36,747 bases of DNA from Eubacteriales bacterium (GCA_045656965.1 JAZOSE010000097.1:1-36747); one strand, 5' to 3'. Positions 1 through 36,747 are shown, counted from the stretch's first letter. Program-made: numbers and translations. The notes: generated from the sequence alone by a model not told the origin.

Positions 1-1
1 T

Positions 2-154
2 GAAAACAGACGCGCAGAGAGAGATTTCAGCGTTTTCGTGCTTTTCCGCATTTACGGCGACCTTGAGACCTGCCACAAGGAGCTTCGCAATTACGAGGCG
101 GCGTACAGATACAGCTCAAAACGACTGTCGCTTCTTTCGGCGTTCAAGGCTTGA
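2..154 (+). CDS. 3' end of a gene cut by the window edge; helical TPR-like C-terminus (possibly XRE/TPR regulator)
   Basis: Open frame from base 2: ENRRAERDFSVFVLFRIYGDLETCHKELRNYEAAYRYSSKRLSLLSAFKA* ending TGA 152-154, followed by a terminator. Confidence 0.6.
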   Translation, partial: ENRRAERDFSVFVLFRIYGDLETCHKELRNYEAAYRYSSKRLSLLSAFKA

Positions 155-163
155 TCGCACGCG

Positions 164-200
164 AAAAAAGAGAGAGTTTCTCTCTCTTTTTTTCTTTTTT
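164..200 (+). terminator. Rho-independent terminator
   Basis: aaaaaagagagag-ttt-ctctctctttttt hairpin followed by T tract. Confidence 0.75.
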
Positions 201-203
201 CTC

Positions 204-231
204 TTGACTTTTCTATGCTTCCTGCTATAAT
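204..231 (+). promoter_or_regulatory. sigmaA promoter of MarR-ABC operon
   Basis: TTGACT(204-209)-16 bp-TATAAT(226-231) with extended -10 TG. Confidence 0.75.
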
Positions 232-265
232 AGTTAATGTGTTAACGATTAACATATTAACTATT
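229..265. promoter_or_regulatory. Probable MarR operator (37-bp inverted repeat)
   Basis: aatagttaatgtgttaa-cga-ttaacatattaactatt, 16/17 matching arms, overlapping -10/+1. Confidence 0.7.
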
Positions 266-294
266 CTTTTTTATATAATAAAAGGAGTTTGCTT

Positions 295-762
295 ATGGAA
301 AAAGAGCAAAGAGACACTCTCCCCTTGCGCAAGGCAAACCTTGCGATAGGAAAAGCGATGCGCCTTCACCACCGCATATGCGAAAGAAGGCTCGCCGAGC
401 TTCCCATTCACCGCTCTCAGCATATGCTGCTTATGCGCATATCGAAGGAGGGCTCTCTTCCCTCACAAAGAGAGCTTGCCGCGCAAATGGAGATCAGTCC
501 AGCGGCGGTCGCCGTTGCGCTCAAGCGATTAGAGTCCGACGGATACATAGAACGGCTTCCCGACGCAAGCGACTCACGCGTAAACGCCATTTCGATCACG
601 GAGGCGGGGCGCGCTATCGTTACGGAGTCACGCCGCATTTTTGATGAGCTTGACCGCGAGGCGTTTGCCGATATAGACGAATGCGAAACGCGCGCTTTGA
701 CGGCGGCGCTTGAAAAGCTATGTAATAATCTACAAAAAATGGTAGAGGAGGAGAAAAAATGA
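295..762 (+). CDS. MarR family transcriptional regulator
   Basis: wHTH SQRELAAQMEISPAAVAVALKRLESDGYIER..D.R; RBS AAGGAG 282-287 favours ATG 295. Confidence 0.9.
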   Translation: MEKEQRDTLPLRKANLAIGKAMRLHHRICERRLAELPIHRSQHMLLMRISKEGSLPSQRELAAQMEISPAAVAVALKRLESDGYIERLPDASDSRVNAISITEAGRAIVTESRRIFDELDREAFADIDECETRALTAALEKLCNNLQKMVEEEKK

Positions 763-2501
763 AACGATGGATGCGCTATGTGCGCCCGTATTTACCCTTT
801 TTCATTATAGGTCCTATCTGTATGATCGTAGAGGTAATAGGCGAGGTCGTAATGCCGCAGTTTCTTTCCGTTATCATCAACGGTGCCGCAGAGGGCAGCT
901 TAACGAGCGGCATCAGCCTTTTGACGATGGGCGGTATGGTGCTTACGGCACTTATTATGATGGCGGGCGGTATTGGCGGCGCTTATTTCGGTGCGAAGGC
1001 ATCGGTCAATTTTGCGGCGGATCTGCGCGCCGATCTATACAAAAAGGTACAGTCCTTTACCTTCTCCAACATTGATAAATTTTCAACGGGCTCTCTCGTT
1101 ACGCGACTCACCAACGACGTTACGCAGCTTCAAAACTTTGTCAATATGCTTTTGCGTATGGCTCTGCGCGCGCCCGGAATGATGATAGCGGCGCTCATTA
1201 TGGCGATTTTGACAAAGCCGTCGCTTTCGGTCGTTTTTGCCGTTTCTATCCCTGCTATGCTGATCGCTATCAGCTGCATTATTTTAACGGGCTTCCCCCG
1301 TTTTGCAAGAATGCAGACCAAAATCGACGCTTTAAACAACACCGTGCAAGAAAACATCACCAACGTGCGCGTGGTAAAATCCTTCGTGCGCGAGGACGAG
1401 GAGTGCGCGAAATTCAGCGCGGCAAACGGAGAGCTTAAAAACGCGGGCGTGCGCGCTATGAAGGTAGTCATCTTTATGCACCCCGTGATGACCTTTTTCA
1501 CCTATGCGACGACAATTGCCGTAATCTGGCTTGGCGGTAAAACGGTGCTTAGCGGCTCTATGCCCGTTGGCGACCTTTCAAAGTTTTTGGTATACGTCAC
1601 CCAAATTCTCACCTCTCTTATGATGATGACGATGCTTCTTATGACCACCTCTCGCGCGATGGCATCCGCAAAGCGTATTTGCGAGGTGCTTGACGAGGAG
1701 CCAGGTTTTTCGGACAACGGCGCCCGTTTTCCCGAAAAGAAGGTTGAGGCAGGCGCGATCGAATTTCGCGGTGTTTCCTTCCGCTACTACAAAAATAGCG
1801 AGGAGCGCGTTTTAGATGATATTTCCCTCTCCATTCCTGCGGGAAGCACCGTGGGCATTATCGGCTCGACGGGATGCGGAAAATCCACCTTGATCTCTAT
1901 GATCCCCCGCTTATACGAGGCAGACGAGGGAGATATTCTCATAGACGGCGTGAGCGTGCGCGACTATTCCTTGAAGAATTTGCGCGACAGCATCGGCGTT
2001 GTGTTGCAAAAGAACACGTTGTTTTCGGGCAGTATCGCGGAAAATCTCCGTTGGGGCGACGGCGAAGCAACCGACGAAGAGCTTGAAGCCGCCGCAAGAA
2101 GCGCGCAGGCTGAAAAATTCATTCGCACCTTCCCTCTTGGCTACGACTCTCCTATCGAGCAAGGCGGCGCCAACGTTTCGGGAGGACAGAAGCAGCGCCT
2201 TTGCATCGCACGCGCACTTCTTAAAAAGCCGAAGATACTAATTCTTGACGACTCTACCTCGGCGGTGGACACCGCAACCGAGGCGCAGATACGCCGCGCC
2301 TTCCGCGAGGATATCCCAAGCTCTACCAAGCTGATCATCGCTCAGCGTATCAGCTCTGTTATGGAGGCGGATATGATCGTGGTTATGAACGAAGGAAAGA
2401 TCACCGGCGTTGGCAAGCACGAGGAGCTTTTAGAAAGCAACGCGGAATATAAGGAGATATACGAATCTCAAACATCCTTAAAGAACGAAGGGAGGGCGTA
2501 A
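759..2501 (+). CDS. Heterodimeric ABC exporter subunit 1 (TMD+NBD; TM287-like)
   Basis: Walker A GSTGCGKS, signature VSGGQ, degenerate Walker B ILILDD and switch IIAQR. Confidence 0.93.
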   Translation: MKRWMRYVRPYLPFFIIGPICMIVEVIGEVVMPQFLSVIINGAAEGSLTSGISLLTMGGMVLTALIMMAGGIGGAYFGAKASVNFAADLRADLYKKVQSFTFSNIDKFSTGSLVTRLTNDVTQLQNFVNMLLRMALRAPGMMIAALIMAILTKPSLSVVFAVSIPAMLIAISCIILTGFPRFARMQTKIDALNNTVQENITNVRVVKSFVREDEECAKFSAANGELKNAGVRAMKVVIFMHPVMTFFTYATTIAVIWLGGKTVLSGSMPVGDLSKFLVYVTQILTSLMMMTMLLMTTSRAMASAKRICEVLDEEPGFSDNGARFPEKKVEAGAIEFRGVSFRYYKNSEERVLDDISLSIPAGSTVGIIGSTGCGKSTLISMIPRLYEADEGDILIDGVSVRDYSLKNLRDSIGVVLQKNTLFSGSIAENLRWGDGEATDEELEAAARSAQAEKFIRTFPLGYDSPIEQGGANVSGGQKQRLCIARALLKKPKILILDDSTSAVDTATEAQIRRAFREDIPSSTKLIIAQRISSVMEADMIVVMNEGKITGVGKHEELLESNAEYKEIYESQTSLKNEGRA

Positions 2502-2504
2502 AAG

Positions 2505-4490
2505 ATGGCAAGAGATCTTGAAAAATTAAGACGCGAATACAGCCGTGCACCGAAGGGCGAAAAGCGCGGCGGAATGCCATTAGGACCAAGACGCGGTCCC
2601 GGCGGTCCCGGCGGCCCCGGTGGTCCCCGCCCCCACGGAAAGCCTAAAAATGCGGGCGCGACGGTAAAGCGCCTTTGGAACTACGTTTCGGCATATAAGG
2701 GACGGCTTCTTCTCGTTCTTCTTTGTATGCTTCTTTCCACTGTGACCTCGCTTGTCGGCGGCTATATGACGGCACCTATCATCAACCGCATAACGCTTGC
2801 CGTAAAGCCTGACGCCGAGCTTAAATACAGTGCGCTTGAGCGCGCCGCTGACGGTGTGATCGAGCGACTGACAGACCCCCTCATCTCGCTTTTGGGGATA
2901 AACACCCTTTCCGTTGTGCTTACTTATATTCTTTGCGCTCTGATCATACTCGGCGCGGTATATCTGACGGGACTTTTATCCACCTACCTTCAAAGCCGCA
3001 TTATGCTCTCGGTTTCCCAAGGCGCGACGCAAAAAATAAGAAACGATCTGTTTTCGAAAATGCAGCGGCTCCCCGTGAAATATTTTGACGCGAACCCCAC
3101 AGGTGAGCTGATGAGCCGCTATACCAACGATATCGACAATATCGACGTGATGCTCAACAACTCCTTGACCTCTATCGTTTCGGGCATTATCACGCTCATC
3201 GGCACCTTTACCTTTATGGTTTCCACAAACTGGATACTTGCTATCGTTACCGTTGTTTTTATTCCCGTTTTCGCCAAGGGCGGTGCGCTGATCGCCAAGC
3301 GCTCCTCTAAATATTACGGCGCGCAGCAGTCTGCACTCGGCGCGGTAAACGGCTATATGGAGGAGACGGTGACGGGGCAAAAGATCATCAAGGTCTTTAA
3401 CCACGAGGACGAGTGCGTAGAGGAGTTTTCACTTTTAAACGACGATATGCGCGATAAGCAATTTAAGGCACAGTTCTACGGCGGCATTATGGGTCCGATT
3501 ATGGGAAACACCTCGCAGATCTCCTATGGCATTACGGTGGGTCTTGGCGGCATTCTTATGTGCGCAGGCAAGCTTTCCACCGGTGGCCTTACCGTTTTTG
3601 CGGGATACACCCGACAGTTTTCCATGCCGATCAATATGCTTTCGATGCAGACCTCCACCATTTTTGCCGCCTTGGCGGGTGCGGAGCGCGTGTTCGCAGT
3701 GATGGATACGCCGCCCGAGGAGGCTGACAGCGCGAACGCTGTGGGTGGCGAGGGCATCAAGGGACACGTGGAAATGCACGGCGTTACCTTTGGCTACACA
3801 CCCGAAAAAACGGTTTTAAAAAACGTTTCGCTTTACGCAAAGCCGGGACAGAAGATCGCCTTCGTTGGCTCAACGGGTGCGGGAAAGACCACGGTTACCA
3901 ACCTTTTAAACCGCTTTTATGATATAGAGGAAGGCTCTGTCACCATCGACGGCGTAAGCATCAAGGACTATAAGCGCGAGGATTTAAGAAAGAACATCGC
4001 GATGGTGCTTCAAGACACCCATCTTTTTACGGGAACGGTGATGGAGAACATCAGATACGGCAGACCCGACGCTACGGATGAGGAGGTTATTGCCGCGGCA
4101 AAAACCGCCTCGGCGCACAGCTTCATTATGCGTCTTTCCGACGGATACGCCACGATGCTCACAGGTGACGGCGCCAACCTTTCGCAAGGTCAGCGACAGC
4201 TCTTGAACATTGCCCGCGCCGCCCTCTCGCACGCGCCTATACTCGTTCTCGACGAGGCGACAAGCTCGGTTGACACGCGCACCGAGCGCCACATAGAGCA
4301 CGGTATGGACAGCCTGATGAAGAACAGAACAACCTTCGTTATCGCGCACCGACTCTCTACCGTGCGCAACGCCAACGCCATTATGGTGCTTGAGGCGGGA
4401 GAGATCATAGAGCGCGGTACGCACGACGAGCTTCTGGCTCTAAGGGGGCGCTACTACGAGCTTTATATGGGTATAACGGAGCTTGCCTAA
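2505..4490 (+). CDS. Heterodimeric ABC exporter subunit 2 (TM288-like)
   Basis: Walker A GSTGAGKT, LSQGQ signature, canonical VLDE and IAHR; Gly/Pro-rich N-terminus. Confidence 0.93.
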   Translation: MARDLEKLRREYSRAPKGEKRGGMPLGPRRGPGGPGGPGGPRPHGKPKNAGATVKRLWNYVSAYKGRLLLVLLCMLLSTVTSLVGGYMTAPIINRITLAVKPDAELKYSALERAADGVIERLTDPLISLLGINTLSVVLTYILCALIILGAVYLTGLLSTYLQSRIMLSVSQGATQKIRNDLFSKMQRLPVKYFDANPTGELMSRYTNDIDNIDVMLNNSLTSIVSGIITLIGTFTFMVSTNWILAIVTVVFIPVFAKGGALIAKRSSKYYGAQQSALGAVNGYMEETVTGQKIIKVFNHEDECVEEFSLLNDDMRDKQFKAQFYGGIMGPIMGNTSQISYGITVGLGGILMCAGKLSTGGLTVFAGYTRQFSMPINMLSMQTSTIFAALAGAERVFAVMDTPPEEADSANAVGGEGIKGHVEMHGVTFGYTPEKTVLKNVSLYAKPGQKIAFVGSTGAGKTTVTNLLNRFYDIEEGSVTIDGVSIKDYKREDLRKNIAMVLQDTHLFTGTVMENIRYGRPDATDEEVIAAAKTASAHSFIMRLSDGYATMLTGDGANLSQGQRQLLNIARAALSHAPILVLDEATSSVDTRTERHIEHGMDSLMKNRTTFVIAHRLSTVRNANAIMVLEAGEIIERGTHDELLALRGRYYELYMGITELA

Positions 4491-4492
4491 AG

Positions 4493-4530
4493 AAAGAAGC
4501 GAATGCTCGCGCATTCGCTTCTTTTTATTT
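4493..4530. terminator. Bidirectional terminator
   Basis: aaagaagcgaatgc-tcgc-gcattcgcttcttt between convergent genes. Confidence 0.85.
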
Positions 4531-4534
4531 GTTT

Positions 4535-4825
4535 TTACGCCTGAAAGGAAAGCTCCTTTAAGACGAAGGCAAGAGATGCCGAGGCATCGGCAAGCGTTGC
4601 TCTTTCGATCTTTTCGCCGCTTTTTGCTTTGTTCGTGAAATAGAGAAGCTCGTTATAGTAGCCGCCAAGGTCGGAAATGTTGCCGCTTGCATAGCCTTCG
4701 CCGACAAGCTCTGCCTTTTCGATCTTGATCTCGTGTGCGCCCGTGTCCTCGTAGCACATAAGCTTTCCGCCTGCGCTTTCCAGCGTTCCCTCGGGAAACG
4801 ACCAGATATTAATGCCCTTTTTCAT
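4535..4825 (-). pseudogene. Chimeric 96-aa remnant: sugar-phosphate isomerase/epimerase N-terminus fused in frame to Gfo/Idh/MocA-like oxidoreductase C-terminus
   Basis: Starts MKKGINIWSFPEGTL (AP_endonuc_2-type start; RBS AAGGAGA) and ends GNISDLGGYYNELLYF...ATLADASASLAFVLKEL (Gfo/Idh/MocA tail); far too short for either family. Confidence 0.6.
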
Positions 4826-4887
4826 GCTTTTCTCCTTTGCGGTTTTCTTTTTCACAGTATATAAAGACGTAGATACTGTATATGTTA

Positions 4888-4916
4888 ATTTTATCATAGG
4901 GCACACGCATGCGCAA
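4888..4916 (-). promoter_or_regulatory. sigmaA-like promoter of former sugar operon
   Basis: minus strand TTGCGC-17 bp-TAAAAT with extended -10 TG. Confidence 0.55.
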
Positions 4917-4994
4917 GTGAAGCGATTGCGCAAAAAGATACCGCATTTTGGGATTTTGCTTCACATCGGATGCAATGCCAAAAGGCATACAAAA

Positions 4995-5025
4995 CAAAAA
5001 ACTCACGCATAGCGTGAGTTTTTTG
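4995..5025 (-). terminator. Terminator after PfkB-like remnant
   Basis: perfect 14-bp stem caaaaaactcacgc-ata-gcgtgagttttttg. Confidence 0.8.
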
Positions 5026-5034
5026 CAATACGGT

Positions 5035-5190
5035 TTATCGAGTAAATTTGCCGATGTTTTCAAGCAAAAGCTTCTCCTCTAATATACCGCTCGTAGCATC
5101 GGGCGCGGTAAGAGACGCCACAGCCGCCGCCTCGGCAAGAAGAAGAAGTTTTTCGGAGGAGTAGCCCTTCAAAATACCGATCAGCGCTCC
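5035..5190 (-). pseudogene. C-terminal remnant of PfkB family carbohydrate kinase
   Basis: GALIGILKGYSSEKLLLLAEAAAVASLTAPDATSG resembles the segment after the PfkB GAGDAF motif; upstream part missing. Confidence 0.6.
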
Positions 5191-5629
5191 CTTCGGCAGT
5201 AGCCAGATGACCAAGAACCTTCTTGAGATCTTCCTCATCCGCTTGCACAGAAACACCGCCGTATCCACCAAAAAGAGCCGCTATCATTACAAGGTGGGCG
5301 GTGTAGATATTCCTTACCCCGTCAAGGAGATCGTGGACCTACTTGAAAAGAACGTGTACGGATCGCTCTCGGTAAAGGATATCGCACAAAGGCTCGGAAA
5401 AAGCGAGAGCACCGTTAAAAATCTTTTTTCGCTATACAAAAGCGGTGGCATTATGAGATACTACAACTACTTAAAGATCGAGGAGGCTAAACGTCTCATT
5501 CGCGAGGGCAACTGCAATTTCGGTCAGATCGCGATGCTTTTGCAGTTTGATACTCCGCAGTATTTTTCCATATGCTTTAAAAAATTCGTGCATATGTCTC
5601 CCCAAGAATATAAAAAGTCCATTATTTAA
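5186..5629 (+). pseudogene. 5'-truncated AraC family regulator (HTH domain only)
   Basis: Double HTH ...KIEEAKRLI...QFDTPQYFSICFKKFVHMSPQEYKK; frame begins APFGSSQMTKNLLEIFLI (linker); no sensor domain, RBS or promoter before ATG 5207. Confidence 0.7.
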
Positions 5630-5633
5630 GGCG

Positions 5634-5669
5634 AAAGCGGCAGGGAAAATACTTCCTGCCGCTTTTTTG
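5634..5669 (+). terminator. Rho-independent terminator
   Basis: aaagcggcagg...cctgccgcttt + T tract. Confidence 0.8.
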
Positions 5670-5679
5670 TTTTTCCTAC

Positions 5680-5708
5680 TTGACATTTTCTCAAAGAAGT
5701 GATAAAAT
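5680..5708 (+). promoter_or_regulatory. sigmaA promoter of TetR-ABC operon
   Basis: TTGACA-17 bp-TAAAAT with TG extension. Confidence 0.8.
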
Positions 5709-5734
5709 AACAATTGATATATAACAAATGATAT
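5707..5734. promoter_or_regulatory. Tandem probable TetR operators
   Basis: ataacaattgatat / ataacaaatgatat, adjacent 14-bp imperfect palindromes over -10/+1. Confidence 0.6.
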
Positions 5735-5750
5735 ATTATGGAGGTAGGCT

Positions 5751-6320
5751 ATGCCGCCAAAGGTCAAGGTTGCAAAAAAAGATATTATTGCCGCGGCGCT
5801 CGACGCGGTAAGGAAGGAAGGAGAGGGCGGCATCAACGCGCGCGCGATCGCCTCGGTCCTTGGCTGCTCTACCCAGCCCGTTTTTTCCAATTTTTTCTCC
5901 ATGGAGGAGTTGAAGGAGCAGACGGCGAAATCCGCCTACGAGATATACGAGGGCTTTATAAGACGCGAGGTGGAGAACGGAAAATATCCACCCTACAAAT
6001 CCTTCGGTATGGCTTATATTTCCTTTGCCAAGGAAGAAAAGGAGCTTTTCAAGCTTCTCTTTATGTGCGACAGAAGTGAAAAAAGCTTTACGCCGACGGG
6101 CGACTTTGTCGCCTCTGTGGAAATGATCATGCAAGCGAACGGCATCTCAAAAGAGACAGCGGAGCTGATGCATCTTGAAATGTGGACCTTTGTGCACGGT
6201 ATCGGCACAATGCTGGCTACCTCGTTTCTATCTCTTGAGGACGAGCTGATCAGCCGCATGATGTCGGACGTATATCATGGCATCCGTGCAAAGCATATAG
6301 CGGAGGAAAAGGAAAAATGA
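5751..6320 (+). CDS. TetR/AcrR regulator with WHG-type C-terminal domain
   Basis: N-terminal HTH ARAIASVLGCSTQPVFSNF; MWTFVHGI motif; RBS GGAGGT. Confidence 0.9.
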   Translation: MPPKVKVAKKDIIAAALDAVRKEGEGGINARAIASVLGCSTQPVFSNFFSMEELKEQTAKSAYEIYEGFIRREVENGKYPPYKSFGMAYISFAKEEKELFKLLFMCDRSEKSFTPTGDFVASVEMIMQANGISKETAELMHLEMWTFVHGIGTMLATSFLSLEDELISRMMSDVYHGIRAKHIAEEKEK

Positions 6321-7045
6321 CAGCTATTAAAATAGAAAATCTCACAAAACGATACCGTAATATCGTTGCCGTGGATAAGCTTTCTTTATCTATTGAGGAA
6401 GGCGAGCTTTTCTCCTTGCTCGGCGTGAACGGTGCGGGAAAAACGACAACTATAAAAATGCTTTCCTGCCTTACTGTGCCCACAGAGGGTGACGCCCTTC
6501 TTCTTGGAAAAAGCATCGTAAAGGAGAGCGGCGAGGTGAAGAGGCTGATTGCCGTTTCTCCACAGGAAACGGCGGTGGCACCCTTGCTTTCGGCAGAGGA
6601 AAATCTTGCGCTGATCTGTGGCTTGCACGGCTTTTCAAAGGAAAAGTGCGAGGAAAAGATCCGCGAGCTGACCGAGCTTTTGGGGCTTAGGGACATTTTA
6701 AAAAGAAAGGCGGGCAAGCTCTCGGGCGGCTGGCAAAGGAGACTGAGCATCGCGATGGCGCTCATCAGTGAGCCGAAAATTCTTTTCCTTGACGAGCCGA
6801 CCCTTGGTCTTGACGTCATCGCGCGAAGCGATCTTTGGGACATTATTCGCTCCTTGAAAGGAAAGGTCACCATCATTTTAACGACCCACTATATGGAGGA
6901 GGCAGAGGCACTTTCCGACCGCATTGGCATTATGAGGGACGGACGGCTCCTTCTCGCTGACACGGCGGAAAGCATCAAGAAAACCGCAAAAACGGACAGC
7001 TTTGAGGAAGCGTTCGTTCGCATAGTAAAGGGGGTGGCGAAATGA
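6317..7045 (+). CDS. ABC transporter ATP-binding protein (DrrA-like)
   Basis: GVNGAGKT, LSGGW, LFLDEPT, TTHY. Confidence 0.93.
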   Translation: MTAIKIENLTKRYRNIVAVDKLSLSIEEGELFSLLGVNGAGKTTTIKMLSCLTVPTEGDALLLGKSIVKESGEVKRLIAVSPQETAVAPLLSAEENLALICGLHGFSKEKCEEKIRELTELLGLRDILKRKAGKLSGGWQRRLSIAMALISEPKILFLDEPTLGLDVIARSDLWDIIRSLKGKVTIILTTHYMEEAEALSDRIGIMRDGRLLLADTAESIKKTAKTDSFEEAFVRIVKGVAK

Positions 7046-7773
7046 AAATGCTCTCCTTCGCAAAAAGAAACGCCAAGGAAATTCTGCGCGATCCCTTAAC
7101 CCTTCTTTTCGGGTTAGGCTTTCCTCTCGTTTTGATCCTCCTTCTTTCCGCAATACAGGCAAGCATCCCCGTTCCGCTCTTTGAAATACAGCACCTAACG
7201 CCGGGCATTACGGTCTTTGGGCTTTCCTTTATGACGCTCTTTTCGGCAACGCTGATCGCCAAGGACAGAGGCTCCTCTTTCCTGCAAAGACTGTACACAA
7301 CGCCGCTTTCGCCCTTGGATTTTATTCTCGGATACACGCTTCCGATCCTTCCTATCGCAGCGCTTCAATGCGTGATCACCTACGCTGTGGCGATCGTTTT
7401 GGGGCTCCCTGTCACGGTAAATATTCTTTTTGCCGTTCTTTTTATCCTCCCCGCATCCTTTCTCTTTATCGGGCTCGGTCTTCTTTTCGGAAGCATTCTT
7501 TCCGACAAGCAGGTGGGCGGTATTTGCGGTGCGCTTTTGACCAACCTTTCAGCTTGGCTTTCCGGCACCTGGTTTGACTTATCGCTTGTGGGCGGTGCGT
7601 TTGAGAAAATGGCTTACGCGCTTCCCTTCGTTCACGCGGTGGAGCTTGAAAGAGCTGTTCTTTCAAGCGGCTGGGGCGACATACTTCCGCATCTTCTTTG
7701 GGTGCTTGGCTACGGGGTTGCCGCGCTTATTCTCTCGGTGCTTCTCTTCCTAAGACAAATGAAGAGGGTATAG
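7042..7773 (+). CDS. ABC-2 type permease
   Basis: EILRDP start, about 6 TM segments, coupled to ATPase gene. Confidence 0.9.
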   Translation: MKMLSFAKRNAKEILRDPLTLLFGLGFPLVLILLLSAIQASIPVPLFEIQHLTPGITVFGLSFMTLFSATLIAKDRGSSFLQRLYTTPLSPLDFILGYTLPILPIAALQCVITYAVAIVLGLPVTVNILFAVLFILPASFLFIGLGLLFGSILSDKQVGGICGALLTNLSAWLSGTWFDLSLVGGAFEKMAYALPFVHAVELERAVLSSGWGDILPHLLWVLGYGVAALILSVLLFLRQMKRV

Positions 7774-7776
7774 TTA

Positions 7777-7809
7777 AAAAACGGTATGACCGAAAGTCAT
7801 ACCGTTTTT
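7777..7809. terminator. Bidirectional terminator
   Basis: aaaaacggtatgac-cgaaa-gtcataccgttttt overlapping stop of convergent gene. Confidence 0.85.
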
Positions 7810-8372
7810 CTTTTTTCTTCCTTCCGCTTTAAGCGCGCGTAAAGGCTTAAAAGCCTTGGCGTGTTGTAGCGCAAAATGACAGTGGGAAGGATATTGAGAT
7901 ATAGGTTGATAAGCGCAACAGGAAGCGCAACTGTCAAGGCACAAGCGTTCGGGTAGGCGAGCATCGTTAAAAAGCCTGCGATATACCCGAGCCTATGTGT
8001 TAAAACGCCCTTATGGCTTTCGGTAAGGAAGCGCTCGACGTACGCCGCCGAGAGCGGCTCGTTTAAATTCTTTTTACTGAATCCGCCGATGCCGCCCAGC
8101 TCCCAGACCTTATCCTTCCATTTTTTTACGCCGATTCTTTCGTAAAGACGCACAGCGCGCGAAGAAACGCGATAGCGTGGGCTTTCGGCGGGAAAAAGGC
8201 GACTTGGAAGAATATGCACAAGATACGCAATCAATCCGTCGAGCGCAAAGGCAAGAAGCGTGCAAAAAACGGAGGCGACGATCGCGTAGAGGGGGGAGGC
8301 AACTTCAAAGAGGATATTGAAGAAGGCAATCAGCCCTGTGCCCGCGCCCATAACGGTCAAATAAAACGCCAT
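7797..8372 (-). CDS. CrtO-like (glycosyl-4,4'-diaponeurosporenoate acyltransferase family) membrane protein
   Basis: YERIGVKKWKD, FSKKNL, YVERFLTES..G..H, N..P..ILRYNTPRL pattern characteristic of CrtO family. Confidence 0.65.
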   Translation of the reverse strand: MAFYLTVMGAGTGLIAFFNILFEVASPLYAIVASVFCTLLAFALDGLIAYLVHILPSRLFPAESPRYRVSSRAVRLYERIGVKKWKDKVWELGGIGGFSKKNLNEPLSAAYVERFLTESHKGVLTHRLGYIAGFLTMLAYPNACALTVALPVALINLYLNILPTVILRYNTPRLLSLYARLKRKEEKRKTV

Positions 8373-8384
8373 AGCGGTCTCCTT

Positions 8385-9227
8385 TTAAAAGTTGTCCTTG
8401 GTATAGTCGAGAGGAATGCCGTAATATTCCTCATAGCATTTTACCCACGCCGCATAATTCTCTTCCATCATTTTGGCTTTGGCAAGGTGGGAGGGCATGG
8501 ATGGGTCGGGATATATGGCGGGAAGAATGTTGACGGTATATTTTTGAACGGGAAATCCGTCGCCGTCGAGCGTGTCGGAGTCGCGCATCGTGATGAACAC
8601 AGGCACGACGGGTACGCGATTGCGGACGGCTAAAAGAAAGGCACCGTCTTGCATCGGCTTTGGCTTTCGGTAATTATACCACATTCCCTGCTCGGGATAA
8701 ATCAGAATGCTCTCGCCACGCGAAAGGAGCGTTTTGACCGCGCCCATAAATTTCTTCATGGTGGGAAGCTGTGAGGATAGCGGCAGGGTGTTGCAGTTTT
8801 TCATAATAAAGCCATAGGGCTTGGGGGGATTGGTGTAATTCCCTTCTCTTATGACCTTATAAAGCATTCTACCGTCCATATAGGGACGAAGCGTGCGCCA
8901 AACGGCGTAGTTATCGCAAGGGCTGAAATGGTTACAGGTGATAAGCCTTCCGCCCGAAACGGCGGTAAAATTCTCGATGCCCTTTACGTCTTCAATGATA
9001 AACTGACCGTTTTTTATCATTTTTTCAAAGAAGCGCGTACCTGCTTTGTTGGCAAAGTAGGTTTTTATACGGCTTGAAAGCTTCTTTCCAAGGTAATCCA
9101 CCTTCTCGGGATAAAGGGGATAGGTTTCGGGGTCATCGTTGGCATCAACGTGCCAAAGCTCTGATTTTTCAAGCTCGCGGATACGCTCTACCAGCGCAAG
9201 TCGCGCGGGATTTTTTCCGTTTTCCAT
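8385..9227 (-). CDS. PlsC-like lysophospholipid acyltransferase
   Basis: HX4D motif NHFSPCD, IYPEQG, VPVVPVFI. Confidence 0.85.
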   Translation of the reverse strand: MENGKNPARLALVERIRELEKSELWHVDANDDPETYPLYPEKVDYLGKKLSSRIKTYFANKAGTRFFEKMIKNGQFIIEDVKGIENFTAVSGGRLITCNHFSPCDNYAVWRTLRPYMDGRMLYKVIREGNYTNPPKPYGFIMKNCNTLPLSSQLPTMKKFMGAVKTLLSRGESILIYPEQGMWYNYRKPKPMQDGAFLLAVRNRVPVVPVFITMRDSDTLDGDGFPVQKYTVNILPAIYPDPSMPSHLAKAKMMEENYAAWVKCYEEYYGIPLDYTKDNF

Positions 9228-10195
9228 TATCTTGCCCCCATTTGTCTGAGCACTAAGGTGCGAAAAAAGCTCTTCCCCGAATGCACGATACGCATCGCGT
9301 GCTGCTTAATTTCCACGGCGGCGGCTTCTCTTGAGGCTCTTGCGGCATCGTCAAAGGCATCGCGAATGCGGAGAATTTCTCTATAAAAGGGAGATTTTTC
9401 GGCGTATTCCCAAAAATATTCACCGTAAAGCACGTCGTTATACTGCCAAGGCTTTTTATAAAGGGCGTAGTGCATAATGCCGATGTACTCACCCTCGGTC
9501 TTTTCAAGTGGCTCCTTGTTCCAAGCTGAGGACAGCATTTTGATCTTCCCACTGCAAAGGAAGTTAAGATATGCCTGGTCGGGGTCCACGGTATCAAAAT
9601 TGTAGGTTTTGATCAGGTGAACGAACGTCTCCTCAATACGTGCGCGTCGGAAGGCATCAAGATCGATAAGAAGCACGCCGGCGTTGATATAATCGGCAGG
9701 GTCAACGCCAACGGCTTCCTTAGCATAGCGGCGAAATTCGGGCGTGGTGTAGATAAAGTTTTCTCGCGCGCCACCGAGGATGTTTCCCTCAAGATCGGTG
9801 TCGTAGAGCTTTGCCACGTCGTCAAGCACCACAAGATCGCAATCAAGATAGATCACCTTGCCATACTCGGGGAAAAGCGAGGCTATAAAGAGGCGATAGT
9901 AGGTAACAACGGAAAAGTGATAAATATTTTTGAAGTGAGATTTGATCTTCTCCACCTTTTCGCTGATGTCAAGAAACTCAACCGTGACGAAGTCCGTTTC
10001 GTTCGCCTTGACAAGACGGACGTTTTCTTCCTTCAAGCCCGTATTTAAAACGATGATGCGATAGCGGTTTTCACTTGAGGCGTGAAGAACGAGCGAGCGC
10101 ACAGCAACGTCAAGAAAGGGGATGTAATTATCGTCGGTAGAAAAGAAAATAGGAATCTCTTTTCTTGTTTTTGCGTTTTTCATAGGCACGAGCAT
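9227..10195 (-). CDS. Glycosyltransferase family 8
   Basis: IPIFFSTDDNY, TYYRLFI, YLDCD, YINAGVLLID, DQAYLN, HY...KPW; RBS AAAGGA supports ATG 10195. Confidence 0.9.
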   Translation of the reverse strand: MLVPMKNAKTRKEIPIFFSTDDNYIPFLDVAVRSLVLHASSENRYRIIVLNTGLKEENVRLVKANETDFVTVEFLDISEKVEKIKSHFKNIYHFSVVTYYRLFIASLFPEYGKVIYLDCDLVVLDDVAKLYDTDLEGNILGGARENFIYTTPEFRRYAKEAVGVDPADYINAGVLLIDLDAFRRARIEETFVHLIKTYNFDTVDPDQAYLNFLCSGKIKMLSSAWNKEPLEKTEGEYIGIMHYALYKKPWQYNDVLYGEYFWEYAEKSPFYREILRIRDAFDDAARASREAAAVEIKQHAMRIVHSGKSFFRTLVLRQMGAR

Positions 10196-10227
10196 TGCGT
10201 TTTCCTTTCGGGTGTTTTCTCGCACCC

Positions 10228-10256
10228 ATTGTAACTCCGAAGGAAGAAAAAGGCAA
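10228..10256 (-). promoter_or_regulatory. sigmaA promoter of GT8 operon
   Basis: minus strand TTGCCT-17 bp-TACAAT. Confidence 0.65.
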
Positions 10257-10374
10257 CCTACCGTGCGCGCCCGTTGGTAGCGCGTGCGAAAGCGGGCGGT
10301 AGAGCTTTTCAAAAATGCACTCTACCGACAGTAGAGTCTGTAACAAAAGCACAAAAAAGCAAATAAATGTTTGC

Positions 10375-10413
10375 AAAAGGAAAGCCGGCCGAGCTTTTAA
10401 GCTGGGTCGGCTT
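10375..10413 (-). terminator. Terminator after M24 peptidase
   Basis: imperfect stem aagccgacccagctt-aa-aagctcggccggctt followed by tcctttt on minus strand. Confidence 0.6.
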
Positions 10414-10425
10414 GGTTGTTTTCCT

Positions 10426-11598
10426 TTAAAGAAGAATGATTTTATCCTGCCTTGGCGTGTAGACCATCGGCTTGCCGTTTTCGATATAAACGTTGATCTC
10501 CTCGCGAAGTCCGAAGGTAGGAAGGTAGACGGCAGGCTCGAGGGAGAAGGCGGTACCCTCCATAACGGCGCGCGTGTCGTGCGTTTCAAAGTTGTCGATA
10601 TTGGCACCGACACCGTGATCGCTCTCACCAAGAGAGATGCTGTGACCTGTGCGGTGAAGGATATACTCGCCATAGCCGTTTTGGGTCAAAATACCGTTAC
10701 AAATGTCATCAACCTCATAGCCGCACACCGTGCGCTTGGGGAGATTTTCTTCAAGGAAGGTAAGTGCGGCGGAGATCGCCTCGTGTACGACGCGGAAGGC
10801 GCGCTCTATATCCTCGGGAACCTTATTTCCTACGTATCCCATCCAAGTAACGTCGGCAAAGACGGCTTCGGGAAGGTCAAACTTTGCCCAAAGGTCGATA
10901 AGGACACTGTCGCCGGGAAGAATGCGGGAATGCACCTCGCGCGTGGGCTCGTAGTGAGGGCTGTTGCCGTTTTTGCCTGCAGCGACGATGGGGGCGCCTT
11001 CCGTGACCATTCCCTCCTCGGCGAAGCGGCGGCAAATATACTGCTGCACCTCATATTCGTCGGAGTAGCCCTTTTCGGTAACGTCCTTTGAGATCATCGC
11101 GAAGGCTTCGTCCTTGATCTTATCAATAAGAAGCGCCGCTTTTTTATGATATTCGAGTGACTCACCGTCAAAGGTAGCCGTGAGGGCTTGGAAAAGATCG
11201 GCAGAGGAGATGACGTTTTTAACGAAGCGCTTGACCGAGCAGACCGTGCCATAGTCGGCATACGAGGCGCGGGGGAGAAGCCCGTTTTCGCTGATCTCCA
11301 TCATAACGGTGTTATAGGGAGAAAGGAGCGCTTTTAAGTATTCGTCAAGCTCCCGCCAGGTTTTATAGGTATAGACGGTGTACTCGCCCTTTTCGTCCGA
11401 CTTTTTGATGCCGGGGGCGTCGATGACGTGGCAAACGATCGCCGAGACGTCGCCCTCGTCGATGATCACGAAGCATTTTCTCGTCGAGAAGGATGAGCCG
11501 AGCAGTGCGCGATACGCGGGGTTTCCCGATGCAAAGTCGTAGATGACCCAAGCCTCCGCTTCGCTTTTTTTAAGGTAGTCCTTGATTTTCTTTAACAT
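10426..11598 (-). CDS. M24 family (Xaa-Pro aminopeptidase/prolidase-like) metallopeptidase
   Basis: PHYEP, metal ligands IDLW, ADVTW, HRTGH, LEP, REE all present. Confidence 0.88.
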   Translation of the reverse strand: MLKKIKDYLKKSEAEAWVIYDFASGNPAYRALLGSSFSTRKCFVIIDEGDVSAIVCHVIDAPGIKKSDEKGEYTVYTYKTWRELDEYLKALLSPYNTVMMEISENGLLPRASYADYGTVCSVKRFVKNVISSADLFQALTATFDGESLEYHKKAALLIDKIKDEAFAMISKDVTEKGYSDEYEVQQYICRRFAEEGMVTEGAPIVAAGKNGNSPHYEPTREVHSRILPGDSVLIDLWAKFDLPEAVFADVTWMGYVGNKVPEDIERAFRVVHEAISAALTFLEENLPKRTVCGYEVDDICNGILTQNGYGEYILHRTGHSISLGESDHGVGANIDNFETHDTRAVMEGTAFSLEPAVYLPTFGLREEINVYIENGKPMVYTPRQDKIILL

Positions 11599-11613
11599 AG
11601 CGGTTCCCTTTCC

Positions 11614-14148
11614 TTAATCCACTAATTTGGCAACGATCTTGCCCGTTTGTCTTTGTACGTCCATCATATCCTTGCGGTCGATCTTCAAAAGACGGATAAC
11701 AGAGGAGAATACCGACATTTCCTCAAAGAAGGTTTTGGTGATCTCCTCAGAAAGCACGTCGGAGAGGTTCTTTTCCTCAATCAGCTCCGTGTAGAAGGTG
11801 AAGTCCTTAACACACGCCGCCATACCGTTGACGTACTTGGTCGAGAGCGAGTATTTAAACGCCTCGCGAAGAGATTTCAGCCCTGTCGAAAAGCTTTCGG
11901 GTCTGTCCTCCAAAACGCTGCTTAACACCTTGCCCTTGACGGAGAGGCGAAGCGACCAGCATTTCGCAATGTCGTCCGCGGTGTTTTTGAAGAGGGTGAA
12001 GGCGTGTGTGGCATTGCGCCTGATCTCACGGATGGTGGGCATATTTTTCTGCCAATCGGTTTGACCTAGCCTTCTTTGTTCGTCGAGCATCGATTCGTAG
12101 CAGTCGCTCTTATGAAGATAGGCGTAGGCGATGTAACGGTCTGCCGCACTGGTTTTAAAGAGGGCAAGCGCCGTATCCAAATGCTTCAAGCACTCCTTTA
12201 AGGCGTCGAAGCGGTCACCGTCGTTTAAAACGGAGAGGCGGTTGACCGACGAGGCGAGGTTAAGATATACGCATCCGAGAAGCTCGTGGTCGCAGGGGTA
12301 AAGCCTTCCGACGGAGAGCGCCAGCTCGCAATCGTTCTTCCAGCGCGTGTAGTGTTCCATACGCTCGCTTTGGTCAAGCGACATATCACCGCAATGCTCC
12401 CAAACGACGCACCGCTCGCGGTAAAGAAGCAAAAGCTCGGACTTGAGGGGATTTTCCTCTACCGAAGGTGTTAGCGCAAGAATGTCGCCGATTACGCCCT
12501 CAAACTCCGCGAGCATTCTTTCGGCGGCGTTTTCCTCGCCGCCCATCGCGTCGAAGTTGCCGCAGAAGAACATTTCCTTATGATAGGAGCAAAGAAGAGA
12601 GCGGAGCTTTAGGCGCACGCTCGTGATGTACTCACTTCCAACCATTCCCTCAATCTCTTCGAAGATGCGCATTTTAACTGCTTCCTCTGCATCGAGAATG
12701 AAGATGTTGTGCAAGTAAATTTCACCGAGAATACGCATCAAATACTCATATTTGGCGTACACACCCTCGTTTTTCTCCTCAAGCGCATATTCGTGTATCC
12801 TCTTTATGGCGCCGACTAGCATTTCGGTGTTATGCTTATTGTAGTATTCCTTGATCTGATAGGCAATCTCGCCGTAGCGCGAGGCAAAAAGCTTTTTGGT
12901 GACCTCCTCGCAGCTTCCCTCTCCGTTCTTGATGCCTGTGTAATACTGCCAAAGCATGGTTTCGGAAAGAAGCAGAGCCGCGCGCTTTTGCTCCCAAAGC
13001 TTTTTTTCGGTGGCGGTGGCATCGTACTCATCCTCAAGGGCTTCCGCCATACAGAAATCAATCTCGTCCAAAAGCTCCTCGCTGCCCGCACTGTACGGTT
13101 CCTCAAAGCTATGCAGTGCGTGAAGAAGGAACAAAGAAAAGTCGGTGTTTTCTACCGAGGACTCCTCCTCGCACCAGTCGCCGTCAAGATCCTCTAAAAC
13201 GTCATAGGGAATTTTTCCGTACTCGTTATAGCTATCTACGGGAAGCTCTACGGCGCGCTCACCCACCGAGACGCTGACGTTTTTCTCGTACAGGTCGGTG
13301 CCCTCGTTCATACGTACGGTTTTATTGCGGAAAACGATCTGGAAATTGGCAACCGAGGGCACGGTGAGAATTTCCTTGCCCATCAAGAGAACGGCAAGGT
13401 CGGAATTGTGGTCGATAAGAAGCACCGAAGCGTCCTCGCCAAGATCCTTGTTTTTTAGATACTCCGCAACACATTGTGGGTTGTGGGTAAAGAGAAAGAC
13501 GAAGGAGCCCAAAAGCGAAACGTCACTCTTTAAAATTTCATACGCCGCCGTTGCCTCGTAGGCTACCACGTCGTCGCGGATCTTTCTGTTGAGGCTTTCC
13601 TTTCCCAACACATAGCGGTCAAGCTTTTGCTCAAAGCGGACGTTCAAGGGACGAAGGCATACAAGTCTTTCAAGGGTGCGGTTCGGGTACTCGAAGGAGA
13701 TAGGACGGCTCGCGTCGTCGCCCTTGTCGGCGATCATGCGGTAAAGCATCTCAAAGCCGCCCTCGCCCATTGCGATATCCTTGGTTGCATAAAGAGAGTT
13801 GAAGGAAATAAGGTCGTCAACGGTGACGTTGCCAAAGACGTAGGCGTTGATGATGGCGCCCGGCTTTTTGCCAAGCTTACGCATACCGTCGAACTGCTTA
13901 AGTTCGTCGGCGATCCATTTGGAAAGCTTTGTTTTATCGCAGGCAACGAGGATAAAATGCTTGGCGTTGATCAGCGCCGTGTTGATGGCATCGTAAAAAT
14001 CGTCGCACTTTTCTTCCTTGCAGAGAAAGCATTTGAGCTTTTTGCCCTCGTGATGCTCGAAATATTCCTTGAGCTTTACCGCCATCGGATAAGAGCTTCC
14101 CTCTCCTACGGTATTACCGCCGTGATAGGATATAAAAACGTCCCACAT
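11614..14148 (-). CDS. TIR-domain protein with long helical/TPR-like C-terminal region
   Basis: N-term WDVFISY, INTALINAKHFILVA, WIADEL (Glu82 at the catalytic position); C-term helical repeats such as LGCVYLNLA, IAYAYLHKSDCY. Confidence 0.8.
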   Translation of the reverse strand: MWDVFISYHGGNTVGEGSSYPMAVKLKEYFEHHEGKKLKCFLCKEEKCDDFYDAINTALINAKHFILVACDKTKLSKWIADELKQFDGMRKLGKKPGAIINAYVFGNVTVDDLISFNSLYATKDIAMGEGGFEMLYRMIADKGDDASRPISFEYPNRTLERLVCLRPLNVRFEQKLDRYVLGKESLNRKIRDDVVAYEATAAYEILKSDVSLLGSFVFLFTHNPQCVAEYLKNKDLGEDASVLLIDHNSDLAVLLMGKEILTVPSVANFQIVFRNKTVRMNEGTDLYEKNVSVSVGERAVELPVDSYNEYGKIPYDVLEDLDGDWCEEESSVENTDFSLFLLHALHSFEEPYSAGSEELLDEIDFCMAEALEDEYDATATEKKLWEQKRAALLLSETMLWQYYTGIKNGEGSCEEVTKKLFASRYGEIAYQIKEYYNKHNTEMLVGAIKRIHEYALEEKNEGVYAKYEYLMRILGEIYLHNIFILDAEEAVKMRIFEEIEGMVGSEYITSVRLKLRSLLCSYHKEMFFCGNFDAMGGEENAAERMLAEFEGVIGDILALTPSVEENPLKSELLLLYRERCVVWEHCGDMSLDQSERMEHYTRWKNDCELALSVGRLYPCDHELLGCVYLNLASSVNRLSVLNDGDRFDALKECLKHLDTALALFKTSAADRYIAYAYLHKSDCYESMLDEQRRLGQTDWQKNMPTIREIRRNATHAFTLFKNTADDIAKCWSLRLSVKGKVLSSVLEDRPESFSTGLKSLREAFKYSLSTKYVNGMAACVKDFTFYTELIEEKNLSDVLSEEITKTFFEEMSVFSSVIRLLKIDRKDMMDVQRQTGKIVAKLVD

Positions 14149-14180
14149 AGCCTTCTCCTTTTAGATTACTTTTCTTTATC

Positions 14181-14209
14181 ATTATATATTCTTTTCACAC
14201 GCTTGTCAA
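14181..14209 (-). promoter_or_regulatory. Perfect-consensus sigmaA promoter of TIR gene
   Basis: minus strand TTGACA-17 bp-TATAAT; RBS AAGGAG before ATG 14148. Confidence 0.85.
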
Positions 14210-14339
14210 TGGTGATGCTTACTTTTCCAAGCTTTTATAAATTTTAATATTACACGGCTTGACCTCAATAGTAAATTGCGACATTCTGAGATCATTTATG
14301 TCAGTTGTTGCAACAAAAAGAGGGCTTTTTTCCTCTCTC

Positions 14340-14368
14340 TTGACAAAAGCCTAAAAAACGTGTATAAT
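14340..14368 (+). promoter_or_regulatory. Perfect-consensus sigmaA promoter
   Basis: TTGACA-17 bp-TATAAT. Confidence 0.85.
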
Positions 14369-14426
14369 GAAAATAGAAGGGCGGCCGCTTCGGCTCGCGC
14401 GAACAAACGAATGAGAGGTATCTTTT

Positions 14427-14669
14427 ATGACGTTTTCCGAAGGATTTAAAAAGGCTGTATATATAACCGTAGGCGCTGTGGCAACGGGCATTGAATCGCT
14501 CGGCACGCTTGCGGATTCTCTTGCGAAAAAGGGCTCTGCCGCCGTTAAAAAGGGCAAGAAGATGTATCAAGAGGCACGCGAAGAGAAAAAAGCGCGCGAG
14601 GACAAGGAAGAGCCCGCCGTGGTGGTTGAAGAGGACAACGGCGAGAACGCTCCCGTTGAGGGAAAATGA
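14427..14669 (+). CDS. Small phasin-like protein
   Basis: FKKAVYITVGAVATGIESLGTLADSLAKKG resembles PhaF/PhaI-type phasin N-terminus; RBS GAGG, own promoter and terminator. Confidence 0.55.
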   Translation: MTFSEGFKKAVYITVGAVATGIESLGTLADSLAKKGSAAVKKGKKMYQEAREEKKAREDKEEPAVVVEEDNGENAPVEGK

Positions 14670-14670
14670 C

Positions 14671-14712
14671 AAAAAAGATGGGGTATCGCACAAGCGTGCG
14701 ATACCCTTTTTG
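14671..14712. terminator. Bidirectional terminator
   Basis: gggtatcgcac-aagc-gtgcgataccc flanked by A and T tracts. Confidence 0.85.
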
Positions 14713-14714
14713 CT

Positions 14715-15578
14715 TTAATGCGAATGCTTGCCGTCGCTCGTGCAGCTCTGACCGAACGCGCCGACGGGAAATGCCATCGTGCGGAAGAGGCAGCAAGGGT
14801 TTTCCTTGCTCTCTGCAGGACGGCACTCCTTGTCGGGCACCGAGTATTCGGTGGCACCGCTGATCAGGTACTGTGCGGGACGCTCCAGACGAATGACCGA
14901 GAAAATACCGATACTGATAAGGAAGCGGTTAGTTCCGTCCTCGCCCGAAAGCGTCAATTCTCCGTCAAAAAGGTCGGCGATGACCTCGGGAATGCTCTCG
15001 CTGACGTCGCAGGTGTTACACTGACAATCGCAGCAGGAGCAGCCACCGGTCGTGCCTCCGGTCGTGTCGCAGCAAAGAACGCGCGTGGAAAGGACGATGG
15101 GCGCGGCGGTCTCTACGACTGCAATGGGTGTACCCGCAACGCCCTCCGTGGTGCATTCGGTGCAGCAAAAGCCGTCCGTACCCGCGGAGCGGAATACCGT
15201 GGTACCCCCTTCGCCGCCGTAAAGAACGGCGCTTTTTTGCAGGACTAAAAGAGAGTAAAATTCGCTTGTGGCGCCTGCGCCTACGCAGGCCTCGTGTCTC
15301 AAGCGGATGTAAAACCGAATGGAGATCTGGTAAAATCCGCAATTGAAGGGCACCTCATCCACGCTGATGGCGGTACCGACGATCCTCGCCTCTACGGTAC
15401 GAACCGTTGCCGTACGATTGATCAGGTCACGGCCGGCAGGCGTAAGATAAGCTCTGACGTCCTCGTAACAGTCTCTGTCGCGGCAGGAGTCCAGCACACG
15501 CATCGTGTCGATCGCTACGGCCTCTCTGCCGCAGGTCGATGCCGTTCTCTCGGAACAGCTGCATCTGTTTTCTGCCAT
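14715..15578 (-). CDS. Cys-rich conserved clostridial hypothetical, putative spore coat/exosporium protein
   Basis: EAVAIDTMRVLDSCRDRDC, many CC/CxC clusters, GIFSVIRLERP, PDKEC; upstream CATAATAT -10. Confidence 0.6.
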   Translation of the reverse strand: MAENRCSCSERTASTCGREAVAIDTMRVLDSCRDRDCYEDVRAYLTPAGRDLINRTATVRTVEARIVGTAISVDEVPFNCGFYQISIRFYIRLRHEACVGAGATSEFYSLLVLQKSAVLYGGEGGTTVFRSAGTDGFCCTECTTEGVAGTPIAVVETAAPIVLSTRVLCCDTTGGTTGGCSCCDCQCNTCDVSESIPEVIADLFDGELTLSGEDGTNRFLISIGIFSVIRLERPAQYLISGATEYSVPDKECRPAESKENPCCLFRTMAFPVGAFGQSCTSDGKHSH

Positions 15579-15626
15579 GGTGTTTCCCCCTAAAAAAGTA
15601 ATGAGTGAGGCTTCTGCCTCGTTATC

Positions 15627-15653
15627 ATATTATGCGCGGTGTGTTTTTTTGTC
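15627..15653 (-). promoter_or_regulatory. Putative sigmaK/sigmaE promoter
   Basis: minus strand GACA-15 bp-CATAATAT. Confidence 0.45.
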
Positions 15654-15788
15654 CTTGGGGCGAATTTGAAAAACCGTGCCAAAAGAAAAAAGAAATTTTT
15701 GTTTATTTTGCCTATACCACTTTTATGTTAAAATATGGTAAAATATAGATAAGAATACGCGCTTGCGCTTTGGAAAGGATTTTACAAG

Positions 15789-16286
15789 ATGCAGTTTAAA
15801 ACCAATGACTACATTTTTTACGGTACGGACGGGATCTGTCAAGTAGATGCCGTTTGCGAAAATCCCTTTGAGGGTGCGCCTGCGGGTGTTTGCTACTACG
15901 TGCTTCACACGGTCAAGGAGCCGAGGCAGACCATTTGGAACCCCGTTGAAAACGACCGTGTTTTGATGCGCGAGCTGATGAAGGAAAACGAGGTGGGAGA
16001 AATTCTTTCCTCCCTTCCCTTCGCCGAGCCCTTCGCAGCACCGAGTGCAAAGCTTTTGCGCGAAAAATATCTGGGCGCTATGAAGAGCGGAATACCGGGC
16101 GAATGGTGCCGCGTGATCCGCACCTACGTTTCGCGCTGTGCAGTCACCGACGGCTCTGTGCGTGTGACCGATGCCGAAAAGGGCTTTTATGACGGAGCGC
16201 GCGCACTCCTTGCTTCTGAAATTGCTATGGTCCTCGGCATTTCGGAGGCGGATGCCAACGAAAAGATCCTTGCCCACATAAAATAA
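15789..16286 (+). CDS. CarD family transcriptional regulator
   Basis: FKTNDYIFYGTDGICQV N-terminal CarD/RID pattern; C-terminal DAEKGFYDGARALLASEIAMVL. Confidence 0.82.
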   Translation: MQFKTNDYIFYGTDGICQVDAVCENPFEGAPAGVCYYVLHTVKEPRQTIWNPVENDRVLMRELMKENEVGEILSSLPFAEPFAAPSAKLLREKYLGAMKSGIPGEWCRVIRTYVSRCAVTDGSVRVTDAEKGFYDGARALLASEIAMVLGISEADANEKILAHIK

Positions 16287-16319
16287 TTTTCAATTTTTTC
16301 ATTTTTTTTCGAAAAACTA

Positions 16320-16348
16320 TATACAAGCAAAAAAAAATGTGCTAAAAT
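16320..16348 (+). promoter_or_regulatory. sigmaA promoter of purC
   Basis: TATACA-17 bp-TAAAAT with TG extension. Confidence 0.55.
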
Positions 16349-16387
16349 ATTTTGTGTTAAAAAATCAGCTTAAAGGAGCATACGATT

Positions 16388-17069
16388 ATGAAGAAGATCT
16401 ATGAGGGCAAAACCAAGGACGTTTACAGCCTGGAAAACGGCAACGTTCTCTTGAAGTTTAAGGACGACTGCACCGGTAAAGACGGTGTGTTTGATCCCGG
16501 CGAGAACACCGTTGGCTTAAAGATCGAGGGCATTGGCCGCGAAAACCTCAAAACCTCTATTTACTATTTTGAGCTTTTAAAGAAGGCAGGCATCAAGACC
16601 CACTACGTGAGCGCAAATATTGAGGAGGCAACCATGGAGGTTCTTCCCGGTAAGGTGTTCGGTCACGGTCTTGAGGTTATTTGCCGTCTTGTTGCTACGG
16701 GTAGCTTTATCCGTCTACGGCGAGTATATCGCAGACGGTACCGTGCTTGAGGGCGGTTACGTTGAGTGCACCTTCAAGAACGATGCAAAGGGCGACCCGC
16801 TCGTTACCGGCGAGGGCCTTGCAGCTTTGGGTGTTATGTCTCCCGCTATGTTTGAAAGCATGAAGGAGCAGACCCTTAAGATCACCAAAATCGTTGCGGA
16901 CGACCTCAAAAGCATCGGTCTTGACCTTTGGGATATCAAGTTTGAGTTCGGCTACAATGGCGACGAGGTTATCCTCATCGACGAGATCGCCTCGGGCAAC
17001 ATGCGCGTTTACAAGGGCGATAAGATCGTTGATCCCATCGAGCTTACCAAGCTTATCCTCAACAGATAA
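16388..17069 (+). pseudogene. purC: SAICAR synthetase, frameshifted near 16715 (real lesion or sequencing error)
   Basis: [23 protein letters not shown] in first frame; [28 protein letters not shown] in second; expected IRRYG reads atc cgt c tac ggc. Confidence 0.85.
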
Positions 17070-17083
17070 TTTATGCATACGGA

Positions 17084-17121
17084 AAAAGAGCAAATGCGGC
17101 GCATTTGCTCTTTTATTTTTT
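17084..17121. terminator. Bidirectional terminator
   Basis: aaaagagcaaatgc-ggc-gcatttgctctttt. Confidence 0.85.
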
Positions 17122-19305
17122 TAGTCTCAAAAGAAGCGTGGTGTAGCGCATATCGTGGCGGTCGTTTTCCACCATTCTGCGTGCAACGTCGCTGTTACCG
17201 ACAAGGATCACCATACGGCAAGCGCGGGTGACGGCGGTATAGAAAAGATTACGCGTTTCCAGCATCGGGGCGCAGGAATATAGGGGAATAATAACCACGG
17301 GGTATTCGCTTCCCTGGCTTTTATGGATGGTTATGGCATAAGCGTGGTCAAGCTCCTCTAAGTTTTCCTTTTCGTAGCTTGCGACTCTGTCCTCAAAGCG
17401 CACGCGGGCACTATCGCCGTCGATGCTTTCAAGGATACCCATATCGCCGTTAAAGACGCCGTTTCCCTCCTTGCCGTCCTTTTCCCATACGATATCGTAG
17501 TTGTTTCGGATCTGCATCACGCGGTCACCCTCTCGGAACACGATGCCACGCACGGTGATCTCCTTTTTTCCCTTGCCTTCGGGGTTTTGCGCTTCGCGAA
17601 GCAGCTTGTTAAGCGCCTCGGTGCCTGCCCTGCCCTTTCTTGACGGGGTGATGACCTGTATTTGCGAGGCAATATCCCTGCCATAGCTTTTAGGTAAGCG
17701 ACGGGTGATCAGGTCACGTACAGTATCGCTGACCGCACTCTCGGGGTAAGACAGATAGAAAAAGTCCTTATCCTTTACCGACAGCACGGGCATCTCGCCG
17801 CGGTTGATGCGGTGGGCGTTGGTGACAATGAGGCTTTCCTCGCTTTGACGGAAGATCTCGTCCAGCTTTACGGTTGGAAAGCGCTCCGAGGCGATCAGGT
17901 CAGAGAGCACGCATCCCGCACCGACGGAGGGAAGCTGATTGACGTCGCCGATGATGATCAGGCGCGTGCCGCGCGGGATCGCATCAAGAAGTGCCGCCAT
18001 TAAGACGGTATCGATCATAGACGCCTCGTCAACGATCACGACCTTGGCACTCAAAGGGTCGCTTGCGTTGCGGCGAAAGATCGGATAAAGATCGTCGCTT
18101 TTCTCCATTTCAAGAGCACGGTGAATGGTTTTGGCTTCACACATTGCCGCCTCCGACATACGCTTGGCGGCGCGCCCTGTGGGTGCTAAAACGGCGGTGG
18201 AGAGCCCTGCCACGCTGAAAATACGAAGAAGGGCGCGCACGACGGTGGTCTTGCCTGTGCCGGGGCCGCCCGTGAGCACCATAACGCCGTTTTTAAGGGC
18301 ACCTGCGATCGCTCTTTTTTGCGCCGTCGCGTAACGAATGCCGAACTCATCCTCCAGCCGCTCAATAAAGAGCGCACAGTCTCTGTCGCTAAAAAGCGCA
18401 CAGGTCTTATCAAGGAGCTTTAATTTTTCGGCGATCAGATGCTCAGCGCCGCCGTATGTCTCGGTGGAAACAAGACGGTTGCCTCCCTCGTCGGTGACGG
18501 AAAGAAGCCTTCCGCGGCTAAGCATCAGCGCATACGATGCCTTCGCCTCGGTCTCTTCAATACCGAGGTGAGAGCAAGCCGCCGCGATAAGCTTGTCCTC
18601 GGGGAGCGCAGTGTGTCCGTTGGCTTGCGCGTTGTATTCTAAAATATAGCGGATGCCGCCCTCAATGCGACGGGGGTCTGCCCCCGTGATTCCCTGACTT
18701 TCAGCAAAGCGGTCTGCCTTTTCAAAGCTAACGCCAAAGATGCTTCCGCAAAGCATATACGGGTTTTCCTTAATTTTTTCCTCGGCAGAGGAGCCCCATT
18801 TCTTGTAAATGCGGCTGATGGCGGCGGTGGAAAAGAAGTCGCGGCAAAGCATCATTAAGGAGCGAATGCCCGTTTGCTCGGTGAAGGAGCGGTGGATCTC
18901 CGCCGCTTTTTTTGCGGAGATGCCCGATATAGAGGCAAGCCACTCAGGGTGATGCTCAATAACAGAGAACGTATCCTCTCCATACTTCCCTACGATGCGC
19001 GCCGCCGTGGCGGGTCCGACACCCTTCACGACACGCGAGGAAAGATAGCGGAGAATAGCGGCTTTTTCGGAGGGAAGCTCGCACGAGTAGCTTTCAAAGC
19101 TGAACTGCTCACCGTAGTCAGCGTGAACCGTCCACCGTCCGTACAGCGTCACTTCCTCGCCCTCTGCGGCAAGCGTCATATATCCGACCGCCGTACGCAT
19201 ATGACCCGTTCGGTCGATCATCTCAAGCACGGTGTAATCGTTTTCTTCGTTGTGGTAAACGATCTCCTCAATAACACCCGCAAGGGAGACAAGCTCTTCC
19301 TTCAT
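17113..19305 (-). CDS. recD2: ATP-dependent RecD-like DNA helicase
   Basis: HhH N-terminus, GGPGTGKT, VDEASM, GDVNQLPSVG, YAITIHKSQGSEY, YTAVTRA. Confidence 0.93.
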   Translation of the reverse strand: MKEELVSLAGVIEEIVYHNEENDYTVLEMIDRTGHMRTAVGYMTLAAEGEEVTLYGRWTVHADYGEQFSFESYSCELPSEKAAILRYLSSRVVKGVGPATAARIVGKYGEDTFSVIEHHPEWLASISGISAKKAAEIHRSFTEQTGIRSLMMLCRDFFSTAAISRIYKKWGSSAEEKIKENPYMLCGSIFGVSFEKADRFAESQGITGADPRRIEGGIRYILEYNAQANGHTALPEDKLIAAACSHLGIEETEAKASYALMLSRGRLLSVTDEGGNRLVSTETYGGAEHLIAEKLKLLDKTCALFSDRDCALFIERLEDEFGIRYATAQKRAIAGALKNGVMVLTGGPGTGKTTVVRALLRIFSVAGLSTAVLAPTGRAAKRMSEAAMCEAKTIHRALEMEKSDDLYPIFRRNASDPLSAKVVIVDEASMIDTVLMAALLDAIPRGTRLIIIGDVNQLPSVGAGCVLSDLIASERFPTVKLDEIFRQSEESLIVTNAHRINRGEMPVLSVKDKDFFYLSYPESAVSDTVRDLITRRLPKSYGRDIASQIQVITPSRKGRAGTEALNKLLREAQNPEGKGKKEITVRGIVFREGDRVMQIRNNYDIVWEKDGKEGNGVFNGDMGILESIDGDSARVRFEDRVASYEKENLEELDHAYAITIHKSQGSEYPVVIIPLYSCAPMLETRNLFYTAVTRACRMVILVGNSDVARRMVENDRHDMRYTTLLLRLKK

Positions 19306-19322
19306 ACGAACCCCTCCTTTCT

Positions 19323-19592
19323 TTATTTTTCCGTTTTTCTTACGTAGACAAGGAAGCCCTCCTTTCGGAGGGCGTTTTCCTTTTCCTCATTTTCCCGTTC
19401 TAAAAGAACGACTGTTTTCCCATGACCTCTCAGCCTTAAAAGCTCTGATTCGGCAAAGATCTCGTCAAGGCTTTTGTCCTCGGCGAGTATTGCCGTTCTG
19501 TACCCATCGCCTCCGCCAAGCCACAAAACGAGGCAGACGAAAAGCGCGTAAAGTCCAAGAACCGCAAGAAAACAGATGCATAGCTCTAACAC
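19323..19592 (-). CDS. Small membrane-anchored hypothetical protein
   Basis: 89 aa with N-terminal TM helix filling the metK-recD2 gap; upstream CATACCCT sigmaE-like -10. Confidence 0.6.
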   Translation of the reverse strand: MLELCICFLAVLGLYALFVCLVLWLGGGDGYRTAILAEDKSLDEIFAESELLRLRGHGKTVVLLERENEEKENALRKEGFLVYVRKTEK

Positions 19593-19647
19593 CTCGATAT
19601 GCGCACCCCCTTTTTATCAGGGTATGCAGCTGTCGGGTGCTTTGTTT

Positions 19648-20829
19648 TTAAAGAAGTGCCGCGCGGATAGCCTCGGCGTAGTCTCTTCTTTCCCAAGGCG
19701 CGTCAAGATCCTCTCTGCCCATGTGTCCATAGGCGGCGAACGCCTTATAGATGGGGCGGCGAAGCTCAAAGCGCTTGATAATAGCGGCAGGGCGGAAGTC
19801 AAGAATATCGGTGAGGACCTCGGCGATCTTCTCGTCGGCGACCTTACCCGTACCGAAGGTATCGACCATAACCGAAACGGGGCGCGCAACGCCGATGGCG
19901 TACGCCAACTGAACCTCGCACTTATCGGCAATGCCTGCGGCAACGACGTTCTTTGCCGCGTGACGGGCGGCATAGCAGGCGGAGCGGTCTACCTTCGTGG
20001 GGTCCTTACCCGAGAAGGCACCACCGCCGTGGCGCGCGTATCCGCCGTAGGTATCGACGATGATCTTTCTGCCCGTAAGACCCGTATCACCGTCGGGACC
20101 GCCGACAACGAAGCGACCCGTAGGATTGACGTAAATTTTAGTGTCCTCGCGAAGAAGGCTCGCGGGAATGACGGCGTGAATGACCTCGCGGATAATATCC
20201 TCGCGAATGGTCGCAAGCATAACCTCCTCGGCGTGCTGAGAAGAAACGACGACGGTATCCACGTATGCGGGCACGCCGTTTTCATAAGCAACGGTGACCT
20301 GCGTTTTTCCGTCGGGACGCAGGTAAGGAAGAATACCCTCCTTGCGAACGGCGGTAAGGCGCATAGCGAGCTTATGGGAAAGCGAGATGGGAAGGGGCAT
20401 CAGTTCCTCGGTCTCGTTGCAGGCGTAGCCGAACATCATACCCTGGTCGCCCGCACCCGTATCAAGCTCGTCCTTCATTTCACCCGATTTTGCTTCGGCG
20501 CACTTATCAACGCCCAAGGCGATGTCGGGCGACTGCCCGTGGATAGAGGTCAAAACGGCACAGGTGTTACAGTCAAAGCCGTAGGCGGCGTTGTTATAGC
20601 CGATCTCGTTTACCGTGTCGCGCACGATTTTCTGGATATCCACGACCGCCTTTGTGGTGATCTCACCCATAACGGTGATGATACCCGTGGTCGCAAAGGT
20701 CTCGCAGGCAACGCGGGAGGCAGGGTCGGCGGCAAGCATAGCGTCGAGCACCGCGTCGGAAATTTTGTCGCAAATTTTATCGGGATGCCCTTCGGTTACC
20801 GATTCGGATGTAAAAAGCATTTTACTCAT
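19648..20829 (-). CDS. metK: S-adenosylmethionine synthetase
   Basis: [35 protein letters not shown]; RBS AAAGGA before ATG 20829. Confidence 0.98.
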
Positions 20830-20850
20830 AGCGTGTCCTTTCATAGCGAA

Positions 20851-20878
20851 AAAGAAAAGCCCCGAGACAGTCCCGAGG
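20851..20878 (-). terminator. S-box expression-platform terminator
   Basis: minus strand cctcggga-ctg-tctcgggg followed by cttttcttt. Confidence 0.7.
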
Positions 20879-20888
20879 TCGAAAAAGC

Positions 20889-20972
20889 ATCTCATCTCTC
20901 GGGAATTAGCACCTTGTTTTCACAGGTTGCCGGGCTTCACAGGGCCTGTCCCTCCGCCACTCTTGATAAGAT
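20889..20972 (-). ncRNA. SAM-I (S-box) riboswitch aptamer
   Basis: ATCTTATCAAGAG..GGAGGGACAGGCCCTGTGAAGCCCGGCAACC..GGTGCTAATTCC..GATGAGAT upstream of metK. Confidence 0.95.
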
Positions 20973-20990
20973 TATTTATTTAGCTTACAT

Positions 20991-21019
20991 AGTATATCAT
21001 ATATAAAACGCAAATGCAA
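20991..21019 (-). promoter_or_regulatory. sigmaA promoter of metK
   Basis: minus strand TTGCAT-17 bp-TATACT with TG extension. Confidence 0.7.
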
Positions 21020-21053
21020 GTATATTTTTCGATTTTTTTCGCGTTTTCGGCAC

Positions 21054-21082
21054 TTGTTTTTTTCATCGGCTTGTGCTACAAT
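21054..21082 (+). promoter_or_regulatory. sigmaA promoter of cca
   Basis: TTGTTT-17 bp-TACAAT with TG extension. Confidence 0.6.
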
Positions 21083-21112
21083 GGTAAAAAGAGTTACAAG
21101 GAGGTGCTTACC

Positions 21113-22930
21113 GTGTTTTCCGTTCCGTCTTACATTTTAGTTGCTCTTGACGCGCTAAAGGAGAAAGGCTATGAGGCGTTTGTCGTTGGCGGTGCTGTGC
21201 GCGATACGCTTCGCGGTGCGCCCGTTCACGACTACGACGTGACGACCTCGGCATCTCCCGACGAAATAAAAAGCGTCTTTTCGGGCTTTCGCACGGTAGA
21301 TACGGGCATTCAGCACGGCACCGTGACGGTCTTAGTTGAGCGAAAGCCCGTAGAGATCACCACCTATCGTATTGACGGAGAATACACCGACAAGCGACAC
21401 CCGACGGGGGTGACCTTTACGAAGAGTCTAAAAGAGGACGCCGCAAGACGCGATTTTACCGTGAACGCTATGGCGTATCACCCAAGCCTCGGCGTGAAGG
21501 ACTTTTTCGGTGGACAAGAGGATCTCGCCGCGCACATTATCCGCACGGTGGGCGACCCCGAGCGGCGCTTTTCTGAGGATGCACTTCGCATTTTGCGCGC
21601 CTTGCGCTTTGCCTCTACGCTGGATTTTTCCATTGAGGAAGGCACCCTTTTTGCGATGCGTAAAATGAAGGATGGGCTCCTTTCTATCAGCCCCGAGCGC
21701 GTGCGTGAGGAGCTTTTGAAGCTTCTTTGCGGCACGGCGGCGGAGAGGGTTTTAAGAGAATTTAAGGATATTCTCGCTACCGTTTTGCCCGAGATCTTGC
21801 CGACCTTTGATCTTGACCAAAAAAATCACCACCATGCCTTTGACCTTTGGGAGCATACCGTACGCGCGGTGGGTGCTGTGAAGGCAACGCCCGTTTTGCG
21901 CCTTGCGGCGCTCCTGCACGACCTTGGAAAGCCCTCCTGCTTTACCGTTGGCGAGGACGGTGAGGGACATTTTTACGGGCACGCCAAGGCGAGCGAGGAA
22001 ATAGCCGATAGGATACTCTCGCGCTTGCGCTTTGACAATAAAACGCGCGACGCTGTGCTGCTTCTGATCCGCCAGCACGACACCGTGCCCGCCCCGAAAA
22101 CGAGGCAATTTGCGCGACTTCGCTCGCGCCACGGCGACGAATTTCTTTTTGACTGGCTGGCACTGATCCGCGCTGACAGAGAGGCGCAAATGCCCTCGCT
22201 TTCTCTCGAAAAGGAAGACGTCTTAGCTGAAGCGGAGGCTGCGGCAAGAGCGCTTGTAGCGGGCGAGGAGCGCATTTCCTTAAAAATGCTGGCGATTGAC
22301 GGCGGCGACTTGAAGAAATGCGGTGTTGCCCCCGGAAAAGAGATGGGCGTGCTTCTTTCGCGCGCACTTGACGGGGTGCTTGACGGCAAGGTCAAAAACG
22401 AAAGGGACGCGCTCTTATCCTTCCTTTCCTTAAAGCCGATAGAATGCGAAAGAAAGCTTTTGATCCGCTACCCCGACAAGGAGTGGCTACAATCTATGGG
22501 TGCTGAGAAAAGCCTCATTGAGCAAACCTATTTGATTGCCGAGAAGGGGGCGACCGAGCGCCTGAGAAAAAGAGCTTTCGCTGAGAGAACGGTATATTAC
22601 TACACCAAAAAGGTGCGCATAAGCGCGCTCTCAGCCGAGGAGTATGAAAGGGAGATCTCTTTTGAGGAATACGAGGCGCTTCTTCTTCGCCGCGACAAGG
22701 CATCGAGAACGGTAGAAAAGGAGCGTTATGCCCTTCCCTACGGAAAGCATATTTTAGAGATCGACATTTATCCCTTTTGGTCGCGCCAGGCGATCCTTGA
22801 GGTAGAGCTTTCGTGCGAGGACGAGATATTCTCGCTTCCCGATGGGATCGAGGTCATTCGCGAGGTAAGCGGGGAAAAAGCGTATAAAAACGCATTTCTC
22901 GCCAAAAAAATACCGAACGAGGAAATTTAA
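21113..22930 (+). CDS. cca: CCA tRNA nucleotidyltransferase with HD domain, fused to C-terminal CYTH domain
   Basis: GGAVRD, DYD, RRDFTVNAM, EDALR; HD motif LLHDLGK; CYTH ExExK (IECERK) and LEID..W..ILEVEL; RBS AGGAGG before GTG 21113. Confidence 0.88.
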   Translation: MFSVPSYILVALDALKEKGYEAFVVGGAVRDTLRGAPVHDYDVTTSASPDEIKSVFSGFRTVDTGIQHGTVTVLVERKPVEITTYRIDGEYTDKRHPTGVTFTKSLKEDAARRDFTVNAMAYHPSLGVKDFFGGQEDLAAHIIRTVGDPERRFSEDALRILRALRFASTLDFSIEEGTLFAMRKMKDGLLSISPERVREELLKLLCGTAAERVLREFKDILATVLPEILPTFDLDQKNHHHAFDLWEHTVRAVGAVKATPVLRLAALLHDLGKPSCFTVGEDGEGHFYGHAKASEEIADRILSRLRFDNKTRDAVLLLIRQHDTVPAPKTRQFARLRSRHGDEFLFDWLALIRADREAQMPSLSLEKEDVLAEAEAAARALVAGEERISLKMLAIDGGDLKKCGVAPGKEMGVLLSRALDGVLDGKVKNERDALLSFLSLKPIECERKLLIRYPDKEWLQSMGAEKSLIEQTYLIAEKGATERLRKRAFAERTVYYYTKKVRISALSAEEYEREISFEEYEALLLRRDKASRTVEKERYALPYGKHILEIDIYPFWSRQAILEVELSCEDEIFSLPDGIEVIREVSGEKAYKNAFLAKKIPNEEI

Positions 22931-22963
22931 ACCAAATTCTTTGAGGAAAATATTTAAAAAGCA

Positions 22964-22992
22964 TTGATTTGTTCACAACCTTGGTGTATAAT
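22964..22992 (+). promoter_or_regulatory. sigmaA promoter of yajC
   Basis: TTGATT-17 bp-TATAAT. Confidence 0.75.
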
Positions 22993-23027
22993 AGATGTTG
23001 TTTAAAAAACTAAAGGAGATTAAAACT

Positions 23028-23516
23028 GTGTTTAAAAGCAAGCTTCAGGCGCTCAAGGCAGCGCTCTTATCGCTTTGCGCTTTCGCATCCGTTTTTGCTC
23101 TTAGCTCTTGCGCTATGGGCGGTGCTACGGGTGCTGAGGGCGAGGCAGCAAACCCCGCATCGAGCTGGATGAGCATCGGTATGCTCGTGCTTGTCGTCGT
23201 ATTCTTCTATTTCTTCCTCATCCGTCCCCAGAAGAAGCAGGAGAAGGAAGCCAATCAGATGCGCAATTCTCTCGAGATCGGTGACGAGATCGTAACCATC
23301 GGCGGCATCGTCGGTCAGGTTATCAGCATCAAGAACGACACCATCACCATCATCACCAGCAAGGACAGAACCAAGATCCGTTTCCTCAAGAGTGCTATTC
23401 GTGAGGTTACCGTAAAGGCGAACGAGCCCGTAGAAAAGCCCGCCGCAAGCGAGGACGCTCCCGCGCTCAAGGACGACTTTACGAAGCCCGAAAACGAGAC
23501 CGAAGACAAGGAATAA
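23028..23516 (+). CDS. yajC: Preprotein translocase subunit YajC with N-terminal extension
   Basis: FYFFLIRPQKKQEK, LEIGDEIVTIGGIVG; RBS AAGGAG before GTG 23028. Confidence 0.92.
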   Translation: MFKSKLQALKAALLSLCAFASVFALSSCAMGGATGAEGEAANPASSWMSIGMLVLVVVFFYFFLIRPQKKQEKEANQMRNSLEIGDEIVTIGGIVGQVISIKNDTITIITSKDRTKIRFLKSAIREVTVKANEPVEKPAASEDAPALKDDFTKPENETEDKE

Positions 23517-23525
23517 AGAAAAAAG

Positions 23526-23568
23526 CCTCCGCATATTCTTTACTAAGAGTTATGCGGAGGTTATTTTT
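23526..23568 (+). terminator. yajC terminator overlapping a sigmaE-like promoter
   Basis: cctccgcata...tatgcggagg then ttattttt; GAATAAA(23511)..CATATTCT(23532). Confidence 0.65.
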
Positions 23569-23985
23569 ATGAGTCACGCTTATATTTCCGACAAGGGCGG
23601 CAAGAGGCTTTTTCGCGGAGCTGTGCTTGCGCTTTTGTTTACGCTTGCCTTTTCCCTTTTTACGCTGTCGCTCTGCTCAGCGCTTCTTTTGCGCACGGAA
23701 AGCCCAAGCAGGTGGATCGCCCTCTTCGGCGTGCTGTTGCCTTCTCTGTCTTCACTTTTGGGCGGTATCGTTTCCTCAAAGGCGGGGGGCGGTGGCGCAT
23801 TGTCGGGCTTAGTTTTCGGCATTGCATTTATAGGTATGCTGTTTCTCTTTTCGTTTCTTTTTAAGGACGGCAACTTTTCCCTTTTTAAAAGCCTCGTGCT
23901 TTATACGGCTATGCTTCTTTTATCCGTGCTTGGTGGCGTGCTAAGCACGCGCAGGCGACCGAAAAGGCACAGAGCAAAAAGATAA
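23569..23985 (+). CDS. TIGR04086/YrzE-like four-TM membrane protein
   Basis: 4 TM helices, G-rich GALSGLVFG, basic tail, position after yajC. Confidence 0.7.
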   Translation: MSHAYISDKGGKRLFRGAVLALLFTLAFSLFTLSLCSALLLRTESPSRWIALFGVLLPSLSSLLGGIVSSKAGGGGALSGLVFGIAFIGMLFLFSFLFKDGNFSLFKSLVLYTAMLLLSVLGGVLSTRRRPKRHRAKR

Positions 23986-23990
23986 TCCGA

Positions 23991-25223
23991 TTAAAAACGC
24001 TCGACCGACGCGCCGAGCGTTTTCCATTTTCTGAGGAATTGCTCGTATCCACGCTCGACAAGCACGGTGTTTTCAACGAGGCTCTCACCCTTCGCCGAAA
24101 GAGCGGCGAGCACCATAGCGGCGCCGCCGCGAAGGTCTGTCGCCCGAAGGCGAGCGCCGTAGAGTACCGAGGGGAAAACGCGAAGCGTTCCCTCTCTTTC
24201 TCTTGCGGAAAAGCCCATTTTTGCAAGCTCGCTCACGTAGGAAAAACGTCCGCGCCAAACGCGGTCAGTGATGCTCCCCCCCTTTTGCGAGGAAAGAAGA
24301 ACGGACAAAAGGGGTTGCAGATCGGTAGGAAAGGCGGGGTATGGGGCGCAAGAGATGCTGATGCGCTTCCCCTCACCGCCTAATACCGTCACGCTCCGCT
24401 CACCGAGGGCGTACGCGATGCCCATACGCTCAAAGACCGAAAGAAGCGGAGAGAGCGGAACGGGGGAAATGCCGCAAACCGAGATCTCACTTTTGAGAAG
24501 CGCGCCGCCAAGAAGAAAGGTTGCCGCCTCTATCTCATCGGGCGGAACGGTGAAGGCACAGCCGTGAAGCCGTTTTCCGCCGCGCACGGTGATGGCGGCG
24601 GCGTTTACAGTGATATCCGCGCCCATTTTTCTTAAAAAGCGCAAAAGCGAGGTGATATGCCCCTCGCCCGCGTATCCGCGAATAACGGAAACGCCCTCAG
24701 CCCCCACCGCGGCGAGCAGTGCGTTAACGGTAGCGCCGACAGAGGGGTATCTTAAAGCGATCTCTCCGCCCGAAAGACGATTTGCGCTAAGGATGATCCC
24801 CTGCTCGTTTTCCTCCCACCGAGCCCCCAGCGCTTCTAGTGCGCGGCGGTGAATATCGAGGGGGCGCGTTCCAAAATTGCAACCGCCGGGATAGGTCATT
24901 TTAACAGCACCGAAGCGCGAAATCCCCGCGCCCAAAAGGTAAGACGAGGCGCGCAAGGCGCCGATCTCCTCCTCCTTTCCCGTGGGGCGGCAAAGATGCC
25001 TTGCGTTTATTTTGAGAGTGCCGCCCGAAAAAGAGGCTGTGGCACCCATTTTAGCGAACAGAGAGAGCGTTTTTCTAACGTCGCCAATGTCGGGAACTCC
25101 AAAGAGCGTTACCTCCTCCTCTGTAAGGAGAGAGGCAAAAAGAATAGGTAAGGCGGCGTTTTTTGAGCCACTGACGGTGATGCTTCCCCGAAGCGACTCG
25201 CCGCCCTTTATACGGTATGTCAT
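23991..25223 (-). CDS. murA: UDP-N-acetylglucosamine 1-carboxyvinyltransferase (divergent paralog)
   Basis: GSKNAALP, LRAS, PGGCNFGTRP, FPTDLQP, DLRGGA, RGYE; RBS AAGGAGG before ATG 25223. Confidence 0.9.
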   Translation of the reverse strand: MTYRIKGGESLRGSITVSGSKNAALPILFASLLTEEEVTLFGVPDIGDVRKTLSLFAKMGATASFSGGTLKINARHLCRPTGKEEEIGALRASSYLLGAGISRFGAVKMTYPGGCNFGTRPLDIHRRALEALGARWEENEQGIILSANRLSGGEIALRYPSVGATVNALLAAVGAEGVSVIRGYAGEGHITSLLRFLRKMGADITVNAAAITVRGGKRLHGCAFTVPPDEIEAATFLLGGALLKSEISVCGISPVPLSPLLSVFERMGIAYALGERSVTVLGGEGKRISISCAPYPAFPTDLQPLLSVLLSSQKGGSITDRVWRGRFSYVSELAKMGFSAREREGTLRVFPSVLYGARLRATDLRGGAAMVLAALSAKGESLVENTVLVERGYEQFLRKWKTLGASVERF

Positions 25224-25244
25224 TTCTACGCCTCCTTTTCTATC

Positions 25245-25275
25245 ATCGTATGCGAAAAGGGGTAAAAAGTGATGA
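25245..25275 (-). promoter_or_regulatory. Putative sigmaE promoter of murA paralog
   Basis: minus strand TCATCAC-16 bp-CATACGAT. Confidence 0.55.
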
Positions 25276-25297
25276 GAGAACGCCCTTCTCAAAAAGA

Positions 25298-25333
25298 AAA
25301 AACACGGATAATTTCTTTTCTATCCGTGTTTTT
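25298..25333 (-). terminator. Terminator after DUF3810 gene
   Basis: aaaaacacggata..tatccgtgttttt stem, nested in an outer 12-bp inverted repeat. Confidence 0.7.
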
Positions 25334-25355
25334 CGGTTAAGGACTTTTTGAGAAG

Positions 25356-26471
25356 CTACCGTGCCGCCTTTTCTTGCGCGTAGGCAACGCCGAGGCGCAC
25401 GACGAGAGAGTAACTGACCGTGCCCTCCGTTCCCATCGTGCTTAAATAAGCATCGTTGACACTTTCGGCAATATCGCGGACGAAGGAGCCGTCGACCTCG
25501 TCGACGGCGAGGTTATAGGCGCGAAATTCGCTCTTGATGCTTGACGAAAGCGAGGCAAAGAGTGTGGCGTAAAGCTCGCGGTCGGCGCGGTAGAGAGAGG
25601 CGAGCGTGTACTGCAAAAGGTTTACGTGCGCGCTGTAACGGAAATACGCCTCGTCGGACTCGGCGAGCGCCAAAAAGGCGACGAAATTCGCCTCGTCCTC
25701 GCGGGCGATACCTGCCGCATGCGCCATTTCGTGCGACGCAGTGAAAACGGTGCTGAAATCGGGGTAATAGGTGCATAGGTTACTCTCTCCCGTAAAGAAG
25801 GAGTACACGCCCGTGATGCCCGTATACGCCATAGGCTTACTTAAAAGCACCGCCTTTGTGGGGGCGGGCACGGAAATGAAGGCGTATTTATCCGAAAGCG
25901 CGCGATAGCCCTCGCGAAGCGCCTTATTCATTTCTCTGTGCGAAAGCGGCATAACGCTCTCGCCGTTTTCGGAAAAGGTGATAAATGAAAGCTCCTTTTC
26001 GGCTTCGGCGGCGAAATAAGCCCCCGCCTCGTACAGCTCTTGCGCCGAGGGGCTTTCCTTTTTTTCAAGCGAAAGTCGATCTGCAAGCGGCGTTGAGAGA
26101 TACCCAAAGCCCAGCATAAAAACGAAAAGCGAATAAAGAAGAGGCAAAAGGGAAAGAACGAAGGCGATGGCGCGAAGGGCATATCCGCCCTTTTTAAGAT
26201 AGCGGCGCACAAGAAAAACGGCGAACGTTATCCATAGGGGAAGCCCCAAAAGAAGCATCTCCGCCAAGGAAAACGGAAGGGGTGTGCCGGCATAGCCGAG
26301 GAGCGTACGCGTGGCGGCGCCTACGGTTTTTCCGAGAAAATCGGCGGCAGGCGCAAGCAAAAACGAAATAATATGCATAAAAAGAGCCGCTATGCCGATG
26401 AAAACGAAAACGCGAGAGGCAAGCGGCAAGGCACCGTATATCTTTTTTAAAAGGGCAATCGGCTTTTTCAT
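25356..26471 (-). CDS. DUF3810 family membrane-anchored putative zinc metalloprotease
   Basis: PFSLAE, GVYSFFTGE, HEMAH...AREDEANF. Confidence 0.82.
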   Translation of the reverse strand: MKKPIALLKKIYGALPLASRVFVFIGIAALFMHIISFLLAPAADFLGKTVGAATRTLLGYAGTPLPFSLAEMLLLGLPLWITFAVFLVRRYLKKGGYALRAIAFVLSLLPLLYSLFVFMLGFGYLSTPLADRLSLEKKESPSAQELYEAGAYFAAEAEKELSFITFSENGESVMPLSHREMNKALREGYRALSDKYAFISVPAPTKAVLLSKPMAYTGITGVYSFFTGESNLCTYYPDFSTVFTASHEMAHAAGIAREDEANFVAFLALAESDEAYFRYSAHVNLLQYTLASLYRADRELYATLFASLSSSIKSEFRAYNLAVDEVDGSFVRDIAESVNDAYLSTMGTEGTVSYSLVVRLGVAYAQEKAAR

Positions 26472-26923
26472 AAGGCTCTCCTTTTACACCAAAAATACTG
26501 AAACGGAAGCGCGCAAAGAAGTCCGAAAAGAAAGCCGCCAAGATCGATCAGCACGTCGGTAAAGAGCGGCACTCTGCCGGGAGAAAAAAACTGCAAAATC
26601 TCGTCGGCACTCGCGATCAGAAGTCCAAAGGGCAAAAGGGCAAAATACTCCCTTCTCTTCCCCTTTAAGAAAACGCGTGGGAAGAAAAGGGAAAGAAAGC
26701 CGAGGAGCGCGTACTCGGCAAAATGCGCCACCTTGCGAAGAAGGGCGTGCGTAAAAAACGGCAGAAAGCCGAAAAGTCGGGAAAGAAAGGAAAAGGCAAT
26801 GCCGCTGTTTTCTGCCGAAGCGGCGGCAGAGGTGAGGGAATTTAAGAAAATAAACACAACTGACGAAAAAAGCAAAAATGCAAGCGTCAAACGCGAAGAG
26901 AGCAAGGCGCTTTTCTTTATCAT
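26468..26923 (-). CDS. VanZ family protein
   Basis: RKVAHFAEY, DEILQFFSPGR, DVLID. Confidence 0.88.
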   Translation of the reverse strand: MIKKSALLSSRLTLAFLLFSSVVFIFLNSLTSAAASAENSGIAFSFLSRLFGFLPFFTHALLRKVAHFAEYALLGFLSLFFPRVFLKGKRREYFALLPFGLLIASADEILQFFSPGRVPLFTDVLIDLGGFLFGLLCALPFQYFWCKRRAL

Positions 26924-26964
26924 TAGTATTCCCTCCTTTTTGTAAAAATAACTTTTGTGGCAAA

Positions 26965-26990
26965 ATGGGCTACTCGCTTGAGTAGCCCAT
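26965..26990 (-). terminator. Hairpin/terminator between capD-like and vanZ-like genes
   Basis: atgggctactc-gctt-gagtagcccat perfect 11-bp stem. Confidence 0.6.
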
Positions 26991-26994
26991 AAGA

Positions 26995-28860
26995 TTATTT
27001 GGTGAGGACAACGCCCTTGCCGTCCTTATCGACGGTATAGGTGGGAACTAAGTCGTGAACCAGCTCCTTCATTTCCTCGGTTTCATTATATGCCGCCGCC
27101 TTTAAGGCGTCAAGCTTTGCGAAAAAGGCTTCCTCGTCAATATCGAGAGGCTTGCCGATGCTGATAGACTCGTTGGCGGTTTTTTGCATTCCCTCCTCGT
27201 CCATCAGGCGCTCCTCGTAGAGCTTTTCGCCGGGACGAAGACCCGTACAAACGATGTCAATATCCACAAAGGGCTCGTAGCCGCTAAGACGGATCAGGTT
27301 TTCGGCAAGGTCGTAGATACGCACCTGCTCACCCATATCGAGAACGTAGATCTCGCCGCCCCTCGCGTACGCGCCTGCTTGAAGCACGAGGCTGACCGCT
27401 TCGGGAATGGTCATAAAGTAGCGAATGATGTCCTTATGCGTGACGGTAATAGGACCGCCCTCGGCGATCTGGCGCTTGAAAAGCGGGATCACGCTTCCGT
27501 TAGAGCCAAGCACGTTACCAAAACGAACGGCAACGAAGTTGGTTCTTGAATGGCGACCGATCGTTTGAATGATCATTTCGCAAATACGCTTGGTGGCTCC
27601 CATTACGTTGGTCGGGTTGACCGCCTTGTCGGTGGATATTTGCACGAAGCGAAGAACGCCGTGTCTATCCGCCGCGCGTGCGACGTTAAGCGTACCGAAT
27701 ACGTTATTTTTCACCGCCTCACAGGGGCTCGTTTCCATCAAGGGAACGTGCTTGTGCGCCGCGGCGTTGAATACGATCGTCGGCTTGTATTTTGCAAAAA
27801 CGGACTCGATCTTTCCCTCGTCGCGAACGCTTCCGATGAGGGCGAGAAGGTTAAGTGCGGGATATTTTCTTCTTAGCTCCTGCTCGATGTCGTAAGCGTT
27901 GTTTTCGTAAATATCGAAAATGATGAGCTGACGGGGGCGCTTGGTGGCGATCTGACGGCAAAGCTCGCTTCCGATGGAGCCGCCGCCACCCGTAACGAGA
28001 ACGATCTCGTCCTCAAGATAGTCCATGATCTCGTCAAGATTGACCTTGATCTGCTCTCTGCCAAGAAGGTCGGCAACCTCTACGTCGCGCATTTTGCTGA
28101 CCGAAACGGTACCGGCGGCAAGCTGGTAAAGACCCGGAAGCTTTTGTACGGGCACGCCTGCCTTCTGGCATTTTTTAAGAACCTCGCTGATGGTCTTGGG
28201 TGACGCAGAGGGCATCGTGACGAAAATGCGCGTGGCGTTATACTTTTTCACAACGTCGACAACGTCATTGACCGTGCCGACGACCTTAACGCCCGACACC
28301 GTTAGGTTTTGCTTCATCGGGTCGTCGTCAACAGCGGCAACGGGGACGATAGCAACCTTGTTGGTGCCTTGCAGCTCACGAATGATCGCTGTGCCCGCAT
28401 ATCCCGCGCCGACGATAACGGCACGCTCCTTGGCATTCATATGCAAATAGTGACGGGAGAGCGCTATACGAAGGCGGAAGGCTAAGCGCAGGGCGCAGAC
28501 ACCGCAAAAGAAGAACACGGTGAAAAGGAATCCGTGGAAGAAATCCACGAAGCTATCCGTCAGCGCTATGACACATTCAAGAGCAAAGATAAAGACAAAA
28601 GAAAGTCCAAGCCTCACCATATCCACGACACCGAAGGTGCGGTACGCAATTCGGTAGAAGCCAAACGCCAAGAACGCCGCGGCGGCGATGATGGCGTGCA
28701 AGACCGTCCAAACGAAGATACGGCTCTCGTGTCCCCAAAGACCTCCCTCTCTTACAATATAGACGGAAAGCAAGGAGGCAATCACGAGCACGGCGAGGTC
28801 TAAGGCGATTTTAAGAGCCCAGCTGATCAGTCGAATATGCTTAAACTTTTTTTGCATCAT
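26995..28860 (-). CDS. CapD/PglF-like membrane UDP-GlcNAc 4,6-dehydratase (polysaccharide biosynthesis protein)
   Basis: N-terminal TMs, GAGYAG, DLLGRE, TGGGGSIGSE, AAAHKHVP, STDKA, MGATK, LRPGEKLYE. Confidence 0.9.
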   Translation of the reverse strand: MMQKKFKHIRLISWALKIALDLAVLVIASLLSVYIVREGGLWGHESRIFVWTVLHAIIAAAAFLAFGFYRIAYRTFGVVDMVRLGLSFVFIFALECVIALTDSFVDFFHGFLFTVFFFCGVCALRLAFRLRIALSRHYLHMNAKERAVIVGAGYAGTAIIRELQGTNKVAIVPVAAVDDDPMKQNLTVSGVKVVGTVNDVVDVVKKYNATRIFVTMPSASPKTISEVLKKCQKAGVPVQKLPGLYQLAAGTVSVSKMRDVEVADLLGREQIKVNLDEIMDYLEDEIVLVTGGGGSIGSELCRQIATKRPRQLIIFDIYENNAYDIEQELRRKYPALNLLALIGSVRDEGKIESVFAKYKPTIVFNAAAHKHVPLMETSPCEAVKNNVFGTLNVARAADRHGVLRFVQISTDKAVNPTNVMGATKRICEMIIQTIGRHSRTNFVAVRFGNVLGSNGSVIPLFKRQIAEGGPITVTHKDIIRYFMTIPEAVSLVLQAGAYARGGEIYVLDMGEQVRIYDLAENLIRLSGYEPFVDIDIVCTGLRPGEKLYEERLMDEEGMQKTANESISIGKPLDIDEEAFFAKLDALKAAAYNETEEMKELVHDLVPTYTVDKDGKGVVLTK

Positions 28861-28908
28861 TACAAAATCCTTTATATCTCTTCTTTTTTGGGGGGAGAAA
28901 CGCGAGGA

Positions 28909-30567
28909 TTATTTTGCGGCTTTGGGAAAGGAATCCTTGAGCCCTACGATACGGTTGTAGGTGCCCTCGTGCTTGGTGTCCTTGATGAAGTAGCCCGTGC
29001 GGACGAACTGGAAGCGCTCACCGTTTTCGGCACCGCTTAAAGCCGCCTCGAGCTTTGCGTGCTCGATCGTTTCGACCGAAGCAAGATTTAAATAGTCGCC
29101 GTAGGTCTTGCCCTCGGGCATTTCGGCAACGTTCTCAAGCGTAAAGAGGTTGTCGTAGAGCTTCACGGTAGCATCCTCGGCGTGAGCGCGGGAGAGCCAG
29201 TGGATCGTTCCCTTGATCTTTCTGCCGTCGATGGGATTTCCGTTTCTCGTTTCCAAGTCAGCGGTGCAACGGATCTCTACGATATTGCCCTGTTCATCCT
29301 TAACAAGCTCCTCAAAGCGAATGATATACGCACCCATAAGGCGAACCTCTCCGCCGGGCTTCAAACGGAAGAACTTCGGAGGGGGTACCTCGGCGAAGTC
29401 GTCGGCATCAATATAAAGCTCGCGCGTAAAGGGCACGCTTCTCGTTCCCATTTCGGGGTGCTGGGGATGGTTGGGAAGATCAAAATACTCAACCTTGTCC
29501 TCAGGGTAGTTGGTAACGGTCACACGGATGGGGTGAAGCACAGCGATACGGCGCGGTGCGCTCTCGTTAAGCTCCTCACGGATGCAGTGCTCAAGAAGCT
29601 CGATGTCCACAACGCTGTACGCCTTGGCGATGCCCGCGCGGGAAACGAAATCAAAGATAGACGCGGGCGTGTAGCCGCGGCGGCGCAGACCGCAAAGGGT
29701 GGGCATACGAGGATCGTCCCATCCGTCGACAAGACCCGTTTCCACAAGGTTACGGAGGTAACGCTTGCTCATTACGGTGTGGGTGACGTTGAGGCGCGCA
29801 AACTCACGCTGCTTGGGGCGCTTCTCGAAGCCGATATTCTCAATAACCCAGTCGTAAAGCGGACGGTGGTTTTCAAACTCGATCGAGCAAAGCGAATGGG
29901 TGATGCCCTCAAGAGCATCCTGAATCGGGTGCGCGTAGTCGTAAAGGGGATAGATGCACCACTTATTTCCCTGACGGTGATGGTCGGTGTGAAGGATACG
30001 GTAAATGGCGGGGTCGCGCATATTCATATTGGGCGATGCCATATCGATCTTCGCGCGAAGGGTCTTTGCTCCGTCGGGGAATTCGCCGTTCTTCATACGC
30101 TCGAAGAGGTCAAGGTTCTCTTCTACCGTTCTCTCGCGATAAGGGCTATTCTTTCCGGGCTCGGTAAGCGTGCCGCGGTATTCGCGCAGCTCGTCTGCCG
30201 AAAGATCGCAAACGTACGCCTTGCCGTCCTTGATGAGCTTGACGGCGAACTCGTAGCACTTATCAAAATAGTCCGAGCCGTAGAAAATACCGCCCGTGGG
30301 TGCGGCACCGGGCCAAGTTAAGTCTTCAAGAATAGTCTCAACGAACTCGTTGTCCTCCTTGGAGGGGTTGGTATCGTCATAGCGAAGGTTGAAAAGACCG
30401 CCGTACTTTTTCGCGGTTGCGGCGTTGATCCAGATCGCCTTAGCGCTACCGATATGCAGGTAGCCATTGGGCTCGGGGGGGAAACGCGTGTGGATCTTCA
30501 GCTCGGGATTTGCCGAAAGGTCGGCGTCGATCTCGTCGTGAATAAAATTGGATTTGATCTCTTCCAT
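28909..30567 (-). CDS. glnS: Glutamine--tRNA ligase
   Basis: TRFPPEPNGYLHIGS, YPLYDYAH, MSKR, GWDDPRMPT, FQFVRTGYF. Confidence 0.95.
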   Translation of the reverse strand: MEEIKSNFIHDEIDADLSANPELKIHTRFPPEPNGYLHIGSAKAIWINAATAKKYGGLFNLRYDDTNPSKEDNEFVETILEDLTWPGAAPTGGIFYGSDYFDKCYEFAVKLIKDGKAYVCDLSADELREYRGTLTEPGKNSPYRERTVEENLDLFERMKNGEFPDGAKTLRAKIDMASPNMNMRDPAIYRILHTDHHRQGNKWCIYPLYDYAHPIQDALEGITHSLCSIEFENHRPLYDWVIENIGFEKRPKQREFARLNVTHTVMSKRYLRNLVETGLVDGWDDPRMPTLCGLRRRGYTPASIFDFVSRAGIAKAYSVVDIELLEHCIREELNESAPRRIAVLHPIRVTVTNYPEDKVEYFDLPNHPQHPEMGTRSVPFTRELYIDADDFAEVPPPKFFRLKPGGEVRLMGAYIIRFEELVKDEQGNIVEIRCTADLETRNGNPIDGRKIKGTIHWLSRAHAEDATVKLYDNLFTLENVAEMPEGKTYGDYLNLASVETIEHAKLEAALSGAENGERFQFVRTGYFIKDTKHEGTYNRIVGLKDSFPKAAK

Positions 30568-30610
30568 AACAGTTTTTTATAGTCCTTTCTGCCGCGTGGG
30601 GCATACGAGT

Positions 30611-31231
30611 TTAAACGTGGTGAAGGGGGCGCTCATCCTTCAGCGTGGAGGGCGAGCCGTGACCGGGATAAATGCGATAGGACGGGGGAAACTCCGTAAA
30701 AATTCGGTGCAGGCTTCGGGCAAGATGCTGTGCGGAGCCGCTCGGAAGATCGTATCTTCCGTATCCGCCGTAGGCAAATACGGTGTCGCCCGTGAAAAGC
30801 ACACCGTCGCCTTCAAAAATAAGCGAGCCCGCCGTGTGCCCCGGCACCTTGTAGACGCGGAGCTTTTCTTTTCCGAAGGAGATCTCCTCCCCCTCCTCTA
30901 ATATGCGCTCAGCGTCGGCGTGGACCTTGTCCTCACCGAAAAACATACGGTAGCAGCTAAGCTCGGGATTTCCAAGCATTGAGGCGTCCTCCCGCGAGAT
31001 GCATACGGGCGCGCCCGTTTTTTCCCGCCATTCGTCAAGAAAGAGGATGTGGTCAAAGTGACCGTGCGTTAAAAGAATGGCAGAGATCTTGGGCATCGTG
31101 CCGCCGACAGAGGCGATCGCGCGAGCATAGGAAACGGAGGGGTCGATCAAAACGGCGTTTTCGTTTCCGTCGTCAGAGACGAGGTAGCACATACTACCGT
31201 ATCCGCCGTCATAAAGGCTATAAATCCTCAT
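30611..31231 (-). CDS. MBL-fold metallo-hydrolase (glyoxalase II-like)
   Basis: THGHFDH, PGHTAGS, FTGD, YPGHG; RBS GGAGG before ATG 31231. Confidence 0.9.
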   Translation of the reverse strand: MRIYSLYDGGYGSMCYLVSDDGNENAVLIDPSVSYARAIASVGGTMPKISAILLTHGHFDHILFLDEWREKTGAPVCISREDASMLGNPELSCYRMFFGEDKVHADAERILEEGEEISFGKEKLRVYKVPGHTAGSLIFEGDGVLFTGDTVFAYGGYGRYDLPSGSAQHLARSLHRIFTEFPPSYRIYPGHGSPSTLKDERPLHHV

Positions 31232-31261
31232 ACGTCCTCCCATCTCTCGCTTTATTTAAAT

Positions 31262-31290
31262 ATTTTATCATATTTTTTTCTCATTGTCTA
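31262..31290 (-). promoter_or_regulatory. sigmaA promoter of MBL-glnS operon
   Basis: minus strand TAGACA-17 bp-TAAAAT with TG extension. Confidence 0.65.
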
Positions 31291-31450
31291 TACTTTTAGC
31301 ACATTTTATAATAAATTTATAATAATTATATGCAAAATACGCCTCCGTTTCCCGAGGCGCATTCCCTTTTCGGTGCATAGAATGATAGTGTATCCTAAGG
31401 GATGCCGCGGCAAAAAGCCGCGCTAAACTACACGAAAGGAGCCACGAACT

Positions 31451-31657
31451 ATGATGGAACGGCTAATAAAGATCGGCTCCGTGACGCTTGCCTCGCGCGC
31501 AAGGAGAGAGCTTTTGAAGGAATCCCTCAGCACGCGCTTGACCAAGGTAGAAACACGCCGCGAGGGCTGTATTTGGGGACTCAAGGTCAAAAGATCCGAC
31601 GTTCTTTCCGTAACGGAGGCGCTTCGCCGCCTCGGCTACTCCTATGAGCTTATCTGA
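31451..31657 (+). CDS. DUF3343-like small protein
   Basis: SVTLASRARREL...EGCIWGL pattern; overlaps desulfurase start; RBS AAAGGAG. Confidence 0.65.
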   Translation: MMERLIKIGSVTLASRARRELLKESLSTRLTKVETRREGCIWGLKVKRSDVLSVTEALRRLGYSYELI

Positions 31658-32774
31658 CCTTATATATCTGGACCACGCGGCAACCTCCTTCCCGAAGTCC
31701 GCCACCGTGAAGGACGCGATTTTTTACGCCTTGACCGAGGCGGCGGGCAACCCGGGGCGAAGCGCACACGCCCTTGCCGTGCGCGCGGCGGAGAGCGTTT
31801 ACGAGGTTCGAGAGACCCTTGCCCAATTCTTTGACGCGTCCTCTCCCGAACGCGTTGTTTTTACGTCGGGGGCAACCGCCGCGCTCAATATGGCAATCTT
31901 TTGCGCGGCGGCAAAGGGCGGTCATTTTCTTTGCTCGGACATTGAGCACAACGCCACCCTTCGCCCGTTAGAGCATTTAAGACGCGAGGGAAAGATCAGC
32001 TATGACGTTTTTCCCAGCGACAGTGTTTCGGAGACCATGCTTTCGCACTACGTGAAGAAAAACACCGTGGCTTTGGTGGCAACGCACGCCTCGAACGTGT
32101 GTGGGCGTGTTCTTCCTATTCGGGCGATCGGAGACTTCTGCCGAAAAAGAAATATTCTTTTTATTCTTGACGCTGCGCAAAGCGCGGGACATATTCCCAT
32201 TTCCGTACGGAAGGAGCGCGTGGATATTTTGTGCGCGCCCGCGCACAAGGGGCTTTTCGGTGTGCTTGGCGCGGGCTTTGCCATTTTTGAAACGGAGCGC
32301 CTTCTGCCCCCTTTTCTTCTCGGTGGGAGCGGATCGTTTTCACACGATCCCACGATGCCCGACACGCTCCCCGAAAGATATGAGGCAGGCTCGCTTCCCG
32401 TTCCCGCAATATTGGCGCTTGGGGCGGCGATAAACGAGCTTCCCGCGCCGCTCGACGCCGAGGCGCACCTTTTGGAGCTTTCCGCATATCTTTTTGAGAA
32501 GCTTTCTGCGCTTGGCGGTGTGCGCTTAACGGATGCTCTGCCGCCCAAAAACGGCGTTTTTTCCTTTACGCACGACCGACTTGCTCCCAGCGAGATCGCC
32601 GAGGCACTCAGCGATGCAGGCGTTTTCGTACGCGCGGGCTTCCACTGTGCGCCCTTAGCCCACAAAACACTCGGCACGCACGAATGCGGCACGGTGCGCG
32701 CAAGCCTCGGCATCACGAGCACAAAAAAAGACTGCGACGAATTTGTAGAACGGATTTTTCGCATTTTAAAGTAA
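31644..32774 (+). CDS. Cysteine desulfurase family PLP enzyme (aminotransferase class V)
   Basis: YLDHAATS, EHNA, DAAQ, PAHKG, RAGFHCA. Confidence 0.9.
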   Translation: MSLSDLIYLDHAATSFPKSATVKDAIFYALTEAAGNPGRSAHALAVRAAESVYEVRETLAQFFDASSPERVVFTSGATAALNMAIFCAAAKGGHFLCSDIEHNATLRPLEHLRREGKISYDVFPSDSVSETMLSHYVKKNTVALVATHASNVCGRVLPIRAIGDFCRKRNILFILDAAQSAGHIPISVRKERVDILCAPAHKGLFGVLGAGFAIFETERLLPPFLLGGSGSFSHDPTMPDTLPERYEAGSLPVPAILALGAAINELPAPLDAEAHLLELSAYLFEKLSALGGVRLTDALPPKNGVFSFTHDRLAPSEIAEALSDAGVFVRAGFHCAPLAHKTLGTHECGTVRASLGITSTKKDCDEFVERIFRILK

Positions 32775-32797
32775 TTTAAAGCAATTCAAAGTAATTT
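32768..32797 (+). repeat. Three 10-bp direct repeats upstream of the AEC promoter
   Basis: aaagtaattt aaagcaattc aaagtaattt. Confidence 0.65.
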
Positions 32798-32801
32798 GAT
32801 A

Positions 32802-32830
32802 TTGACATTTTGCAAAAGAACCGCTATAAT
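32802..32830 (+). promoter_or_regulatory. Perfect-consensus sigmaA promoter
   Basis: TTGACA-17 bp-TATAAT. Confidence 0.85.
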
Positions 32831-32859
32831 ATCTCCATATAACGAAAAAGGAAAAAACA

Positions 32860-33852
32860 ATGCAAGAGATCGTAAGCAGACTTATTTTTCAGGTTGCCAT
32901 TCTCTTTTTGATGATGGTGCCCGGCATTATCCTTAAAAAATGCCACCTTGTACCCGATAGCTTCGGCAAGGGAATTTCGGGGCTGGTATTATACATTGCA
33001 CAGCCCGCACTGATCTTCCTCGCGTATTTGAGGGGCTACTCCAAGGAGATCTTTATCAACTGCCTTTGGGTGCTTCTCTTCTCCTTCATTGCGCACGCGG
33101 TGTTTATTCTTGTGTCGCTTGTATGCTATCGCCGTGCCGATGACCGCAAGGGCAGAATGCTTCGCATGGCGACCATTTTTTCCAACGCGGCGTTCTTGGG
33201 AATTCCTCTCATCGATGCGGTGCTGGGAAACGAGGCAACGCTTTACGCCTCAATATATAACATGACCTTTAATCTTGTGCTGTGGTCACTCGGCGTCTTT
33301 ATCTGTACGGTCGGCAAGGATACGGACGGAGACGGAGAAACGGATTCCAAAAGGCAAACGGGGCGCCTTATGCTCCGCTCGCTTCGCAATGCGCTCTTTC
33401 ACCCCGTTACGATCGCGGCGGCACTTGGTCTTATCTTCTTCTTTTTGCCCATTGAAAACAAGCTCCCTGCCTTAATATTTGACAGCCTTACGATGCTCAA
33501 GGGGCTGGTTGCGCCGCTTTCTATGCTGGTGATAGGGCTTCGCCTTGCGGACACCAAATGGAAGGGCACCTTCCGCGACGGATATCTCTATCTCTTTCTC
33601 TCGCTTCGCCACCTGATCCTTCCCTTGGCGGTGCTGGGGATCATTCACCTTTTGAAGCTCATTGGCATTTCCGTCAGCGAAACGGTGGTGCTTGTTACCG
33701 TTATTATGGCGGCGGCACCCGCGGCGTCCTCGTCGTGTATGTTTGCCGAAAGGTACGACGGCGACGCACCCTACGTGAGCCGACTCGTTACGGTCTCCAC
33801 GCTTTTATCCATCTTCACGATGCCACTTTTAACAGCTCTTGCATTTTTCTAA
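32860..33852 (+). CDS. AEC (auxin efflux carrier) family transporter
   Basis: PALIF, FSNAAFLGIP, PLSMLVIG, PAAS, STLLSIFTMP; about 10 TMs. Confidence 0.9.
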   Translation: MQEIVSRLIFQVAILFLMMVPGIILKKCHLVPDSFGKGISGLVLYIAQPALIFLAYLRGYSKEIFINCLWVLLFSFIAHAVFILVSLVCYRRADDRKGRMLRMATIFSNAAFLGIPLIDAVLGNEATLYASIYNMTFNLVLWSLGVFICTVGKDTDGDGETDSKRQTGRLMLRSLRNALFHPVTIAAALGLIFFFLPIENKLPALIFDSLTMLKGLVAPLSMLVIGLRLADTKWKGTFRDGYLYLFLSLRHLILPLAVLGIIHLLKLIGISVSETVVLVTVIMAAAPAASSSCMFAERYDGDAPYVSRLVTVSTLLSIFTMPLLTALAFF

Positions 33853-33856
33853 AAGC

Positions 33857-33890
33857 AAAGTCCGAGAAGGTCACCCTTCTCGGACTTTTT
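33857..33890 (+). terminator. Terminator after AEC gene
   Basis: aaagtccgagaagg-tcac-ccttctcggacttt + T tract. Confidence 0.85.
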
Positions 33891-33911
33891 ATATTGGTTT
33901 TGCCTATGGTC

Positions 33912-33946
33912 AAAAGCTTTGAGACGCCAAGAAAAATTCCTTGGCG
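33912..33946 (-). terminator. Probable mgsA terminator
   Basis: cgccaag..cttggcg stem just after mgsA stop. Confidence 0.45.
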
Positions 33947-33959
33947 GCTTCGGATTTTT

Positions 33960-34427
33960 TCAGAGGGTTTTTGCTCTTTCGGCGACGGCGCCGCGGAAGT
34001 CGGGCAGCTCGTGCGAATAAGGGGTGTCCATATAAGGACTTGTGATGATAAAATCTGCGGTGGCGCGGTTGTTGGCAATCGGAATGTCATACACCTGTGC
34101 GATGCGAAGGAGCGCCTTGACGTCAGGGTCGTGGGGCTGTGCGGTCAAGGGGTCGGAGAAGAAGATGACAGCGTCGATCTTACCGTCGACAATGCGGGCT
34201 CCGATCTGCTGGTCACCGCCTAAAGGACCGCTGTTGAAGCCGCGAACGGGAAGCCCCGTGCGCTCAGCGACCATTTTTGCGGTCGTTCCCGTGCCGCAGA
34301 GAAAATGATGCTCAAGAACGGCTTTATTTTTTAAGCACCACTCGATCAGCTCTTGCTTTTTACCATCGTGTGCGATAAGCGCAATGTTCTTTTGCGCTTC
34401 CATTACGGATACGATATTATTACTCAT
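33960..34427 (-). CDS. mgsA: Methylglyoxal synthase
   Basis: IALIAHD, TGTT, SGPLGGDQQIG, DPLTAQPHDPDVKALLR. Confidence 0.96.
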   Translation of the reverse strand: MSNNIVSVMEAQKNIALIAHDGKKQELIEWCLKNKAVLEHHFLCGTGTTAKMVAERTGLPVRGFNSGPLGGDQQIGARIVDGKIDAVIFFSDPLTAQPHDPDVKALLRIAQVYDIPIANNRATADFIITSPYMDTPYSHELPDFRGAVAERAKTL

Positions 34428-34447
34428 TCGTTTTTCCTCTTTGTGTT

Positions 34448-36358
34448 TTAGTATTCGATTACAACAAGCCCGTGAAGCTGAATTTTGGGAACGGTGAAGG
34501 TGAGAGTGCCGTTCTTTTGGTCGAAGAAAATTTCCTTGCCGCTCGGCTCAAGGCGAACACGCTTGACCGCTTCGGGCAACGACACGGAAACGCTCGTTTC
34601 AAAAAGCGGGGGGAAATCCTCAAGCAGACACACGTTACCGCGGTTGACGGGTGGTGCGTAGAGCAGGTGGAGCGCATAGAAGCCTTCCTTTTCGCTCTTG
34701 CGAAGGCGCACTCTGCCCGATGAGGGGTAATAGTTAAAGGAGAGTGGCTTTTTATAAACGCGCTCGATAGCACCAACGATATAGCGCTGCAAAACGTAGT
34801 TACCCGAGGCGTTATACGCCTCAAAGACAGGGTGCGCAAAATAAAGGACGCTATCCTTCTTCACAAGGGCGGGATATGCGGCAGGCTCTTCCTTAAAGGG
34901 CGTATTCTTATGTCCGCAGAAGTGACCGAAGGTGCGGCTGAAATAGGGCTCGTGGACCTTCGCCCAGACCTCGCCGTCGCTTTCGGTGATAAAGGCGCTC
35001 GTGTAGGAAAGGAAGGGGGTGGTGATCTCGTCGACGGGAGCGGCGATAAAGTCGGCATCATAGGGAGAGCGACCCTTTTTCGTGATAGCAAGACCGTCAA
35101 AGAGGCTATCTCCGCTTATAATCAGCGTGCCCCCGTTTTTCGCAAAGGCGGCAAGGCTTGCCTTGTCGCTGTCCGAAAGGCGCACAGCGTCGGGAAGAAT
35201 GATGCACTTGTAGGGCGAAGGATCGTCGCCCGCGTCAAGCACGTCGTATTCAAGGTGCATCGTTTGGAGCAGCTTCGAGCAGCCGAGGTCGGCGTTCGTG
35301 TGGCTCATCCAGATAGCGAGATCGGTGTAAGCGCGGGTGTTTTCGGAATATTTTTCGATCTTTTCCGAATACGCGAAGGCGTGACCGATGACGGCGTAGG
35401 TGCTTGCGTCAAGTCTGCCGAGGGGGTGCAGGTGGTCACCGACGGAGATAGAAGAACCGAGGCTGAGCATATCGGCGCACTCGTAGCGAAGGGCTTCCTT
35501 GTTTTTGAAGCCGCCGAACTCACCCCACGCGTGATGGAACTTGCCTGTCATGCCGAGGAAGAATTTTCCGTAGCGCTCAAAGAATTTGGCGCGAAGGGGC
35601 ATAAAGTCGTACCCGCCCCAAGCGGTAGGAAGGTCCTCAAGCTCAAAGTGTGTTTGATAGGGATGATATTCGGGTTTATTTTGGTTCGCACCGCCGTTGT
35701 AAAAAACATTGGTGTTCGGGTAGTAGCTTTGCACGATGCCTGTAAGCTCCTTCATAAGCGCAATGCGACCGTCGCGGAAATAGGTGCGCGCATCCTCAAG
35801 CTTTTCGGGATCAAGCCCTCTTTTTTTCATTTCCCTCGTGCAGTCGTCGCACACGCACTCCTCGCCCATAAAGCAGATGTCATACATAACACCGTCGGAA
35901 ACGTCGTAATTTTGGCAGATCTCGTGGGTAAGCTCGACAAGGTGCTTTTTGTAACCGCCGACGGGGCAAAGGCGCTCCCAGCAGCAGTGATAGATCGGCT
36001 CCTCGTCGTCGTGCACGGGGCGCTCATGGGAGGTCTTGCCGCCAAAGGGAACTTGGCGCCATTCGGGATGCTCGTCCGCGTCCTTTTTGCACCAGCCCAT
36101 CGTGATATACACGGGCGCCTTGGCACCCGCCGCGCGAATCGCCTCCAGCTGGGCGCCGAGAAGGTCAAAGGAGAGATGAGGGTGCATCTCGCCAACCTTG
36201 GTGGTATAGTAGCAATATCCGTGGTGGCACTTGGCAAAAACGGTCATAAGATCGATATGCGCGTCACGAATGGTGCGGATATAGTCTTCCCTGTTAAAAT
36301 CCCTGCCGTTGTTTTCAATAAGGGGGCTGGTATGGAAATCAAGATGGACGCATTTCAT
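34448..36358 (-). CDS. Glycoside hydrolase, GH151/GHL6-like putative alpha-L-fucosidase with GH42-type trimerisation domain
   Basis: VHLDFHTS, FAKCHHG, ELEDLPT.WGGYD, GMTGKFHHAWGEFGG. Confidence 0.75.
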   Translation of the reverse strand: MKCVHLDFHTSPLIENNGRDFNREDYIRTIRDAHIDLMTVFAKCHHGYCYYTTKVGEMHPHLSFDLLGAQLEAIRAAGAKAPVYITMGWCKKDADEHPEWRQVPFGGKTSHERPVHDDEEPIYHCCWERLCPVGGYKKHLVELTHEICQNYDVSDGVMYDICFMGEECVCDDCTREMKKRGLDPEKLEDARTYFRDGRIALMKELTGIVQSYYPNTNVFYNGGANQNKPEYHPYQTHFELEDLPTAWGGYDFMPLRAKFFERYGKFFLGMTGKFHHAWGEFGGFKNKEALRYECADMLSLGSSISVGDHLHPLGRLDASTYAVIGHAFAYSEKIEKYSENTRAYTDLAIWMSHTNADLGCSKLLQTMHLEYDVLDAGDDPSPYKCIILPDAVRLSDSDKASLAAFAKNGGTLIISGDSLFDGLAITKKGRSPYDADFIAAPVDEITTPFLSYTSAFITESDGEVWAKVHEPYFSRTFGHFCGHKNTPFKEEPAAYPALVKKDSVLYFAHPVFEAYNASGNYVLQRYIVGAIERVYKKPLSFNYYPSSGRVRLRKSEKEGFYALHLLYAPPVNRGNVCLLEDFPPLFETSVSVSLPEAVKRVRLEPSGKEIFFDQKNGTLTFTVPKIQLHGLVVIEY

Positions 36359-36373
36359 ATTGCTTTCTCCTTA

Positions 36374-36747
36374 TTATTCAATGGGAAGGACAAGCTCCGA
36401 GCCCGTAAAGATCACAGTGTTGTGCGCCACGCGTGCGGTGGTCTTTTCCGAAAAAAGACCTTTTTGGTTGGTATGAGGCACGTATAGCGGAAAAGCCGAG
36501 GAAGAAATATCGATGCGAAGGCGCTCTCCCTTTTTGATAAGGAAGGCGTGCTCGTCAAAGGTGAAGGAGATCTCCACCGTGTCGCCCTCGCGATAGTCCT
36601 TCGTGAAATTCGATATTTGGGTGATATCGTCGCGAAGCCCGTAATCGCCACCCTCTCCCGCAAGGTAGACGCGCATATAGAAGCAGGTGTCGGGGCAATC
36701 GCTCTTGACAGATAGGCGCGCACTCATTTTCCCCTTCACGGAGATGT
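36374..36747 (-). CDS. C-terminal part of CocE/NonD (X-Pro dipeptidyl-peptidase-like) hydrolase, cut by window edge
   Basis: IKKGERLRIDISSSAFP..VPHTN..S.LVLP, PepX_C-type motif. Confidence 0.78.
   Translation of the reverse strand, partial: ISVKGKMSARLSVKSDCPDTCFYMRVYLAGEGGDYGLRDDITQISNFTKDYREGDTVEISFTFDEHAFLIKKGERLRIDISSSAFPLYVPHTNQKGLFSEKTTARVAHNTVIFTGSELVLPIE

Follow-up and report, generated by a model that had tools for sequence, protein, structure and literature searches.

A two-gene cassette of gut bacteria pairing a TIR-domain solenoid protein with a dedicated M24 peptidase: a candidate peptide-gated NADase system

Organization of the locus

The window, i.e., the whole analyzed stretch of 36,747 nucleotides from a Eubacteriales bacterium, carries a cassette of two minus-strand genes lying 15 nt apart, with a consensus promoter ahead of them and terminator hairpins behind. 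Its features, in the order of transcription, are:

14181..14209, minus strand: promoter TTGACA-17-TATAAT, with 12/12 consensus positions, also read directly
14149..14180, minus strand: 5' leader with ribosome-binding site AAAGGAGAAGG (sequence read)
11614..14148, minus strand: gene 1, an ORF of 844 aa
13708..14148, minus strand: TIR domain of gene 1, residues 1–147, with invariant S76, W78, and E82 (Foldseek, VIA, TIR_2)
13147..13707, minus strand: predicted middle domain of gene 1, residues 148–334, mixed alpha/beta, then beta-rich (structural model)
11617..13146, minus strand: predicted TPR-like alpha-solenoid of gene 1, residues 335–844 (Foldseek and VIA on the model)
11599..11613, minus strand: intergenic spacer of 15 nt, with RBS-like GGAAAGGGA (sequence read)
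10426..11598, minus strand: gene 2, an ORF of 390 aa, M24B prolidase-type metallopeptidase (PF00557, alignment with 5xev_A)
10319..10415, minus strand: terminator region, two hairpins with a U-rich tract after each (scan and folding)

This layout agrees with the initial annotation, which had reported a perfect TTGACA-17-TATAAT promoter, an 844-aa gene, a 15-bp gap containing a purine-rich RBS, an M24 gene, and a terminator. The ribosome-binding site AAAGGAGAAGG sits 3' of the promoter, immediately ahead of the gene 1 ATG at 14148; the spacer between the TAA of gene 1 and the ATG of gene 2 is purine-rich and reads GGAAAGGGAACCGCT. In relatives, the corresponding spacers are 15, 21, and 15 nt long, and in locus L010 the two genes overlap by 4 nt. 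The 131-nt stretch downstream of the M24 stop codon, with the two hairpins and their U-rich tracts, folds with a dG of -37.4 kcal/mol (z -2.73; equaled by 1 of 200 shuffles). The total number of promoter-like sites (at least 9/12) within positions 9500–15000 is unremarkable, since 6 are seen vs. 4.4 +/- 2.0 in shuffles; only two sites in the scan reach 12/12, standing back to back in one intergenic region, where the second (14340–14368, plus strand) serves a divergent 80-aa ORF. Contigs assembled from RNA libraries (two bovine gut runs, one study) map on gene 1, a weak hint at expression without known phage challenge, with DNA carry-over possible.

Domains of the two proteins

The TIR signature initially noted at the N-terminus of gene 1 holds throughout the family, DVFISY and S76-x-W78-x-x-x-E82 being invariant in 16/16 members. 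Pfam TIR_2 matches the window protein alone weakly (E 0.0057; 17.6 bits vs. the gathering cut-off of 28); it is found in all 16 family members at E <= 0.1 (best 5e-8), and two relatives, P0016 with 33.9 bits and P0154 with 32.6 bits, exceed the cut-off. A Foldseek search with the predicted TIR model yields the SARM1 TIR domain (6o0u_A; E 1.1e-4, TMt 0.66), the best nine matches all being SARM1 or AbTir TIR domains (prob 1.0, TMt 0.57–0.67); VIA yields MyD88 (Z 14.2) and SARM1 (Z 14.1, rmsd 2.3 over 123 residues). The match of the predicted structure to SARM1 and MyD88, along with a Glu at the catalytic position, confirms, at the level of the model, the TIR fold on which the initial reading depended. 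In a profile alignment Glu82 falls on SARM1 residue 642, the catalytic E642 of that protein. Nucleoside 2-deoxyribosyltransferases are nearly as close to the TIR model (Z 13.0 vs. 14.2), so NAD+ as the probable substrate is deduced from the sequence motifs only; these suggest that gene 1 may have NADase activity.

The middle domain is modeled with pLDDT mostly 74–95, with dips to 50–58 near residues 141–150 and 281–290. It is the fastest-evolving part of gene 1 (mean pairwise identity 30% vs. 66% in the TIR domain), and the sensor parts in general diverge far faster (30–40% identity) than the TIR domain (66%) or the M24 peptidase (62%).

Residues 335–844 are modeled as all-helical, and their structural matches are TPR proteins; within them, residues 571–690 form a core that is strongly conserved. 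Foldseek yields APC5 (5l9u_O, E 3.7e-5), as well as LGN, OGT, and IFIT5; VIA yields LGN (Z 20.5), APPBP2 (20.0), RapI (19.0), the phi105 Rap with peptide (18.9), NprR–NprX (18.3), PlcR–PapR (16.3), and AimR (16.1), all above the Z of ~13 that VIA itself names as common for helical repeats. Five RRNPP-type receptors superpose on the region of residues about 380–840 (Z 16.1–19.0, 224–334 aligned residues). Pfam TPR or RRNPP models match 0/16 gene 1 members at E <= 0.1; hence, of the TPR-like repeats described initially, the predicted helical solenoid with its likeness to TPR structures stands, and a Pfam TPR match does not accompany it. The modeled solenoid appears to be shaped like peptide-binding TPR receptors, a likeness that is structural only; TPR solenoids bind many non-peptide partners too. 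The likeness suggests that peptides may connect the two genes, and the solenoid may act as a peptide sensor. A small propeptide gene conserved among nearby ORFs of at least 60 aa was not found; in the window, the region downstream of gene 1 is occupied by the M24 gene and the terminator, and the 80-aa ORF (14427–14669) has no counterpart in L001, L002, L005, L010, and 7 further loci.

Gene 2 matches PF00557, the pita-bread catalytic domain (E 3.8e-29; 102.4 bits vs. the cut-off of 23), and the five metal ligands claimed for it initially, D235, D249, H319, E354, and E367, are invariant in 32/32 sequences. Its residues 5–386 align collinearly with residues 8–396 of the Xaa-Pro dipeptidase 5xev_A (E 5.6e-61), including the metal-ligand motifs. 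NCBIfam scores are 45.5 bits vs. the cut-off of 630 for NF040821 (PepQ) and 44.8 vs. 393 for NF007310. Judging by these profile matches, gene 2 is a member of the M24B family and none of the named PepQ/YpdF-type enzymes. The M24B family cuts Xaa-Pro bonds at N-termini, and prolidase-type enzymes normally take dipeptides or free N-termini. With 4852 proteins at E <= 1e-20, the wider M24 family is a large one; its members seldom carry a name in the sources, and where they do, it is Xaa-Pro peptidase. In all four genomes examined, the partner M24 type is present once, adjoining gene 1; the sole other M24-type match in these four is a distant one in the window's own genome (30% identity over part of the sequence, E 3.9e-6).

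Conservation of the pairing and its distribution

The M24 gene directly follows gene 1 in 5/5 independent loci, that is, the window, L001 (equal to L009, hence one locus in this count), L002, L005, and L010. The flanks of these loci are unrelated, except for dnaK/dnaJ near both L001 and L002, and the pairing persists even where gene 1 is only 31% identical. By a proxy rather than direct observation, an apparently co-sourced M24 match accompanies 10/15 full-length gene 1 relatives and 2/8 of the more distant ones. The 12 known partner M24s all belong to one 41-row clade (SH-aLRT 95), nested in a 49-row group that a branch of 0.79 separates from the 71-row generic group; at 12 positions, including E366 beside a metal ligand, the M24s of the partner clade are fixed for other residues than those of the generic group. 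In trees of gene 1 and M24 built for 15 pairs, four clades recur in both, and the pairwise identities of the two proteins correlate (r 0.87; 55 non-independent comparisons of 11 pairs). The pairing is conserved, the trees of the two genes agree, and the partner peptidases group in a clade of their own. For P0028, an M24 of 87% identity located on a contig of 55.5 kb, the gene 1 relatives found include none of like closeness, so at least one close M24 may lack this partner.

The cassette is a rare, self-contained, horizontally scattered two-gene module of gut bacteria, seen in Christensenellaceae, one Bacilli MAG, and one Treponema MAG. It is found in 0/300 other genomes sampled from the family (including 0/5 of the window's genus), in 0/400 genomes of the phylum sample, and in 0/30 genomes of the family of L002's genome; it is absent from 400 other genomes sampled from the order, where one 31%-identical M24 without a partner gene occurs. 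The plasmids, phages, and viral contigs searched gave no cassette matches, and in GC content the cassette does not differ from its flanks. Three of the five loci have only housekeeping genes as neighbors; the window is among them, as stated initially when its neighborhood was said not to be a defense island. The other two adjoin defense-type genes, with ThsB-like and CAP12-type TIR genes next door in L010 and PDC-S01 at 1.2–4 kb in L002. One SIR2 protein, which is of the pAgo-associated/PDC-S65 type, also has the solenoid core (114 residues at 32% identity, library E 1e-6).

Comparison with known systems and possible function

In PADLOC-DB v2.0.0, gene 1 yields only ThsB noise (E 0.013 and 0.018, residues 55–93) and gene 2 has no match; the ThsB_TIR model matches 4/16 gene 1 members at E <= 0.1. 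No paper describing a TIR + M24 pairing was found in the literature. Both sources agree with the initial statement that no described defense system was known to pair TIR with M24: TIR with a dedicated M24 is absent from the described defense or signaling systems found.

Thoeris consists of a ThsB TIR protein, which is small, and a ThsA-type effector (SLOG-, Macro-, or caspase-type). The cassette likewise is a small patchy operon around a bacterial TIR with a catalytic-position Glu, and shows weak ThsB-model similarity; its partner gene, however, encodes an M24 peptidase in place of a SLOG-, Macro-, or caspase-type effector, and its TIR protein has 844 aa with a large sensor region of its own. 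A ThsA-type effector gene (SIR2-SLOG, Macro-TM, or similar) is present neither as gene 2 nor in the window flanks. SARM1 gives the TIR domain its best match in sequence and in structure and also has helical repeats on the same polypeptide, where they autoinhibit TIR and read a small ligand. In gene 1, the domains come in the opposite order, with TIR at the N-terminus, the SAM domain is missing, the repeats are TPR-like rather than ARM, and the protein is bacterial with an obligate peptidase partner. The RRNPP receptors (Rap, NprR, PlcR, AimR), which belong to Firmicutes and their phages, share the superposable solenoid (Z 16.1–19.0) and Firmicutes hosts, but the output part of gene 1 is the TIR and middle domains, not an HTH or Rap phosphatase bundle, and neither a sequence-level match nor a conserved adjacent propeptide gene is seen.

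BcTir/Tpr of Bacillus cereus is an anti-phage operon of two genes. One encodes an N-terminal NAD+-cleaving domain and, fused to it at the C-terminus, a TPR domain tuning the products; the partner of this NADase–TPR protein is a separate small TIR protein, and the partners listed are TIR, YspA, patatin, LSDAT, calcineurin, and caspase, M24 not being among them (10.1101/2023.05.26.542521). The cassette is similar as a two-gene operon with a predicted NADase-type domain and a C-terminal TPR-like region, and differs in that gene 1 pairs with M24 and not with a separate small TIR protein. Gene 2 in turn aligns end to end with the 5xev prolidase subfamily (E 5.6e-61) and shares its metal-ligand motifs, but forms a separate clade, adjoins gene 1, and has the 12 differently fixed positions. 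The nearest TIR domains (46–53% identity over about 150 residues) belong to TIR–HD_3 fusions of about 970 aa (L003, L004, L006, L007, L008) from the same gut Clostridia; the rest of these proteins is unrelated to gene 1, with the HD_3 phosphohydrolase fused and no separate M24 gene nearby. The comparison with Avs drawn initially proved loose, as Pfam finds no NTPase family, and thus no Avs-type STAND NTPase, in the window protein or the 16 members, and no Walker A motif (GxxxxGK[ST]) is visible in residues 148–334 of gene 1.

Several explanations may account for the pairing. The housekeeping neighborhood of the window and the commonness of M24 peptidases would suit incidental linkage, i.e., a housekeeping prolidase downstream of an unrelated TIR gene, a worry raised in the initial annotation along with the question of whether homologs are linked to M24 elsewhere. 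They are, and the data contradict this explanation, which we consider highly improbable: it is not borne out because the pairing holds in 5/5 loci, whose flanks are unrelated, and still at 31% gene 1 identity, and the two genes co-diverge with congruent trees. Moreover, the partner M24 is not a housekeeping gene of the lineage, since its type is missing from the sampled family (0/300) and phylum (0/400) genomes and nothing comparable is seen in 400 order genomes. Improbable to a lesser degree is a toxin–antidote or guard pair, in which a latent TIR NADase would be kept off by solenoid-bound M24, acting as an antidote or as a guarded host-like enzyme, until phage interference releases the toxin. 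Tight operon coupling (with the 4-nt overlap in L010), strict co-divergence, the dedication of an M24 clade to pairing, and the single copy of the partner type in each of four genomes would all fit; a mere binding partner could lose its metal ligands, yet these are invariant in 32/32 sequences.

Two further alternatives are unlikely, although not to that extent. One, close to the initial reading, is a Thoeris-like pair, with gene 1 sensing infection, TIR making an NAD+-derived small molecule, and M24 being either the downstream effector switched on by it or an enzyme that resets the system by degrading an amino-acid–ADPR conjugate. The two-gene TIR operon, the weak ThsB matches (E 0.013; 4/16 members at E <= 0.1), the stronger conservation of M24 than of the sensor (62% vs. 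45% identity), usual for effectors, and the 12 clade-specific positions, E366 included, are consistent with it. However, M24 is collinear with a stand-alone prolidase and has none of the domains by which TIR products are known to be read (SLOG, Macro, SAVED, CARF); a Xaa-Pro exopeptidase hardly suggests itself as an effector that kills cells or blocks phages, and the large sensor region of gene 1 differs from small ThsB proteins. Two of the roles proposed initially for M24, a Thoeris-type effector or turnover of amino-acid–ADPR conjugates, are unsupported; M24 is collinear with 5xev over its full length and carries no added ligand-sensing domain. The other, held to be similarly doubtful, is a non-immune RRNPP-like receptor of imported or endogenous peptides (nutrient or cell–cell signals), whose output would be a change in NAD+, e.g., for dormancy, the prolidase clearing the peptide. 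The resemblance of the solenoid to Rap, NprR, PlcR, and AimR, the housekeeping flanks at 3/5 loci, the native GC of the cassette, the large M24 family with its named Xaa-Pro peptidases, and, as a weak hint subject to DNA carry-over, the bovine gut RNA contigs on gene 1 argue for it; the very patchy distribution (0/5 even in the genus), the fast-evolving sensor domains, the TIR module common to HD fusions, the solenoid core common to a defense-type SIR2 protein, the clustering of TIR genes around the pair in L010, and the lack of a visible propeptide gene argue against.

Tentatively, we favor a TIR NADase that is gated by peptides and has a peptidase of its own, most likely a conflict system of the anti-phage, abortive-infection type, as quite possible. 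The solenoid and middle domain would hold the TIR domain inactive until a short peptide or protein terminus is bound or lost in the solenoid; TIR domains would then assemble and cleave NAD+, leading to its depletion or to an ADP-ribose-derived signal. The M24 peptidase would make or remove the peptide cue and so, whichever direction its effect on gene 1 takes, set the trigger threshold. An immune role of the cassette is plausible. Counted against the favored reading as a whole were the housekeeping flanks in 3/5 loci, the native GC, the lack of plasmid, phage, viral-contig, and significant PADLOC matches, the structure-only receptor likeness, the propeptide gene not seen, the usual action of prolidase-type enzymes on dipeptides or free N-termini, P0028, and the closeness to deoxyribosyltransferases. 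The conflict-like traits counted for it were the patchy spread, the fast divergence of the sensor, the TIR module in HD_3 fusions, the SIR2 protein with the solenoid core, and the defense-type neighbors at L010 and L002.

Layout and conservation of the TIR–M24 pair

Each of the operon elements described by the initial annotation (both ORFs, promoter, ribosome-binding site, spacer, and terminator) is present in the window at the coordinates given there. The pair and its surroundings comprise the following features:

14209–14181, minus strand: promoter TTGACA-17-TATAAT upstream of gene 1, 12/12 consensus positions
Upstream of gene 1: ribosome-binding site AAAGGAGAAGG
11614–14148, minus strand: gene 1 ORF, 844 aa
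Between gene 1 and gene 2: intergenic spacer of 15 nt, GGAAAGGGAACCGCT
10426–11598, minus strand: gene 2 (M24 peptidase) ORF, 390 aa, directly 3' of gene 1
14427–14669, plus strand: divergent ORF, 80 aa, reaching a strong bidirectional terminator at 14680–14707

Downstream of the pair there are two hairpins with U-rich tails (dG of the stretch −37.4 kcal/mol, z −2.73). The two perfect promoters of the region stand back to back within one intergenic region; the second TTGACA-17-TATAAT, in the 14340–14707 region on the plus strand, diverges from the cassette promoter and serves the 80-aa ORF, which matches nothing in Pfam or PADLOC and is without counterpart in the other loci searched. Promoter-like sites overall are not above chance in the region (6 vs. 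4.4 ± 2.0). Two runs of a single study contribute five read-sized RNA contigs on gene 1, four of them at 95% identity or more and one, partial, at 90–95%; none of the RNA-library contigs falls on the M24 gene, so neither co-transcription nor its absence is shown.

The TIR-plus-M24 module is real, conserved, and undescribed. The family of gene 1 is very small, with 15 full-length relatives (31–49% identity) among 5.8 billion clustered proteins, and an exhaustive phmmer search of residues 150–844 against 1.84 billion representatives yields only 17 matches. Five full-length loci beyond the window, two of which (L001 and L009) are the same DNA, came up in the scanned species genomes and metagenome contigs; the five independent loci are hence the window, L001 (Borkfalkia MAG), L002 (Bacilli MAG), L005 (Christensenella MAG), and L010 (a metagenome contig, 31% identity to the window gene 1). 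The M24 gene directly follows gene 1 in 5/5 of these, which argues against the incidental linkage feared in the initial annotation, an explanation that we now consider highly improbable. The spacers are 15, 15, 21, and 15 nt, with a 4-nt overlap in L010, and M24 identity to that of the window is 50–67%. Flanking genes are unrelated among the loci, apart from dnaK and dnaJ, seen some kb from the pair and in differing orientation in L001 and L002.

Sharing of the longest-contig size with an M24 match, used as a proxy for pairing, is seen for 10 of the 15 relatives of gene 1; the other five are on contigs of 3.4–19 kb. Of eight more distant representatives, two have a proxy M24 match, and six have none among the 120 M24 matches listed. 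In the tree of the 120 best M24 matches, all known or proxy-inferred partners (12/12) fall into one 41-row clade (SH-aLRT 95), itself inside a 49-row group that a 0.79 branch splits from the 71-row group of generic enzymes. The tree of the 15 gene 1 proteins and that of the 15 M24s paired with them, obtained by quick searches and having long branches, agree in their four clades and in their outliers. Pairwise identities of the two proteins are correlated (r 0.87 for 55 non-independent comparisons of 11 pairs), gene 1 changing faster than M24 (mean identity 45% vs. 62%). Contrary to this pattern, however, the M24 protein P0028, 87% identical, is encoded on a 55.5-kb contig, and no correspondingly close relative of gene 1 was found in the clustered-protein search.

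Domains of the two proteins

The AlphaFold2 model of gene 1, based on a 16-sequence alignment (mean pLDDT 85.4, pTM 0.73), consists of three parts; the N-terminal 340 residues were also modeled separately (pLDDT 84.4).

Residues 1–147: TIR domain
Residues 148–334: middle domain, predicted to be mixed alpha/beta, then beta-rich
Residues 335–844: solenoid, predicted to be all-helical

Pfam TIR_2 is sub-threshold in the window protein (17.6 bits, cut-off 28), matches 16/16 family members at E ≤ 0.1 (best 5e-8), and exceeds the cut-off in two relatives. For the 340-residue model, Foldseek retrieves the TIR domains of SARM1 and AbTir (E 1.1e-4, prob 1.0, TMt about 0.65), and VIA-align retrieves MyD88 (Z 14.2) and SARM1 (Z 14.1, rmsd 2.3 over 123 residues, 21% identity); nucleoside 2-deoxyribosyltransferases are close behind (Z 13.0), hence the fold alone leaves the substrate unfixed. 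Against PDB sequences, the whole-family profile gives no match at E ≤ 1; the TIR-only profile has SARM1 first with a marginal E of 0.016, and its alignment puts the invariant Glu82 on SARM1 residue 642, the catalytic glutamate of that enzyme. The earlier assignment of an N-terminal TIR signature with Glu82 is thus supported both by the matches to SARM1 and MyD88 and by residues S76, W78, and E82, unchanged in 16/16 family members.

For the fold of the middle domain, the ESM Atlas yields nothing usable, the Foldseek and VIA lists of the 340-residue model are taken up by TIR-domain matches, and the BFVD viral library contains no match at E ≤ 0.001. The solenoid resembles TPR proteins in Foldseek (APC5, E 3.7e-5; LGN, OGT, IFIT5). 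The exhaustive VIA search gives LGN (Z 20.5), the degron receptor APPBP2 (20.0), RapI (19.0), phage phi105 Rap with its peptide (18.9), NprR–NprX (18.3), pLS20 Rap (17.5), RapH (16.9), PlcR–PapR (16.3), and AimR (16.1), all above the Z of about 13 that, according to the tool, is common among helical repeats. Since Pfam TPR models match 0/16 family members, this likeness is structural only; in the ESM Atlas, TPR_12 leads alone for residues 150–844 at 0.81, under the trust level of the tool. On average, two family members are 66% identical in the TIR domain, 30% in the middle domain, 40% in the first half of the solenoid, and 52% across its core and end.

Gene 2 matches Peptidase_M24 (E 3.8e-29), and its alignment with PDB 5xev, a structure deposited as Xaa-Pro dipeptidase, runs the full length (E 5.6e-61, residues 5–386 on 8–396). 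All five metal ligands noticed initially (D235, D249, H319, E354, and E367) are unchanged in 32/32 close relatives. The protein has no extra domain and is far under the NCBIfam equivalog cut-offs of PepQ and PRK09795.

Defense associations and possible function

What stands of the initial interpretation of the locus as a candidate immune or signaling system is a real, conserved TIR–M24 module; its immune role is unproven. We rate the module as belonging to TIR-based conflict or signaling systems. Counted in favor of defense are a distribution that is patchy and crosses lineages, sensor parts that evolve fast, and the occurrence of the same TIR module (46–53% identity) in proteins of about 970 aa ending in HD_3. 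Hydrolase partners are swapped around one TIR module, which is either fused with HD_3 or paired with M24. These fusions, and the TIR and candidate defense genes close to two of the pairs, are as follows:

L003, 9887–12934: TIR-HD_3 fusion
L004, 738–3629: TIR-HD_3 fusion
L006, 9980–12901: TIR-HD_3 fusion
L007, 9956–12946: TIR-HD_3 fusion
L008, 9989–12892: TIR-HD_3 fusion
L010, 4803–6813, minus strand: 453-aa CAP12/Pycsar-type TIR and 200-aa ThsB-like TIR, directly after the pair
L002, 16281–17624, minus strand: PDC-S01 candidate defense gene (AAA_14 + DUF4143, PADLOC E 1.1e-156), 1.2–4 kb from the pair, its start about 2.5 kb downstream

The fusions carry the TIR domain at the N-terminus and HD_3, a YfbR-like phosphohydrolase, at the C-terminus, separated by some 650 unrelated residues; they have no significant PADLOC match and form a natural comparison for the TIR–M24 module. 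The fusion gene of L007 has a second TIR_2 gene (E 1.6e-22) next to it on the opposite strand. The genes listed for L010 and L002 also count for defense; L010, holding the most divergent TIR–M24 pair, has three TIR genes inside 6 kb. Another such point is P0160, a 748-aa metagenome protein whose SIR2 domain matches the pAgo-associated SIR2 and PDC-S65 models. It has the conserved solenoid core, corresponding to residues 574–683 of the TIR protein (32% identity over 114 residues, library E 1e-6), and is an orphan with two weak relatives. On the other side, the neighbors in the window, L001, and L005 are housekeeping genes only, with generic PADLOC matches (RecD2, UvrD, ABC ATPases), in line with the initial view that the neighborhood of the pair is no defense island; and no PADLOC model (PADLOC-DB 2023) recognizes either gene.

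The reading that we tentatively put forward, and consider possible, is that the solenoid and the middle domain would gate the TIR domain, that the gate would be a peptide or protein terminus, that the dedicated M24 exopeptidase would make or remove this ligand, and that activation would make the TIR domains assemble and cleave NAD+, with conflict as the most likely setting. Its structural and comparative steps are demonstrated; the enzymatic and biological ones we infer from established knowledge of TIR NADases, M24B peptidases, and TPR peptide receptors. A Thoeris-like signal–effector pair seems unlikely, and due to the absence of a ThsA-type effector the cassette is not Thoeris itself. Equally doubtful is a non-immune peptide-sensing regulator. 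A module outside immunity would give a rare example of a bacterial TIR enzyme serving physiology; an immune one would add a peptide-processing step to TIR defense. A toxin–antidote or guard pair is less probable than either. As for the peptide-gated reading, its extension to a TIR NADase with a dedicated prolidase making or clearing the peptide, representing a new class of anti-phage or cell–cell conflict systems of gut Firmicutes, is speculative and on the whole unlikely; if true, this would be the first receptor of the Rap/NprR/PlcR/AimR structural type with NAD+ cleavage as its output, rather than control of transcription or a phosphatase, and the system might read phage or host peptide signals.

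Bacterial TIR systems are ancestral or analogous to the TIR immunity of plants and animals. To our knowledge, each new type of TIR partner has so far revealed new signaling chemistry, and there is no description of a TIR protein with an M24-family exopeptidase for its obligate partner, or of a TIR NADase regulated by a peptide-receptor type of TPR solenoid. In the openly searchable literature, we found no paper on a TIR–M24/prolidase pairing or its equivalent, in agreement with the initial annotation, and none on an RRNPP receptor together with a TIR domain. Gene 1 is not an Avs/STAND protein, as it has no NTPase, and not an RRNPP receptor by membership, due to the different output domain and the lack of a sequence match. 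In its proposed way of working it is somewhat similar to SARM1, where a helical-repeat domain controls TIR, and to BcTir/Tpr, an NADase fused to a TPR domain, whose partner-gene list contains no M24 (bioRxiv 10.1101/2023.05.26.542521).

Distribution and genomic surroundings

The window genome, a 1.43-Mb MAG (83% complete), has one copy each of gene 1 and M24. The window-type M24 was not found in 300 other sampled genomes of the same family, including five of the same genus, in the 400 genomes of the phylum sample, or in a further 30 genomes from the family to which the L002 genome belongs; 400 other genomes of the same order contain one match only (31% identity), with no large ORF upstream. 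One relative of gene 1 comes from a Treponema MAG. Cassette DNA is seen in bovine gut metagenomes, in five runs of two studies with at least 0.29 of sampled words (runs with under 0.2 left out).

Mobile-element origin was considered and rejected: tblastn against plasmids and phages gives no match, the viral-contig scan gives none, and there is no GC anomaly, the GC content of the cassette being that of its flanks. No empty insertion site is demonstrable, the same-genus genomes sharing only a Cys-rich neighbor gene with no synteny around it. This gene (14715–15578, minus strand) encodes a 287-aa protein without a Pfam family, kept at 46–52% identity in 5/5 same-genus genomes, each time in a different neighborhood. 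Further along, at 16388–17069 (plus strand), SAICAR synthetase (purC) is present as two overlapping ORFs, 16388–16750 and 16620–17069, matching PF01259 at profile positions 1–98 and 102–201, respectively; the split is a frameshift, either real or a MAG assembly error.
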